Virus record (IMG/VR): IMGVR_UViG_3300023174_000062
From: a virus
Length of the DNA: 64,000 nt
Strand: one strand, 5' to 3'
Position numbers and translations under genes: made by a program. The number at the start of each line of letters is the position of its first letter. Positions within the stretch are counted from its first letter, which is position 1. Shown piece by piece: positions 1 to 64,000 of the stretch. Below the pieces are notes generated by a model. It did not search any database. It saw nothing but the letters and a program-made list of their open reading frames with translations, and was not told where the DNA came from.

Positions 1-1536
1 AGTTTCGGTGGTGATGATACTGAAGACTATGAAGACAAAAATCCAAATGATTATGATTCTGGATCCGATGACGGTGATGATGATTTCGAATCTGAAGATC
101 AATTCGACAATGGCTATTCTAATACGCCAACATTCGAAGATGCTATGCCTAATGAGTTGAAGGCATATGGTGATGAAGTGAAATCTGTAACGGATGAAAA
201 ATTTCAACAAGCATTAAAAGGTCTTGCCGAAACAAAAGAAATTTATGTTGGTAAAATTGCTAGCCAATCTAAAATCAATGTAAAAGAATATGTTGTTCCG
301 TTTAAAGAGTTAAAATTCTTTAATGATGAATTGTACAATGATCCTGAGTTGGAACCACACCAGCGTTATGATTCTACTTTGCTAACAAAATTTGAAGCCA
401 AGAATAAAAATCCAATTGCGTATCTTGTAAAAGAATTTGAAATGAAAAAGAAAGCGGCTGAATTGCGCCGTGTAACAGTCTCCGATACTGGTACGCTGGA
501 CACCAACAAGTTGCATACTTACAAATTCAATGACGATATCTTCCGTAAGATTGGTTCTGTTGCTGAAGGTAAGAATCACGGTATTGTGATGTTCATTGAC
601 TGGTCTGGTTCTATGCAAGATAATCTGTCTGGCACAATTGAACAGTTGATTACAATGGCAACGTTCTGCCGCAAAGTGAATATTCCGTTTGATGTTTATG
701 CCTTCAGTACCGAATATCAAAAGGCTAAAAAAGAATATGTTCCTGCGCCAGAAGGTCAATTGCAAATTGATAATTTTTCTCTGTTAAACATTTTGTCTAG
801 CAGTATGAAGAATCCAACATATCGTAAATTTGCAAATGATTTGTTGCAAGTGGCTGAGGCATATCAACCTTATGTAAATCATCGTAGAAATTACAAGTCT
901 AGTTATATCTGTGATGGTATGGGACTTGGTGGTACTCCGTTGAATGCGACAATTCAAGTTGCATCTAATGTTGTGAATGATTTCCGTAAACGCACTCGGT
1001 CAGAAATTGTGAATGTTATCTTTTTGACTGATGGAGAAGATTCTTCTACTCTTTGGACTGATAATGAATTAGGTCGTAGTGTTCGTATCGGACCTTCTGA
1101 CTTCCGTTCAGTATCTTACATTGAAGATAAAGATTCTGCAAAAACCTATCGTGTAAGTGACAAAGGTGTAACACCTACTCTGTTGGAAATTCTAAAGGAT
1201 CGTACTGGTTGCAATTTGATTGGATTCTACATTCTGCCAAAAAGCAAACGTTACTTCCAAAATGCAATGGCACGTTTCAACATGATGATGACGGATGATA
1301 AGTACAAACAATTCCGTAATGAAAAATTCTTTTCTGTTAACGGATATGGCTACTCAGAATATTTTCTGATTCCTGGTGGTGATGATTTGTCTACCGAAGA
1401 TGATTCGCTATCAGACATTCTTGGCGAAGCCAAAGATGTTTCCGCACGTAAGTTGAAAGGCGCATTCTTGAAAATGAACCAAAACCGTTTGACTAATCGT
1501 GTTCTTCTCTCTAAGGTAATCAAGGAAATTGCTTGA
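1..1536 (+). CDS. CobT-like VWA-domain protein (partner of MoxR AAA+ ATPase), 5' truncated
   Basis: Frame open from base 1; acidic linker; MIDAS motif DWSGSM, GGTPL, FLTDGE. Confidence 0.8.
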   Translation, partial: SFGGDDTEDYEDKNPNDYDSGSDDGDDDFESEDQFDNGYSNTPTFEDAMPNELKAYGDEVKSVTDEKFQQALKGLAETKEIYVGKIASQSKINVKEYVVPFKELKFFNDELYNDPELEPHQRYDSTLLTKFEAKNKNPIAYLVKEFEMKKKAAELRRVTVSDTGTLDTNKLHTYKFNDDIFRKIGSVAEGKNHGIVMFIDWSGSMQDNLSGTIEQLITMATFCRKVNIPFDVYAFSTEYQKAKKEYVPAPEGQLQIDNFSLLNILSSSMKNPTYRKFANDLLQVAEAYQPYVNHRRNYKSSYICDGMGLGGTPLNATIQVASNVVNDFRKRTRSEIVNVIFLTDGEDSSTLWTDNELGRSVRIGPSDFRSVSYIEDKDSAKTYRVSDKGVTPTLLEILKDRTGCNLIGFYILPKSKRYFQNAMARFNMMMTDDKYKQFRNEKFFSVNGYGYSEYFLIPGGDDLSTEDDSLSDILGEAKDVSARKLKGAFLKMNQNRLTNRVLLSKVIKEIA

Positions 1537-1596
1537 TGTTGCGTAAAAACAACAGTTTGAATAACCCTTGACTTACCATAAATACTCTGTTATACT
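1537..1596 (+). promoter_or_regulatory. sigma70-type promoter with upstream TGTTG-N8-CAACA palindrome
   Basis: TGTTG cgtaaaaa CAACA 1537-1554; TTGACT 1568, 17 bp, TATACT 1591. Confidence 0.75.
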
Positions 1597-1639
1597 ACTA
1601 GTATTGAAATTGATTTTTAACTGAAAGGCAAATTATATT

Positions 1640-2827
1640 ATGATTACGCAAAGTGAAAAAATTGCATTCGTTACCGAAGCCGCCAAACGTTTCGGTGCCA
1701 TTGTAACCCGCCAGCAATTGGTGACACTTTCTGAAGAGACTGGCACCAAGCGCCAGTTCTGGCTTGAAGCCGACCAGTACCGAGTTGGTCGTGGCAAGTA
1801 TCAATTGCCCCTCCAAGAATTTAATGTTAACATGGCTGGTCTTGCACTAGTGCAATCCACTCCAGTTCCTTCTATGCCAATTACTGAACCTATCAAGGCT
1901 CCTGTTGCAAAGGCAGTAGCAAAAATGTCTTCCGTTGCACGTATGCAAGAAGGCGCAATTATTCCTAAAGTGAATTCTCTATACGTTCCTTTTGGATTCT
2001 TTGACAACATGAAACGTATTGTTGCATCGAAGAAATTTTATCCAGTATTTGTTTCTGGTCTCTCTGGTAACGGCAAGACTTTCATGGTCGAACAAGCCTG
2101 TGCCCAATTGAAAACAGAATGTCTCCGTGTGAATATTTCACCAGAGACTGATGAAGATGATTTGATTGGTGGTTTCCGTTTGATTGACGGTGAGACAAAA
2201 TGGTTTGATGGTCCAGTTGTTCAAGCAATGAAGTCTGGCGCCGTTTTGATTCTTGATGAAATTGATCGTGGTTCAAATAAACTAATGTGCTTGCAAGGTG
2301 TACTTGAAGGCAAAGGTTTGTTTGTTAAAAAGACTGGTGAGTTTGTTGAGCCAATGCAAGGTTTCAACGTTATCGCTACTGCAAACACCAAAGGTAAAGG
2401 TGATGAATCTGGTCGCTATATGGCCGCTACAATTCTTGATGATGCGTTCCTTGAGCGTTTCCCAATTACTGTAGAACAAGAATATCCTGATGTTAAAGTT
2501 GAAACAAAGATTTTGACTAAGTTGTTTACCAGCCTTGGTATTGATGACAAAGCATTCGCAGAAAATCTTGTGAAGTGGGCTGATATCATTCGTAAGACTT
2601 TCGAAGAAGGTGCTATCGATGAATTGATTTCTACTCGCCGTTTGTCGCACATTGCTGAAGCCTATACTATCTTCAATGATAAGATGGAAGCAATTAAGTA
2701 TTGTATCAACCGCTTTGATGCAGAGACTAAAACTTCATTCCTTGATTTGTATACCAAGATTGATGCTGGCATTGATCCTACTGCGGAAGTGACACCTGCG
2801 CCAGCAGTTGATGACGTACCGTTCTAA
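1640..2827 (+). CDS. cobS: CobS-like MoxR family AAA+ ATPase
   Basis: Walker A GLSGNGKT, Walker B LILDEID, ATANTKG, LERF; typical of T4-like phages next to a VWA gene. Confidence 0.85.
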   Translation: MITQSEKIAFVTEAAKRFGAIVTRQQLVTLSEETGTKRQFWLEADQYRVGRGKYQLPLQEFNVNMAGLALVQSTPVPSMPITEPIKAPVAKAVAKMSSVARMQEGAIIPKVNSLYVPFGFFDNMKRIVASKKFYPVFVSGLSGNGKTFMVEQACAQLKTECLRVNISPETDEDDLIGGFRLIDGETKWFDGPVVQAMKSGAVLILDEIDRGSNKLMCLQGVLEGKGLFVKKTGEFVEPMQGFNVIATANTKGKGDESGRYMAATILDDAFLERFPITVEQEYPDVKVETKILTKLFTSLGIDDKAFAENLVKWADIIRKTFEEGAIDELISTRRLSHIAEAYTIFNDKMEAIKYCINRFDAETKTSFLDLYTKIDAGIDPTAEVTPAPAVDDVPF

Positions 2828-2849
2828 ATCTCCTGGCAGTAATGCCTTA

Positions 2850-2877
2850 GAGGCTACTTGACGTAGCCTCTTTTTTT
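2850..2877 (+). terminator. Intrinsic terminator overlapping a sigma70 promoter
   Basis: GAGGCTAC-ttgac-GTAGCCTC-T7; TTGACG 2858, 17 bp, TATAAT 2881. Confidence 0.8.
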
Positions 2878-2918
2878 ATATATAATAGTGAGATAATTTT
2901 TAATAATATGGAGAATTT

Positions 2919-3776
2919 ATGGAATTTGAATTGAACATTCAGCAATTAAGAACTAAAAAACTTTTTATTGCGACACCAATGTATGGCGGACAATGCCATG
3001 GTGCATACACAAAAGCAATCACCGATCTTATGGTACTATGTACCAAGTATGGTATTGAAGCCAAACTCTTTTTCATCTTCAACGAATCACTAGTGCAACG
3101 TGCTAGGAATTATTTGACGGATGAATTTGTTCGTAGTGGATTCGATTATATGCTTTTCATCGATAGCGATATTCACTTTGAAGCGCAAGACGTTTTAGTG
3201 ATGATGCACTTTGCGGTAACCCGTGAAGATATGGATGTTGTTTGTGCGCCATATCCAAAGAAAGCAATTTCTTGGGAGAAAATTAAAGTTGCAGTTGACA
3301 AAGGATTCGCAGATGCTAATCCAAATCAATTGGAAGAATTTGTTGGTGACTACGTTTTCAATCCAGCAGATGGTGTTACTCAATTCCGAATTGATGAACC
3401 AATCGAAGTGAAAGAAAGTGGTACAGGCTTTATGCTTATCACACGTACTGCACTTGAAAAATATGATGTTGCATTCCCAACACAAAGTTATAAGCCAGAT
3501 CATGTGCGTACAGAAAACTTTGATGGTAGCCGAGAAATCATGGCGTACTTTGATTGCGTTATTTGTCCAGATACAAAACGTTATCTCTCAGAAGATTACA
3601 TGTTCTGTCAATGGATGCGTAAAGCAGGTGGTAAGGTTTGGTTGCTTCCATGGATTCGTTTGAAACATGCTGGTAGTTATATCTTTGGTGGTTCTTTGCA
3701 AGCACTTGCGGCTATCAATGCATCACCAACCGCCGATGCTACAGCAGTTAAAAGAAGTGTTACTGCACTAAGATGA
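2919..3776 (+). CDS. GT-A fold glycosyltransferase-like protein
   Basis: IATPMYGG, RARN, FIDSDI (DxD), GTGFMLI, LSEDYMFC motifs. Confidence 0.65.
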   Translation: MEFELNIQQLRTKKLFIATPMYGGQCHGAYTKAITDLMVLCTKYGIEAKLFFIFNESLVQRARNYLTDEFVRSGFDYMLFIDSDIHFEAQDVLVMMHFAVTREDMDVVCAPYPKKAISWEKIKVAVDKGFADANPNQLEEFVGDYVFNPADGVTQFRIDEPIEVKESGTGFMLITRTALEKYDVAFPTQSYKPDHVRTENFDGSREIMAYFDCVICPDTKRYLSEDYMFCQWMRKAGGKVWLLPWIRLKHAGSYIFGGSLQALAAINASPTADATAVKRSVTALR

Positions 3777-4060
3777 TAGACTATCGATATAATGAAGATA
3801 AGACTTTGGAGGAACTGAAGTCTTATATTGACGCAACATACGGGCAACATTATTCCCGTGACAAATTCCAAGCAACAGAATTCATCATCGATGGTGGACA
3901 TGGTGAAGGATTCTGTATCGGGAACGTGCTGAAATATGCACAAAGGTATGGCAAGAAAGACGGCCGCAATCGTAAAGACTTGCTTAAAATTTTACACTAT
4001 GCTATAATCATGCTACACGTACATGACTTGAATGAAGGAAAACAAAATGAAACTAAGTGA
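3773..4060 (+). CDS. DUF3310-like protein
   Basis: HYS...GFCIGNVLKYAQRYGKK...DLLKILHY signature. Confidence 0.7.
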   Translation: MIDYRYNEDKTLEELKSYIDATYGQHYSRDKFQATEFIIDGGHGEGFCIGNVLKYAQRYGKKDGRNRKDLLKILHYAIIMLHVHDLNEGKQNETK

Positions 4061-4718
4061 ATCAACAATCAACGTTCTTAAAAACTTTGCTACCATTAAT
4101 GCTGGTATGCAATTTAAAGAAGGCTCTGTAGTGCGAACTATCTCCAAAGGACAGAACGTACTAGGCAAAGCAACAGTAACGGAAGCATTCGAAAAAGATT
4201 TTGTCATTTATGATTTGAATCGTTTCTTGTCTCTCTGTGGTTCTTTGACTGACCCTGAGATTGTTATCAATAGTGATAGCAATAATCTCACAATCAAATC
4301 TGGAACATCCAAGACAACATATGGTCTTGCAGATGAATCTATGATTATTGCACCGCCAGCAAAAGAGATTAAAGTAGAAAATGCCGAAGTGAATTTTCGA
4401 CTGACAAAAGATGACTTGAATCAAGTATTGAAGTTGTCTGGCATCTTGGGTCTTCCAAACATTGCAGTAACTGGTAATGGTTCGGAAATCTCTATCTCTG
4501 CGCTTGACGTTAAGAATGCAGACTCTGATGACTTCTCAATTAAAGTTGGTGAGACTTCAGCAAACTTCCGAATGATTTTCGTTACAGAAAATCTTAAGAT
4601 GGTTCCTGGTACATATGATGTATCTATTTCGTCCAAAGGCATTTCACATTTCAAACATGCGACTGATGCAATTGAATATTGGATTGCTACTGAAGCCGGT
4701 TCTAAGTACGAAGGTTAA
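4047..4718 (+). CDS. 45: Sliding clamp gp45
   Basis: MKLSESTINVLKNFATIN N-terminus, C-terminal YWIATE; synteny with 44/62. Confidence 0.92.
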   Translation: MKLSESTINVLKNFATINAGMQFKEGSVVRTISKGQNVLGKATVTEAFEKDFVIYDLNRFLSLCGSLTDPEIVINSDSNNLTIKSGTSKTTYGLADESMIIAPPAKEIKVENAEVNFRLTKDDLNQVLKLSGILGLPNIAVTGNGSEISISALDVKNADSDDFSIKVGETSANFRMIFVTENLKMVPGTYDVSISSKGISHFKHATDAIEYWIATEAGSKYEG

Positions 4719-4722
4719 TATT

Positions 4723-4983
4723 ATGAGTAATGTGATTGTTCCGTCCTCTCCAGAGGACCGTAAAAAGATTCTGGATGCACTTGTCGAAATTTCAAATTCA
4801 CTCACTCGCATTGAAGCGGAACGTGATTTGATTAAAGACATTCTTGTTTCGGTTGAAGATAAATTTGAGTTGCCTAAAAAGTACACTCGCAAACTTGCAA
4901 AAATTTATCACAAACAAAACTTCACCGAGGTACAACAAGAACAAGACGATGTTGAAACCCTTTATGAGAGTGTGGCTAAGTAA
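4723..4983 (+). CDS. dsbA: DsbA-like dsDNA-binding transcription regulator
   Basis: IEAERDLIKDI...LAKIYHKQNF resembles T4 DsbA. Confidence 0.7.
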   Translation: MSNVIVPSSPEDRKKILDALVEISNSLTRIEAERDLIKDILVSVEDKFELPKKYTRKLAKIYHKQNFTEVQQEQDDVETLYESVAK

Positions 4984-5049
4984 CACTCAGTTTGCATTCT
5001 AACATGCAATGTGTTAGAATATATTTTTATGTTATGATAAGGTGAACAC

Positions 5050-5988
5050 ATGCTACAAGATTTTTTGTGGGTCGAAAAGTATCGACCAAAAACTGTTGAA
5101 GATACAATTCTTCCAGCAGACTTAAAGGCAACATTCCAACAATTCGTTGACCAAAAGAATGTTCCCAATCTGATTCTTACAGGCGGTCCTGGCGTTGGTA
5201 AAACTACTATCGCCAAGGCTATGCTTGAAGAACTTGGATGTACTTATATTGTTATTAACGGATCGATGAATGGCAACATCGATACCTTGCGAAATGAAAT
5301 TAAAAACTTTGCCTCAACTGTATCATTCTCTGGTGGTCGCAAATATGTTATTCTTGACGAGGCTGATTATCTTAATCCGCAATCTACTCAACCCGCATTA
5401 CGAAACTTCATGGAAGAGTTTTCTGCTAATTGTGGTTTTATCCTTACTTGCAACTTTCTCAATCGTATCATCGCCCCTCTTCACAGCCGATGCTCTGTTG
5501 TACAGTTTAAGATAAACGCATCAGACAAGCCAAAACTTGCTGGTCGTTTTATGAAACGTATGACTGGCATTCTACAAAAAGAAAACGTAGAGTATGAAGA
5601 GAAGGTTGTTGCTGAACTTATTATGAAACACTTTCCTGATTGGAGGCGTGTTCTCAATGAACTGCAACGTTACTCCGCTACGGGTAAGATTGATACTGGA
5701 ATTCTTGCGAATATCTCAAGTGACAATTTCAAGTCATTAGTTGATAAACTGAAAGCAAAAGACTTCACAGGTATGCGTAAGTGGGTTGCAGAGAATCTAG
5801 ACAATGAGCCATCAGTACTATTCAAACGAATCTTTGATAACAGCAATGAATGCTTAGTGCCAGATTCTGTTCCACGTTTGGTTCTATTGCTTGCCGACTA
5901 TCAATACAAGTCTGCATTTGTCGTTGACCAAGAAATTAACTTTGTCGCTTTCTTGACTGAAGTGATGGTTGACTGTGAATTCAAATGA
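5050..5988 (+). CDS. 44: Clamp loader large subunit gp44
   Basis: LWVEKYRP, GGPGVGKTT, ILDEAD, LHSRC. Confidence 0.95.
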   Translation: MLQDFLWVEKYRPKTVEDTILPADLKATFQQFVDQKNVPNLILTGGPGVGKTTIAKAMLEELGCTYIVINGSMNGNIDTLRNEIKNFASTVSFSGGRKYVILDEADYLNPQSTQPALRNFMEEFSANCGFILTCNFLNRIIAPLHSRCSVVQFKINASDKPKLAGRFMKRMTGILQKENVEYEEKVVAELIMKHFPDWRRVLNELQRYSATGKIDTGILANISSDNFKSLVDKLKAKDFTGMRKWVAENLDNEPSVLFKRIFDNSNECLVPDSVPRLVLLLADYQYKSAFVVDQEINFVAFLTEVMVDCEFK

Positions 5989-6404
5989 CACCATTTGACT
6001 ACCTAAACGCTATCAACCAATCAAAAGAAAACATGATGGTTGGTACTGACAATGATGACTTGGCAGAAAAATCGTACAATGCGTACATCGTTAATAAAGG
6101 ACTATCTTACTTTCCAGACACCGTACTCTATGCTAATGAGATGAATCTCCGTCATTTACTTGACAACAAACCTCAATTTCTCTATTTACTAAATACCATC
6201 AGGCCTAAAAAAAGGTTCAGCAAATGGTTTAAAAATGAAATAGTTGAGGACATTAATGTGATTTCAGAATATTTTGGCTATAGTTACGCTAAGGCTAAAC
6301 AAGTACAGAATCTCATAACCTCCGATCAACTTAAAATCATGCGACAAAAATTAGAAAAAGGTGGTTTGAAGTCTAAGGAGAAAAAAAATGGCGGTGAACG
6401 TTGA
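5985..6404 (+). CDS. 62: Clamp loader small subunit gp62
   Basis: LSYFPDTVLYANEMN, KKRFSKW; follows gp44. Confidence 0.9.
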   Translation: MTPFDYLNAINQSKENMMVGTDNDDLAEKSYNAYIVNKGLSYFPDTVLYANEMNLRHLLDNKPQFLYLLNTIRPKKRFSKWFKNEIVEDINVISEYFGYSYAKAKQVQNLITSDQLKIMRQKLEKGGLKSKEKKNGGER

Positions 6405-6801
6405 AGACCTACTTGAGGTAAGATTAAAACAAGAAGACGATTTTTTAAAAGTAAAAGAAACACTAACCCGTATTGGCGTTGCATCCCGTAAGGATAAAAC
6501 ATTGTACCAATCGTGTCATATTTTACATAAAAAAGGTAAATATTATATTGTACATTTTAAAGAGTTATTTGCATTAGATGGCAAACCAACTGACTTTGAA
6601 GAGAATGATTTAGCGAGAAGAAACACAATTGCAAAATTGCTAGCCGAATGGGGACTAATTGAAATTGTTCCTAGGGCAACAAATGTTGAAGAGCCTATAG
6701 CACCATTGTCTCAAATCAAAATCATATCTTACAAAGAAAAAAATGATTGGCTCTTAACTGCTAAATATAATATCGGAAACAAAAAGAGGGAAGTAGAATA
6801 A
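6388..6801 (+). CDS. regA: Translational repressor RegA
   Basis: DDFLKVKETLTRIG, LYQSCHILHKKGKYYIVHFKELF. Confidence 0.95.
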   Translation: MAVNVEDLLEVRLKQEDDFLKVKETLTRIGVASRKDKTLYQSCHILHKKGKYYIVHFKELFALDGKPTDFEENDLARRNTIAKLLAEWGLIEIVPRATNVEEPIAPLSQIKIISYKEKNDWLLTAKYNIGNKKREVE

Positions 6802-6802
6802 A

Positions 6803-7246
6803 ATGGATGAACTAGTACAATCGCTAAAAGTGACTTTAGCAAATCACTATGCGTTTTATTTGAAGACACATTACTATCATTGGAATGTAACAGGCTCTAA
6901 TTTTCCACAGTATCATGTTTTTCTAGAAGGAATCTATACTGAAGTTTATGGTGTAGTTGACCAAATTGCAGAAGAGATTCGTGGATTGGATTCATATGCA
7001 CCAGGAAGTTTTAATCGATTCATTCAGTTGTCTCAAATTCAAGGTGATGAAACTGTGCCACCAGCAGAAGTAATGTTGCAAAGATTATTGGATGATATTC
7101 CTGTAATGTTATCAAACATTGAACGTACATATGAACTTGCAGAACAAGTACATGCACATCATATCAGCAACTTTTTGGCGGAAAGACAAGACGCATTTAA
7201 CAAACATGCATGGATGCTTAGAGCAACATTAAAAAAATTGGCATAA
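6803..7246 (+). CDS. dps: Dps / ferritin-like DNA protection protein
   Basis: KTHYYHWNVTG.NF...H...DQIAEEIR, HAWML. Confidence 0.88.
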   Translation: MDELVQSLKVTLANHYAFYLKTHYYHWNVTGSNFPQYHVFLEGIYTEVYGVVDQIAEEIRGLDSYAPGSFNRFIQLSQIQGDETVPPAEVMLQRLLDDIPVMLSNIERTYELAEQVHAHHISNFLAERQDAFNKHAWMLRATLKKLA

Positions 7247-7326
7247 ATAAATTTGTCAACCAAATACACTTGACAAGCGTTATATAATATGAGATAATGT
7301 TATCTCAAACTAAATTAGGAGATTCT

Positions 7327-7548
7327 ATGAAATCCATGAAAGTATTGACAGCAGTAGCACTTACTACTCTCTCCCTAGTTGCCGTTGCGGCAGACAAACC
7401 AGCAGAAACAAAACCTGCGCCTGCAACAACAGCATCAGCACCTGCCGCTAAAGCAGACTCTAAAAAAGAGAAACCACATCCCAAAGTGATTACTCCAAAA
7501 GAGAAAGCCGCAAAAAAAGCAGAGGCTAAAGTAGACGCTAAGAAATAA
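7327..7548 (+). CDS. Small exported Ala/Lys-rich protein
   Basis: Signal peptide ending VAVAA, low-complexity basic tail; GGAG SD; TTGACA promoter at 7270. Confidence 0.6.
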   Translation: MKSMKVLTAVALTTLSLVAVAADKPAETKPAPATTASAPAAKADSKKEKPHPKVITPKEKAAKKAEAKVDAKK

Positions 7549-7590
7549 TTCTTAGCAAATTTTTTATCATTATTTGATGAGGTATATAAA

Positions 7591-7818
7591 ATGGCATTCG
7601 TAAATTCTAGCAAAACACAGACAGAACTCTTGGTATCATACTTGCGTGGTACTGGTCGTGGAATCTCTGCACCCCAAGCAAAGTCTTTGTTTGGTATCAA
7701 AAACCTTCGTGCCCGTATCAGCGACTTGCGCCAAGCAGGTTTCAAAATCCGTAAGGATATGAACACAGAAGGTAACACAACATATTTTGTTTCCCGCAGA
7801 ATGGTTGGACAGGCTTAA
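7591..7818 (+). CDS. Winged HTH-domain protein
   Basis: ISAPQAKSLFGIKNLRARISDLRQAGF. Confidence 0.65.
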   Translation: MAFVNSSKTQTELLVSYLRGTGRGISAPQAKSLFGIKNLRARISDLRQAGFKIRKDMNTEGNTTYFVSRRMVGQA

Positions 7819-7823
7819 TCTGT

Positions 7824-7960
7824 TATAAATAAACGTATCTCAGGGATGGGAACGTAAATGGCTCTTCTACCTTAGGAGCGTCTAACGCTGGTACAACGAT
7901 ATGGTACCCCTGTATTCAGTAAGCAGGATTTTAATGATACGCCTTCGGGGTATCGAATTT
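7824..7960 (+). ncRNA. Late promoter followed by structured leader RNA
   Basis: TATAAATA 7824; several short hairpins incl. GATAC-g-CC-UUCG-GG-GTATC 7936-7954. Confidence 0.45.
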
Positions 7961-7989
7961 TATTTTTAACTCGCTTAATAGGAGAAACT

Positions 7990-8217
7990 ATGTTACAAAA
8001 CATCAATAGTGCTATCGATGCATTTCAAAGCACAAAAACGCAATTCGTCAAAACATTCGTCAAGAATGAAGAACTTGCAAAACCCCTCAACACTTTCATT
8101 GAAGCGCAAACATCTTACGCAAAGGCTGTCGCTGTAGAAGTCAATAAGTTTTTTACAACTCTTGGCATGTCTGCATACACATTTGATGCTAAGAAAGCAT
8201 TTTCAAAATCTAAGTAA
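7990..8217 (+). CDS. Small amphipathic helical protein (hypothetical, possibly phasin-like)
   Basis: 75 aa, strong AGGAG SD. Confidence 0.5.
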   Translation: MLQNINSAIDAFQSTKTQFVKTFVKNEELAKPLNTFIEAQTSYAKAVAVEVNKFFTTLGMSAYTFDAKKAFSKSK

Positions 8218-8230
8218 GAGGAGATATAAA

Positions 8231-8731
8231 ATGGGACACACACCAATTCCCGCTATCTTTGGCGGACAAGGTTTCAAAGATTTTGATAAATTCTTTGTTG
8301 GCTTCGATGAGCAATTCAATCGACTAGCAAAAATACATGATGATGTGACTAAAAACATTCCTAACTACCCACCTTACAACATTCGCAAGACTGGTGACAA
8401 TACCTACGTCATTGAAATTGCGGTTGCTGGTTTTGGTAAACAAGAAATCGATATCACTTTAGAAGACAACAAATTAATTGTTGCGGGTAACACAAAAGAT
8501 GATGGAGACAATTTCTTGTTTAAGGGTATTGCTAATCGTGCATTCACTCGCACATTTGCACTTGATGACCAAATCGAAATTCAAGATGCCGCTTTGATTA
8601 ATGGCATGTTGAAGATTGCTTTGGAACGAATCATTCCAGAACATAAGAAGCCTAAGAAGATTGAAGTTAAGGATGCTGAATCTAAAACTAAAAAATCATC
8701 TCAGCAATATTTAACTGAGGATGAATTATGA
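8231..8731 (+). CDS. hsp20: Small heat-shock protein Hsp20 (IbpA-like)
   Basis: NYPPYNI, IEIAVAGF, GIANRAFTRTF, NGMLKI. Confidence 0.95.
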   Translation: MGHTPIPAIFGGQGFKDFDKFFVGFDEQFNRLAKIHDDVTKNIPNYPPYNIRKTGDNTYVIEIAVAGFGKQEIDITLEDNKLIVAGNTKDDGDNFLFKGIANRAFTRTFALDDQIEIQDAALINGMLKIALERIIPEHKKPKKIEVKDAESKTKKSSQQYLTEDEL

Positions 8732-8811
8732 AATCAATAAAAAACTTCTTTATTGCTTTACTTGAATCTATTCAAGAAATAAAAAAACATAAAGCAGAGC
8801 GTTTTAAGTAA
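8728..8811 (+). CDS. 27 aa hypothetical peptide
   Basis: MKSIKNFFIALLESIQEIKKHKAERFK; GAGG SD, ATGA overlap. Confidence 0.45.
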   Translation: MKSIKNFFIALLESIQEIKKHKAERFK

Positions 8812-8816
8812 ACACC

Positions 8817-8841
8817 GAGGGGGCGCAACGCCCCCTTTTTA
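8817..8841 (+). terminator. Intrinsic terminator
   Basis: AGGGGGCG-caa-CGCCCCCT-TTTT. Confidence 0.8.
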
Positions 8842-8855
8842 TTATAGGATATAAA

Positions 8856-9158
8856 ATGGCAAACTTGAGAATTTTAAAATTGGCAACAGGTGAAGAACTT
8901 GTCGGTGACATTGTAGAAGAAACTCCAGAAAAATATCGTGTAGAGAACCCATGTGTTCTTGGTATTGCAATGGGACCAAATGGCAAAGCAAGCCTTCAAA
9001 TGCAACCTCTCCTAATCTTTTCAGAACAAAAAGTGGTAGAGTTTAATCCCAACCACGTAATTTACAACGTATCAGTTGCACAAGAAATAAAAAACAAGTA
9101 TAATGAGATTTATGGTTCAGGAATTGTCCTGCCACCGACTCAAGGCATTATTACTTAA
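8856..9158 (+). CDS. Conserved T4-like hypothetical (Sm-like fold) protein
   Basis: LKLATGEELVG motif; usual position before gp43. Confidence 0.6.
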   Translation: MANLRILKLATGEELVGDIVEETPEKYRVENPCVLGIAMGPNGKASLQMQPLLIFSEQKVVEFNPNHVIYNVSVAQEIKNKYNEIYGSGIVLPPTQGIIT

Positions 9159-11650
9159 TGAAATTTTATACGCATTTTTCTAAACTCGGCAACAACATTC
9201 TTGTTCGTGGATATAATAACGGTAAGAGGTTCAGCGATAAAGTTGAATACAACCCAACGTTATATCTACAATCTAAAGATGGTGATTATCGAACGTTAGA
9301 TGGTCAATCACTTGCGCCTGTGTCGCAAGGCACAATGCGTGATGCTACTGAATTTATGAAACGTTATGAAGATGTTGACAACTTCAAAGTTTATGGCTCA
9401 ACAAACTTCCCATACGTTTATATCAATGAAGCCTATCCAGGAAAAATAGATTATGATCCAGAACAAATTAAGATTGCGAATATTGACATTGAGGTTGGTT
9501 CTGAAAATGGCTTTCCTGAACCTGCGTCTGCGAGTGAGCCAATTACTGCCATCACGTTTAAGATAGCAGGACACTTCTATGTGTCTGGCTGTGGTGACTA
9601 CGATAACAATCGTGATGATGTAACATATATCAAGTGCCGTGATGAGAATAATCTTATCATGCGCTTTCTCGACATGTGGGAAGAAACATCACCAGACATT
9701 GTGACTGGTTGGAACATTCAATTCTTTGATATTCCATATCTGCACAATCGTATCAACAAACTCATGGGCGAGAATACTGCAAAGCGTTTATCTCCATTCC
9801 GTAGAATTGGTGAACGTACAACTACGATTCACAACAAACAGCAAACAGCATTTGATTTGGTTGGCATTGCTATTCTTGATTACATTGAATTGTACAAGAA
9901 GTTTACATACTCACAACAAGAAAGTTTTAGTCTTAATCACATTGCGTTCCTTGAACTCGGTGAGAAGAAACTTGACTACTCTGAAGTTGAAAGTCTGCAT
10001 CAATTGTATCGAACAAACTTTCAAAAGTTTATTGAGTATAACATCCATGACGTTGAACTTGTGGATCGTATTGATGCTAAGATGCAATTGATTGACATGG
10101 CACTTGCACTTGCATATGATGCTAAAGTTAATTACACCGATGTGTTCACGCAAGTACGCATGTGGGATACTTTGATTCATAATGAATTGATTGCAGACAA
10201 TATTGTTGTGCCTCAAAATGTTCATACTGCAAAAGATGAACAGTATGCTGGCGCTTATGTGAAAGACCCAATCGTTGGTATGCACGAATGGGTTGTGTCG
10301 TTTGACTTGAACTCATTGTATCCACACTTGATTATGCAGTACAATGTTTCACCTGAAACAATTGTTGAAGGTCGCCACACAAGTATCTCTATTGATAATT
10401 TGCTGAACAACGAATATCAAGCATCTGGTGAATATTGCATGGCAGCCAATGGACATTACTTCAAACGTGACAAGCAAGGCTTCTTGCCTGCTATGATGCA
10501 ACGCATGTATGATGATCGGTCATTGTACAAAAAGAAAATGATTGAGGCTCAAAAGGCTTACGAAAAAGAAACTGATAAAGAACGTAAACGTGAAATATCA
10601 AATCAAATTTCAAAGTACAAGAACTTGCAGTTGGCAAAGAAAGTACAATTGAACTCCGCTTATGGCGCACTTGGTAATCAATATTTTAGGTTCTTTGACA
10701 TTCGACAAGCAGAGGCAATCACTCTGTCTGGTCAATTGTCCATTCGATGGATTGAAATGAAGTTGAATGGTTATCTAAACAAACTATTGAAGACTAAGGA
10801 TATTGATTATGTTATTGCGTCAGATACAGACTCGGTGTACGTCAATCTTGGTCCGCTTGTTAATATGGTCTACGGATCGAAGAGTGAAACGAAAGTTGAA
10901 ACGATTGTTGATTTCGTCAACAAAGCATGTACAGAAAAATTCGAACCATTCATCGACAAGGCATATCAAGAACTAGCAGACTACATGAATGCATTCGACC
11001 AGAAGATGCAGATGAAGCGTGAGGTCATTGCAAACAAAGGCATCTGGACTGCAAAGAAGCGTTACATTCTAAACGTGTACGATTCAGAAGGTGTTCGATT
11101 CGCAGAGCCAAAGTTAAAGATGATGGGCATTGAAGCCGTTAAGTCTTCCACACCAATGTCATGCCGTGAGAAGATTAAAGAATCTTTGAAGATTGTGATG
11201 AATGGTAGCGAACAAGAGTTTCAATCTTTTGTTGAAGCATTCAAACAAGAATTCAAAACTCTTCCGTTTGAAGACATTGCATTTCCACGTGGTGTTAGTG
11301 ACCTATCTAAATATACAAGCAGTTCGGAACTATATTCAAAAGGCACACCTATGCATGTGCGTGGTGCGATAATGTTTAATGCGTTTCTGAAAAAGTATAA
11401 ACTGACTAAGAAGTATCAACTTATTCAGGATGGTGACAAGACTAAATTCTGCTACATGAAAGTTCCAAATCCCGTTCAAGAAAATGTATTTTCTATTCTC
11501 ACAGTCTTGCCTAAAGAGTTTGGCGTAGAAAAATATATCGACTACGATACGCAGTTTGATAAAGCATATCTTGAACCATTAAAAACAATCGTAAACACAA
11601 TTGGTTGGAAGACCGAACGTGTTTCTTCATTGGAGAGTTTTTTCGCATGA
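9158..11650 (+). CDS. 43: Family B DNA polymerase gp43
   Basis: DIEV exo I, SFDLNSLYPH, KVQLNSAYG, ASDTDS, KKRY. Confidence 0.98.
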   Translation: MKFYTHFSKLGNNILVRGYNNGKRFSDKVEYNPTLYLQSKDGDYRTLDGQSLAPVSQGTMRDATEFMKRYEDVDNFKVYGSTNFPYVYINEAYPGKIDYDPEQIKIANIDIEVGSENGFPEPASASEPITAITFKIAGHFYVSGCGDYDNNRDDVTYIKCRDENNLIMRFLDMWEETSPDIVTGWNIQFFDIPYLHNRINKLMGENTAKRLSPFRRIGERTTTIHNKQQTAFDLVGIAILDYIELYKKFTYSQQESFSLNHIAFLELGEKKLDYSEVESLHQLYRTNFQKFIEYNIHDVELVDRIDAKMQLIDMALALAYDAKVNYTDVFTQVRMWDTLIHNELIADNIVVPQNVHTAKDEQYAGAYVKDPIVGMHEWVVSFDLNSLYPHLIMQYNVSPETIVEGRHTSISIDNLLNNEYQASGEYCMAANGHYFKRDKQGFLPAMMQRMYDDRSLYKKKMIEAQKAYEKETDKERKREISNQISKYKNLQLAKKVQLNSAYGALGNQYFRFFDIRQAEAITLSGQLSIRWIEMKLNGYLNKLLKTKDIDYVIASDTDSVYVNLGPLVNMVYGSKSETKVETIVDFVNKACTEKFEPFIDKAYQELADYMNAFDQKMQMKREVIANKGIWTAKKRYILNVYDSEGVRFAEPKLKMMGIEAVKSSTPMSCREKIKESLKIVMNGSEQEFQSFVEAFKQEFKTLPFEDIAFPRGVSDLSKYTSSSELYSKGTPMHVRGAIMFNAFLKKYKLTKKYQLIQDGDKTKFCYMKVPNPVQENVFSILTVLPKEFGVEKYIDYDTQFDKAYLEPLKTIVNTIGWKTERVSSLESFFA

Positions 11651-12051
11651 GCAAAATACCATCAGAATATCTAGCGTTTAGAAAAGAAGATGATTTTGGA
11701 TTTAGTGCAGTTGACGAATCAACGTTAACTAGACTTACGGATCCAAATACATTAGAAGATACAATTGCTGTTAAAGAAACAGTAGCACAATCTTCTGAAT
11801 CTTTACAGCGTGTAGAAGAGAAATTAGATTCAATGCTATCATTGTACAATCAAGGTAAACTTGGTCTTGACGCAGAACGTCAGAACATGACAGCAGAAGT
11901 AAAAAAAGATTTAAAAGAATTAGAACAACTTATCATGCCTTTACTTGTCAACTTGATGAAGAATCCAGAAAAAGAATATATCTACTGGCCAAATCGCACA
12001 GCAAAAATTCAAGAACAAATCGACAAAGTATTAGCATTAACTAGAGGATAA
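11647..12051 (+). CDS. Conserved hypothetical protein
   Basis: DDFGFSAVDE ... LMKNPEKEYIYWPNR. Confidence 0.6.
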   Translation: MSKIPSEYLAFRKEDDFGFSAVDESTLTRLTDPNTLEDTIAVKETVAQSSESLQRVEEKLDSMLSLYNQGKLGLDAERQNMTAEVKKDLKELEQLIMPLLVNLMKNPEKEYIYWPNRTAKIQEQIDKVLALTRG

Positions 12052-12055
12052 ACTT

Positions 12056-13036
12056 ATGCTATTTGCTTTGATTACATTATTGAGTGCGATATCTCTTTCT
12101 GCTATTGCCGCATACTATTCAGTCATTGGTCTAATGGCTATCTTTGCGGCTAGCCCAATCCCAATTGCAATCATGGGTGGTGCGCTTGAGTTTTCGAAAC
12201 TCATTGCCGCATCATGGGCATATAAGAATTGGAAAATCGCACCAAGATTTTTGAAGTACTATTTCACAGTAGCGGTTATGATTCTAATGTTGATTACATC
12301 ATTAGGAATCTTTGGATATCTTTCTAAAGCACATAACGATCAAAATCTAATAAGCGGTGATGTATCTGCAAAAATTGCAATGATCGATGAGAAGATTAAA
12401 GTTGAGAAGGATAATATTGATGTTAATCGCAAAACGCTCAAACAGATGGATGAGGCTGTGGACCAAGTTATGGTTCGTTCAACAAACGAAAAGGGTGCAG
12501 AGAAAGCGGCAAGTCTACGCAAAGCCCAACAGGTTGAACGTGGTCGCTTACTTAAAGAAATCGAAACATATAACAAGCGGATTTCGACTCTTAATGAAGA
12601 AAGAGCACCTATCGCAACCGAAATTCGTAAAGTGGAAGCAGAGGTTGGTCCGATTAAATATATTGCGGCGTTAATCTATGGCGATAGCGTTGATTCTAGT
12701 TTACTAGATAAGTCTGTACGATTCGTTATTATTCTTTTGGTTCTTGTGTTTGACCCAATGGCAGTCTTGCTTGTCATTGCTGGTAACTTTTCTCTGAAAG
12801 AAATTGCAAGAGCAAAAGAAGAAAAGTCTGGTGGATATGAAGTTAATATTCCTCCACCTGCTGAAGTTGCACCAAAACAAAAGAGAAAACAAAAAGTACA
12901 ACAACCCGTTGGTGATGAAAATTTGAATGCGTCATTGGTGGAACCTATACCCATGACAAAGGAAGAACTAGAAGAGTTTAAGCGCAAATACACCAGAGAT
13001 GGTAGATCAAAATTTGCGGAGTATGCTGAAAGGTAA
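12056..13036 (+). CDS. Membrane protein with coiled coil
   Basis: Three N-terminal TM helices, long coiled coil, further TM, EVGPIKY motif. Confidence 0.65.
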   Translation: MLFALITLLSAISLSAIAAYYSVIGLMAIFAASPIPIAIMGGALEFSKLIAASWAYKNWKIAPRFLKYYFTVAVMILMLITSLGIFGYLSKAHNDQNLISGDVSAKIAMIDEKIKVEKDNIDVNRKTLKQMDEAVDQVMVRSTNEKGAEKAASLRKAQQVERGRLLKEIETYNKRISTLNEERAPIATEIRKVEAEVGPIKYIAALIYGDSVDSSLLDKSVRFVIILLVLVFDPMAVLLVIAGNFSLKEIARAKEEKSGGYEVNIPPPAEVAPKQKRKQKVQQPVGDENLNASLVEPIPMTKEELEEFKRKYTRDGRSKFAEYAER

Positions 13037-13039
13037 TTT

Positions 13040-13540
13040 ATGAAGATTGGTTTTAATTGTTCGTCATTTGATTTATTCCATGCTGGTCATGTAACAATGC
13101 TAAAGATGGAAAAAAAATTATGTGACTATTTGATTGTTGCATTACAAGTTGATCCTACTGTAGATAGACCTAGCACAAAGAATAAACCTGTGCAATCGGT
13201 ATATGAAAGATATGTTCAATTGCAAGCATGTAAGTATGTAGATGAGATTCTTGTTTACCATACTGAAGAAGACTTAGCCAATCTGATTATGACACAAACA
13301 ATGAACATAAGATTTCTTGGCGAAGAATATAAAAATAAAGACTTTACCGGTAAACAGTATTGCATTGAGAACGGAATTGAGTTATACTATCATGTGAGGA
13401 ATCATAGTTACAGTACATCGGAACTCCGTCAACGTACTTATGATTTAGAAGTGCAGAAGAAAAGCGAACCTGATGTTACTGAGTATGAACAACATTCGCC
13501 AAAGTTATTAAACAAATATTATGAAGGAAAAACACAATGA
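13040..13540 (+). CDS. TagD-like cytidylyltransferase
   Basis: [21 protein letters not shown]. Confidence 0.85.
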
Positions 13541-14610
13541 GTAATTTTTTTACAGACTTAGTGGATCAGTTGAAAGACGAAGACACTAAAATTTTATCTG
13601 AAGGTGGCGCATCTGCTGAGTATAGTGGATGCATTGATACAGGTTCATATGCATTGAATGCTGTTCTATCAGGTAGCATCTATGGTGGTGTGCCTAATAA
13701 CAAAGTGACTGCATTCGCTGGTGAATCGTCAACGGGTAAAACATTCTTTGTGCTTGGCATTGTCAAACAATTTCTTGATGCAAATCCTGAAGGCGGTGTT
13801 ATCTACTTTGATACAGAAGCCGCAGTTACAAAACAAATGATGGAATCCCGTGGTGTTGACACTAAGCGTGTCGTTATCTCTGAGCCAGATACAATTCAAA
13901 AGTTTCGTCATACTGCATTGCAAATCATTGAGAAGTATCAAGCACAACCAGAAGCAAAGCGTAAGCCAATGATTATGGTTCTTGATTCTCTTGGTCAGTT
14001 GTCTTCTACTAAAGAGATGGAAGATACTGCTGAAGGCAAAGAGACTAAAGACATGACCAAGTCTGCTATTCTCAAAGCAACATTCCGTGTATTGAATTTG
14101 AAACTCGCTAAGATTGGTGTGCCTTTGCTTGTAACAAATCACGTTTATGATGTTGTTGGTGCATACATCCCAACTAAAGAAATGTCTGGTGGTTCTGGCT
14201 TGAAGTATACAGCATCCACAATCATTTATTTGTCTAAGCGTAAAGACAAAGATGGTACTGAAGTTGTTGGTAATATTGTTCGTTGCAAGTTGCAGAAGTC
14301 ACGTTTGACTAAAGAGAACTCTCAAGTTGAAGTAAAGATCACATACAGTAAAGGTCTTGACCGCTACTACGGATTGCTTGAAATTGCAGAGAAACATGGT
14401 ATCATTAAGAAAGTATCCACAAGATATGAACTTGCCAATGGTACTAAAGTATTTGGTAAGAACATCAACGAAGAGCCAGAAAAGTATTTCACGCCTGATA
14501 TCTTAGCATTGATTGACGAAGCGTGTAAGAAAGAATTCTTGTATGGGCAAGAAAACGATAGCGGTATTGTTGATGAGGTAGAAGAATTGGAGTTAGCAAA
14601 TGAAGATTAA
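13537..14610 (+). CDS. uvsX: RecA-like recombinase UvsX
   Basis: [23 protein letters not shown]. Confidence 0.95.
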
Positions 14611-14944
14611 TGAAGACTACGAAATCACAACCCGTGATATCAAATACAAAGACAAAGATACTGTAGCATCTATCAAAATTAATTCTGGCATGTATAAAGA
14701 TGTGGAATTTAATTTTGGTGAGATTAATTTCTCCGAAGAAGAAAATCCCGATGGAACGTATTCAATCGGCTTCAACTATGATATAATAGATGAAGAACAC
14801 AAAGCGTTACAAGGCAATAAAGACTTTGAAGCGCACCTCGGTGAAATTTTAAATGATCTTCTAAGAATCTCATTAGAAGAAGCAGAAAAAAGGTATAAGA
14901 ATGAACTTGGAACAAAAAATACTGAAACACCTGATATTGGATGA
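14600..14944 (+). CDS. gp40-like head vertex assembly chaperone
   Basis: Between uvsX and gp41 as in T4; size and acidic character fit. Confidence 0.55.
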
Positions 14945-16310
14945 AGAGTATACACGTAAGACACTACCATTCATTAGAGGCGAGTATTTTCAAGAATCTT
15001 CAGAAAAACTATTGTTTACTGAGATTCAAAACTATGTGAATAAGTATAACTCAATGCCAACGCAAGAAGCGTTGGTTATTGAGATTGACAAGAGAATTAA
15101 TCTAACAGATGACCAGCACAAGAAAACTATTGCGTTAGTCAAACAGATTACAATCGATCCTGAAGTATCAGACACTAAATGGTTGATTGATGCGACAGAA
15201 GATTTCTGTCAAGAGAAAGCAATCTACAATGGCATCATGCAGAGTATTCAAATTCTGGATGACAAAAACAAAACTGAAAAACTTGATAAAGGTTCAATCC
15301 CTAAAATCTTAGCAGATGCACTTTCAGTTTCTTTTGATAATCACATTGGTCACGATTTTATTGATGACGCAGAAACACGATATGACTTTTATCATAAAGT
15401 TGAAAAGCGAATCCCATTCGACCTAGACTATCTGAATCGAATCACTAAAGGTGGGCTTGCGGAAAAATCTTTGAACATTGTTCTTGCTGGTACTGGTGTT
15501 GGTAAGTCATTGTTCATGTGTCATTGTGCGGCAGCCAATCTAACAATGGGTAAGAATGTTTTATACATTACAATGGAAATGGCTGAAGAACGTATTGCAG
15601 AACGTATCGATGCAAACTTGATGAACGTTGAATTGGATCGATTGGTTGGTATGCCTAAAGAAACTTATCTACGCAAAGTTGAATCTTTACGTGAGAAGAC
15701 TAAGGGTAAACTAATCATCAAAGAATATCCAACCGCTAGTGCAAACGTAAATCACTTCTCACATTTGTTGAATGAGTTGAAATTGAAACGTCAATTCATT
15801 CCCGATATCATCTACATTGACTATCTGAACATTTGTTCTTCCGCACGTATGAAGATGGGTTCTTCTATTAACTCATACACATACATTAAAGCAATCGCAG
15901 AAGAATTGCGTGGACTTGCAGTTGAACATAAAGTGCCAGTTGTATCTGCTACACAAACAACAAGAAGTGGTTACACAAACTCAGACGTTGGACTTGAAGA
16001 TACTTCAGAATCGTTTGGTTTGCCTGCAACAGCAGACTTGATGTTTGCTTTGATTTCAACCGAAGAACTTGCAGAGTTGAATCAGATTATGGTCAAGCAG
16101 TTAAAGAATCGATACAGCGACCCAACAACAAACAAGCGTTTTGTGATTGGTGTTGACAGAGCGAAAATGAAACTGTATGATGCAGAAGAGTCAGCGCAGA
16201 CTAACATTTCCGATAGTGGGCAGATCGAAGACGATAGACCCGTATTCGATAAGTCTGGTTTCGGCAAACGAATGCAGAAAAACCGAGATTTTGGCAATTT
16301 AAAGGTTTAA
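14901..16310 (+). CDS. 41: Replicative helicase gp41
   Basis: AGTGVGKS, TMEMAE, IDYLNI, SATQTTR, SESFGLP. Confidence 0.95.
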   Translation: MNLEQKILKHLILDEEYTRKTLPFIRGEYFQESSEKLLFTEIQNYVNKYNSMPTQEALVIEIDKRINLTDDQHKKTIALVKQITIDPEVSDTKWLIDATEDFCQEKAIYNGIMQSIQILDDKNKTEKLDKGSIPKILADALSVSFDNHIGHDFIDDAETRYDFYHKVEKRIPFDLDYLNRITKGGLAEKSLNIVLAGTGVGKSLFMCHCAAANLTMGKNVLYITMEMAEERIAERIDANLMNVELDRLVGMPKETYLRKVESLREKTKGKLIIKEYPTASANVNHFSHLLNELKLKRQFIPDIIYIDYLNICSSARMKMGSSINSYTYIKAIAEELRGLAVEHKVPVVSATQTTRSGYTNSDVGLEDTSESFGLPATADLMFALISTEELAELNQIMVKQLKNRYSDPTTNKRFVIGVDRAKMKLYDAEESAQTNISDSGQIEDDRPVFDKSGFGKRMQKNRDFGNLKV

Positions 16311-16349
16311 TTTCATAATGTGAAATATACCCCTTTCCCTAAATATCTC

Positions 16350-16378
16350 TTGACAAAGTACCATAACTGTACTATAAT
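16350..16378 (+). promoter_or_regulatory. Consensus sigma70 promoter
   Basis: TTGACA-17-TATAAT. Confidence 0.85.
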
Positions 16379-16404
16379 AGATATTGTTAAGAAAGGGACT
16401 CAGC

Positions 16405-16878
16405 ATGAAACTCATTCTCAGGGCAAAAGGGGTAACCTTGACACCGAAAGAGAGAAAGATTTTAAAGATGGCTACGCATTTTTATGCTAGTCGTTTGATG
16501 AGTGACAGGTTGTCAAATACATTAGAAATTAGCATAAACGTCATAAAAGATTTTTATGTGAAAAACCGAATTCTCGGTGAAGCGTTTCCTAAAGACGATG
16601 AACGTGGAAACAACAAACAATTTGTAATAAATTTGGAATGGAATAAAATGGGCAAGCGTGTTTTACAATGTCTTGCACATGAGATGGTTCACATTAAGCA
16701 ATATGCTAAAGGTGAATTAAAATTCCATGAAAAAAGGAACTTGGTAACGTTCCAACGAGAACAATACCAAGGTGATGAATATTGGGAATCATTATGGGAG
16801 ATTGAAGCATATGGACGTGAAGTCGGACTCTATCAAAAATTTAGACCTACTCTTAAACTACTTAAGAAAGAAATTTGA
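16405..16878 (+). CDS. Zn metallopeptidase-like protein
   Basis: LAHEMVHIKQ (HExxH), WEIEAY. Confidence 0.7.
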   Translation: MKLILRAKGVTLTPKERKILKMATHFYASRLMSDRLSNTLEISINVIKDFYVKNRILGEAFPKDDERGNNKQFVINLEWNKMGKRVLQCLAHEMVHIKQYAKGELKFHEKRNLVTFQREQYQGDEYWESLWEIEAYGREVGLYQKFRPTLKLLKKEI

Positions 16879-16879
16879 A

Positions 16880-17167
16880 ATGATTAAAGTAACAGAATGG
16901 TATAACTGGATTGTACGTCAGTTTGGTGAGATTTGCGGTTGGATTGGATTAGTTCTAATTCATGGATCTACAGTACCAGTAACCTATCTAGCAATTCAAG
17001 GTGAACCTACAGTATTACCCCCATTAAGTATGGTCATACTAATTTGGAGTGGCTTGTTATTATTCTTTGTCCGTTCAGCAATTATGAAAGACAAACTATA
17101 CATGTTGTCAAACGGCATCGGATTTTTCATGCAAAGTATTATGTTAGCATTCTTGGTGTTAAAATGA
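16880..17167 (+). CDS. Three-TM membrane protein
   Basis: Hydrophobic helices. Confidence 0.55.
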   Translation: MIKVTEWYNWIVRQFGEICGWIGLVLIHGSTVPVTYLAIQGEPTVLPPLSMVILIWSGLLLFFVRSAIMKDKLYMLSNGIGFFMQSIMLAFLVLK

Positions 17168-17361
17168 GTGTAGATAGTATAAGAGCATACAACAATAAGA
17201 TGTATGAACAACTTATTCTTAACAGAACTGATAGAAGAATTGATGAACTACGTTTAGAAGAACGTAGAGTTAAACATCTACGTGAAGTGTCAGAACAAGC
17301 ACGTATCGAAATGAATCGTAGAATGAATCGTCCTGGACAGAATGTAGATAGAATGGCATAG
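17164..17361 (+). CDS. Hypothetical protein
   Basis: MSVDSIRAY..., ATGA overlap. Confidence 0.5.
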   Translation: MSVDSIRAYNNKMYEQLILNRTDRRIDELRLEERRVKHLREVSEQARIEMNRRMNRPGQNVDRMA

Positions 17362-17362
17362 A

Positions 17363-18010
17363 GTGAAATCAATAGCATTGTTTGTTAATCATCCCGAATG
17401 TTCAACAGATTGTTGTGATGGGATGATTAAAGCACTATCGTCAAACTATGAAATTAATTTATTTAATGTTGATAGTGATTTAGTGACAGTATTAAACAAT
17501 GCAGATGTTGTTGCGTTTCCTGGAGGTATCGGAGATGCAGATTCTTATGATAAATTCTTTAGACGCAAACGTGCTAATATGATAGCCGACTTTGTTGAAT
17601 CTAAAGGATATTATCTCGGAATATGCATGGGTGCGTATTGGGCTGGTAGTCACTATTTTGATATACTAGATGACATTGAACCCGTTCAGTATATTAAACA
17701 ACCAAATGCTGATATTCGTAGGTCTTATTCTACCATTGCGAACGTAACATGGAACGGCAAACCTGAGACAATGTTCTTCTACGATGGATGTGCATTGACA
17801 GGCAATCTAGAACGTGCTAAAATAGTCTCTACTTATGCGAATGGTGACGCTATGGCAATCATTCAAAATAGAGTAGGAGTGATTGGTTGCCATCCTGAGA
17901 GTCAGAAGTATTGGTATGAGAAGCCTAGAGCATACATATCAGAATACTGGCACGAAGAACGAAACCATAAATTGTTGTTAAACTTTGTTGACGAACTTAC
18001 ATCATGTTAA
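17363..18010 (+). CDS. BPL-N / class I glutamine amidotransferase-like protein
   Basis: FPGG, GICMGAY nucleophile elbow, CHPE. Confidence 0.75.
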   Translation: MKSIALFVNHPECSTDCCDGMIKALSSNYEINLFNVDSDLVTVLNNADVVAFPGGIGDADSYDKFFRRKRANMIADFVESKGYYLGICMGAYWAGSHYFDILDDIEPVQYIKQPNADIRRSYSTIANVTWNGKPETMFFYDGCALTGNLERAKIVSTYANGDAMAIIQNRVGVIGCHPESQKYWYEKPRAYISEYWHEERNHKLLLNFVDELTSC

Positions 18011-18342
18011 TTTATACATATCAGAAATCAAAGAAGAAAAAAACTCCTGCAAAGAAAGTTGCAGAGTATCAAAAGTGGCTCGACAACTTACCGACAACTT
18101 CATTCTCTAAAGGTTATAAGAAACCTAAAGAAGTTGAGGCATATCAACCGCCAAAAGCATATGTGCGTGAAACTGTACGTCATCCCAGTTTAGCGACAGT
18201 TGGCGACAATTGCACTAAACCGATTCACGGCAAAGTTTACACTGGCGACAAAATGATCGGTATTGGCACACTACACAAAAGCAATGCAGTACCTATTTTC
18301 TCTAGTGATGATGCAAAGGATCAAGCATCAATGCGAAGGTAA
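18004..18342 (+). CDS. Conserved T4-like hypothetical protein
   Basis: YTG..MIGIGTLHKSNAVP motif. Confidence 0.6.
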   Translation: MLIYTYQKSKKKKTPAKKVAEYQKWLDNLPTTSFSKGYKKPKEVEAYQPPKAYVRETVRHPSLATVGDNCTKPIHGKVYTGDKMIGIGTLHKSNAVPIFSSDDAKDQASMRR

Positions 18343-18343
18343 T

Positions 18344-18351
18344 TATAAATA
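18344..18351 (+). promoter_or_regulatory. T4-type late promoter
   Basis: TATAAATA. Confidence 0.7.
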
Positions 18352-18376
18352 GGTCTATTGCAACGACAGACCTATC

Positions 18377-19603
18377 ATGTTTAAATTTAAAGAATACCTT
18401 ATTGAGAAGAAAAACACTCACATGGAACATGCGGAAGACGATGTTCTGAATGGTGGTGTTGAAGGAACTAGAGATAGCATAAACGCACTCAGAGCGGTAC
18501 GTGATATGCTTGCTGGACATTCCAAAAGCAAAGTTGACATTTCAGTCAAATGGGATGGTGCGCCAGCAGTCTTTGCAGGACAAGACCCAACTGACGGCAA
18601 GTTCTTTGTTGCGAAGAAGGGTGTCTTTAATAAAAATCCCAAAGTATACAAAACTCCAGCAGATATCGATGCAGACACTTCTGGTGACTTAGCAGACAAA
18701 CTCAAAGCGTGTTTGATGTGGTTACCTAAGATCGGCATCAAAGGCGTCATTCAAGGCGACTTGCTATTCACACAATCCGACTTGAAGACAGAGACAATCG
18801 ATGGTGAATCATATGTCACGTTTCACCCAAATACTTTAGTATATGCAGTACCAACAGGAACAGAACTTGCTAAACAGATACAAAAAGCAAAGATTGGTAT
18901 TGTCTGGCACACAATCTACGAAGGTGATTCTTTCGAAACAATGTCAGCGGTCTTTGGCAAAGACATTCTAAGCACACTTACTCAAAGTCCAAACGTTTGG
19001 ATGACAAGTGCAGTCTATCACGATGTTTCGGGTAAAGCGACATTGACACAAGCAGAAAATGACCAAGTGACAGCAATTCTATCTGATGCTGGAAAGATAT
19101 TCCAAAAACTAGATGCCGCTACTCTAAACTACATCAATACAGATGAAGACTTGATTGAACGCATCAAGACATTCAACAATTCAAAAGTACGTCAACAGTT
19201 AAAAATCACTAACGTCAAAGCGCACGTTAAAGAATTGATTACATACATTGAAGACTATTACGAGAAACAAGCCGAAGGAAAAGGTGAACGTGGCCGTGCT
19301 ACTCAGATGTTAAAGAAGAGCAAAGTACTTAGATTTTTCTCACCAAAAAACAAAGCACACCTAGAAGACATTTTCACAATGATGAATTTATTAGCAGAAG
19401 CGAAGTTGATTTTAATTAAGAAGATGGATGAAGTCAAAACGTTGAATACTTTCTTGTTGACAAAGAAAGGTTACGAAGTGACTGGTGTTGAAGGTTATGT
19501 TGCTATCGATAAGATTAAAGGTAATGCAGTCAAGTTAGTTGACAGAATGCAATTCAGTTATGCAAACTTCTCACCTGATGTTATTAAAGGTTGGCAGAGG
19601 TAA
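18377..19603 (+). CDS. Conserved T4-like late protein (DUF6267-like) with CTS-like N-terminus
   Basis: MFKFKEYLIE; NTHMEH.ED, VKWDGAPA, EGYV, VKLVDR.FS. Confidence 0.7.
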   Translation: MFKFKEYLIEKKNTHMEHAEDDVLNGGVEGTRDSINALRAVRDMLAGHSKSKVDISVKWDGAPAVFAGQDPTDGKFFVAKKGVFNKNPKVYKTPADIDADTSGDLADKLKACLMWLPKIGIKGVIQGDLLFTQSDLKTETIDGESYVTFHPNTLVYAVPTGTELAKQIQKAKIGIVWHTIYEGDSFETMSAVFGKDILSTLTQSPNVWMTSAVYHDVSGKATLTQAENDQVTAILSDAGKIFQKLDAATLNYINTDEDLIERIKTFNNSKVRQQLKITNVKAHVKELITYIEDYYEKQAEGKGERGRATQMLKKSKVLRFFSPKNKAHLEDIFTMMNLLAEAKLILIKKMDEVKTLNTFLLTKKGYEVTGVEGYVAIDKIKGNAVKLVDRMQFSYANFSPDVIKGWQR

Positions 19604-19693
19604 TAAGGTTTAATCTGAAACCGGACACCTTTATGTATACATCGGGTAACTATATTTAATGGTAGATATGCACTAAACAAGGAAAATAATAAA

Positions 19694-20488
19694 ATGGCAC
19701 AAGAAGGTTTTTTATATGAGGAGAATGCATATAAAGCATTGCAGAAATACAAAATTTCTACTGGCGGAGTTGCGGGTGCGTCCCATGATAAACCAGACCT
19801 GACCATTCAAAATAAATCGAAGAAAACTACTGGTTGCGAATTGAAGAACTCTCCGACTGCCGCAGGTTCTTTAGTTATGAAATACTACGATGGTAAGTGG
19901 CAATTCGGTGACATTGGAACTGATCCTGAGAAAGAATTCTTAGTTGAATTAGCAAAGAAGTTCAATTTGCTAAGAGAGATGAACACTAGCGGAACTCATG
20001 GTAAAGACTGGCGTGGTAAAGTGCCGTGTTTGCAAAATGACGCTAAAGGCAAGAAAATCATTGTTGGTGCTAAAGACAAGACTGCCGCATACAAATCAGA
20101 CTTAGAAAAGTTTGGTGCCCAAAATGAAGTGCATGTACCTATTCCAGCAAAAGCAATCTGTGACTATTATATTGCTAAAAAATGTTCGTATATCAACGTA
20201 GGAACTCACGGATTCTTTACACTAGCAGGCAAAGATTTATTGGGTCTACAGCCAAAACTCAAAGCAAACAAGAATTCTCCGATTCCCGATTTTGCTACTA
20301 ATGCTTCTGCTGTTATTCGTGTTCGCTGTCAATATAAGGGTGGCGGAGACTATCAATTCGTTATGACGCTACAGTTTGGTAAAGTGTCAAAATCACCATA
20401 TAACATTGCACCAATCAAAAAAGGTTCTGGTGCTACAATCGATGAAGCCGCATTAAAAGCAGACCCATTGCTTCTAGCGTTTATGTAA
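19694..20488 (+). CDS. Putative PD-(D/E)XK endonuclease
   Basis: GFLYEE...KPDL...GCELK. Confidence 0.5.
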   Translation: MAQEGFLYEENAYKALQKYKISTGGVAGASHDKPDLTIQNKSKKTTGCELKNSPTAAGSLVMKYYDGKWQFGDIGTDPEKEFLVELAKKFNLLREMNTSGTHGKDWRGKVPCLQNDAKGKKIIVGAKDKTAAYKSDLEKFGAQNEVHVPIPAKAICDYYIAKKCSYINVGTHGFFTLAGKDLLGLQPKLKANKNSPIPDFATNASAVIRVRCQYKGGGDYQFVMTLQFGKVSKSPYNIAPIKKGSGATIDEAALKADPLLLAFM

Positions 20489-20490
20489 AT

Positions 20491-20553
20491 TATAAATAAA
20501 GTATAACTCAGTTAGGCTACGGCAAACCTGTACAGATAAGTCTACGGAAAACT
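20491..20553 (+). promoter_or_regulatory. Late promoter and leader with two CTACGG-loop hairpins
   Basis: TATAAATA 20491; AGG-CTACGGCAAA-CCT and AGT-CTACGGAAA-ACT. Confidence 0.55.
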
Positions 20554-20561
20554 CTAAAAAT

Positions 20562-23255
20562 ATGAAATCGTTTAAAGAATCAGTATTGCTTGATGAAGCA
20601 AAAGCAAAAGGCAAAGTAATTGTCGTGTACGGTGGTGGCTTTCAGCCATTTCACGCAGGACATTTGAGTAGTTACACTCAAGCCAAACAGAAATTCCACA
20701 CTCCAGACTTTTATGTTGCATCTAGCAACGACACAAAAGTTCGCCCAATCCCATTCAAAGATAAAGAATTCCTAGCGCAACAAGCAGGAGTTACAGACGA
20801 TTTCGTTCAGGTCGTTCAGCCGATTAATCCAGAAGAGATTATGAAGAAGTATGACGAAAAGAAAGATATTCTTATTCTTATTCGTTCAGAACGTGACCCA
20901 ATGAAGTACACAAAGAAAGATGGTTCACCAGCATATTATCAGCCATTTGTCAGCATTGACAAATGTGAATCATTTGAAACACACGCATACATTTTTGTAA
21001 CTAAGAAACATGACTTTAAAGTCAATGGTCAAGAAGCATTCTCCGGCAGTCAAGTTAGAAAAATGTATTCAGATGCAGACTCAGAAGGTAGAGATAAAAT
21101 CATTGGAGATTTATATCCAAAAGCAAAAAACAAGGCTAAGGTAAAAAAACTTTTAGACAAATACATAGGCGGTGGCATGAACGAAGAAATAGAACAACAA
21201 GACGAAGCGGTACTTGGCTATGCACAACGTAGACAAAGGGCGCAAAGATTTAGAACAATGAACAAGCGTTTAGTAAGAGCAAGAGCGATGCAAGCAAAAC
21301 GTTTTGCTGATCCTAAGAGATTGAAAAGAAGAGCCGCTAAGATGGCATATCAATTCTTCAGAGGGCGCCTTGCTGGTGGTAAGAACTATGCAGACTTGGG
21401 TGCTGGAGAGAAAATTGCAATCGACACTAGATTGCAAAAGATGTTGCCTGCAATTAAAAAGTTTGCAGTACGTTTAGTGCCAGCCGCTAGAAGTAAAGAG
21501 ATTGCACGTAAACAAAACATGATGATGCGAAAAGAAGATTTGAATTTTATGTTTGCAGACTTCATTGTAGAGAAGCCAACTCTACCGCAAGATAAAGATG
21601 TTGCGAAGAAAGATGGAACACAACCTAAGAAGTATTATGTTGGTTTAGACAAAGACACAAAAGACGCTAGAGCATCACACTTTGCGACAAATGGACCAAA
21701 ATCGGATTCAGATAAGAGTGCATACAAAGATGCGCCTGGTGACAAAGAGGCAAGAGAAAAAGGTATGCAACAATCAAAGCATACTAAGAAATTCAAACAG
21801 ATGTATGGTGAAGCAGTAAAGACACCAGAAGAAAGAAAAGAAGTTTCTAGATTAGATCAATTGGTTCGTTTAGGATTAGCAGATACCAAATCTCTTACAG
21901 TCATCAAACGTTCTGTTGAGAAATTAAAATCTGGTGACATGCTGAATCCGTCAGAGCGCAACGTCACAAATGATTTGTTGACTACGTTACTTGATATGGT
22001 AACTTCAAGCGATGCATTGTTCAGAATGACAAAGACGCAGTTACAAAAAGAATCTATTGATGAAGCCGCATACAAAGGCAACATTGGTGCAATGGAGATG
22101 ATGAAGTTCTTTCAAGTTGCAACGCCACAAGAAAAAGAAAAACTCAAAAAACTTATTGCAGATAAGAATCAATCAGCCGCTTGGAAAATGATTCAAGACG
22201 TTACTGGCATGAAACTCATGGGCGAAGAAGATGAGTATGATGATAGCGACTATGATGAGACTGATGGTCTCTCAATGGCACAGATTGAAGTTTCTAACAT
22301 GATTCAAGACGCAGAAGAATTGCTTGAAATGATGGATGAAATGGATGAAGAACCAGATGCTTGGGTTCTATCTAAAATTACTAAAGCGGCCGACTATGTT
22401 TCAACAGTACGTGATTACTTAGAATTCGAAGGCGACTTTGATTATCAAGATGATGACGAAGAAGGTAATGGCGAAGATGATGATGGTGAATTCACTGGTG
22501 CAGAATTAGACATGTATGCAAGTGAAATGGGACCAGATGAGTTTGGTGATGCATACGAAGAGTTTAAGCCAATCTTAGAAGAGATCGAAGGCTTGAAAAA
22601 GAAAGCAGAAAAGTCTGGCATTGCTTATGGTATTCTCAAAGCAGTTTACGACAGAGGTATGGCGGCTTGGCAAGGTGGCCATCGTCCTGGAACAACACCA
22701 CAGCAATGGGCATTCGCTAGAGTGAATTCGTTCATTACAAAAGGTCCTGGCACTTGGGGTAAAGCAGATAAAGATTTGGCTTCCAAAGTAAACAAGAATG
22801 AAGAGTTTTCTAAATTTGCTGAAGCATTAGAGTGGGGTACGGATGCAATGCGTAAAGCATATGCCTCAGATACTCCTGGTCAATCTACAGAAATTCAAAC
22901 AGCAGATCATCAATCTTGTTGCGGTGATTGCGAAAAAGATTCAATTGGAGAAGAAGTTGATTGGGAACAAGTTGTCAATGAAGCAGACTATCAAGGTAAA
23001 TCTGTTAAGTTGAATGATCCATTCAGAACACCTGATGGTCCAAAGAAGTTTGGCGTATACACTATGGGACCAAATGGTAAAGTTGTTGTTGTTCGTTTTG
23101 GTGATCCTAATATGGAAATCAAACGTGACGATCCTGAGAGATTAAAGAGTTATCGTGCTAGACACGGTTGCGACAATCCTGGACCAAAGTGGAAAGCAAA
23201 CTATTGGTCTTGCCAAATGTGGCGTTCAGACAAAAGCGTAAGCGATTTAGATTAA
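20562..23255 (+). CDS. Large modular late protein: N-terminal HxGH nucleotidyltransferase plus several small modules
   Basis: GGGFQPFHAGH, SGSQVR; later modules YDRGMAAW...QQWAFARVNSF and FGDPNM...RARHGC...ANYWSC. Confidence 0.75.
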   Translation: MKSFKESVLLDEAKAKGKVIVVYGGGFQPFHAGHLSSYTQAKQKFHTPDFYVASSNDTKVRPIPFKDKEFLAQQAGVTDDFVQVVQPINPEEIMKKYDEKKDILILIRSERDPMKYTKKDGSPAYYQPFVSIDKCESFETHAYIFVTKKHDFKVNGQEAFSGSQVRKMYSDADSEGRDKIIGDLYPKAKNKAKVKKLLDKYIGGGMNEEIEQQDEAVLGYAQRRQRAQRFRTMNKRLVRARAMQAKRFADPKRLKRRAAKMAYQFFRGRLAGGKNYADLGAGEKIAIDTRLQKMLPAIKKFAVRLVPAARSKEIARKQNMMMRKEDLNFMFADFIVEKPTLPQDKDVAKKDGTQPKKYYVGLDKDTKDARASHFATNGPKSDSDKSAYKDAPGDKEAREKGMQQSKHTKKFKQMYGEAVKTPEERKEVSRLDQLVRLGLADTKSLTVIKRSVEKLKSGDMLNPSERNVTNDLLTTLLDMVTSSDALFRMTKTQLQKESIDEAAYKGNIGAMEMMKFFQVATPQEKEKLKKLIADKNQSAAWKMIQDVTGMKLMGEEDEYDDSDYDETDGLSMAQIEVSNMIQDAEELLEMMDEMDEEPDAWVLSKITKAADYVSTVRDYLEFEGDFDYQDDDEEGNGEDDDGEFTGAELDMYASEMGPDEFGDAYEEFKPILEEIEGLKKKAEKSGIAYGILKAVYDRGMAAWQGGHRPGTTPQQWAFARVNSFITKGPGTWGKADKDLASKVNKNEEFSKFAEALEWGTDAMRKAYASDTPGQSTEIQTADHQSCCGDCEKDSIGEEVDWEQVVNEADYQGKSVKLNDPFRTPDGPKKFGVYTMGPNGKVVVVRFGDPNMEIKRDDPERLKSYRARHGCDNPGPKWKANYWSCQMWRSDKSVSDLD

Positions 23256-23268
23256 AGCGGAGATACAC

Positions 23269-24984
23269 ATGAAAGATATAGAAGAAGCAAAAGTTGGATC
23301 AGGTACAGCAATCGCAGATAAGTCTGCTGAGAAACGTGCCCAATTATCATTGAAAATGGTTCAGTTACGCATGAAACAAAATAAAGAACGTGAGGCACTT
23401 GCCGCACAAAGAAAGTCTTTACAAAAGGAAGAGACAATGACTGAATCATTTAGCGCATCTCAAATTGCCGCTTTGAAAACAGAGTACTCTAAGATTAATG
23501 GAATTGATCCATCAAGTGACACATACAAGAAATTGATTGCTATGCTTGATAGATTAGATTTGAAATCTTTGAAATCTCTTGCTGGCGCTGAAATCAAGTT
23601 CGTATCTAAACTCGCACAGAATCGTGTTGCTAGAAAAAACGTAAAAGAAGAAATTCAACTTGCCGAGTTGTCAACAAATAAACTAGCAGACTATAAAAAG
23701 AAAGCAGGTGCATCCGCATCGGCGGCTGATAAAGCAGGCGACACAAAAACAGGCAACAAACGTTTCTCTGGCATTATGAAAGCAACCAGAAAGCAATTCG
23801 ACAATGACGCAAAGAAAAGTGTGTCAGAGGCTTCACAAAGAGTTGACTCACTTGTGACTGACGCATTAAAAGTAATGCAAGGTTCAGAGTTAAAAGATGC
23901 CGTACAAGCATTAAAGACTGTGCTTGGAGATAGAGAATACAATGACCGCCGTGGGCATTACAATTTCTATGTCAAACAACTAGTTGACATGTATGGTAAG
24001 AAAACAAACGAAGAGTTGTCACCAAAGCAAAAACAAATCGACAAGAATAAGAACGGCAAGATTGACGGATTCGATTTAGCACACTTACGTAAGAAGACTG
24101 AAGAGTTGTCACCAAAACAAAAAGCACTTGATAAAAACAAGAATGGTAAAATTGATGGTTCTGATTTAGCAAAGTTACGCAAAGAAGAAACAGACTTACA
24201 AGAAAAGTCTGACTACGAAGTTTATCATAAAGACTATTCTGGTGCAGTACAAGCCGCTATCAAGCAAGCAGAGAAGCGTGGCTTTGAAGTAGACATGGAC
24301 GATTGGCACGACAAAGTTGCTACTGGTCCTAAGAAGCCTTCTGCTGGTAAAACAAATTCATTCTCTGTCAAGTTGAAGAAAGACGGCAAAGAATCTAAGA
24401 AAGCATTGCATCTTCAAGTGTACAACATGGACAATCACAAGTATGAGTTGAACATGTACATTGAATCTGTAAAAGAAGCATCCTCACCTGCACAACAAGC
24501 GGCTATCGCTATTGCTATGAAGAAGGCTGGTAAGAAGCCTAAAGACATGGAAGAGAGTGACGCATACGACAAAGACGTTAAGCCAAGCGACAAGCCACAC
24601 GATAAAGAAGCGGCCGCCAAACGTGCAAAACTAGCCGCATTAGCCGCTAGAAAGAAAATGACCGAAGGTCTAATGGATAAGATTAAAGCGATTAAGCGTG
24701 GTATGCAGGCTAAAGATAAAGCAGATGACCATTGGGACAAAGCAGGCGATCCAAAGAATCCAGAAGCAAAGAAAGATTTGAAGAAAGCAGTTCGCTATAC
24801 CAATCTTTTAAACAAAGAAGAAGTTATCGTGACTGAAGCCAAAAAGAAAACTTGGAAAGACATGAGAAAAAAAGTAAAGAATGAAGAAGCACCCAATAAG
24901 GCTACAGTTAAAAAAGGCGATGATTTGAGTGGTAAGAGAGAACCAATCGAAATTAATCCAGAATTGAAAGACACGGCGAAATAA
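23269..24984 (+). CDS. Modular Lys/Glu-rich late protein with two EF-hand-like repeats
   Basis: EELSPKQK.IDKNKNGKIDG.DL twice; many xEE/xE linkers. Confidence 0.7.
   Translation: MKDIEEAKVGSGTAIADKSAEKRAQLSLKMVQLRMKQNKEREALAAQRKSLQKEETMTESFSASQIAALKTEYSKINGIDPSSDTYKKLIAMLDRLDLKSLKSLAGAEIKFVSKLAQNRVARKNVKEEIQLAELSTNKLADYKKKAGASASAADKAGDTKTGNKRFSGIMKATRKQFDNDAKKSVSEASQRVDSLVTDALKVMQGSELKDAVQALKTVLGDREYNDRRGHYNFYVKQLVDMYGKKTNEELSPKQKQIDKNKNGKIDGFDLAHLRKKTEELSPKQKALDKNKNGKIDGSDLAKLRKEETDLQEKSDYEVYHKDYSGAVQAAIKQAEKRGFEVDMDDWHDKVATGPKKPSAGKTNSFSVKLKKDGKESKKALHLQVYNMDNHKYELNMYIESVKEASSPAQQAAIAIAMKKAGKKPKDMEESDAYDKDVKPSDKPHDKEAAAKRAKLAALAARKKMTEGLMDKIKAIKRGMQAKDKADDHWDKAGDPKNPEAKKDLKKAVRYTNLLNKEEVIVTEAKKKTWKDMRKKVKNEEAPNKATVKKGDDLSGKREPIEINPELKDTAK
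24010..24183 (+). repeat. 90 bp tandem duplication encoding EF-hand-like loops
   Basis: gaagagttgtcaccaaa at 24010 and 24100. Confidence 0.8.
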
Positions 24985-24985
24985 C

Positions 24986-25480
24986 ATGACAAACGAGTTG
25001 CCACAAATTTATTGTGACATGGATCAAGTATTGGTCAATTTCATTGGCGGTGCAAACAAAGCATTGTCGGATCAGGGATTAGGTCGATTTCAAGACATAG
25101 AGAAGTCTGTTAAGTGGGAAGCACTACAGAAAGTTCCTAAGTTTTGGGCTAATCTTCCGCCAATGTCTGATGCTATGACACTTTGGAGATTCATTCGTCC
25201 ACACGGACCATTCATTCTTTCGACTCCTTCTAAGCATATGGCTACATGTAAGCAAGAAAAAACTGAATGGGTCAGAAAGCATTTAGGTAATGTAGAACAC
25301 ATTTACCTTGTTCCGAGAGAAAACAAGCAAAAATTTGCAGTTACTGAAGACGGAAAGCCTAATCTATTAATTGATGATTACGAAAAAAACATCAAAGAAT
25401 GGGTTTCTGCTGGAGGAATTGGAATACGACATATAAATAGTATGAACACTATTTTACAATTACGAAAACTAGGATATTAA
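24986..25480 (+). CDS. HAD-family 5'(3')-deoxyribonucleotidase (NT5C-like)
   Basis: YCDMDQVL, LIDD. Confidence 0.75.
   Translation: MTNELPQIYCDMDQVLVNFIGGANKALSDQGLGRFQDIEKSVKWEALQKVPKFWANLPPMSDAMTLWRFIRPHGPFILSTPSKHMATCKQEKTEWVRKHLGNVEHIYLVPRENKQKFAVTEDGKPNLLIDDYEKNIKEWVSAGGIGIRHINSMNTILQLRKLGY
25432..25439 (+). promoter_or_regulatory. T4-type late promoter
   Basis: TATAAATA before virion-type genes. Confidence 0.65.
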
Positions 25481-25495
25481 TAAAAGGAGAACACC

Positions 25496-25975
25496 ATGGC
25501 ACTATGGGGAACAAGAGATTCATTTGCAATCACAGGAACAGTTAGCGTAGCCAACACTACCACAACAGTTACAGGTAATGCAAACACAGTTTTTACTACA
25601 CAACTTAACATTGGTGACACATTAGTCATTAATGGTAGAAGACGCAGAGTTGATGCGATTTCAGCGGCCAATAACTTAACTATTGGTACTGCTTGGAATA
25701 CAGCAAACGTATCTGCTGGAACCATTACGGGTCAAGACACACCAGTTTATGTATCAGCAGAAGAAATTTCTTCTAATAACATTATTGGTGTAGACACAAC
25801 TGAAGCCGGCATTACTGCTAACAAAGCAAGAGGTATTAATACACCAGGCTGGACTAAGTATGTGACATATACAGACATGCATGGCAATACACGATACAAA
25901 ACAGAACCTTTAGTGGTTATGGGTGCTGGCGTATCTTCTGATGCACCAGATGACACTATTGCGGCAGACAGTTAA
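25496..25975 (+). CDS. Putative virion structural protein
   Basis: MALWG start, Thr/Asn-rich beta content, PGW...RYKTEPLV. Confidence 0.6.
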   Translation: MALWGTRDSFAITGTVSVANTTTTVTGNANTVFTTQLNIGDTLVINGRRRRVDAISAANNLTIGTAWNTANVSAGTITGQDTPVYVSAEEISSNNIIGVDTTEAGITANKARGINTPGWTKYVTYTDMHGNTRYKTEPLVVMGAGVSSDAPDDTIAADS

Positions 25976-26043
25976 TTTTCAATATTGACCTGAGTCCCAG
26001 GAGTAGCATTCCCATTCAATTGGGTTTACATTAAGGAAAAGAA

Positions 26044-26580
26044 ATGGCAGATAAAAAAGTAACGCAGTTAACAGCATTGACTGCACCGACACAAGACGAT
26101 TTATTATTAATCATTGATGATCCAGCAGGCTCACCAGTAAGTAAGAAAATTACTGTTGGTGATCTATTGGGTAGAACATCACAAGTATCATCAAACACAA
26201 TCAATCTTGCTTCAGTAGGTGACACATCATTGAATGCAAACAATTTTACAGTAACAACAACCAATCAAGTTACATTCACTAAAGGTCTTTCGATCAATAG
26301 TGGCGGTACGCAATCTGATACTAAAATTGCGACTGACAATCAAGCAAACATGTTCTATGTTAATGCGACTACAGATAAGATTGGTTTGATGACAAACACA
26401 CCATCTGAAGTATTAGACATTAATTCTGATGCAGTTCGTGTGCGTACTGCTAGAACACCAGCAAGTTCAAACAATACAGCAGTTGGTTGGGGTGTTGGCA
26501 CTATTGCTTGGGATGCAAGTTATTTGTATGTTGCAGTTAATGCATCCACAATTAAGCGAGTAGCACTAAGTTCATTCTAA
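26044..26580 (+). CDS. Putative virion fibre/decoration protein
   Basis: MADKKVTQLTAL...SKKITV and WDASYLYV...KRVALSSF motifs typical of phage fibre proteins. Confidence 0.6.
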   Translation: MADKKVTQLTALTAPTQDDLLLIIDDPAGSPVSKKITVGDLLGRTSQVSSNTINLASVGDTSLNANNFTVTTTNQVTFTKGLSINSGGTQSDTKIATDNQANMFYVNATTDKIGLMTNTPSEVLDINSDAVRVRTARTPASSNNTAVGWGVGTIAWDASYLYVAVNASTIKRVALSSF

Positions 26581-26936
26581 TGATTATTTTAAATAATGAT
26601 AATTTTGATGAATATGCAGTAGGCAATTATATCAATCCAAATTGTGTATCTGTGCTAGAATTTCTAGATGATTTAAAAATAATTAAATACATCAAGAGAC
26701 TCATAAACAAATATGCAGACAAACAGGAATTGAAAGAGAGATTGATACTTAATCACATCATATCTCTTTCAAATGTTTTTGGAGTTGAGGCTACTGTAAA
26801 TATGTTGATGTTCAGAATAGATAAAACACATCATCATATTTTGAGTGCATTTTTTGTTTATCTTGATTACATCGAATTAGAAAACGTAGAAGTTTTAGAT
26901 TTAGCATTGTATAATAAATTAAAGAAGATCATTTAA
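26580..26936 (+). CDS. Conserved T4-like hypothetical protein
   Basis: YINP.C...EF.DD...KYIKRL...LKERLILNHII.L.NVFG. Confidence 0.65.
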   Translation: MIILNNDNFDEYAVGNYINPNCVSVLEFLDDLKIIKYIKRLINKYADKQELKERLILNHIISLSNVFGVEATVNMLMFRIDKTHHHILSAFFVYLDYIELENVEVLDLALYNKLKKII

Positions 26937-27976
26937 TGGCAAATTTAGTAGACTTATACTTAGTGTATCGAATTTTAAGATTGTTTACTACTCCGTTCGC
27001 AGAGTGGGAAGCAAACAAAACTGGTGTTATTGATGACGAAGGAAACATTGTTGTTCCTCAAGATAAAAGAACAATAGCACAAGATGATTCATTCACTAAG
27101 TTCGACTTATTGATTCTAAAACTCAAACGAGTTTTGGAAAAATTGCCGTTTGGTAAAACTAAACTAGCATCATATGCGGCCGCATTGTTCCTTCTCAAAG
27201 AAGAAAAGAATATTAAAGAAGATACATTAGAAGAACAGTTCTTAGAGTATTACAATGGGCAAAGTTATTTAACTGAAAATGTACCAGTAAACAATGTTGG
27301 TGGTGGAAACATTGCTGGCGCTAATGGTGATCCACCAAAGCCAACTAAAGTTATGATACGTAGATTTGCAAATCACGATGTGTTTGTTGTTGATGGAAAG
27401 AAATTCAATGACGCACGTTTTGGTAAAAAGAAATATCTTAAGTATGAGAAGTATGTTGGCAACGATGAAGTTGGAAATGCGATTCGTGACTATGGGCGCA
27501 AGTATCCTAAGAAGCCAATTATCATACAAGACGAATTAACGGGTGCTATGACATTCTTACGTCATGGGCGCAACGGAATGTTCAGAGAGCAATTTGAACG
27601 AGAGCAATTAGTTGAAGAAGTGTCCCAAGCGCAATTGACTGAATTGGAAAAATACTTAGATCAATTGTTCAAAGTGTTAAATGTTGATGTTGCATTCACT
27701 AAGCATTTTTTAGATAGAGTTAACGATGCACGTAATGGTAAACCTATCACAGTAGATGAATTGCAGTTGTTATTTAAGAAGACGATTCAGAAGTATGGTA
27801 AGAAAATACCTGCTTTAGGACCTGATGCTGAAGCAGTATTGAATGATATGAAGACGCAAATCAATTTACCATTTGTATTGAAGTGGGATAGAGATGCGGA
27901 AGAGTTAGATTTAGTAGCAAAGACAGTTATGCGTAAAAAGAATTTTATGACGCATAATCAAAAATTCACAGTATAA
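26936..27976 (+). CDS. Conserved modular late protein
   Basis: YRIL.L.TTPF..W.A...GVID; second module TKHFLDRVND.RN after LVEE linker. Confidence 0.6.
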   Translation: MANLVDLYLVYRILRLFTTPFAEWEANKTGVIDDEGNIVVPQDKRTIAQDDSFTKFDLLILKLKRVLEKLPFGKTKLASYAAALFLLKEEKNIKEDTLEEQFLEYYNGQSYLTENVPVNNVGGGNIAGANGDPPKPTKVMIRRFANHDVFVVDGKKFNDARFGKKKYLKYEKYVGNDEVGNAIRDYGRKYPKKPIIIQDELTGAMTFLRHGRNGMFREQFEREQLVEEVSQAQLTELEKYLDQLFKVLNVDVAFTKHFLDRVNDARNGKPITVDELQLLFKKTIQKYGKKIPALGPDAEAVLNDMKTQINLPFVLKWDRDAEELDLVAKTVMRKKNFMTHNQKFTV

Positions 27977-27985
27977 GGAAACGAT

Positions 27986-28105
27986 ATGTTAGAAACAATT
28001 TTTTGGATTTTAATCGGTGCATTTGTTGGATGGCACTTTCCTCAACCTGCATGGGCTAAGACTTTAGAAACTAAAGCACGTTCACTATTCGCACCTAAAG
28101 AGTAA
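27986..28105 (+). CDS. 39 aa membrane peptide
   Basis: MLETIFWILIGAFVGWHFPQP; AAGGA SD. Confidence 0.55.
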   Translation: MLETIFWILIGAFVGWHFPQPAWAKTLETKARSLFAPKE

Positions 28106-28110
28106 TTGTC

Positions 28111-28557
28111 ATGTGGATTTTAGAATGGTTGCCTAATTGGATTTTCTATGCAGTCTTCTTTGCAGGATTGCTTGGACTTGTTGCAACGTATTTTCTAAAG
28201 TTCATTCCATTTTTATCAACGTATCAGATTCCGATACAAGTATTGTCTGTTATCGCATTGTGCTTTGGTACATACATGGCAGGTGCTATATCAGACAATG
28301 AATCTTGGCTTGCTAAAGTAAAAGATGTTGAAGCAAAAGTTGCAGAAGTTCAAGTACAGTCTGCTAAAGAAAATGTAAAGATTGTTGAAAAGGTAGTTAA
28401 GAAAATTGAAATTGTTAGAGTGCAAGGTAACGAAGTCATAAAGTATGTTGACCGAGAAGTTGTGAAGTACGACACTAAATTTGCACCAGGTGGTATTTGT
28501 GAAATACCTAAAGAATTTTTCGTAGCACATAATGATGCGGCAAAGGATTCAAGATGA
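28111..28557 (+). CDS. Putative inner-membrane spanin (Rz-like)
   Basis: N-terminal TMs, coiled coil, C-terminal Cys; overlaps lipoprotein gene. Confidence 0.6.
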   Translation: MWILEWLPNWIFYAVFFAGLLGLVATYFLKFIPFLSTYQIPIQVLSVIALCFGTYMAGAISDNESWLAKVKDVEAKVAEVQVQSAKENVKIVEKVVKKIEIVRVQGNEVIKYVDREVVKYDTKFAPGGICEIPKEFFVAHNDAAKDSR

Positions 28558-28823
28558 ATAAATACCTTGCACCATTATTGCTTATATTAGTAACGGGATG
28601 TTCAACTGTCGTTCCAGTGACAGTAAAATTTCCTGATGCACCAGATAGAATAAAAATTAAATGCCCCCAGTTAAAAACCCTAAACGAAGAGGCTAAGTTG
28701 TCCGACATAGCCAAGACAATAACCGAAAACTACACAACGTATTACGAATGTGCAGTTAGAAATGACGCTTGGATAGAATGGTACGAGACCCAAAAAATAA
28801 TTTTCGAGAAGTTAAACAAATGA
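28554..28823 (+). CDS. Putative outer-membrane spanin lipoprotein (Rz1-like)
   Basis: Lipobox LVTGC, Pro-rich, further Cys residues. Confidence 0.65.
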   Translation: MNKYLAPLLLILVTGCSTVVPVTVKFPDAPDRIKIKCPQLKTLNEEAKLSDIAKTITENYTTYYECAVRNDAWIEWYETQKIIFEKLNK

Positions 28824-29251
28824 GTGATACCGTAGAATTAAAAGTCGATGTGGAAGTTCTCAAGAATCAAGTATTGACTATTACACAACTTTGTAGTAAA
28901 ATGGATTCGGTTATCGAAAAACTGGTGGATAATCACGACCGTATGGTCAATCAAATCTACAACGACATGGAAAAAAGAAAAAACGATACCAATACTGATG
29001 TTAAAGAATTGCATTCCAGAATCACGACAATTAGCCGTGAGGTATCGGATAAGGTTGAATTGACGGAACGTAGAATCATGGATGAAATTAAAGCCCTCCG
29101 TGAAGAGATTCAAGAGCATAATCGCAAAGAAGATAATGAATTACGTAAGATCATGGAATGGAAATGGATGGCAGCCGGTGCAATTGTTGTTCTTGCGTGG
29201 ATCATGTCCAATATCAAAATAGATGCAGTATCAAAACTATTCGGTAACTAA
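28820..29251 (+). CDS. Coiled-coil protein with C-terminal TM (holin/lysis accessory candidate)
   Basis: Heptads then WKWMAAGAIVVLAWI. Confidence 0.5.
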   Translation: MSDTVELKVDVEVLKNQVLTITQLCSKMDSVIEKLVDNHDRMVNQIYNDMEKRKNDTNTDVKELHSRITTISREVSDKVELTERRIMDEIKALREEIQEHNRKEDNELRKIMEWKWMAAGAIVVLAWIMSNIKIDAVSKLFGN

Positions 29252-29280
29252 TTGACTTCCAGTCGAATGTACGCTATAAT
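29252..29280 (+). promoter_or_regulatory. sigma70 promoter
   Basis: TTGACT-17-TATAAT. Confidence 0.75.
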
Positions 29281-29321
29281 ATACATTCGATGAACATTGT
29301 ATAGTATGAGAAACATTAATT

Positions 29322-30344
29322 ATGAGTATTTGGATAGACCAAAAGTACATTGGTACACTCTCGGTTCGCTTGGACAAATTTGTCCGTAAAGGCGACTACA
29401 CCTACAACTTCAGATGCCCTATCTGCGGTGACTCCCAAACAAATCGAAACAAGGCACGTGGATACATCTTTGCACAAAAAGGTGGACTCTTCTACAAGTG
29501 TCACAATTGTGCTGTCAGCATTTCGCTAGGCAGTCTAATCAAAGCAGTTGACCCAAACCTTTACAAAGAGTATTGCCTAGAGCGATACAAAGAAGGCGAG
29601 ACAGGTCGCAAAGCACACAAAGAACACGGATTTATTTTTAAGCCTGTCACATTTGGCAGTAACAAAACAGACAATCTAAAAGGTGTTCTAACTTCCTTAT
29701 CTAAACTCGGCGATACGCATGAGGCGATTGTATATGCACGTTCACGAAAGATTCCTGAGAACAAACTAAAGACGTTATACTACGTTGACAATGTTCAGAA
29801 GTTGAAAGTCTTTTCTCCAGAGTATGAAGAGAAGATTGTGACTGAAGAACCTAGAATCGTATTGCCGTTCTATGATAAAGATGATGAACTAGTTGGATTA
29901 ACAGCCCGTGGTATTCGTGGTGAGAAACAGCGTTATCTTGTGATGAAAATAAAAGATGATTCGCCCATGATTTACAACATGAACGGGATAGATATAACAC
30001 AGACTATTTTTGTTACTGAAGGTCCGATTGATAGTTTGTTCTTACCTAATGCAGTCGCAGTTGGAAATTCTAATTTGAAGTATGTACTTAATTACTTACC
30101 GAAAGATAAGTTAGTATTGATTTACGACAACGAACCACGTAATAAAGAAATCGTAAGAGAGATTGGTGATGCAATTGACGCAGGCGCAAACGTAGTCATA
30201 TGGCCAAAATCATATGAAGAAAAAGATATAAATGATATGATACTTGCCGGAAAAACGCAGGATGAAATCTTGAATACTATAAATAAATTTACTTTTCGTG
30301 GTCCTAAAGCACTACTTGAATACAACATATGGAAGATGAGATGA
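29322..30344 (+). CDS. 61: DNA primase gp61
   Basis: RCPICGDS Zn finger, CHNC, TEGPIDS, DNEPRN, KDIND. Confidence 0.95.
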   Translation: MSIWIDQKYIGTLSVRLDKFVRKGDYTYNFRCPICGDSQTNRNKARGYIFAQKGGLFYKCHNCAVSISLGSLIKAVDPNLYKEYCLERYKEGETGRKAHKEHGFIFKPVTFGSNKTDNLKGVLTSLSKLGDTHEAIVYARSRKIPENKLKTLYYVDNVQKLKVFSPEYEEKIVTEEPRIVLPFYDKDDELVGLTARGIRGEKQRYLVMKIKDDSPMIYNMNGIDITQTIFVTEGPIDSLFLPNAVAVGNSNLKYVLNYLPKDKLVLIYDNEPRNKEIVREIGDAIDAGANVVIWPKSYEEKDINDMILAGKTQDEILNTINKFTFRGPKALLEYNIWKMR

Positions 30345-31048
30345 ACGTAAAATTAATAAGTTATTCACAACAAGCGATTGATGCAGACAAACAAGATGAA
30401 TTCGAATTCGATTTACCCAACTTGCAAGACCTTGTCGCATACTGTGCAAGAGTATCTAATCCCTCCAATCAAGCCAATTCCGAGACTTCAGAAAGACTCA
30501 TCAAATACCTCATCAAACACAAGCATTGGAGTCCTCTTGAAATGGTCTCCGCATGTATTGAAGTTGAGACAACAAGAGATATCGCAAGACAACTCTTAAG
30601 GCATAGAAGTTTTTCGTTTCAAGAATTCAGTCAACGATATGCTGATCCGACAGCAGAATTAGATGACGCATTTGTTTTACGTGAAGCAAGATTGCAAGAC
30701 ACAAAGAATCGTCAAAACTCTGTAGAGTTTGATATGTCTGATGAAAAGCAAAGACTGTTAGCATACGAATGGGAACGTGCCCAAAAGCGAGTATTGTATG
30801 CAGTTAAAAAAGAATATGAATGGGCGATTAAGAATGGTATTGCAAAAGAACAAGCAAGAGCAGTATTACCAGAAGGACTTACTGTATCAAGATTGTATGT
30901 GAATGGTACGTTGAGATCGTGGATTCATTACATCGATTTGAGAGATGGTAATGGTACACAAAAAGAACACGCAGAAATTGCAAGAGCATGTGCTGAAGTA
31001 ATTGCAAAAGTATTTCCAATAATTAAAAGCATAAGGCAAGGAACTTGA
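30341..31048 (+). CDS. thyX: Flavin-dependent thymidylate synthase
   Basis: HWSPLE, RHRSFSFQEFSQRY, QKEH. Confidence 0.95.
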   Translation: MNVKLISYSQQAIDADKQDEFEFDLPNLQDLVAYCARVSNPSNQANSETSERLIKYLIKHKHWSPLEMVSACIEVETTRDIARQLLRHRSFSFQEFSQRYADPTAELDDAFVLREARLQDTKNRQNSVEFDMSDEKQRLLAYEWERAQKRVLYAVKKEYEWAIKNGIAKEQARAVLPEGLTVSRLYVNGTLRSWIHYIDLRDGNGTQKEHAEIARACAEVIAKVFPIIKSIRQGT

Positions 31049-32830
31049 ATGACAAATGACATTGTAATCGACTATAGTAGAGATTCACTATTCGATGAGT
31101 TGGGTATTAAAAGATTGAAAGAAAGTTATATGAAGGAGGATGAAAATTCTCCACAGGAAAGGTTTGCACATGTCTCAAAATCGTTTGGTTCCAATCCAGA
31201 ACACGCACAGCGATTATACGAATACAGCAGTAGGCATTGGTTGTCTTATTCTACTCCCATTCTTTCTTTTGGTCGCAGTAGTCGTGGGCTTCCTATATCA
31301 TGCTTTCTACCATACTTACATGATAGTGCAGAGGGGCTTGTCAATTGTCTCGCTGAAGTCAATTGGTTATCGATGTTGGGTGGTGGTGTCGGCATCGGTG
31401 TCGGCATTCGCAGTTCGGATGATAAGTCGGTTGGAGTCATGCCCCACCTTCGCACATATGACGCATCATCTCTCGCTTATAGACAAGGTAGGACTCGCCG
31501 TGGTTCCTACGCTACTTATCTTGATATTTCTCATCCAGACATTCTTCTATTTCTTGAAATGAGAAAACCAACAGGCGATCCCAATCTACGTACATTGAAT
31601 CTACATCATGGCATTAACATTCCAGATTCATTCATGCAAATCGTTGAGAATTGTATGCAAGACAAAGATGCAGATGATTCTTGGGAATTAAGAGACCCAC
31701 ACAGTAATGAAGTTCGTGAAGTTGTTTCTGCAAAAGACTTGTGGCAACGTATACTTGACATTCGTATGCAAACTGGTGAACCATATTTGCATTTCATTGA
31801 TGCAAGCAATCGTGCTATGCCACAGTTTCAAAAAGACTTGGGACTAAGTATTAAGCAAAGTAATCTTTGCTCTGAAATTATTTTACCTACAGACAAAGAT
31901 AGAACAGCAGTATGTTGTTTGTCTTCAGTTAATTTGGAGTACTTTGATGAGTGGAAAACGGATCCTTTATTTCTTTCTGATATTGCAGAAATGCTTGACA
32001 ATGTTCTTCAGTATTTTATTGATAATGCTCCTGCCGCCGTTGAACGTGCAAGGTTCTCTGCCATACGTGAGCGCAGTATTGGCATCGGTGCTCTTGGGTT
32101 TCATGCTTATCTACAACGAAATAACGTCCCATTCGAATCCGCACTCGCAGTCGGAAGAAACAAACAAATCTTCTCACATATAAGAGGACAACTTGATGAT
32201 GCAAATCTTAAATTGGGTAAAGAACGTGGTGAAGCGCCTGATGCTGTTGGTACTGGGAAGCGTTTTAGTCATATGCTCGCCATTGCTCCTAATGCTTCAA
32301 GTTCTATTATTATGGGTAATACTTCTCCTTCAATTGAACCCCTACGTGCGAATGCGTATAGACAAGACACTCTCAGCGGTTCTTCATTGAATAAGAATAA
32401 ATGGCTTGACAGAATCATCAAGAGTATAGTAAAATCAGACGATGAATATCAGACAGTTTGGTCTAGCATCATTGCGAATGATGGTAGCGTACAGCACTTA
32501 GATATTCTAGATGATTGGCAGAAAGATGTATTCAAAACATCTATGGAGATTGACCAGCGTTGGTTAGTCAATCATGCCGCAGATAGACAAGAGTATATCG
32601 ACCAAGCACAATCATTGAATCTGTTCTTCCGTCCTGATGTAAACATTAAATATCTACATGCAGTACACTTTCAAGCGTGGAAGCAAGGATTGAAAACATT
32701 GTACTACTGTCGTTCAGAAAAGATTGGTAAAGCAGATAAAGTTTCAAAACGTATTGAACGTGAAGTTATTAAAGAACTAGATATGAAAGCACTTATTGAT
32801 GGTGATGCATGTCTTGCATGTGAAGGATAA
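31049..32830 (+). CDS. nrdA: Class Ia ribonucleotide reductase alpha subunit (no ATP cone)
   Basis: PISCF, SNLCSEI, APNASSS, KTLYY, C-terminal CLAC. Confidence 0.95.
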   Translation: MTNDIVIDYSRDSLFDELGIKRLKESYMKEDENSPQERFAHVSKSFGSNPEHAQRLYEYSSRHWLSYSTPILSFGRSSRGLPISCFLPYLHDSAEGLVNCLAEVNWLSMLGGGVGIGVGIRSSDDKSVGVMPHLRTYDASSLAYRQGRTRRGSYATYLDISHPDILLFLEMRKPTGDPNLRTLNLHHGINIPDSFMQIVENCMQDKDADDSWELRDPHSNEVREVVSAKDLWQRILDIRMQTGEPYLHFIDASNRAMPQFQKDLGLSIKQSNLCSEIILPTDKDRTAVCCLSSVNLEYFDEWKTDPLFLSDIAEMLDNVLQYFIDNAPAAVERARFSAIRERSIGIGALGFHAYLQRNNVPFESALAVGRNKQIFSHIRGQLDDANLKLGKERGEAPDAVGTGKRFSHMLAIAPNASSSIIMGNTSPSIEPLRANAYRQDTLSGSSLNKNKWLDRIIKSIVKSDDEYQTVWSSIIANDGSVQHLDILDDWQKDVFKTSMEIDQRWLVNHAADRQEYIDQAQSLNLFFRPDVNIKYLHAVHFQAWKQGLKTLYYCRSEKIGKADKVSKRIEREVIKELDMKALIDGDACLACEG

Positions 32831-32832
32831 GA

Positions 32833-33612
32833 ATGAAATACAAAAGCATATTCATTAGTGATGTGCATTTGGGTACGAATGACTGTAAAGCAGATTTGTT
32901 AAATAATTTTTTGAAACACAACAAGTGTGATACACTTTATCTTGTAGGTGATATAATAGATGCGTGGCGCATACAGCAAAACAAATGGCGCTGGAAGCAA
33001 AGCCATACCAATGTTGTTCGTAGAGTATTAGGTCACGCTAAACGTGGTACCCGTGTTGTTTACATTGCGGGTAACCATGATGAATTCCTTAGACCAATGA
33101 TACCATATGGTTTCAGTTTTGGTTTAGTGGAAATACACAACCAAATAGAACACATTGGTGTTGATGGTAAACACTATCTAGTCACACACGGTGACTTGTT
33201 TGATGGTATAACAAGATTAGCACCATGGCTAGCATTTTTGGGAGACAAAGCATATGATTTCATTTTATCGCTCAATAGTAAATTCAATTGGATACGTCAT
33301 CGTTTTGGTTTTGGGTACTTTAGTCTTAGTAAATTCCTTAAGCACAAAGTCAAAAAAGCAGTAGATTTTATATTTCAGTTTGAAAAGAATTTAGCGGGCT
33401 ATTGTAAGAAGCGTGGCTATGATGGTGTTATATGTGGACACATACATCATGCAGAAATAAAAGAAATAGACGGAATCATTTATATGAATGATGGTGATTG
33501 GGTAGAATCTTGTACAGCATTGGTTGAAAACATGAATGGTACGTGGGAAATTATTCATTGGGAAAAAATAGTAACTGTAGAAGATCAAGTAAAATGTCAA
33601 GAAGTATCGTAG
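32833..33612 (+). CDS. PlcP/LpxH-like metallophosphoesterase
   Basis: SDVHLG, GDIID, GNHD, HGD, CGHIH, NDGDWVES. Confidence 0.85.
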   Translation: MKYKSIFISDVHLGTNDCKADLLNNFLKHNKCDTLYLVGDIIDAWRIQQNKWRWKQSHTNVVRRVLGHAKRGTRVVYIAGNHDEFLRPMIPYGFSFGLVEIHNQIEHIGVDGKHYLVTHGDLFDGITRLAPWLAFLGDKAYDFILSLNSKFNWIRHRFGFGYFSLSKFLKHKVKKAVDFIFQFEKNLAGYCKKRGYDGVICGHIHHAEIKEIDGIIYMNDGDWVESCTALVENMNGTWEIIHWEKIVTVEDQVKCQEVS

Positions 33613-34313
33613 AAGAAAAAATTACAATAGTTGTTCCTTGTAAAAATGAAGAAAACTATATTCATCATTTATTAGATTCTTTGCGTCTACAAGAAATTGG
33701 AAATACAAGGATCATTATCGCTGATTGCTCGACCGACAATACCCGAGAAGTTATTCGAATAATGAAAGGTGAATTAAATGTTGAAATTATTGACGGCGGT
33801 TCAGTTTCATTTGCTAAGAATAGTGGTGCCAAGTTGGTTACGACACCATATATACTATTTCTTGATGCGGATGTTCGTTTCTTTAAGAATAATGCAATAC
33901 GAGATGCTGTCAATACAATTGAATCAAAAAACTTGGATCTTGTAGGATTAAAAATTAAATGCTATGATGGAAATGTTAGAACACAAATTGGATTTACATT
34001 GTTCAACACAATCAACAGTATTATGAAATATAAAGTTCCTTTTGCTGTTGGTGCTTTCATGTTAACTAGAACAGATAAATTTAAAGAATTTGATGGGTTT
34101 TCTGAAAAATATAAAGTAAGTGAAGATTTTTTTCTATCAAAAAAATATGATCCGAAAAAATTTAAATTAATGAATCATCATTTTGGTCAAGATAGTAGAA
34201 GATTTAAAATAATGGGATACACAGGTATGACTTGGTATCTTATTAAGAATTTTTGGAATCGTAATAACGAAAAGTATTGGAATAATATTGATTATTCGAA
34301 ATATTGGAAATAA
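33594..34313 (+). CDS. Glycosyltransferase family 2
   Basis: IVVPCKNEE, DCSTDNT, FLDAD, SED. Confidence 0.85.
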   Translation: MSRSIVEEKITIVVPCKNEENYIHHLLDSLRLQEIGNTRIIIADCSTDNTREVIRIMKGELNVEIIDGGSVSFAKNSGAKLVTTPYILFLDADVRFFKNNAIRDAVNTIESKNLDLVGLKIKCYDGNVRTQIGFTLFNTINSIMKYKVPFAVGAFMLTRTDKFKEFDGFSEKYKVSEDFFLSKKYDPKKFKLMNHHFGQDSRRFKIMGYTGMTWYLIKNFWNRNNEKYWNNIDYSKYWK

Positions 34314-34327
34314 CTTAAGGATAAAAA

Positions 34328-34570
34328 ATGAAAGTACTTAGATTTACAGCATCATGGTGTCAGCCGTGTAAGATGTTAGCAAAAACATTAGAAGACGTTG
34401 ATACTCAAATTCCAATTGAAGTTATTGACATTGATGAGAATCAACAAGTTGCAATGGACTACGGCATTCGTGGTGTTCCAACTTTAGTGATGATAGACGG
34501 TGACGTTGAAGTCAAACGCTTCTCTGGTATGAAAATGAAAAATGAATTGACTGAATGGTTGGGGGCTTAA
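34328..34570 (+). CDS. Thioredoxin
   Basis: WCQPC, VPT. Confidence 0.92.
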   Translation: MKVLRFTASWCQPCKMLAKTLEDVDTQIPIEVIDIDENQQVAMDYGIRGVPTLVMIDGDVEVKRFSGMKMKNELTEWLGA

Positions 34571-34873
34571 ATGGAATTTTCAACATTAGATGTAGTATTT
34601 TTAATTGTATTGGCAATTTATTTGTTATTCAGAGATTTGAAAAAAAGATTTCAAGTAAAAGAAAATGAAATAGATAGAGTACTGGCTGAAGCAGAACAAG
34701 TCAAACATAAAGACATTATGATCTGTAAAAGCGAAATCGTTAATGGCCAGATTTTCGTTTATGAAAAAAGAACAAGTGCATTCATCACGCAACAGCCTGA
34801 CGTTGAAAGCATGGTTAAGTTTTTTGTGAACAATTACCCAAACAAAAGAATAATATTCGGAGATAAACAATAA
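34571..34873 (+). CDS. Hypothetical protein with N-terminal TM
   Basis: ORF track, operon context. Confidence 0.5.
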   Translation: MEFSTLDVVFLIVLAIYLLFRDLKKRFQVKENEIDRVLAEAEQVKHKDIMICKSEIVNGQIFVYEKRTSAFITQQPDVESMVKFFVNNYPNKRIIFGDKQ

Positions 34874-35869
34874 ATGAGTGCAACAAAAGTAAAAAGTAAT
34901 TTAATGGATGGCAGAGATGCATTCAAGCCATTTAACTATCCATGGGCATATGACTCATGGCTAAAACACGAACAGAGTCATTGGTTACATACAGAAGTGC
35001 CAATGGCTGAAGACGTTAAAGATTGGAAGAAAAAATTAACAGCAGAAGAGAAACATTTTCTCACAAACATTTTTCGCTTCTTCACACAAGGCGACATTGA
35101 CGTTGCTGGTGGTTATGTAAAAAACTATCTACCATACTTTCCACAACCTGAAGTACGAATGATGTTGCTTGGCTTTGCCGCTAGAGAAGCACTACACGTG
35201 GCTGCCTATTCACACTTGATTGAAACATTGGGTCTACCAGACACAACATATAATGAATTCTTAGCATATCAAGAGATGAAAGACAAACACGATTATGTGC
35301 TAGACATTTCAAGTAAGAATGGAAACTTGCAATCTACAGCAACACACATTGCAGTATTCTCAGCATTCACAGAAGGTATGCAGTTGTTCTCTTCATTCAT
35401 TATGCTATTGAACTTTCCACGCATGGGTAAGATGAAAGGCATGGGACAGATTATTACATGGTCTATTGTTGATGAAACGCAACATGCAGAATCTATGATT
35501 AAATTATTCAGATCATTTATTCAAGAGAATAATGAAATCTGGAATGATGAATTAAAATCTAAGATATATACTATTGCAGAACGAATGGTTGAACTTGAAG
35601 ACAAGTTTATTGACTTGGCGTTCGGTATCAATGCGATGGAAGGACTTACTTCGGAAGAAGTTAAGAAATACATTCGCTATATTGCAGACAGGCGCCTTAT
35701 CAGCCTTGGGTTGAAAGGCATATTTAAAGTTAAAAAGAATCCATTACCTTGGGTTGAAGAAATGATTAATGCTCCAACGCATACAAATTTCTTTGAGAAC
35801 AGAGCAACCGACTACGCAAAGGGTGCGACCAAAGGTGATTGGGCAGACGTATGGGGTAAAGCGGCATGA
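34874..35869 (+). CDS. nrdB: Ribonucleotide reductase beta subunit
   Basis: FFTQGD, EALHVAAY, TEGMQLFSSF, DETQH, NFFE. Confidence 0.95.
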   Translation: MSATKVKSNLMDGRDAFKPFNYPWAYDSWLKHEQSHWLHTEVPMAEDVKDWKKKLTAEEKHFLTNIFRFFTQGDIDVAGGYVKNYLPYFPQPEVRMMLLGFAAREALHVAAYSHLIETLGLPDTTYNEFLAYQEMKDKHDYVLDISSKNGNLQSTATHIAVFSAFTEGMQLFSSFIMLLNFPRMGKMKGMGQIITWSIVDETQHAESMIKLFRSFIQENNEIWNDELKSKIYTIAERMVELEDKFIDLAFGINAMEGLTSEEVKKYIRYIADRRLISLGLKGIFKVKKNPLPWVEEMINAPTHTNFFENRATDYAKGATKGDWADVWGKAA

Positions 35870-36339
35870 ACTATTTAAGATACACATTTTGGATTACATT
35901 GATAATTGCAGGATTTGCATTCTCGGCATGGAACAATTCAGTATTCGCACAAACAGGAAAACAAAAACCGGGAGTTATCTATGACGCTAATATTACTAGG
36001 GTTATTGATGGCGATACTGTTGCGTTTGAAGCGACATTCTTACCAGATCCACTCAAAAAAGAATTGAGTATTCGAGTCTTTGGTGTTGACACACCAGAAA
36101 AAGGATTCAGAGCGCAATGTCCACAAGAAGACTTAAGAGGACAACGTGCTACAGAATTCACAAAGAAAGCAGTTGCATCAGCAAAACACAGACAAGTTAT
36201 GTTGATGGATTGGGATAAGTATGGTGGGCGTGTTTTAGGTGACGTTATCTTAGACGGAAATAGTTTAAGACAAGCATTGATCGCAAATGGTTTAGCCCGT
36301 GAATACTACGGCGAGGCTAAAACTTCTTGGTGTAACTAA
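35866..36339 (+). CDS. Exported thermonuclease (SNase-like)
   Basis: Signal peptide; VIDGDT, GVDTPE, DKYGGR. Confidence 0.88.
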   Translation: MNYLRYTFWITLIIAGFAFSAWNNSVFAQTGKQKPGVIYDANITRVIDGDTVAFEATFLPDPLKKELSIRVFGVDTPEKGFRAQCPQEDLRGQRATEFTKKAVASAKHRQVMLMDWDKYGGRVLGDVILDGNSLRQALIANGLAREYYGEAKTSWCN

Positions 36340-36639
36340 ATGAAAAAACTATTAACTATATTTTTGTTGATGGTGTCTGCTTCAACATTTGCACAACATC
36401 ATCATGGTCATCATCACGGCCATGGGCTTAGACCATACAGTTGGATCGGACCTACAATCATAGGCGGTGTTATTGGATATGAAATTGCACGACAACAACC
36501 TATAATTGTTCAGCAACAGCCCGTATTTGTTCAACAGCAACCTGTTATAATTCAACAGTCACCGCAAGTGTGTACTGATTGGAAAGAAATTCAATATCCT
36601 GATGGAAGAATCTATCGTGAAAGAACTTGTACTCAATAA
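36340..36639 (+). CDS. Exported His/Gln-rich hypothetical protein
   Basis: Signal peptide, HHHGHHH, QQPV repeats. Confidence 0.55.
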   Translation: MKKLLTIFLLMVSASTFAQHHHGHHHGHGLRPYSWIGPTIIGGVIGYEIARQQPIIVQQQPVFVQQQPVIIQQSPQVCTDWKEIQYPDGRIYRERTCTQ

Positions 36640-36641
36640 TC

Positions 36642-36791
36642 ATGTGGAGACTATGGGCAAAAGCATTGGGTAGTAAGGCTAGTGCATGTGATAACGAGTC
36701 CGACAAAGTTGCAATCATCAGAACGTGTATTGTGCTTTGCTATATAATAACGAACCTGTTTATTGTAGCAGGTGTTATAAGGCATTGGTAA
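36642..36791 (+). CDS. 49 aa membrane protein
   Basis: MWRLWAKALG...DKVAIIRT...FIVAGVIRHW, a recurrent T4-like small gene. Confidence 0.55.
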   Translation: MWRLWAKALGSKASACDNESDKVAIIRTCIVLCYIITNLFIVAGVIRHW

Positions 36792-36794
36792 AAC

Positions 36795-37421
36795 ATGGCA
36801 CACATCGTAGCAAATCTTCCGGCAGTTAAATGTTTTGTACGCAAAGAATTTCTCTATGACTTTGAAAAGGGTCATGGAGAATTAGTTCCTTGCTGGTGGA
36901 TAACAATAAAATCATTAAGAAGTCAAGCATTTCGTATAGAATCATATTTAAACGAATATGGTGCATTGTACGATAAATTACCTCTTCATGCATATTGTTG
37001 GAAACCAATTCAAGGTGAGCCATTGTCATTAGACTATTTACAGTTGTGGAATAGTTTATCGTCAGATATAACAGTCATAAGAAAATCTATGATTGCTAAC
37101 ATGAAATGTAAGTTTAAGTTAAAAGGCGGCGATTGGATGTATGGCGAGTATCTCTTCACCGTTGATTCTGCACATACAGATTTCAATACATTGGATTGTG
37201 GTCATAGTGAAGATATTGAAGATCACAAATCATTTAATTTTATCAAATGTGATAATGGACAGTTTGCGGCTCAACCAAATAATAGATTAATCATATTAGA
37301 ACCCGCAAGCAATCCTAAACAAATGAAGACACCAGATTTTAAAGTTGCTACAAAAAGATGGAATGTTGAATTAGACCCAAAATGGGCACTTGGAGACACA
37401 AGTACAGTAATGTACGAATAA
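36795..37421 (+). CDS. Conserved hypothetical protein
   Basis: GALYDKLP, YLFTVD, NGQFAAQPNNR. Confidence 0.6.
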   Translation: MAHIVANLPAVKCFVRKEFLYDFEKGHGELVPCWWITIKSLRSQAFRIESYLNEYGALYDKLPLHAYCWKPIQGEPLSLDYLQLWNSLSSDITVIRKSMIANMKCKFKLKGGDWMYGEYLFTVDSAHTDFNTLDCGHSEDIEDHKSFNFIKCDNGQFAAQPNNRLIILEPASNPKQMKTPDFKVATKRWNVELDPKWALGDTSTVMYE

Positions 37422-37431
37422 GGAGAAAAAA

Positions 37432-37644
37432 ATGACAACATATAACGTATTTTGCGATGGCTGTGCGGCTGAATATTCAGTAACTCCATTGATAGGCGGA
37501 GACAAAACACAACCAACAAATTGCGCTTACTGCGGTTCAACAATAACCGAAGAAGCAATATCAGAAAAAGACGAAGAGTGGGCAGATGAGGATTGGGACA
37601 AACTAATAGAACATGATGAATGGTCCTCGGAAGATGATAGATGA
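37432..37644 (+). CDS. Zn-ribbon protein with acidic tail
   Basis: CDGC and CAYC. Confidence 0.6.
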   Translation: MTTYNVFCDGCAAEYSVTPLIGGDKTQPTNCAYCGSTITEEAISEKDEEWADEDWDKLIEHDEWSSEDDR

Positions 37645-38225
37645 TCGTAGCAGGAGTAGATTATTCTCTAACATGCCCTGCAATGTGTGTGTTTGATACA
37701 GGAGACAATAATGACAGGATTGGACATTTTAACTTTTCTGATTGTAATTTTTATTTTCTAACTCAATCTAGAAAATACGATGTACAATTCAAGAATATAA
37801 GAGGCAAGTTTTTCGACCATGAAGGAATGACTGACGTATTACGATACGATGGTATATCAAATTTCTTTATTGACAGACTGTTAGAGACAGACAAAGAGTG
37901 CCACGTATTCCTAGAAGGATATTCTATGGGATCAAAAGGCAGAGTATTCAACATTGCAGAGAACGCTGGCATCCTAAAATACAGACTATGGTTGTTTGCC
38001 GTAGAATGTACTGAAGTACCACCAACAGTACTTAAGAAATATGCTACTGGTAAAGGCAATGCGAATAAAGAACGAATGCAGGAAGTCTTTGAAGAATTCA
38101 ATGATATTCGTTTAAAGGAAGAACTACATATGACTGAAAAGCAATGGAATCCTTCTTCTGACTTGATTGATGCATACTGGTTGTGCAAATATGGAGTTGA
38201 AAGTTTGACAACTAAAACAAAATAG
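37641..38225 (+). CDS. RuvC-like nuclease / Holliday junction resolvase
   Basis: GVDYS, LEGYS, KKYATGKGNA.K, D.IDAY. Confidence 0.8.
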   Translation: MIVAGVDYSLTCPAMCVFDTGDNNDRIGHFNFSDCNFYFLTQSRKYDVQFKNIRGKFFDHEGMTDVLRYDGISNFFIDRLLETDKECHVFLEGYSMGSKGRVFNIAENAGILKYRLWLFAVECTEVPPTVLKKYATGKGNANKERMQEVFEEFNDIRLKEELHMTEKQWNPSSDLIDAYWLCKYGVESLTTKTK

Positions 38226-38259
38226 AGTATACTCTACATTACTATAGAAAGTGATAATC

Positions 38260-38931
38260 ATGGAAGAAGAAAAAATCAGTTCGTTATTTGGTTTAGATGA
38301 CGCTAAAAAACCTAGACAACCAAAAGTACTAGGACAACTATACACATTGTATTTGGTTGGAGAAATAACTACTCCAGATGATTACGTTGAATGGTATGAA
38401 ATAATTAGAAACGCAACAGAGAATGATGTTATCAAAATTCACATCAATTCTCCAGGCGGTAATTTATTTACTGCTGTACAACTAATGCGTGTCATGGCAG
38501 AATCTCAAGCAAATATTTTAACATCAGTAGAAGGCGCATGTATGTCTGCCGCTACAATGGTATTCTTATCTGGCGATGGATTCGAAATCTCAGAACACTC
38601 TATGTTTATGTTCCACAATTACTCAGGTGGTACTATAGGCAAAGGTGGTGAGATGTACGACAACATTATGTACGAACGTAAATGGTCTGACAGATTCATG
38701 CGTAGCGTATATGCTGGATTCTTGACAGATGATGAAATTAAGTCTATACTAGAGAATAAAGATATCTGGATGGAACCAGAAGAAGTATTCAAACGTTTGA
38801 ACAAACGTGGAGAAGATATAATGAAAGAAGCCGAGGCTAAACTCAAAAAGCCTAGGGCTAAACCAGCGGCTAAAAAGACGCCAGTTAAACAAGTGAGGAA
38901 GAAATCAAATGCAAGAACAAGCAAAGAGTGA
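38260..38931 (+). CDS. ClpP-like serine protease
   Basis: INSPGG, CMSAAT, MFH; sigma70 promoter at 38205-38233. Confidence 0.82.
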   Translation: MEEEKISSLFGLDDAKKPRQPKVLGQLYTLYLVGEITTPDDYVEWYEIIRNATENDVIKIHINSPGGNLFTAVQLMRVMAESQANILTSVEGACMSAATMVFLSGDGFEISEHSMFMFHNYSGGTIGKGGEMYDNIMYERKWSDRFMRSVYAGFLTDDEIKSILENKDIWMEPEEVFKRLNKRGEDIMKEAEAKLKKPRAKPAAKKTPVKQVRKKSNARTSKE

Positions 38932-39634
38932 GAGTGTATTTTTAGTATCTTCTGCAATTCACGCAAAGCATGGAATCTATGATACACAAACTAGACTTGA
39001 GCAAACAATCGAAACTTGTAAGTCTATTCGAAATAAATGCGATGCAGAAATTATCGTGTTGGATGGTGGCTATCAAGACATAACAGAACAAGAACGAGAA
39101 ACTCTATCAAAGTATATTGATAAGTTTTATAGTTTTGCAGACGCAGAAAACGTTCGACAACTTCAACAAGTACCAAATCACGATATCGTAAAGAATATGA
39201 TTGAGATTATCATATTCGGTTCGTTCTTTGATAAAGTTGATTCTGAAGGCTGGCGAGACAAATACAAACGCATCTTCAAAATGAGTGGGCGATATACATT
39301 GAATGATAACTTCAATTACGATAAGCACATGCAGGCTAAAGATAAGGTTGTTATTCGTGGTCCATTCACAAGTCAATTCTCTAGTAGCACAACTGGTGGA
39401 GTGCGTCTTCAATACATGAGTCGCTTGTGGAGTTTTGATGCATTCTTGTTGCCATACATCAAAGACACATATCTCGACATGTTTAATCATATGTCAGAAC
39501 GATTGAACAATAAAGGCTACATTGACATTGAACATTTATTGTTCCATCACATTGATGTTGGTTTGGTTGAGAACATTGGTGTGCTTGGTGTTCAAGGTAA
39601 CATTGCACCTAATGGTGTGGAGGTTTCAGATTGA
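38909..39634 (+). CDS. Hypothetical protein, possibly glycosyltransferase-like
   Basis: FKMSGRY, DIEH. Confidence 0.45.
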   Translation: MQEQAKSESVFLVSSAIHAKHGIYDTQTRLEQTIETCKSIRNKCDAEIIVLDGGYQDITEQERETLSKYIDKFYSFADAENVRQLQQVPNHDIVKNMIEIIIFGSFFDKVDSEGWRDKYKRIFKMSGRYTLNDNFNYDKHMQAKDKVVIRGPFTSQFSSSTTGGVRLQYMSRLWSFDAFLLPYIKDTYLDMFNHMSERLNNKGYIDIEHLLFHHIDVGLVENIGVLGVQGNIAPNGVEVSD

Positions 39635-40449
39635 ACTATAAGATATTTCAAATTTGTTTTGAGAACAGTCAAATTCCTCAAGTTGATCCGATACTAACTC
39701 CATTCGACAATACATTAAACGAACGTCCAGAGTTACGTGAGTTTCATTCTTTCAATCGTATTATCGATGAAGGCTTTGCAGATGACTTAGATGCATGGGG
39801 TGTGTTTGGTCCACGTTGGCAAGGCAAAATGCGCTATGATGCAAAAGAGATTAAAACTGCTATCGATGAGAATCCAAACTTTGATGTGTATATTTTCAAT
39901 CATGCTAGAGTACAAAATGCATTGACAATGAACGTATGGGAACAAGGCGATTACTTCCATCCAGGAATTAAACAGGTCGTTCGTTCTGCACTTACTGCTG
40001 GTGGATATTCTACTGAAGGATTAGATGTTGTCATGGCAGATTCAACTTGCTATTGCAGTTACTTTGTTGCGACAAAAGCATTTTGGTTAGAGTATATTGC
40101 ATTCGTTAAAGATGTTAAAAAACATCTTGAAGAATTGACGGGAGAAGACGCAGAAATTTATCATGGTAGTGCAAACTATAGCAGAGATGCAAATCTGAAT
40201 ATGTTTCCATTTATTGTCGAACGATTATTCTCTACGTTTCTTCAGATGAAAGAATATAACGTGTATGCACATCCATATGACTACAGAGTTTATGATAGTC
40301 AAATTAATGACTTCAGTAGAATCATAGAATCATTGTATGGCATCAAGTGTATGGTTGTTGAACGACAATCACATGAATTGTTTGAACATTGGAATTTGTT
40401 GAGGTTATATTTCGCAAAGACACATCCCGATTTATTTAACTTGGATTAG
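39631..40449 (+). CDS. Hypothetical protein, possibly glycosyltransferase-like
   Basis: CSYFV..K.FW.EY, FIVERLFS. Confidence 0.45.
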   Translation: MNYKIFQICFENSQIPQVDPILTPFDNTLNERPELREFHSFNRIIDEGFADDLDAWGVFGPRWQGKMRYDAKEIKTAIDENPNFDVYIFNHARVQNALTMNVWEQGDYFHPGIKQVVRSALTAGGYSTEGLDVVMADSTCYCSYFVATKAFWLEYIAFVKDVKKHLEELTGEDAEIYHGSANYSRDANLNMFPFIVERLFSTFLQMKEYNVYAHPYDYRVYDSQINDFSRIIESLYGIKCMVVERQSHELFEHWNLLRLYFAKTHPDLFNLD

Positions 40450-40453
40450 TATT

Positions 40454-40747
40454 ATGATTATTGATTTGTTTAGACCAACTATAGAATGGATTAAAGATGA
40501 TTTTAAGTCTAACAGAATTCGCTTTGTTATTGAGTTGCTTGCTTGGGCTATTAGTATTGGCTGTAGTATTACTATGGCACTCACGGTCCCCAACCCTCCG
40601 CTTCTTGCTCTTTATCCTGTCTGGATTACTGGCTGTGCCTTGTATGCTTGGGCTAGTTGGACTAGGAAATCTTTTGGCATGTTGGCTAACTATCTACTGT
40701 TGACAACAATAGATACCATAGGGCTATTCAGAATGCTTGCCGTTTGA
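40454..40747 (+). CDS. Three-TM membrane protein
   Basis: Hydrophobic helices. Confidence 0.55.
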   Translation: MIIDLFRPTIEWIKDDFKSNRIRFVIELLAWAISIGCSITMALTVPNPPLLALYPVWITGCALYAWASWTRKSFGMLANYLLLTTIDTIGLFRMLAV

Positions 40748-40796
40748 CTTTCCATTGTACTTGAGTTATAATAAGTGTATCGCTTAAGGAGTACAT

Positions 40797-41285
40797 ATGG
40801 CAAATAAAACTTGGACTATAGAATTGGAAGAAGACCCTGAGACTGGTGACTTGATTCTTCCTTTGAATGATGAGATACTAGAGGGAACTGGTTGGCAAAC
40901 TGGTGACAGTATTGAATGGATTGACAACAAAGATGGAAGTTGGACTATGAAGAAAATTGAAACACAATGGGTGCTTGTTGAAACTGTATCCATGTTCCGT
41001 GAACGCTACATGGTAGAAGTGCCTGTTGGTGTTGACAGATATGGTAAAGACAAAGCAGATTGGGCGCTTGATACAGTTACACTAGAAGAAGCCAAAGAGT
41101 TTTCACAAGAACATTTGGGCGAGACTATCACATCACACCGTGTCGTTACAAAAGAAGAAGCACTTGCGTTGTGTGATAAAGACAATGCGTACTGCAAAGC
41201 GTGGACTGAAGAAATGAAAATGAAAAATTTCTTCACGACAATGGCAGAACACATTCAGGAGAATGACTACAATGACGCTACCTGA
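40797..41285 (+). CDS. Hypothetical protein with AbrB-like N-terminus
   Basis: LILPL...GWQTGDSIEW; promoter TTGACT-17-TATAAT at 40744. Confidence 0.55.
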   Translation: MANKTWTIELEEDPETGDLILPLNDEILEGTGWQTGDSIEWIDNKDGSWTMKKIETQWVLVETVSMFRERYMVEVPVGVDRYGKDKADWALDTVTLEEAKEFSQEHLGETITSHRVVTKEEALALCDKDNAYCKAWTEEMKMKNFFTTMAEHIQENDYNDAT

Positions 41286-41505
41286 CGAAAGATATCGTGC
41301 GTTGCGTTGCGGGCATCAAATGCTTTTAGATTTGTTGAACCCCAAAGTAACGCCAAAAGTACCAAAATACATACGTCAACGTGCCGGCAGTATTTTAAGA
41401 CACTATCCAGATTCTTATCATTTCACAAAGATTGTGGAGAATTTGCCTGAAGATTTTGCCGTCAACAGTCCATTTGTGAAGGTGACGAATGAAACTGGAA
41501 ACTGA
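41272..41505 (+). CDS. Conserved hypothetical protein
   Basis: MTLPDERYRA...TPKVPK.IR..A..ILRHYP. Confidence 0.55.
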   Translation: MTLPDERYRALRCGHQMLLDLLNPKVTPKVPKYIRQRAGSILRHYPDSYHFTKIVENLPEDFAVNSPFVKVTNETGN

Positions 41506-41659
41506 AAATGAAATTGTGCATTTTTTGCAAGAGTTGCTACATCCAGAAGGTTTTGGTTGGTCGGTAACTGCTGAGGTTCGTAAAGAATCAAAGCGCCTTT
41601 TAATTATGATAGAAAGTGAAAGTAATGAGCAAGATTCAACAATTCGGCAGAGTCTATGA
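41489..41659 (+). CDS. 56 aa hypothetical protein
   Basis: MKLETENEIVHFLQELLHPEGFGWSVTAEVR; fills gap, below ORF-track cutoff. Confidence 0.45.
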   Translation: MKLETENEIVHFLQELLHPEGFGWSVTAEVRKESKRLLIMIESESNEQDSTIRQSL

Positions 41660-41924
41660 AACGTTCGATCCCAGTAATAAAAAACATAGAAAAATTTTCC
41701 ATGATGTGTTAAGATATCGTACATGGGGTAGGTCTCCGATTTGTTTTTGGGCAGAAGATGATTCTTCTGGTTCTAACAGTTTGATGGATCAATGTATCAA
41801 AGCAATGGGAAGATACTATATAGAAAAAGAGTTTGGTGTGTTAGTAGATGACGATCCATTTTTGACTCCAGAAATTCGCACTAGACCTAATCCATGTCCA
41901 CACATTAGAAAGAAATTGAAATGA
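41625..41924 (+). CDS. Hypothetical protein
   Basis: ORF track. Confidence 0.5.
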   Translation: MSKIQQFGRVYETFDPSNKKHRKIFHDVLRYRTWGRSPICFWAEDDSSGSNSLMDQCIKAMGRYYIEKEFGVLVDDDPFLTPEIRTRPNPCPHIRKKLK

Positions 41925-42646
41925 AAGTTTATATCGGACCCTATAAGAATTGGGTTGGACCATATCAGATTGCTGAAGCACTTTGTTTTTGGGCAAAGCC
42001 TGTCGAGGATGAATATGGATACAAACGTAAACCTGATTGGGTGCATAATTTTGGCACTTGGCTTTCTCATGGAACTGCAAAAGAAGAAATTGTAGAGTCA
42101 AAGAATGCTCCAGAAACTTGGCTGTTGAAACTCTGTCGATGGATTGAATCTAAACGGAATCGTGTGTCTTACATCAAGATTGATAAGTACGATACATGGT
42201 CAATGGATCATACGCTTGCAATGATTGTTTTGCCTATGTTAAAGCAACTGCAAGCAACAAAGCATGGGTCGCCTAATGTTGATGATGAAGATGTGCCGGA
42301 AGAATTAAAGTCAACTTCAGCGCCAGCAAAAGAAAATGAATGGGATACTGATGAAAATCATTTCAAGCGTTGGGACTGGGTATTAGATGAAATGATTTTT
42401 GCATTCACTTGCAAGAATGATGATTCTTGGGAAGAAGAGTTTCGTTCTGGTGAACATGACTTGCTTTGGCTACCTGTCGATAAAGATGGCAATGAAGTTC
42501 CCAAAAAAGATGCTAAATTGTTTCGAATGACAGATGGTCCCAATAACACATACAAGTGTGACTATGAAGGCATGAAAGTTGTTGAGACACGAATTCAAAA
42601 CGGATTTCGTTTGTTTGGTAAGTACTACCAAGCACTTTGGGATTAA
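41921..42646 (+). CDS. Conserved hypothetical protein
   Basis: DTWSMDHTLA, WDWVLDEMIFAF, GFRLFGKYYQALWD. Confidence 0.65.
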   Translation: MKVYIGPYKNWVGPYQIAEALCFWAKPVEDEYGYKRKPDWVHNFGTWLSHGTAKEEIVESKNAPETWLLKLCRWIESKRNRVSYIKIDKYDTWSMDHTLAMIVLPMLKQLQATKHGSPNVDDEDVPEELKSTSAPAKENEWDTDENHFKRWDWVLDEMIFAFTCKNDDSWEEEFRSGEHDLLWLPVDKDGNEVPKKDAKLFRMTDGPNNTYKCDYEGMKVVETRIQNGFRLFGKYYQALWD

Positions 42647-42687
42647 TTCAATGCTAAATACTTCTATGATAATCATAGGAGACGGCG

Positions 42688-43308
42688 ATGGATTTCTTCA
42701 CGGAAGATGCAGTAAGACAACTAATTCCAAAAGTTAAAAACTTTGATGAGTGGTATAGTAATTTAATTAATATCTTGCCTGAGTATGACATAGACACACC
42801 ACATAGGGTTGCCGCATTCATGGCACAATGTGGACATGAGTCTGGTGGTTTTACTCTTATGCAAGAGAATTTGAATTACTCTGCAAAAGGTTTAGTTGGT
42901 ACTTTCAAGAAATACTTTCCTACTGAAGCAGTAGCAAAGCCATACGAACGTAGACCAGAAATGATTGCTAATCGTGTTTATGCTAATCGTATGGGTAATG
43001 GAGATGAAGCATCTGGAGAAGGCTGGTACTTTCGTGGTAGAGGCATTGTGCAAATTACAGGAAAGAACAACTACACTAAGTGTTCGCAATCATTGTTTGA
43101 AAGCAATGTGCTAGTTGAGAATCCTGATTTGTTGCTTGAAGTAGAGTATGCTATTCATTCTGCTTGTTGGTTCTGGTCTGCGGCTAGACTAAATGAACTT
43201 GCAGATATTGGAGATATGAAGACAATGACAAAACGAATCAATGGTGGATACATTGGCTTAGAAGACAGAATCAACCACTACAATCATGCGATTGAAATTT
43301 TAACTTAA
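42688..43308 (+). CDS. GH19 family endolysin
   Basis: FMAQCGHESGG, ENLNYS, FRGRG.VQITGK.NY, TKRINGG..GL.DR. Confidence 0.92.
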   Translation: MDFFTEDAVRQLIPKVKNFDEWYSNLINILPEYDIDTPHRVAAFMAQCGHESGGFTLMQENLNYSAKGLVGTFKKYFPTEAVAKPYERRPEMIANRVYANRMGNGDEASGEGWYFRGRGIVQITGKNNYTKCSQSLFESNVLVENPDLLLEVEYAIHSACWFWSAARLNELADIGDMKTMTKRINGGYIGLEDRINHYNHAIEILT

Positions 43309-43320
43309 AAGGCGATAATT

Positions 43321-43602
43321 ATGTTCAAGAAAATTAAAGAGTTTTTCACAGGTAGCAAACCAGCAGTAGAGACAACAACTCAGGAAGTTGTTTTGACTCC
43401 GGCAGATGTTGCAATCAAAAACATCAAAGAGACTACTGCGTCTGTAGATGCTAAAGTAGAAGTTGCGGAGGCGCCAGCATCATCACAACAAGCATGGACT
43501 AAAAATTCTCCTGCACCTATCGCCACGACTACTAGAAAAAAACCACAAACTACCAAAGCAACTACTACTGCGCCTAGGAAGAGAAAGCCAGCACCAAAAT
43601 AA
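43321..43602 (+). CDS. Low-complexity hypothetical protein
   Basis: Ala/Thr/Lys-rich. Confidence 0.5.
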   Translation: MFKKIKEFFTGSKPAVETTTQEVVLTPADVAIKNIKETTASVDAKVEVAEAPASSQQAWTKNSPAPIATTTRKKPQTTKATTTAPRKRKPAPK

Positions 43603-43722
43603 ATGTACTTCAATATCATTATAACTTTTAATGATATATTATTTTTATTGTGTATGATACCGTTAGTTGCGGTGTTCTGTGTGATGTTTAGTGACTGGTT
43701 GAAAGATAAAAACAGGTATTAA
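43603..43722 (+). CDS. 39 aa membrane peptide
   Basis: MYFNIIITFNDILFLLCMIPLVAVFCVMFSDWLKDKNRY. Confidence 0.4.
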   Translation: MYFNIIITFNDILFLLCMIPLVAVFCVMFSDWLKDKNRY

Positions 43723-43725
43723 AAT

Positions 43726-44499
43726 CTATCTACCCACATAGATTTGTGGTTCGGATTCTCTACGGCGTTTTTCTTCACTCTTTGGAAATAGTCCATCGCC
43801 GTATTGAGGATATTTTTGTTGTCTATCGTGTGCAACCCACATAAACGTTGCACCCATAGTGAATATTACTATTAAAATAGACACACCTACTATAGCCTCT
43901 TGTTTCAATTGTCTCATACGTGAGGCTCTTCTTTTTGCTTGCACTTCTTCTGCTCTTATTTTATTCACCAAAAGAACCTTTTGTTCTTTACCCATCTCTT
44001 TCATCATATCTTCTACTTCAGTATACAAAGCACCTAACTCAGGTGGACTTTGATACACCATCAACTCACGCAATTCAGTTCCCATTTGCTCTAATTGTTT
44101 TTTCATTAAAACACGTTGTAGCGCACGTTTGCCTAAACTATCATCACCCTCATATAATTCTGTTTTGCTTTTACGTTCTTCTTCTGCAAAGATAGCCATA
44201 CATTTGTGTAAATTATCATAGTATGTACCGAGATGATTTCCAATTTCAGTATAGATGCCAGCAGTCTCACCATCACGTTTGTTTAATTCTATAACACGAT
44301 TCTTCTCTTCAATGTATGCATTACGTTGTGTGACTGTTGCTGGTTTGTCTTTATGATTGTTATGAAACTGTTCATCTAAATCTTTAAGTACGCCTTTGAT
44401 ATCTCCAGCGGCACCTTTAATGTCTTTGTATAACTGGCACCCCTTTTTAACGGCCGCTACAGCGCCGTTGGCTAATGCAAAAAGGGTAATTGGATCCAT
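43726..44499 (-). CDS. Helical protein with C-terminal TM (MDPIT paralog 2)
   Basis: MDPITLFALANGAV..., coiled coil, TM. Confidence 0.65.
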   Translation of the reverse strand: MDPITLFALANGAVAAVKKGCQLYKDIKGAAGDIKGVLKDLDEQFHNNHKDKPATVTQRNAYIEEKNRVIELNKRDGETAGIYTEIGNHLGTYYDNLHKCMAIFAEEERKSKTELYEGDDSLGKRALQRVLMKKQLEQMGTELRELMVYQSPPELGALYTEVEDMMKEMGKEQKVLLVNKIRAEEVQAKRRASRMRQLKQEAIVGVSILIVIFTMGATFMWVAHDRQQKYPQYGDGLFPKSEEKRRRESEPQIYVGR

Positions 44500-45110
44500 T
44501 ATTTTATCGCTTTATCTCTTTCTTCACGTTCTTTTGCATCACGTTCTTTTTGTTGCTGTCGTAAAATTAAATTACGTTTAGCAACTTTTTCTTCATAAAT
44601 TCTTTTTTCTTCCATTTGCCCATAGATAGCAATACCACCCATGGCAATTGCAAATACGATAGCAGACCCTGCTATAAAATACATGGCAAATATAAACTGG
44701 TCTGCCATTTTCTTTTTGTGTGCTAATTTTCTTTCTTCTTCTGCACGTTCTGCTTCTGCACGTTCTTTGAATAGTCTAGTGCGTTCCTTTATCATGTGTT
44801 CCCACACTTCAGGTTTACCCAATTTCCAAAGAATCATATCTTTAAGTTCACGCTCTGCTTGCCTCAGAGCATCACTATGCATAGCAATCTCAAGTGCTTC
44901 TTTACCGAGTTCTGCGTCAGTTTTTCCTAGTTGACTTCCTTTTGCTTTTATTTTTGATCGCTCACGATGAATTGCATCTGAGGATTCGAAAAACTTGCTG
45001 AATTGCCCGACAAGACTATTAACGTCTTTGCCTAATGCGATTGCCTGCTTGATGTGACTGACTGCACTCTGGGCGGCTGAGAATGCAAGTCCTATTGTAA
45101 TTGGATCCAT
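44499..45110 (-). CDS. Helical protein with C-terminal TM (MDPIT paralog 1)
   Basis: MDPITIGLAFSAAQ..., coiled coil, TM. Confidence 0.65.
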   Translation of the reverse strand: MDPITIGLAFSAAQSAVSHIKQAIALGKDVNSLVGQFSKFFESSDAIHRERSKIKAKGSQLGKTDAELGKEALEIAMHSDALRQAERELKDMILWKLGKPEVWEHMIKERTRLFKERAEAERAEEERKLAHKKKMADQFIFAMYFIAGSAIVFAIAMGGIAIYGQMEEKRIYEEKVAKRNLILRQQQKERDAKEREERDKAIK

Positions 45111-45115
45111 GACTA

Positions 45116-45349
45116 TTAGCCGCCAAGTTTACATATATCTTTATGTAATCGTTGAGAACAATCTTTTACGGTCCATTCCACACACCAGACTGTTCGATTG
45201 AAAACATCACCTGCCCATTTCCATTTGGTGCAGGTTTTTACTTCATCCGTCTTTTTAGGACTTTCTTTTAGTTCGGCACTTGCAGTTAAAATAATCAAAC
45301 ATAATATAATTGATAAAAACTTTACAAGACGATAGGAAGCCAAAGCCAC
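45116..45349 (-). CDS. Small exported Cys-containing protein
   Basis: Signal-like segment, four Cys in mature part; start uncertain. Confidence 0.5.
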   Translation of the reverse strand: MALASYRLVKFLSIILCLIILTASAELKESPKKTDEVKTCTKWKWAGDVFNRTVWCVEWTVKDCSQRLHKDICKLGG

Positions 45350-45879
45350 AGACCCTGACTCATAAGTATTGCGGCAAAAAACCCAACACCAATACTAGCA
45401 AAATATAGGGACATACTGACTGCCAAAATACTTGCAGTTAATAATACAATTGCAATTTGAAATGCAGAACCAGCAAATGTCAACCAAGGACTAGATTTGC
45501 GAATCTGGTCACGTTCGGCTTCAAGACCTTTTGCCTTTGCCATTAATTCTTTCTTACCTTCACCAGTAGTAGGATCCGATTCGTATCGATCAATTTTTGC
45601 AGTTAACTTTTCTGCTTTGTCAAATTGTTTTCTATCGATAGCATCATCTCTAGCCATTTCAGCAAGAGTTTGTTTAACTGATTTTGCTTGATAGAATGCC
45701 CAAGTATTGTTTGCGCTAATTGTATTGTTCAATACTTTACTGCTGTTACCACTGGCAACATACGTATTGATTGCAAGCAAAGCGGCTAGGACAGTAATTA
45801 ACCATCCTGCTTTATCTTTGATATTTGCTTCACGTTCGCTACGTGATAATGGTTTATTTTGCAATATTACTTCTGCCAT
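45322..45879 (-). CDS. DUF4337-like membrane protein
   Basis: LAALLAI...WAFYQAKS.K...FQIAIVL. Confidence 0.7.
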   Translation of the reverse strand: MAEVILQNKPLSRSEREANIKDKAGWLITVLAALLAINTYVASGNSSKVLNNTISANNTWAFYQAKSVKQTLAEMARDDAIDRKQFDKAEKLTAKIDRYESDPTTGEGKKELMAKAKGLEAERDQIRKSSPWLTFAGSAFQIAIVLLTASILAVSMSLYFASIGVGFFAAILMSQGLWLWLPIVL

Positions 45880-45881
45880 AT

Positions 45882-46625
45882 TTACTCCTTAATAACTTTT
45901 TTTACTATTCGTTTTTTTGCTGGTGGTTTTTTTACTATTCGTTTGGGTCTAGCAACCACCATGTTTTCTTTGTGCTTGATAGAGACTATTAAAAGTATTA
46001 AACTTATATTAATAATAATTATCATTGTCCATGCAGTTGTCATGTAGAACAAATATTGTGATTGCAGTCTATTCACAACTGACGCATAAAATTCATTTGT
46101 TGTTTGAATGATTTGATTTTTATGTTTCTTATAGTCATCACCAAACATCAATAATTGTGCGGCCATGTGGTGATGAGTTTGTACATCAGCATTCGTTTCG
46201 GTTTTGCCTTTTTGCGTCCAATCAAATGACTCAATTTCTATTTTTGCCAAATTGTTACTCAATTGCTCTGCTTTTAAAAGTGTATCTAATTCACTCTGCA
46301 AGAACGGCACTTCTTTGAGTCTATCTTTAAATGATTTGACAATACCCTTCTCATCAGCCAATTCACCATTTCGTACCTTAAGTACATTGTTGAATTCGGT
46401 TTTCCATTGTTCGTTTTTTGTTGTGACGTAATATCTTGCATAATTGGTTAGATCATCAGACGATTTCATCATAGCCCGACTAAATGAAACTGCCTGATTA
46501 AGTGTATTCAATTGAGTCTCAGCACTTTTGAAACAACTAAGTACCGCCAGACTGCAAAGGAAAATAACTCCCGCAAGAATGTACGGAAGTCTTTTAAATT
46601 CTAAAAATTTGTCTAATATATTCAT
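45882..46625 (-). CDS. Two-TM periplasmic sensor domain without cytoplasmic output domain
   Basis: SSDDLT..AR.YV.T...F...L.VR.G...SN.L..IE...FG..Y...K..I resembles MCP/HK periplasmic sensors. Confidence 0.6.
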   Translation of the reverse strand: MNILDKFLEFKRLPYILAGVIFLCSLAVLSCFKSAETQLNTLNQAVSFSRAMMKSSDDLTNYARYYVTTKNEQWKTEFNNVLKVRNGELADEKGIVKSFKDRLKEVPFLQSELDTLLKAEQLSNNLAKIEIESFDWTQKGKTETNADVQTHHHMAAQLLMFGDDYKKHKNQIIQTTNEFYASVVNRLQSQYLFYMTTAWTMIIIINISLILLIVSIKHKENMVVARPKRIVKKPPAKKRIVKKVIKE

Positions 46626-46790
46626 GTTAGTGTTTTTAATAGTAATGATAATACCTGTTTTACTTCGGCTTGATAGTTGGTAAGAACGACCATACCCAAC
46701 CCTAAAGCGGCTGTCGGAAAGTTTTTTGTTGGCGCTGGTGGCGCTGGCTCTACTGGTTTTCTTCTAGTAGTAACTCTCTTTGCTACCATG
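46622..46790 (-). CDS. Small hypothetical protein
   Basis: MVAKRVTTRRK; GGAG SD; CATAAATA late-like promoter on minus strand near 46817-46824. Confidence 0.5.
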
Positions 46791-46862
46791 TAAATCTCCA
46801 TATAATAGTTCATTCATATTTATGGTAAACCAAGTTTTTGACACGTTTCAGAGGGGGATTTT

Positions 46863-46923
46863 TGTTGTTTTTGAGCAACAAAGTCAAAATAACCCTTGAC
46901 CTGCTGTCCCAGTATGGTATACT
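46863..46923 (+). promoter_or_regulatory. sigma70 promoter with TGTTG-N8-CAACA palindrome
   Basis: Palindrome 46863-46880; TTGACC 46896; TGG-TATACT 46918. Confidence 0.7.
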
Positions 46924-46929
46924 GTCTAT

Positions 46930-47247
46930 ATGACATTGAGAAAGAAACGTTGCGACCGAAACCATGTACTGTACAAAGTTACATGCGTTGATACTGGCGA
47001 TACATATGTTGGCTTGACTGTTGCACAGGGTCAAGCCTATTTGCGTTCGGTTAAAGTCCGTTGGCAAAAACATGTGAGTCGTGCTAAGTGCGAAAACAAA
47101 AATTGGGCAATGTGTAATGCATTGCGTGAGTTGGCTGGTGCAAACTGGCAATATGAAGTTGTCGAAGTGATCCGTGGACGTAAACCCGCACACCAGCGTG
47201 AACGTGAATTGATTGCCGAATTCGAGCCATCATTGAATACGTTTTGA
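46930..47247 (+). CDS. GIY-YIG family nuclease
   Basis: VLY...YVG...RW..H...E..LI....LN. Confidence 0.75.
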   Translation: MTLRKKRCDRNHVLYKVTCVDTGDTYVGLTVAQGQAYLRSVKVRWQKHVSRAKCENKNWAMCNALRELAGANWQYEVVEVIRGRKPAHQRERELIAEFEPSLNTF

Positions 47248-47298
47248 CATGCCATATATGATGTGTTATACTGTTTAATCTATCATATAGGAGTTCTT

Positions 47299-47520
47299 AT
47301 GAAAATCGGTCCGTTTACGTTCGCACAAGAAAAAATGACTGCTGGTGTTATTGCTGGCGCATTGTTTGCTTGGGTATCATTGTACATTTTAGGTTCATAC
47401 ATTACATTATGTGCAGTTAATACTTTGTTTCCCGTTAACATTCCTGTGACATGGGAAAGTGTAATGTCAGTATTTTGGTTAACCGCATTAGTGAATGCTA
47501 TCATTGGGAGTTCAAAATGA
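47299..47520 (+). CDS. Membrane protein
   Basis: Hydrophobic; promoter TTGACA-17-TATACT at 47244. Confidence 0.55.
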   Translation: MKIGPFTFAQEKMTAGVIAGALFAWVSLYILGSYITLCAVNTLFPVNIPVTWESVMSVFWLTALVNAIIGSSK

Positions 47521-47975
47521 AATTCTTAGGTACTGCATTGGTTGGAGTTATGATTTCAACATCGGCAGTTTCTGGTATGTTGGGTGAGTCTCTTAGGGGC
47601 GCAGATAGTTACAATAGGGGCAATTATACGAGTAGCCTTGAGGGTGACAGTTTAGTTAAGTTTGAATTGGCAAGAGTCGTTCGCCTTCAGCCGATTCAAG
47701 AAACCAGAGTGTATAACGTGACTAGAACGTCATGCACAATGGTAGAAGACTTGTCTGGTGTATCAGCACAAACTGCTGGCACACCTACTGGCAAACCTCC
47801 AAGCAACATGGTTCAAAGATGTGTTCCGTATGCCGATAGAGAATACAAACAATTCATTATTGGATATGATGTGACGTTTGAATACTACGGACAAATCAGA
47901 ACCGTTCGTATGAATCACGATCCAGGTACCGCAGTACGTGTAAAATCGGTAACTAATGTATATGTAATGGAATGA
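47517..47975 (+). CDS. Exported YcfJ-like protein
   Basis: Signal; ARVV..C...QRC...GYDVTFEY.G...VRM..DPG. Confidence 0.55.
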   Translation: MKFLGTALVGVMISTSAVSGMLGESLRGADSYNRGNYTSSLEGDSLVKFELARVVRLQPIQETRVYNVTRTSCTMVEDLSGVSAQTAGTPTGKPPSNMVQRCVPYADREYKQFIIGYDVTFEYYGQIRTVRMNHDPGTAVRVKSVTNVYVME

Positions 47976-48379
47976 AAAACTTATGTACGCTACATAGTAT
48001 TGTAGCACTTTTAATTATGTGTAATTTTGCACATGCCGAGGTTACCCTTGTGGAAGATAATTCTTCCACGAATAAAGTATACATGGCAAAAGTGATAAGC
48101 AAGAAACCTATCATAGAAAAGGTACCGTACATGGCAACAAAAAATTATTGTGAAAAATATTATGGGACAGTTCATTATTCAGGTGCGTCTGTCGGAACAC
48201 CTGTTATAGCAACAACAACACCATTGAACCAAAAACCAATATGCAATTTAATAACCCACGAAGAATTTTATAATGTCGTAAAGGGTTATCAAGTTACGTA
48301 TGATTACAAGGGTACACTCAAAACTGCAATTTTAAATAATGAACCAAGTGACTATGTGCAGGTGTACAATGCACCGTGA
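47972..48379 (+). CDS. Exported YcfJ-like protein, paralog of preceding gene
   Basis: AKVIS..P..C...C...GYQVTYDYKG. Confidence 0.55.
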   Translation: MKNLCTLHSIVALLIMCNFAHAEVTLVEDNSSTNKVYMAKVISKKPIIEKVPYMATKNYCEKYYGTVHYSGASVGTPVIATTTPLNQKPICNLITHEEFYNVVKGYQVTYDYKGTLKTAILNNEPSDYVQVYNAP

Positions 48380-48621
48380 TGTATTATATCTATGGCGCTG
48401 TAGGAAGTAAGGCTACAGAAAAGGCAGAATTACTTTTAAATATTTGCAGAAGACAGTATAAACTTTTCATACTTGGCGAAGATTATACAGTAGCGCAATT
48501 ACAGAAATTGGTTCCTAACACAACCTTTGTTCCACATATATATCACAATTTAAATTACATTGGCGGTATCAATGAATTGCATGATTACCTTTATGATGAA
48601 TTGAGAATAGAAAAGAGTTAG
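48376..48621 (+). CDS. Glutaredoxin-fold protein lacking CxxC
   Basis: VPHIY..IGG..EL; SKAT at active-site position. Confidence 0.6.
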   Translation: MMYYIYGAVGSKATEKAELLLNICRRQYKLFILGEDYTVAQLQKLVPNTTFVPHIYHNLNYIGGINELHDYLYDELRIEKS

Positions 48622-48671
48622 CGTGGCAAACTTGACAATTGAACGGATTGTAGGTATACTAGAGACATTGA

Positions 48672-49004
48672 ATGAAAGATATTTTTAACATGGAGAACTT
48701 TGATATGACAACTTTTAATTATGCAACAAGTGATGCAAAAGAACAAAAAGTATTTCGTGATTGGCTTGTTAGCCATCTCAAGTATGGTCCTGTGACTGTT
48801 GACTTTCTTAAGAAAGACGGCACAATGCGTACCATGAAATGCACATTGCAAGAGAGTGCAATTCCAACATACGAAAAGAAAACCGAACGTGTTCGCACCA
48901 CTTCAACTGATGAGTCTATCTCTGTAGTTGACTTGGAAAAAAACGAGTGGCGTTCATTTCGCTATGATTCTATTAAATCTGTATCATTTACATTGGGTGA
49001 ATAA
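48672..49004 (+). CDS. SH3/WYL-like conserved phage protein
   Basis: F.KKDGT.R.MKCTL...DLEK.EWRSFR; promoter 48632-48660. Confidence 0.65.
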   Translation: MKDIFNMENFDMTTFNYATSDAKEQKVFRDWLVSHLKYGPVTVDFLKKDGTMRTMKCTLQESAIPTYEKKTERVRTTSTDESISVVDLEKNEWRSFRYDSIKSVSFTLGE

Positions 49005-49007
49005 ATT

Positions 49008-50132
49008 ATGAAATTTTCCAAGATTAATCCAGGTGCCGATGCAAAAGCATATGGCATGGAACCTTCTTGGACCAATCAAGCCGAGATGACAAATCTTAGA
49101 AGCGAAGAAATTCGTGCATTGAATTGGTATAATTATTTTTGCGACAACAAGCAAGCAAAAACGTTTGTTGTCGAATACATGGCTAGCATTGATCGACCGA
49201 AGGAAGAAATTTCTTTAGTCGCATCAAGTGACGCATCTATTCCAGTACAACTTGGTTGGGTAGCACGTATGATGTGTATGGGCTACGAACCATCCGAATC
49301 ATTCAAAAAATTCTTTGTCAAAGAATTTAAGACTGCAATAGAGAATGCAAAGAAAACTAAAAAAGCAAAAGCACCTATTGTTGCAACATCAACTGCACCA
49401 GTCGTTTCTATCCAAGATAGAATTCGTGAAAAGGCATCTGAAGAAGTCGGTGAAATCGAAGGACTTGTAGATGACTTCATTGCTGGTGGATGTAAGTCCG
49501 CACCAGATATGCAATCATATCTGAAAGGTAAAGAATTATCTGCCGTTGTGCAAAAACGCATGTGTGAAGTATTCATCAAGCGTTCTAAAGAATTCGAAGA
49601 AGTGATGAATGCAACGGATGCAGATACGAAAGAAGCATATTCTAATTTCACTAAAGTTCAATTGCGTAAAGTTAAAGAGTTCTATGATGCGATTGTTGCA
49701 GAAACAAATCGTGGCGCAGAAAAGAAACCCACACGTAAAGCACGTAAAGTAAAAGAGAAACCTGCAAGTGTCATTGTGGCTAAAGTGCAATACATGAAAG
49801 ACTTTGCAGACTTGAATTTGAAGAGTGTTCTACCTGAAAAGATTATTGGTGCGAACCAAGTCTGGTTGTACAATACCAAAACAAAATTGCTTGGCATGTA
49901 CAATTGCGATAATGCTAAAGGTCTGACAATCAAAGGCACAACAATTCAAAACTTCAATGTTGATACGTCCATTGGCAAACGTTTGCGTAAGCCCGAAGTG
50001 ACTGTTAAGCAAGTACTTGATGGTGGTAAGATTGTGTTGAAAAAACTGTTAGACGGATTGACTACCAAACCTTCCGAGTTGACAGGACGCATTAACTCTG
50101 ATACAATTATTGTAAGAGTAATAACTGGATAA
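49008..50132 (+). CDS. Conserved T4-like hypothetical protein
   Basis: LNWYNY...YNTK.K.L...KGTT...LRKP...GRIN. Confidence 0.65.
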   Translation: MKFSKINPGADAKAYGMEPSWTNQAEMTNLRSEEIRALNWYNYFCDNKQAKTFVVEYMASIDRPKEEISLVASSDASIPVQLGWVARMMCMGYEPSESFKKFFVKEFKTAIENAKKTKKAKAPIVATSTAPVVSIQDRIREKASEEVGEIEGLVDDFIAGGCKSAPDMQSYLKGKELSAVVQKRMCEVFIKRSKEFEEVMNATDADTKEAYSNFTKVQLRKVKEFYDAIVAETNRGAEKKPTRKARKVKEKPASVIVAKVQYMKDFADLNLKSVLPEKIIGANQVWLYNTKTKLLGMYNCDNAKGLTIKGTTIQNFNVDTSIGKRLRKPEVTVKQVLDGGKIVLKKLLDGLTTKPSELTGRINSDTIIVRVITG

Positions 50133-50138
50133 CTTAAA

Positions 50139-51005
50139 ATGATTTTAATCGACCTGAATCAGGTAATGATTTCAAACTTGATGATGCAAATAAATTCAAA
50201 TGCATCAAACCCAATTGATGAGAATCTCATTCGCCATATGGTGCTGAATAGCATTCGAATGTACAATGTCAAGTTCCGTGATGACTATGGCGACATTATT
50301 ATATGTTGCGATGACAAGAAATACTGGCGCAGAGACTACTTCCCATACTACAAAGCAGGTCGTAAGAAAGACAGAGAGGCATCTCCATTTGATTGGAATC
50401 TAATATTTGAAACACTAAACAAAGTACGTGATGAGATTAAAGAATACTTTCCGTATAAAGTGATTCAAGTTGACAAGACTGAAGCCGATGACGTTATCGC
50501 TACATTAACGCACAAGTTCGGCGTTCCACTTAAGAATAGTTCTACCGAAAAAATTCTGATTTTGTCTAGTGACAAGGACTTTATGCAATTGCAAAAGTTC
50601 GCAAACGTAGAACAGTATAGCCCAATGGGTAAGAAGTTCTTGCGCTGTAGCGATCCAGACAAATTCCTAAAAGAACATATTTTTAAAGGAGACAGAAGCG
50701 ATGGAATCCCTAACTTTCTGTCTTCCGATGATACATTTGTTGTAGAAGCACGACAAAAACCTGTAACTGAGAAAAAACTAAATAAGTGGTTAGAAGAAGA
50801 ACCTGAGTCTTTTTGTGATGAAGTGATGCTGAGAAATTACAAGCGAAACGAATTGCTGATTGACCTGTCGAAGATTCCAACTGAGTATCAAGAGAAGATT
50901 CTTGAAACTTATGATAATACCCCTAAACGTGGTAGGGAAAAACTACTTAACTATTTTATCCAAAACCGCATGAAGCAGTTGATGGAACATATACAGGAAT
51001 TTTGA
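50139..51005 (+). CDS. rnh: T4-type RNase H / 5'-3' exonuclease
   Basis: ILIDLNQ, YWRR..FPYYK, EADD, SSDKDF.QL, GD.SDGIPN. Confidence 0.93.
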   Translation: MILIDLNQVMISNLMMQINSNASNPIDENLIRHMVLNSIRMYNVKFRDDYGDIIICCDDKKYWRRDYFPYYKAGRKKDREASPFDWNLIFETLNKVRDEIKEYFPYKVIQVDKTEADDVIATLTHKFGVPLKNSSTEKILILSSDKDFMQLQKFANVEQYSPMGKKFLRCSDPDKFLKEHIFKGDRSDGIPNFLSSDDTFVVEARQKPVTEKKLNKWLEEEPESFCDEVMLRNYKRNELLIDLSKIPTEYQEKILETYDNTPKRGREKLLNYFIQNRMKQLMEHIQEF

Positions 51006-51007
51006 AC

Positions 51008-51451
51008 ATGGCTATTAATATTGAGAAAATGACTTTGCCCGAGTTGCTACAGCACATCGGAGATTTGCCTGCGGCAAAGAAAGCAAGTGCATTGAAGCAA
51101 ATTGCGAATCTGACACCAGAATTGAAAACTGTTCTTAAATATACATTTCATAAGAATATACAGTTTGAGTTGCCTAAAGGTGCACCTCCATATAAAGAGA
51201 TGGAAACTCCAGCAAATTGGGGGCACAACAGATTGCCTAGAGAGTTAAGAAAGTTTCAATACTTCATAACAGGAACTACATTGAATCCTATTAAACGGGA
51301 AGCAATGTTTATTGAGGTTCTAGAAAGCGTTTCGCCTGAAGAAGCCAAATTAGTTTTGATGATGAAAGAAAAAAAACTTACTTACAAAGGCATCAATCGA
51401 AAATTAATCGAAGAAGCGTTGCCTGAAATTTTGCAGGGAGAATCAGAGTAA
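51008..51451 (+). CDS. Conserved T4-like hypothetical protein
   Basis: LPKGAPPY, KRE.MFI.VLE. Confidence 0.65.
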   Translation: MAINIEKMTLPELLQHIGDLPAAKKASALKQIANLTPELKTVLKYTFHKNIQFELPKGAPPYKEMETPANWGHNRLPRELRKFQYFITGTTLNPIKREAMFIEVLESVSPEEAKLVLMMKEKKLTYKGINRKLIEEALPEILQGESE

Positions 51452-51454
51452 CAA

Positions 51455-51643
51455 ATGGCTAAAACAAAGAAATATTCCAGTTTCCGTGACTTCTATGAAG
51501 ACGAAGGCAGAGTAAGGAAACCGAAGTTGAACGAATCGAAAAAGCAAAAAGATAAGTTCAAGCACCAAACTAAATTTATTGATCCCAAAAATATAAATGA
51601 AGATGATTGGGATGAGTTTGAAGAATTTGACGAAATAAAATAA
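51455..51643 (+). CDS. Small charged hypothetical protein
   Basis: ORF track. Confidence 0.5.
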   Translation: MAKTKKYSSFRDFYEDEGRVRKPKLNESKKQKDKFKHQTKFIDPKNINEDDWDEFEEFDEIK

Positions 51644-51659
51644 CCTCTGAGAGTATATT

Positions 51660-52259
51660 ATGAAAAAGGAATTGGATGAAGCACTAGTAGCAAAGTACCC
51701 AAAGATTTTTAAGTATCGTCATGCACCAATGACACATACTGCTATGTGTTGGGGTTTTGAATGTGGTGATGGTTGGTACAACATCATTGATGCATTGTGC
51801 GGAAACATTCAAAGCCATGTTGATTTTAAACGTAAGCGCCGTGCAAGAGCATTACAATTTAATCGTGCGTTGAAACGTGCATTGGCTGGAGATACACGAC
51901 CACTTCAAATGCATTTTACGTTTGGTGGTAAAGAAGAACCAGACGAGTGGGCAATTGAATCTGCTAACAAAGCAATTGAAAAAGCAGAATACCATGAAGT
52001 TCCACCACCTATGCCATACGTCACAGCAAGCCAAGTCAAAGAAAAGTTTGGTGGATTGCGATTCTACACAAATGGCTATACTGATGGGATAAGTGGAATG
52101 ATTAGCATGGCAGAGTCAATGTCATATCGTACATGTGAAGTGTGTGGTAATCCTGGTCGTTCAAATAACTATGGATGGATTTCAACATTGTGCGATACAC
52201 ACCGACTAGAACGAGGTGAAGAGTTACCGCAAAACGAGGAACTAGAGTCCGAAGATTGA
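51660..52259 (+). CDS. Conserved hypothetical protein
   Basis: CGDGW, QVKEKFGGLRFY, CEVCG. Confidence 0.65.
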   Translation: MKKELDEALVAKYPKIFKYRHAPMTHTAMCWGFECGDGWYNIIDALCGNIQSHVDFKRKRRARALQFNRALKRALAGDTRPLQMHFTFGGKEEPDEWAIESANKAIEKAEYHEVPPPMPYVTASQVKEKFGGLRFYTNGYTDGISGMISMAESMSYRTCEVCGNPGRSNNYGWISTLCDTHRLERGEELPQNEELESED

Positions 52260-52285
52260 ATACCAAGGTACTAATATCCATTTCC

Positions 52286-52308
52286 AAGCCGTCCTAGACG
52301 GCTTTTTT
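52286..52308 (+). terminator. Intrinsic terminator
   Basis: AAGCCGTC-cta-GACGGCTT-TTTT. Confidence 0.8.
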
Positions 52309-52328
52309 GTTGTTTTTCCCCCACAAAA

Positions 52329-52388
52329 CGTTGTTTTTTTGCACAAAGTGAAAATATCCGTTGACTTGCCCACCAGTGCCTGTATAAT
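52329..52388 (+). promoter_or_regulatory. Early promoter with degenerate palindrome
   Basis: CGTTG-N8-CACAA; TTGACT 52361; TATAAT 52383. Confidence 0.7.
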
Positions 52389-52424
52389 AGATTCTGTAGT
52401 GAGTGAGATTGATTGGAGATTTAA

Positions 52425-52517
52425 ATGATTACGATTTTAGCGATTTTGATGGGTTTGTTTGTTGCGATGGTTCTGTTCGGTGCCGCAGTTGGCGGTTCTG
52501 TTAAAACCCTCGGTTAA
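52425..52517 (+). CDS. 30 aa membrane peptide
   Basis: MITILAILMGLFVAMVLFGAAVGGSVKTLG; GGAG SD. Confidence 0.55.
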   Translation: MITILAILMGLFVAMVLFGAAVGGSVKTLG

Positions 52518-52529
52518 TTGATAAAGGAA

Positions 52530-52871
52530 ATGAAAATGATGTACGAAGCACTAGAAACCTTGAAGAATGACATTGTTGCCGATTACGAAGGTTGGCAAAA
52601 CGTTGGTGGTAAACCTCGCACCGAAGTCCAAGCACGGATGCTTGACGAGTTTATCAACGGAATTCGGATTGATGAAGGTAGCAAGTACATCAAGATTGTT
52701 ACTGGTTCCTCGGTTTGGGGTTTCATTGTGAAAACTGATACGGACAAGAAATTCCGTAAAGGTGACATTCTGAAAGCGGCTGGTTGGGCGGCTCCTGCAC
52801 GTAATGCCGCACGTGGTAACATTCTAGACGGTGGATATACAATCCGCTGGACAGGTCCTCTCTACTTGTAA
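52530..52871 (+). CDS. Conserved early hypothetical protein
   Basis: KYIKI...GDILKAAGW.AP...RGNI. Confidence 0.65.
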   Translation: MKMMYEALETLKNDIVADYEGWQNVGGKPRTEVQARMLDEFINGIRIDEGSKYIKIVTGSSVWGFIVKTDTDKKFRKGDILKAAGWAAPARNAARGNILDGGYTIRWTGPLYL

Positions 52872-52873
52872 TG

Positions 52874-52935
52874 TGTTGCAAAAAAGCAACAACTTCAAAA
52901 ATAGTTGTTGACTTTTTTACCGAAGAGAGTAGAAT
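52874..52935 (+). promoter_or_regulatory. Early promoter with TGTTG-N8-CAACA palindrome
   Basis: Palindrome 52874-52891; TTGACT 52908; TAGAAT 52930. Confidence 0.75.
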
Positions 52936-52971
52936 AGATTCTGTAGTGATTGAGATATAAGGAAATTTGAA

Positions 52972-53845
52972 ATGCGTACTAAGACTTTTATTGACGGCTT
53001 TAAGAATTCACAAAAAATCCGTGTGATGTTTGATGGGTTCGGTGTCTACACTACTGTAGGTGGTGTATGCGGTACTTTTGCTACTGCTAGCCATAGTGCG
53101 GCCGCATGTGATGCATTGTTGAAATTGTCTTATATGCGTTACATGGCTAAAAAAGATAACGAGTTGGTTCCAACTGGTTTGGGTTATACAACCCGTGGTA
53201 TGCAAGTTCAGATTGATTTGATTTAAGGAAATAAAATGACTACATTAACTATAGATATCTCTTACGGAATGTTTAGCGAAGTTGGTAACTTAGCCGTTCA
53301 TGGCGTTGTCGTTACTGCAATAACAATGAACCTGACATGGCCACAGACTTACAAGTGTCTCAACATGTTAGCGAAATCTGACTATAGCAAATTTGGTGAG
53401 GCGATGGACACCGAAGTTCGTGAGTGTGTCTATAATGCTTGTGGTTTTACTTCTGACTTTTATGGTGCTTAATATGATTACATACAAATTTTATGTCGGT
53501 AAAGACGTTTACGAATTCGAAGCGGAATCTGCATTGAATGCGATGGAACAATGCAACCGTCAAGTGATTGACAAGTTAGATTTGCACCCTATGGCTTGGT
53601 TTGATGCTGGTCAAAATGCATTTTCGTGTCAGTCTGGCAACTTTTTTGATTAAGGAAATAAAATGAAAATCGAAACAGCAATTGGTATTCTGAATAAAGA
53701 ACGTGAATTTTTGGGTATTGGTTTCTTGGAGTTGTTGCAAGATATCCAAAAAGAAGGTAAGATGATTTACTCCGAACGAGTGATGGAAGCCTTTGAACGG
53801 TTCATGGTCGATGGTCGCAAGATGTTTGCCCCTGTTGCAGAATAA
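52972..53845 (+). CDS. Four small early hypothetical genes (52972-53226, 53236-53472, 53474-53653, 53663-53845)
   Basis: Tightly packed ORFs, mostly with AAGGAAAT SD. Confidence 0.55.
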
Positions 53846-53894
53846 CAACACTACCAAAAATAGTTGTTGACTTACCCACCCAACCTGTTAAACT
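53833..53894 (+). promoter_or_regulatory. Early promoter with TGTTG-N8-CAACA palindrome
   Basis: Palindrome 53833-53850; TTGACT 53867; TAAACT 53889. Confidence 0.72.
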
Positions 53895-53924
53895 AGAGTC
53901 TGTTGAGTTGATAAAGGAAATGAA

Positions 53925-54749
53925 ATGATGACAGCGAACGAACAAACCCTCTGGGAAATCCAAGCATACGGTGCTAAGAAATCCGAAATCCTTGAGTCCG
54001 TTACGGATTCAATCAGTTTCAAATTTTCTGGTCCTGGCATGGTGATTGCAAGTTATCTTTCCGATGCACAGGAAATGATTGCATGTGGTAGTTCGAATGA
54101 TGCACGGCAGTATATCAACATTGCCAAAATGTTGATGATGGAATTCAATTTAGGTTTTAAGGAATAAATATATGATGATAGTTATCCGCACTCAGTACCA
54201 CGAAAATTATGGCGCACATGATTGGGATGGTGAGGGTGAGTGTCCTCAGTATTGGAAAGCCAAAGGCGGTTCAGAGTATAAGATACTTGACGTTCCGCTT
54301 AACATAGACTATAATGAGTTTGTGAAGTTTGCATTGAGTGGCATTGAAACTGATACGGATTACTCCAGTGAGTACATGATTGATTGGTCTATGGAAAGTG
54401 ATGATTACCTTTCATGGTTTGAGAAATCTCAGTTACAGTTTGATGGTGCGATTGCACACAAAGAACCCGCAATGACGTATCAACAAGTTTTGGATAAACA
54501 AAAGGAACTAGCATGAGTAAGATGAGCGAATTGGCGATGGAGATTGAACAATTGTACACACAAGGTTACAATGAGTTCACGATTGCAACAATGCTTAATA
54601 TACCAGTAGAATTGGTTGACAATTTTGTTGCAAGTTTTATGGAAGTGAGTTATAATGAAAGCATGGACGGAGATTTTGATTCCGCTATGGCTTCAGCAGG
54701 ATATGGAACGGATGAGGATTACGGAAGTTATGGAGAGCCTGAATTTTAA
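53925..54749 (+). CDS. Three small early hypothetical genes (53925-54167, 54172-54516, 54513-54749)
   Basis: Packed ORFs with SD; second has ENYG...YWK.KGG motif. Confidence 0.55.
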
Positions 54750-54873
54750 ATTGTCGAAAACAAAACCACGTAATATGGTAGCGAAGGACTTGCGTAGTCC
54801 TAAGTATCGTATGCGTGTGGTTGAAGACAAGCGTAAGAAAGAACCTAAGTACAAGGAACAGTATGTATATTGA
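54730..54873 (+). CDS. 47 aa basic protein, loosely ArfA-like
   Basis: RNMVAKDLRSPKYRMRVVEDKRKK. Confidence 0.45.
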   Translation: MESLNFKLSKTKPRNMVAKDLRSPKYRMRVVEDKRKKEPKYKEQYVY

Positions 54874-55165
54874 AGGCATGGGTCCACGACAATCGATGGC
54901 TGTTGAAATTTTAGATACAGTACGATTTGGCGCACTTGATAAAATTAAAGGTGCAAATGGTTATGCCAAGAAAAAACTTGACAACGGTGATGCTTATGTG
55001 ATACCATTTGGACTTAGTAAAAATATTTTTGGCGCTGTCGTAATTTCTGCTCCAAAAAGGCTATATATTACATATAGAGTAAATGGCAAAGATAAGACTG
55101 TGCGAATGACTAACGCATGGGAAGTGAAACGATTCTTAGTGAAGGAATTCATTCAGAAGATGTAA
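54863..55165 (+). CDS. Hypothetical protein
   Basis: ORF with AAGGA SD. Confidence 0.5.
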   Translation: MYIEGMGPRQSMAVEILDTVRFGALDKIKGANGYAKKKLDNGDAYVIPFGLSKNIFGAVVISAPKRLYITYRVNGKDKTVRMTNAWEVKRFLVKEFIQKM

Positions 55166-55379
55166 AGAACGTTCTGGCTAGTCACCAGATACTGTGACCC
55201 ACAGGATGAGAAGTGGTGTGACAACCACGGGTGGTACACTTTAAACCGAAAGTGCGTTGGCAATACGAGAACGGAACCTGTCGGGAAGCGGGTGGAGGGT
55301 ACGTGGTATGAGTGTCTGGTAAAGACGTCCTCAGAGTCCATTAGTGCTATAATTACCGCCGAGGTTCGCAGAGCATTTT
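55166..55379 (+). ncRNA. Unidentified structured RNA
   Basis: GC-rich intergenic segment with closing stem and several hairpins. Confidence 0.55.
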
Positions 55380-55399
55380 ATGAATTGAAAAAAGGTTTA

Positions 55400-55687
55400 A
55401 TGATGATTAATGCGAATGAGAAAGAAATTTTATTGATTGCACAGGAAGAATGTGCAGAAGTGACACAGGCAATCAGTAAGGTTTTTCGATTTGGATTACA
55501 TGCACAACACAATGGTGCATCTAATCGTGAACGATTGACAGAAGAAGTTGGTGATTTATTTTGCATGATTCAATTGATGATTGAAACAGGTATTATTAAT
55601 ATTGATGAAGTAGATAACGCATCACGAAAGAAAAAAGAAAAACTCCAGAAATGGTCTAACATTTATACGAAAGAAACGGTACTCTAA
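55400..55687 (+). CDS. MazG-like NTP pyrophosphatase
   Basis: EECAEV...K...EEVGDL. Confidence 0.8.
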   Translation: MMINANEKEILLIAQEECAEVTQAISKVFRFGLHAQHNGASNRERLTEEVGDLFCMIQLMIETGIINIDEVDNASRKKKEKLQKWSNIYTKETVL

Positions 55688-55688
55688 A

Positions 55689-55805
55689 ATGAATTTAATC
55701 TCGAAACTCTCAACAAGAAATTATATGCCAATTACATGGCAGAGTATTTCTCGCTTTGAGAAATCAGATTGCCACGCACCAGTGATGGGGGCTTGTTATA
55801 CCTGA
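55689..55805 (+). CDS. 38 aa attenuator leader peptide containing all 20 amino acids
   Basis: MNLISKLSTRNYMPITWQSISRFEKSDCHAPVMGACYT; 3' end overlaps antiterminator strand. Confidence 0.75.
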   Translation: MNLISKLSTRNYMPITWQSISRFEKSDCHAPVMGACYT

Positions 55806-55875
55806 GGACCATAAGTCCAAAGAGAATACAAAGACAAGCCCCCTAGAGACTGAAAACTCTAGGGGGTTTTTCTTT
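55787..55875 (+). terminator. Attenuator: antiterminator versus intrinsic terminator
   Basis: GGGGGCTTGT 55787-96 pairs ACAAGCCCCC 55834-43; terminator CCCCCTAGAG-8nt-CTCTAGGGGG-TTTTTCTTT 55839-75. Confidence 0.85.
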
Positions 55876-55902
55876 GTGTATATCATCGAATATATTACAA
55901 AC

Positions 55903-55913
55903 GTTCTTTAACA
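55903..55913 (+). promoter_or_regulatory. rrn-type boxA antitermination site
   Basis: GTTCTTTAACA matches GYTCTTTAANA. Confidence 0.65.
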
Positions 55914-55936
55914 ATTTGCATCCATATTTTTTATGT

Positions 55937-56010
55937 TGGGGGTTAGTGTAGCGGTAGCACACCAGACTTTGACTCTGTTAGCACAAGTTCGATCCTTGTA
56001 CCCTCTGCCA
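55937..56010 (+). tRNA. tRNA-Gln(UUG)
   Basis: Cloverleaf, anticodon TTG, CCA. Confidence 0.9.
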
Positions 56011-56016
56011 ATAAAT

Positions 56017-56091
56017 GGTGACATAGCACAGCGGTAGTGCAACTGCTTCATACGCAGTAGGTCGTTGGCTCGAATCCAACTGTCACCACCA
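56017..56091 (+). tRNA. tRNA-Met(CAU), probably elongator
   Basis: Anticodon CAT, paired 1:72, CCA. Confidence 0.85.
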
Positions 56092-56093
56092 AT

Positions 56094-56168
56094 GGGGGTA
56101 TAACTTAACGGCTAAAGTAGTAGGCTTTTAACCTATTAATCCGAGTTCGATTCTCGGTGCCCCTACCA
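56094..56168 (+). tRNA. tRNA-Lys(UUU)
   Basis: Anticodon TTT, CCA. Confidence 0.9.
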
Positions 56169-56180
56169 GTTTTCTTTGGT

Positions 56181-56256
56181 GTGACCTTAGTGTTAGCGGT
56201 CAGCACCTCGGATTGTGATTCCGATAGGATGGGTTCAAATCCCATAGGTCACCCCA
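56181..56256 (+). tRNA. tRNA-His(GUG)
   Basis: Anticodon GTG, C73, CCA. Confidence 0.9.
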
Positions 56257-56265
56257 AAGAAAATT

Positions 56266-56340
56266 GCCTTGTTAACTCAGCGGTAGAGTGTCTCCCTTAC
56301 AAGGAGAAGGTCGGCAGTTCGATCCTGTCACAAGGTACCA
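56266..56340 (+). tRNA. tRNA-Val(UAC)
   Basis: Anticodon TAC, CCA. Confidence 0.9.
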
Positions 56341-56500
56341 ATTCACTTGATGCTAGGCAAGTTAAGGCCTAGCAGTCCTATCCCAAGGATCACTTGCGCT
56401 AGAACGCAAGGCCGATGAGCATTGAAAGCCCTACCACGGGTGCCAATGGACGATAAATTGGGAAGCAATAGTTAGTAGTGGGAGATGAAAATCGAAATTA
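56341..56500 (+). ncRNA. Unidentified structured RNA within tRNA array
   Basis: TGCTAGGC/GCCTAGCA, CTTGCG/CGCAAG, TCCCAA/TTGGGA stems. Confidence 0.55.
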
Positions 56501-56501
56501 A

Positions 56502-56575
56502 TCCCGGATAGTTAAATGGTATAACGTAGGCTTGATAAGCCTTTATCGCAAGTTCGATTCTTGCTCTGGGAACCA
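56502..56575 (+). tRNA. tRNA-Ile(GAU)
   Basis: Anticodon GAT, CCA. Confidence 0.9.
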
Positions 56576-56578
56576 AAT

Positions 56579-56655
56579 GCCCTCTTACTCCAATTGGTAG
56601 AGAGAGCGGTCTTAGAAGCCGTAAAGTCTCAGTTCGAATCTGAGAGAGGGCACCA
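56579..56655 (+). tRNA. tRNA-Leu(UAG), short variable loop
   Basis: Anticodon TAG, 77 nt, CCA. Confidence 0.85.
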
Positions 56656-56663
56656 AGTATTTT

Positions 56664-56738
56664 GCGCCTTTAGTGAAATGAATATCACACCTTGCTACGA
56701 ACGAGGAATTGGGAGTTTGATTCTCTCAGGGTGCGCCA
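56664..56738 (+). tRNA. tRNA-Arg(ACG)
   Basis: Anticodon ACG, CCA. Confidence 0.85.
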
Positions 56739-56740
56739 AT

Positions 56741-56816
56741 GGGACTTTAGCAAATGTGGTCATTGCGGTCGCCTGAAGAGCGATGGAAGTTGGTTCGATT
56801 CCAACAGGTCCTACCA
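56741..56816 (+). tRNA. tRNA-Phe(GAA)
   Basis: Anticodon GAA, CCA. Confidence 0.9.
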
Positions 56817-56822
56817 AGATAT

Positions 56823-56914
56823 GGAAGATAATGCAGGTGGGATGGTCCGCCGACTAGCCTTGAAAACTAGGTTCTCAGAAATGGGATGGGGTTCGACTCC
56901 TCTGTCTTCCGCCA
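56823..56914 (+). tRNA. tRNA-Ser(UGA), non-canonical 8/4-type
   Basis: Anticodon TGA, long V arm, G73, CCA. Confidence 0.8.
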
Positions 56915-56920
56915 ATATGT

Positions 56921-57008
56921 AGAGAGTTGCCTGAGTGGTTAAAGGAGCGGTTTGCTAAACCGTCATTGCGAAAGCGGTGCATGAGTTCGAATCTCATACT
57001 CTCTGCCA
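56921..57008 (+). tRNA. tRNA-Ser(GCU)
   Basis: Anticodon GCT, long V arm, CCA. Confidence 0.9.
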
Positions 57009-57009
57009 G

Positions 57010-57113
57010 TGTTGCAAAAAAACAACAGTTACCAAAAATTGTTGTTGACAAAAAATGTGTAGAGTGTTATACTCTATTCATAGATTGAGAAATCAATCAA
57101 ATGTTCTTTAAAA
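57010..57113 (+). promoter_or_regulatory. Internal promoter with palindrome, boxB-like hairpin and boxA
   Basis: TGTTG-N8-CAACA 57010; TTGACA 57045-17-TATACT 57068; GATTGA-GAAA-TCAATC 57083; GTTCTTTAAAA 57103. Confidence 0.75.
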
Positions 57114-57119
57114 AATTAT

Positions 57120-57195
57120 GCACCTATCGTCTAACGGTTAGGACGGCGCCCTTTCAAGGCGCAAACGAGGGGTTCGATTCCCCCTAGGTGTACCA
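57120..57195 (+). tRNA. tRNA-Glu(UUC)
   Basis: Anticodon TTC, CCA. Confidence 0.9.
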
Positions 57196-57196
57196 G

Positions 57197-57398
57197 ATTT
57201 AATTACATTGGTTACCAAGCCAGTAGGTAATTTAACAAGTGAGAACCAGTTGACGGACTGGCACTTCTAGATTACATGAACGAGCGAATCACGCTGGAAC
57301 AACTTGGTCTGTAATGTGGTTGACAAGCAAATCCATGGACGGCATGGTAGGGCAGGTTCAAAACTGTTATTTTTGTCAATCATCCAGTGTAATTAAAT
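57197..57398 (+). ncRNA. Unidentified multibranch RNA
   Basis: 15 bp closing stem ATTTAATTACATTGG/CCAGTGTAATTAAAT. Confidence 0.65.
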
Positions 57399-57402
57399 GT
57401 GG

Positions 57403-57522
57403 TATTAGATTAGTTGACGTAAGCCATGGGCAATCGTAACACCTGAGTAACTGCGTACATAAACGGTAAGGTGGCCACTAATTCCGTTGAGCGTAGCAAA
57501 TAGTGCGTCAACTAATCTAATA
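57403..57522 (+). ncRNA. Unidentified RNA with long closing stem
   Basis: TATTAGATTAGTTGACGTA/TGCGTCAACTAATCTAATA. Confidence 0.65.
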
Positions 57523-57528
57523 GTATAT

Positions 57529-57621
57529 GGAGTAATTGATGCTATGGCGTGTGCATCCTCGGACTGTAAATCCGATCCCTCTGGGTAAACATTCTTGGTT
57601 CGACTCCAAGTTACTCCACCA
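57529..57621 (+). tRNA. tRNA-Tyr(GUA)
   Basis: Anticodon GTA, long V arm, CCA. Confidence 0.88.
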
Positions 57622-57622
57622 G

Positions 57623-57825
57623 AATCCCGTTACCATTTTCGTTAAAATGGCGTTTGAATAGCGATAGAGTTCCGGTGGCAGAAAACCGTTAGCGTGAGGA
57701 TGGAAACTACCCTTACAGGCTCTGATAGGCAGAATCTCAACTGCACACAGACTTTGAATAAATGAGATGGACAGAGTAACTGCTCAATTAAGGGCTTGTG
57801 TGGAAACAAGTGGCTTATCCTAATT
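57623..57825 (+). ncRNA. Unidentified structured RNA
   Basis: Non-coding spacer with hairpins CCATTTT/AAAATGG, CTTGT/ACAAG. Confidence 0.45.
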
Positions 57826-57826
57826 T

Positions 57827-57902
57827 GGTCTTAAAGTGTTCATGGACGCACGATGGCTTGTCACGCCATAAGAGTGGGGATCGTTACCCCCTAAGACCGC
57901 CA
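57827..57902 (+). tRNA. tRNA-Asp(GUC), atypical core
   Basis: Anticodon GTC, G73, CCA; T-loop ATCGTTA. Confidence 0.82.
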
Positions 57903-57911
57903 AGTTTTTAT

Positions 57912-57987
57912 GTGAGTGTGCGCCGAATGGTTAGGTAGCAGATTGCAAATCTGAATAATGCAGGTTCAAGTCCTGTCACTCACTCCA
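57912..57987 (+). tRNA. tRNA-Cys(GCA)
   Basis: Anticodon GCA, U73, CCA. Confidence 0.88.
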
Positions 57988-58001
57988 TACATATATATTA
58001 T

Positions 58002-58077
58002 AGCGGGTTACGTCAGAGGTCAGACTATCAGGCTCATAACCTGGGAGACGGAGGTTCGAATCCTTCACCCGCAACCA
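58002..58077 (+). tRNA. Initiator tRNA-fMet(CAU)
   Basis: Anticodon CAT, unpaired 1:72, GCGGG...CCCGCAACCA. Confidence 0.82.
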
Positions 58078-58084
58078 ATTTTAT

Positions 58085-58163
58085 TCCGAGAAACCCGAGC
58101 AAGGTGCATGGGCGTGACTGTTAATCACTGGTTAGAAGAGTTCGATCCTCTTACTCGGAGCCA
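58085..58163 (+). tRNA. tRNA-Asn(GUU)
   Basis: Anticodon GTT, U1-A72, CCA. Confidence 0.85.
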
Positions 58164-58178
58164 ATTACAAAGAAGAAT

Positions 58179-58922
58179 ATGAAAAAAATAATCTTGTCTC
58201 TATTAATGTTTACATGTTTGAGTGCTAATGCTATTACAGTTTACACATACAACATTACTAAACAGTATCCAATTGTTGATGCTGAAATTAATACAGTCAG
58301 ACCAATAGCAAGTATCACAAAGTTGATGACTGCACTGGTATTACTTGAGAGTGGGATTGATCTGAAAGAGAAAGTTCCATACAAAGGAATGTTCTATTCA
58401 CATAATAAGTTTACTAGAGAAGAGTTGTTGAATTTGATGCTAGTGAAAAGTGACAACAGAGCCGCAGAAGCATTAGCAGAAAGCATGGGTGGTAAACTAT
58501 GGACAGTTTATCAAATGAACAAACGTGCAATTATGCTTCAAATGTATGATACGAAATTTGATGATGTATCTGGTCTGAGTGCAAAGAATACCAGTACCGC
58601 AAAAGATTTAGTTATCATGTTGACAGATGCATACAAGCATGATAAGATACGTGATATATCTGCATTGAGTAGATACGATTTAAAAGTTGTAGATAAGAAG
58701 AATAGAGAGAAACACATTCAAGTCAATAACACTAACGTGAAGTTGATGAACAAATATGATATCATTGAAGTATCTAAAACTGGCACAACGAATGCGGCTG
58801 GTAAGTGTCTTGTGATGATTGTACATAAGAATGGTGAACAATATGCAATTGTTATTCTCGGAGGCACAACAAGAGCCGATGTGGATAACTTAGCAAAGAA
58901 TATAATGGAGAAGATAATTTAA
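58179..58922 (+). CDS. Peptidase S11 D-Ala-D-Ala carboxy/endopeptidase (PBP7-like)
   Basis: Signal peptide; ASITK (SxxK), SDN, KTG. Confidence 0.9.
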   Translation: MKKIILSLLMFTCLSANAITVYTYNITKQYPIVDAEINTVRPIASITKLMTALVLLESGIDLKEKVPYKGMFYSHNKFTREELLNLMLVKSDNRAAEALAESMGGKLWTVYQMNKRAIMLQMYDTKFDDVSGLSAKNTSTAKDLVIMLTDAYKHDKIRDISALSRYDLKVVDKKNREKHIQVNNTNVKLMNKYDIIEVSKTGTTNAAGKCLVMIVHKNGEQYAIVILGGTTRADVDNLAKNIMEKII

Positions 58923-58928
58923 GTTTTA

Positions 58929-59002
58929 GCCCTATTAGTATAATGGCATTACACCTGTTTTGTAATCAGGTTACGGCAGTTCGATTCTGTCATGGGGCAC
59001 CA
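58929..59002 (+). tRNA. tRNA-Thr(UGU)
   Basis: Anticodon TGT, CCA. Confidence 0.88.
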
Positions 59003-59011
59003 GTATAAATA

Positions 59012-59088
<77 letters not shown>

Positions 59089-59099
59089 AATATAATAAT

Positions 59100-59174
59100 G
59101 GGGGATTGGCGTAATTGGGAACGCAATTGCTTTGCAAGCAATAGTCAAGAGTTCGAATCTCTTATTCTCCACCA
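59100..59174 (+). tRNA. tRNA-Ala(UGC)
   Basis: Anticodon TGC, G3:U70, CCA. Confidence 0.9.
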
Positions 59175-59194
59175 CATAAGAATGAAAATAGAAA

Positions 59195-59641
59195 ATGTTA
59201 TATCTAATAAAATCTTTTACTGATAGTGTAATGAGTATGTTAAATGAGGACCCTGTGCGCCCTCATATTCCACATGTTGACAGAGTTGGTGACAACAAAG
59301 ATATCTTTGTGTTGCGTGACGAAACTGAACAAGTGAAAGCAATTACATGTGTAAGTTATCAAACAGAAATTCCAACAAAAGAAACAGAGTTGTTTCAGAT
59401 ATCATCTGAACCCGTTGTTGCAATCTTTTATACCATTTGGAGTTATGCTCCAGGTGCTGGTCGCACATTAATTTTTGATGCTGTTAAACATATCAAAGAA
59501 AACAAACCAGAAATCCAAAGATACGTTACGCTAAGTCCTAAGACTGAAATGGCTAAACGTTTTCATATGCGTAATGGTGCAGTTGTTTTTAGAGAGAATG
59601 AAGACACAGTTAACTACGAATATCATAGAGTTATATTATAA
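59195..59641 (+). CDS. GNAT-fold / malonyl-CoA decarboxylase-like protein
   Basis: AIFYTIWS..GAG..LI...VTLSP...FH..NGA. Confidence 0.55.
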   Translation: MLYLIKSFTDSVMSMLNEDPVRPHIPHVDRVGDNKDIFVLRDETEQVKAITCVSYQTEIPTKETELFQISSEPVVAIFYTIWSYAPGAGRTLIFDAVKHIKENKPEIQRYVTLSPKTEMAKRFHMRNGAVVFRENEDTVNYEYHRVIL

Positions 59642-59650
59642 GGATATATT

Positions 59651-60307
59651 ATGGAAGAAAATAAATTCATCTTACCAATTTTTCAAACACCTCTTTTAAT
59701 TGGTTCGAGTGACAATAAAGAAATTCGTGATAAAATGATTTCATTGGTAGAAAAATTTAAAGACAATGCAGAAAATGCAAGGCTTGTATCGGAAGATTGG
59801 GATCATGCAAGAAGGTCTTCGGATAAAAAAGATTTTTCGAAAAGTGGATTAACGACATTTGGATCAAACAACAACTTATTAAGTGATCCGGAGTGGAATG
59901 ATGTTGTGGCTTTTCTACAACACTTTTCTTCATCAATGATTAGTAGTGTGACAGACAATACCGATTATGGTATGACTAATATGTGGGCGACTTTGTATCC
60001 TAAAGGCGCATTCGTTCCACAACATATACATTCGAATTCAGTATTGAGTGGAGTTTTTTATGTAAAAACTTCTGAAAATTGTGGAAACATAGTATTTCAA
60101 GATCCAGCATGGGTTGCAAAAACAATGCAAACTAGAAAAAATCTTTGGCCAGCAGTTCGAACAAAATTTTCAATTCCACCAGAAGATGGAATGATGATTT
60201 TATTTCCATCTTGGTTACCACATGGTACAGAAATTAATAATTCTGATGATGATAGAATTATTGTCAGTTTCAATATTGATTTTGCAGTTTATGATGGGGA
60301 GAGTTGA
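59651..60307 (+). CDS. 2OG-Fe(II) oxygenase (TIGR02466-like)
   Basis: HIH.NS.LSGVFY, FPSWL.H, RI.VSFN. Confidence 0.85.
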   Translation: MEENKFILPIFQTPLLIGSSDNKEIRDKMISLVEKFKDNAENARLVSEDWDHARRSSDKKDFSKSGLTTFGSNNNLLSDPEWNDVVAFLQHFSSSMISSVTDNTDYGMTNMWATLYPKGAFVPQHIHSNSVLSGVFYVKTSENCGNIVFQDPAWVAKTMQTRKNLWPAVRTKFSIPPEDGMMILFPSWLPHGTEINNSDDDRIIVSFNIDFAVYDGES

Positions 60308-60308
60308 A

Positions 60309-60617
60309 ATGAGTGATGGCGGAAAAGGAAGCGCACCACGTCCATTTAGCGTAAGTCAGGAAGAATACGCAAATCGATTTGATGCTATCTTTAAAAAGAA
60401 TATCAAAGCGGCTGAAGAAATTCATTCCGATAAAGGATATGAATTGGGAACTAAAGAAGGCTATGAAGCATTTGCTAAGAAACGTCAAGAAGCCGCATTA
60501 GATGAAATGGTTCGTGTTAGTCAAGAAATGGGATTGTATGATGATGAGTTTGATGCAATTCATAAGTACAATGAAGAAACTAAAGAAGTTAAATTCAGAC
60601 AGACATATAAAAAATGA
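60309..60617 (+). CDS. Hypothetical protein
   Basis: MSDGGKGSAPRP. Confidence 0.55.
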   Translation: MSDGGKGSAPRPFSVSQEEYANRFDAIFKKNIKAAEEIHSDKGYELGTKEGYEAFAKKRQEAALDEMVRVSQEMGLYDDEFDAIHKYNEETKEVKFRQTYKK

Positions 60618-61279
60618 AAGTTGAATTACATAAATTATTCTACACACCAGTTTGGAGATTTTATTATCCAGACTTTGTAAATGACCAAGAGTTCTTGGTG
60701 CGATATCTTGCACAAGATAATCTATATCTTTCCGAACGTGAGAAGAACGGACTTCAAATCACTAGAGCAAATTTACACAAAGATGCTAAAGTGAAGAAGT
60801 TAACTGACTTCATTCACAGTTGTGGTAAGTACGCAATGGATGATATGGGTTACTATGATGATTGTGGCATTACAAGTATGTGGGCGACTAGACAGAAAGC
60901 AAAAGGCTTTCATCACATGCATAGACATGCGAACAGTTTCTTAGGTGGTTCATTTCATTTGTTTGATGCTGATGGCAATGCAAGCGGAACAGTATTTCCA
61001 AATCTAGGTGCAGAGAAGTATGTAATACAACCTGCAATCTCTGATAAGAATGAATTGATGTTGAAGTCGCAACAAGAGTTACCTTTTATTCCAGGAACGT
61101 TAGTTATGTTTCCCGCATGGGCGACACATCAAACAAGTCCTACTGATTGCAATTATAGAATCATTGTTGGTGTGAACATCATGCCAATCGGCAAAACTAA
61201 TTTCGATCACTTTGATAGATATGATTTTCCCGATACAGGAAATATGAAATTGATGGAGTATGGTGATGAGCAATTTTAG
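60614..61279 (+). CDS. 2OG-Fe(II) oxygenase (TIGR02466-like)
   Basis: HRHANS, FPAW..H, RI. Confidence 0.8.
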   Translation: MKVELHKLFYTPVWRFYYPDFVNDQEFLVRYLAQDNLYLSEREKNGLQITRANLHKDAKVKKLTDFIHSCGKYAMDDMGYYDDCGITSMWATRQKAKGFHHMHRHANSFLGGSFHLFDADGNASGTVFPNLGAEKYVIQPAISDKNELMLKSQQELPFIPGTLVMFPAWATHQTSPTDCNYRIIVGVNIMPIGKTNFDHFDRYDFPDTGNMKLMEYGDEQF

Positions 61280-61793
61280 ATTTATTGAAACTGGAATTGA
61301 TGTAAGTAAAATTATCAAACAAATTGAAGATAAAGATTGGCAAGCAGTTTCAACATATTCTAAGATTGGCGGACAGAAAAATCCATATGGGTTTCTTCCT
61401 CTAGTCATGGGAATGGTTCGTAATCCAGATGACAATCCTAAAAATTCTGAGTTGCAAAGACGCACACCACTCTATGATAAGTATACAGAAGTGAGAAAAT
61501 ATCTTAAGAAGCATGATATCAGAGAAACTTCAAGAGCCGCATTCTTTAGATTGAATCCAAATCATAGCGTAGGGCGCCACATTGATGATGGCACATATTA
61601 TGCAACAAGAGACAGATATCATTTATCATTGCAAGGCACTTACTTGTATGAAGTAGATGGCGAAGAAAGACAAATAGAACCAGGAACATTTTTCTGGTTT
61701 GACAATAAGAAATATCATTCTGCGTGGAACAATGGTACAGTAGACAGAATTACATTCGTGTTTGATGTGCCACATTCCCCAAAGAATCCATAA
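61266..61793 (+). CDS. Aspartyl/asparaginyl beta-hydroxylase-domain oxygenase
   Basis: HID, RYH, WFDN...H...N...RI. Confidence 0.8.
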   Translation: MSNFRFIETGIDVSKIIKQIEDKDWQAVSTYSKIGGQKNPYGFLPLVMGMVRNPDDNPKNSELQRRTPLYDKYTEVRKYLKKHDIRETSRAAFFRLNPNHSVGRHIDDGTYYATRDRYHLSLQGTYLYEVDGEERQIEPGTFFWFDNKKYHSAWNNGTVDRITFVFDVPHSPKNP

Positions 61794-61796
61794 TGT

Positions 61797-61870
61797 ATCT
61801 CGCTGGTGTAATGGCAGCATCACGGTCTCCAAAACCGTTGGTCGGGGTTCGAGTCCCTGGCGGGGTGCCA
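61797..61870 (+). tRNA. tRNA-Trp(CCA)
   Basis: Anticodon CCA, CCA end. Confidence 0.9.
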
Positions 61871-61873
61871 TAA

Positions 61874-61947
61874 GCGGCTATAGTTAAATGGTAGAACTGG
61901 ACCTTGCCAAGGTTCGGATGTGAGTTCGATTCTCACTAGCCGCTCCA
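61874..61947 (+). tRNA. tRNA-Gly(GCC)
   Basis: Anticodon GCC, U73. Confidence 0.9.
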
Positions 61948-61956
61948 TTTTTTTAT

Positions 61957-62032
61957 GCGGGTGAAGTGTTTACGGTTACACGTTAGTCTTCCAAACTGAA
62001 ATAGACGGGTTCGAATCCCGCCTCCCGCTCCA
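61957..62032 (+). tRNA. tRNA-Gly(UCC)
   Basis: Anticodon TCC, U73. Confidence 0.88.
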
Positions 62033-62033
62033 T

Positions 62034-62062
62034 TTGACATGATAGACAATATAGACTATACT
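62034..62062 (+). promoter_or_regulatory. sigma70 promoter
   Basis: TTGACA-17-TATACT. Confidence 0.75.
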
Positions 62063-62081
62063 ACGTGTATAGAAATTAATT

Positions 62082-62156
62082 CTGGCGTTCGTTCAATGGA
62101 TAGGACATGATTCTTCTAAAGTCATTATGGGGGTTCGATTCCCTCACGCCGGGCCA
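62082..62156 (+). tRNA. tRNA-Arg(UCU)
   Basis: Anticodon TCT, CCA. Confidence 0.88.
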
Positions 62157-62161
62157 GTTAT

Positions 62162-62245
62162 GCGAGTATGGGGGAATTGGTAGACCCAGCGGACTTAAAA
62201 TCCGCCGCCTTGTGCGTACCGGTTCGACTCCGGTTACTCGTACCA
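62162..62245 (+). tRNA. tRNA-Leu(UAA)
   Basis: Anticodon TAA, V arm, CCA. Confidence 0.9.
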
Positions 62246-62252
62246 AGTTTTA

Positions 62253-62328
62253 GGGCTGATGGCTTAATGGTTAAAGCAGCCGACTCATAATCGGTCGATT
62301 GGGAGTTCAATTCTCTCTCAGCCCACCA
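62253..62328 (+). tRNA. tRNA-Ile2(CAU, lysidine type)
   Basis: CGACTCATAATCG arm as in bacterial ileX. Confidence 0.78.
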
Positions 62329-62349
62329 AGTTTTATTAAGGAGTACGTT

Positions 62350-62820
62350 GTGCGAAAATTAGATTTAGATGAGGTGAGGCAATTCATAGAAGAACAAACA
62401 CCAGAGACTAAAATCTATATTGGTTGTGATTCTGAAAGATTTAACATAGGTGGATTGTGGTACGCAGATTATATTCTCGCTATCGTAATTCATATCAACG
62501 GAAATAATGGATGCAAATTGTTTGGTGAAGTACAGCGTGAACGTGACTATGACCAAAAAGTTAATCGTCCAAGATATCGTTTGATGAATGAAGTGTATAA
62601 ACTTTCTGAGTTATATATTAAACTTGCAGATGTACTTGAAGGTCGTGATGTAGAAGTGCATTTGGACATTAATCCAAATGAGTTGCATGGAAGTTCTTGT
62701 GTTATTAATGAAGCAATTGGATATATCAAAGGAACATGTAATGTTGTTCCGATGGTTAAACCAAATGCGTTTGCCGCTTCTTATGCGGCAGATAGACTGA
62801 AAGGATTGAAAGTTGCGTAA
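62350..62820 (+). CDS. YkuK/DUF458 RNase H-like protein
   Basis: YIGCDS, RL..EV, VHLDIN, KP.AFAAS..AD. Confidence 0.8.
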   Translation: MRKLDLDEVRQFIEEQTPETKIYIGCDSERFNIGGLWYADYILAIVIHINGNNGCKLFGEVQRERDYDQKVNRPRYRLMNEVYKLSELYIKLADVLEGRDVEVHLDINPNELHGSSCVINEAIGYIKGTCNVVPMVKPNAFAASYAADRLKGLKVA

Positions 62821-63535
62821 ACTATTCGTTATGACTTTGCTTTGTGTGAGTACCCTTGCACATGCTGAAATCGTAAAAGGTACTGGTGAGTATTCATTCG
62901 GTCCTGATACTGCTGAGAATGTTGCATGTAGACTTGCTGAAGAAAAAGCAAAGCAAAATGCAATTGCAAATTTTGTAGGCGAAATGATTGAAGCCGCACA
63001 AAACGAAAATTGTAAAGATGAGAAATGTACCGTGCTTTCTACTCTTTATACTGAAGTGAGTGGTGAGATTAAAACTATTCTCAAGAAAGACAAACAAGTT
63101 TATCCTGATAGGAATCGGCAAGTGTGTGAAGTTGACATTGTTGCGAACGTACATAAGATTACCAATACAATAAAATTTCACGTTGAAGGTAAGAATGACT
63201 TCAAGCAAGGCGAACGATTTGTTTTCCGTGCAGTTTCTGGGATTACCGGTACCGTTGGCGTTTTTAATCTAGTTGACAAACACTATCAATTAGTCTATAC
63301 TGACAAAGTGCTGGAGATTAACAAAGAGGTTCAAATTCCGTCTGAACGATACAAGATGCAAGCAGAATTGCCAAACGGCAAAAGTCATTCTAATGAGTTG
63401 CTTGTATTCTTGATTACCGATAAGAATTTGACTTTTAAGAGTCGGTATAGTACAATGGAGTTTGAGGCGCTGGTAAAGGACATTCCGTTCTCTAGCAGAA
63501 AAGTTATTAATCATCATGTGAGCATTGAAAGGTAG
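62813..63535 (+). CDS. Exported hypothetical protein
   Basis: Signal peptide ending LAHA, Cys pairs. Confidence 0.55.
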   Translation: MRKLFVMTLLCVSTLAHAEIVKGTGEYSFGPDTAENVACRLAEEKAKQNAIANFVGEMIEAAQNENCKDEKCTVLSTLYTEVSGEIKTILKKDKQVYPDRNRQVCEVDIVANVHKITNTIKFHVEGKNDFKQGERFVFRAVSGITGTVGVFNLVDKHYQLVYTDKVLEINKEVQIPSERYKMQAELPNGKSHSNELLVFLITDKNLTFKSRYSTMEFEALVKDIPFSSRKVINHHVSIER

Positions 63536-63539
63536 TGAA

Positions 63540-63668
63540 ATGAAGTCTATTTTTATTATGGGTGTACTGGTAGTCTTAACTGGCTGTGGTACTGTGGGTG
63601 GCACTCTGCAAGGTGCTGGACAAGACTTGAATCAAGCAGGTCAATACATTAAGAATGTAGGAAAATAA
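63540..63668 (+). CDS. Entericidin A/B-like lipoprotein
   Basis: LTGC lipobox, GAGQDL..AG.YI. Confidence 0.7.
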   Translation: MKSIFIMGVLVVLTGCGTVGGTLQGAGQDLNQAGQYIKNVGK

Positions 63669-63671
63669 ATC

Positions 63672-64000
63672 ATGGAAAAGTTTTTATGTTATGCAGTATT
63701 GCCATTCGTCATTTCGTTAACAGCATGTAGCACTATCAAAGATGGTCCAAGTGTAAGTGAAACGAAAATGTTTAGCAATGAAGTAGACTACCCTAAGTGG
63801 TATGTTGATGCACCAAAGAAAGACGATTCTGCTATCTATGGTGTTGGTACTGAATACTCAAACGATTTTCAATTCTCTGTAGACAAAGCAATGTTGTCTG
63901 CTAAACGTGAACTTGCATCTAATTATTCTTCATACACTAGTGCTATGATGAAAGACTTTGCAGTTGAATCTGGTGTGCTAGGTAAAGGTGTTGCTAATGC
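63672..64000 (+). CDS. LPP20-like lipoprotein, 3' truncated
   Basis: LTAC lipobox, PKWY, YGVG, KA...AK.ELA. Confidence 0.65.
   Translation, partial: MEKFLCYAVLPFVISLTACSTIKDGPSVSETKMFSNEVDYPKWYVDAPKKDDSAIYGVGTEYSNDFQFSVDKAMLSAKRELASNYSSYTSAMMKDFAVESGVLGKGVAN

Follow-up and report, generated by a model that had tools for sequence, protein, structure and literature searches.

Enterobacterial amino-acid leaders (trpL, hisL, pheL, leuL, the multivalent thrL and that of ilvGMEDA) are short translated leaders that overlap an antiterminator competing with an intrinsic terminator; a ribosome stalled upstream frees the antiterminator. The phage locus analysed here shares this layout, including a candidate pause hairpin in the leader. 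Classical leaders use codon runs for one to three amino acids, whereas this leader has about one codon for nearly every tRNA. They control enzymes of biosynthetic operons, whereas tRNA genes lie downstream here, in a phage; they stand at the transcript start, whereas this leader is placed as if coupled behind an upstream gene. When untranslated they superattenuate through a stable protector, whereas read-through is predicted here, with no stable protector. The first-pass annotation had likened the locus to the trp, his and thr attenuators, and in structure the likeness held: the ORF is frame-conserved, the terminator is intrinsic and the antiterminator excludes it. The locus is nevertheless no member of those families, and the Rfam His_leader model matched the switch only weakly (28.5 bits against a cut-off of 49).

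The pheST attenuator of E. coli resembles the present locus in that it responds to a charged tRNA and acts on the supply side of translation, but it senses one amino acid and targets a synthetase instead of tRNA genes. In T-box riboswitches, too, the state of a tRNA sets the choice between terminator and antiterminator, but these bind one uncharged tRNA directly, without translation; the present locus had neither an Rfam match nor a motif match to a T-box. In tufB autoregulation of Salmonella, whether transcription terminates depends on how fast the ribosome moves, and the outcome feeds back on a component of translation; as summarized in PMC12360218 (citing Brandis et al. 2016), that system is unlike the present one in being Rho-dependent, using the tufB start itself and sensing EF-Tu, and it has neither a dedicated all-codon leader nor an intrinsic terminator switch. 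Phage tRNAs are known to counter host tRNA depletion (PMC10264068), with examples from PARIS and retrons (PMC11464382, PMC11555353). These papers concern the action of the tRNAs, and the supply they describe is the likely selective reason for a near-complete set. A literature search, confined to a collection with few subscription journals, returned no description of demand-sensing control of phage tRNA transcription. What is new is the proposed input (the whole tRNA pool), the target (tRNA genes) and the phage setting; the mechanism of leader-peptide attenuation is known.

The locus and its leader ORF

The window, a 64,000-nt stretch of IMG/VR record IMGVR_UViG_3300023174_000062, comes from an uncultured T4-like phage of freshwater lake samples. 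Its nearest cultured relative, as judged by RNase H, is Methylophilales phage Melnitz (59% identity). Matches of another gene to MAGs were taxonomically scattered. Transcription-translation coupling in the host is assumed throughout. The features of the locus are as follows.

54628–54656, + strand: candidate sigma70-type promoter (10 of 12 consensus matches), the transcript of which would run into the leader
55400–55687, + strand: MazG-like pyrophosphohydrolase gene (Pfam PF03819, E 8.6e-6; start codon uncertain)
55689–55805, + strand: leader ORF of 38 codons, with 20 residues and 23 of 23 codon boxes
55696–55770, + strand: long imperfect hairpin P1 inside the ORF, a candidate synchronising pause hairpin (-19.4 kcal/mol)
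55787–55796, + strand: 5' strand of the antiterminator in codons 33–36, with a nine-base core invariant in all homologues
55806–55818, + strand: small hairpin directly 3' of the stop codon, a candidate second pause hairpin
55834–55843, + strand: shared switch segment with two alternative roles, as partner of the antiterminator strand or as 5' arm of the terminator
55837–55875, + strand: intrinsic terminator, consisting of a hairpin (detected at 55836–55869; core -21.5 kcal/mol) and a U tract
55903–55913, + strand: boxA-like site resembling those of rRNA operons, 3' of the terminator
55937–57008, + strand: first block of 11 tRNA genes (Gln, Met, Lys, His, Val, Ile, Leu, Arg, Phe, Ser-TGA, Ser-GCT)
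56741–56816, + strand: tRNA-Phe gene
57045–57073, + strand: sigma70-type promoter within the array, ahead of tRNA-Glu (conserved; 11 of 12 consensus matches)

The MazG-like gene stops 1 nt before the leader ATG, an arrangement that suggests translational coupling from MazG to the leader. The GC-rich non-coding gap before MazG (55166–55385) had no Rfam match and a folding z of only -1.35; contigs of a relative covered it at a depth of 1257–3849 in one lake RNA run, which hints at an abundant RNA.

Recounting 55689–55805 bore out the claims on which the locus had been singled out: the 38-codon ORF contains every amino acid, its codons 11–34 hold 19 different residues, and both codon boxes of Leu (TTA, CTC), Ser (TCN, AGT) and Arg (AGA, CGC) are used. 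With these boxes counted separately, 23 of 23 are present (chance P=7.5e-5). No residue occurs more than five times, and most occur once or twice. The count of 20 residues by itself is weak evidence, because its chance probability is 0.023 under uniform use and 0.0028 under the residue use of the phage, and because, of 526 short ORFs in the window, 2 contain all 20. The peptide is absent from the recorded gene calls and matched no family in Pfam, NCBIfam (in which no leader-peptide family corresponds to it) or PHROGs.

Homologues keep the reading frame

We searched for homologues by MazG, by helix pattern and by a peptide-only pattern and obtained 32 distinct loci with 26 distinct ORFs, whose pairwise identity goes down to 49%. 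All 26 ORFs were open over 37–42 codons and kept the start codon and the frame. Their length differences are whole codons with one exception, L281, where a 1-nt insertion past the antiterminator is followed by a stop three codons further on. Homologous leaders lie closely downstream of a MazG-like gene; the leader start relative to the MazG stop takes three forms, either separated from it by 1 nt or overlapping it by 1 or 4 nt, although a few lie at 6–7 nt and one record is frameshifted. They retain the antiterminator strand and the terminator, and a tRNA array follows wherever the contig extends that far. The homologues found with the peptide-only pattern all have the antiterminator and the terminator as well, plus tRNAs where the contig is long enough.

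The pN/pS ratio of the leader was 0.14–0.80, below 1 in all pairs, and about ten residues are invariant. In the same pairs synonymous divergence was lower in the leader (0.36–0.43) than in MazG (0.50–0.76), indicating that the RNA is constrained too. The leader ORF thus behaves like a translated frame, and we infer its translation from this pattern. The first-pass annotation had staked its proposal on homologous loci retaining amino-acid diversity and complementarity; ORF, codon diversity, complementarity, stop position and tRNA array are all kept. Its expectation for related loci was borne out for short ORFs of near-complete coverage before tRNA arrays, but not for covariation, as the antiterminator is invariant.

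Searches with blastn and tblastn found no leader homologue in cultured phages, and none was found in bacterial genomes. With a strict detector, the tRNA genes of the cultured phages Moby, avDM12-TAAL, PA5oct and RB23 and of four other lake-phage loci proved to have no element of this kind in front of them. A pattern search with the post-stop hairpin returned the known loci and chance matches. Among long profile matches, P0004 and P0005 proved to be read-throughs of the same leader under another code; the profile matches P0006 and P0007 were unrelated repeats. Assembled metatranscriptome contigs covered the leader in three runs; such contigs do not show ends, strand or level and were not used as evidence.

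A predicted stop/go switch

The segment 55787–55796 is the exact complement of 55834–55843, as the annotation had stated, and the intrinsic terminator was recovered as well. Complementarity of at least 10 nt to the terminator arm occurs in 0.4% of windows of the same length, and at the three other strict terminators in the window the complement reaches at most 5 nt. The antiterminator strand includes the Gly codon GGG, rare in this phage (3.5% of its Gly codons); the joint rarity of its codons is 0.8%. Its core was also invariant in homologues found without using it. Of the 9 pairs of the antiterminator helix, 7 are the same in every homologue, and the variation consists of one G-U and two single mismatches; pairing is 99%, and no pair is changed on both sides, so covariation lends the antiterminator no support. 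The terminator stem varies in length among homologues with its arms matched, and the spacing from antiterminator to stop is 16–19 nt in all but one.

We folded the RNA with the ribosome footprint masked. With the A site on codons 2–30 or 31, the antiterminator had a probability of 1.0 before the 3' arm of the terminator emerges; with the A site on codon 32 or any later one up to the stop, the terminator won. This switch point, codon 31/32, fell at the same conserved Pro in six homologues. Masked folding of both conformers thus reproduced the predicted switch, in which a ribosome at the end of the ORF blocks the antiterminator. The proposal that a stall at almost any codon would free it stands, in the model, for codons 2–31 and fails from codon 32. 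The annotation had itself warned of late codons (Val32, Gly34): in this allele the predicted sensing window holds 18 residues, and Val and Gly, which occur only at or beyond the switch point, are probably not sensed.

The protector hairpin was only -5.8 kcal/mol, and without a ribosome the antiterminator had a probability of 1.0 before the 3' arm emerges. Because the protector is weak, early stalls and an untranslated leader are both predicted to give read-through, and such predicted behaviour is the design that a broad sensor needs.

Proposed mechanism

We propose, with a probability of roughly 0.74, that the element is a ribosome-mediated transcription attenuator that broadly audits the tRNA pool and raises tRNA transcription when any one of most tRNA species fails or when decoding slows. 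A ribosome finishing MazG would restart on the leader. If codons 2–31 are read at normal speed, the ribosome would cover the antiterminator strand, the terminator would form and transcription would stop. If a sampled tRNA is absent or not charged, or if decoding as a whole is slow, the ribosome would lag and the antiterminator would pair with the 5' arm of the terminator, letting RNA polymerase pass through boxA into the tRNA array. The phage tRNAs would then relieve the stall, a negative feedback. Such read-through would be the only apparent route to the first 11 tRNAs here and an addition to a basal promoter in most relatives.

A narrower claim, for which we see even odds, is that the replacement tRNA set is induced by a leader stall whenever any single tRNA species is lost, for example to an anticodon nuclease of the host, and that selection has edited the codon list to match the controlled tRNA genes. 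In the Elf-Ehrenberg model (PMC1183508), a leader with one codon per tRNA responds little to a mild shortage; such a design suits severe depletion, such as nuclease attack (PMC10264068).

Codon coverage across the family

The same switch might read overall translation only, through elongation speed, ribosome supply or a failure to restart after MazG. Its causes would be host shut-off, antibiotics or ribosome-targeting toxins; loss of a single tRNA would barely matter, and the diverse codons would average the pool. This account agrees with the weak protector, as an untranslated leader antiterminates as well, with the poor sensing by single codons in the Elf-Ehrenberg model (PMC1183508), and with the precedent of elongation-speed control that PMC12360218 summarizes for tufB. 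An averaging device, however, need not track single species, and coverage in this family is kept box by box, with relocations. For this reason, and because the Phe codon decays where tRNA-Phe is gone, we regard the account as unlikely.

Fourteen of the 26 ORFs contain 20 residues, ten contain 19 and two contain 18, with 21–23 boxes; the claim of complete coverage therefore applies to this genome, and the family ranges from 18 to 20 residues. Val occurs in six alignment columns, AGY-Ser in four and Tyr in three, and Cys relocates too. When alignment columns were shuffled among seven lineage representatives, the chimeras had 21.1 +/- 0.3 boxes against 22.4 in real leaders (0 of 5000 shuffles, p<0.001) and 18.8 residues against 19.6 (p 0.0006), and for most of the distant pairs random substitution at the changed sites retained the observed box count in 1–4% of trials; both nulls ignore shared ancestry and RNA pairing, which makes these p values optimistic. 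Coverage is maintained, and by these tests selected, as a whole.

The sensing window shows the same tendency. Six divergent leaders (L015, L087, L094, L239, L275, L281) have all 20 residues within it, and several alleles sense only 15–17. In five of these six, the window Cys has become Ser and a new Cys has arisen upstream, despite an invariant Cys in the tail. This relocation fits selection on the sensing window and not on the peptide.

Leader codons and downstream tRNA genes

The 23 of 23 boxes stand ahead of 26 tRNA genes, so that the control codons match the downstream products, with some mismatches in relatives. The single Phe codon of the leader was replaced in some relatives by TCA, CTT or ATT. 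The tRNA-Phe gene was physically absent from the array in 6 of 7 leaders without the codon (L008, L010, L101, L298, L324, L240), among them L010, a complete 150-kb genome with 24 tRNA genes and none for Phe; it was present in 13 of 14 leaders with the codon. The association had a Fisher p of 0.0009 on records and 0.04 with kin collapsed. On the tree the cases of Phe loss cluster into about two groups, so they may go back to one or two losses of the gene, after which the codon changed up to three times.

The exceptions are L004, which keeps the codon without the gene, and L013, which lacks the codon and whose array switches after tRNA-Val. Both look recombinant or chimeric. In L013 a different array begins directly after tRNA-Val (2230 onward), and in L004 the array is joined to the leader of another lineage; recombination at tRNA genes or assembly chimeras would produce such joins. 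Other codons and genes disagreed in L015 (no AGR, tRNA-Arg(TCT) present), in L317 and L278 (no Val codon, tRNA-Val present) and in L090 (no Tyr codon, tRNA-Tyr present). An apparent Tyr mismatch in three relatives was rejected, since an atypical tRNA-Tyr is present (L097:2920–3224, L340:8352–8579, L275:2002–2347); it has an intact anticodon arm with unusual D and T arms and was missed by ARAGORN. L340, which has about 28 tRNAs, also carries a long-bodied tRNA, called as Ile, whose TAT anticodon is unusual in bacteria (2366–2456).

Transcription of the tRNA array

The array comprises 26 tRNA genes, 24 found by ARAGORN and two more at relaxed settings, tRNA-Ser(TGA) (56823–56910) and tRNA-Asn (about 58085–58160), which the default run missed and which relaxed settings or Rfam recovered. 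A D-Ala-D-Ala carboxypeptidase-like gene lies inside the array (58179–58922), and an RNase H-like gene directly follows it (62299–62820). The spacers at 56341–56500 and 57197–57500 are long, carry no tRNA and had no Rfam match; the former is missing in some relatives, where RNA contigs skip it, and looks like a mobile structured RNA.

As annotated, the first tRNA gene downstream of the terminator is tRNA-Gln at 55937. A promoter similar to that at 54628–54656 occurs at the same place in most close relatives. The internal promoter at 57045, which the annotation had pointed out, could transcribe the later tRNAs independently of read-through. Of 29 loci whose spacer is complete, 21 have a consensus sigma70 promoter between the terminator and the first tRNA; this genome and seven others of the 29 have none there. 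Because 21 loci have their own promoter, read-through would usually add to basal transcription. The idea that the leader gates the tRNA array therefore survives for the first 11 tRNAs of this genome, where read-through appears to be the sole route as far as consensus promoters are considered, and not for most relatives, which have a promoter after the terminator. Several early-type promoters have an inverted repeat directly next to the -35 box (52887–52935 and the spacers of L001, L008, L015 and L094), which recurs at the post-terminator promoter of relatives; it is a possible operator or phage promoter signature.

The boxA-like sequence at 55903–55913 is matched exactly or nearly so in almost all homologous spacers, and all keep it or a near variant; by analogy with the known NusB/NusE boxA, it may act in antitermination. 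Boxes of this kind (55903–55913 and 57103–57113), each preceded by a small hairpin and conserved in relatives, head both tRNA blocks, which suggests rRNA-operon-style Nus antitermination of phage tRNA arrays.

A separate array promoter in most relatives also fits the view that the ORF encodes a small functional protein ending the MazG operon and that the terminator behind it is plain and constitutive, with complementarity and residue diversity as inherited by-products. The invariant residues and the pN/pS below 1 in all pairs agree with such a protein. Against it, the synonymous sites of the antiterminator are frozen at codons that the phage rarely uses, residues relocate rather than hold position, and the peptide lacks a match in the three family collections; in the eight genomes without a downstream promoter, a constitutive stop would silence 10–11 tRNAs. 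We consider this explanation improbable.

Hairpins in and after the ORF

One pause hairpin of the annotation, 55737–55774 (-12.5 kcal/mol), was not supported as a conserved fold and is outcompeted by the longer, conserved P1. P1 spans codons 3–28; its core helices are 95–99% paired in 26 sequences, with one pair changed on both sides, and its folding z was -2.2 against synonymous recoding. The other, 55806–55818, folds in nearly all homologues, weakly (-3 to -7 kcal/mol), and may serve as a pause site. From their placement, P1 and the post-stop hairpin may act as pause hairpins that keep polymerase and ribosome in step. That the functional unit is instead an RNA (a structured small RNA, or a processing or timing element made of the long hairpin and terminator), with pairing shaping the ORF and translation incidental, would account for the conservation of P1, for several residue changes that preserve pairing and for the several other structured RNAs of the region, but is the least probable explanation of all, given that 26 of 26 ORFs keep frame and start codon, indels come in codon units, the start stays beside the MazG stop and no Rfam family reaches its gathering score.

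Implications

Why phages carry tRNAs has been an open question for more than 50 years, the main ideas being codon compensation and the replacement of destroyed host tRNAs (PMC10264068). If the switch proposed here raises the tRNA genes when decoding fails, it would be direct, genome-written evidence that phage tRNAs answer a measured shortage, and it would carry leader-peptide attenuation beyond single amino acids and enzymes, to the decoding pool as a whole and to targets that are non-coding. The element, of roughly 190 nt, is portable, so the question can be tested with a reporter, and it could itself be used to report broadly on tRNA-cleaving defence systems or translation stress. If the audit works at the level of single tRNAs, it would amount to a counter-defence that is inducible and to a natural biosensor for all tRNAs.
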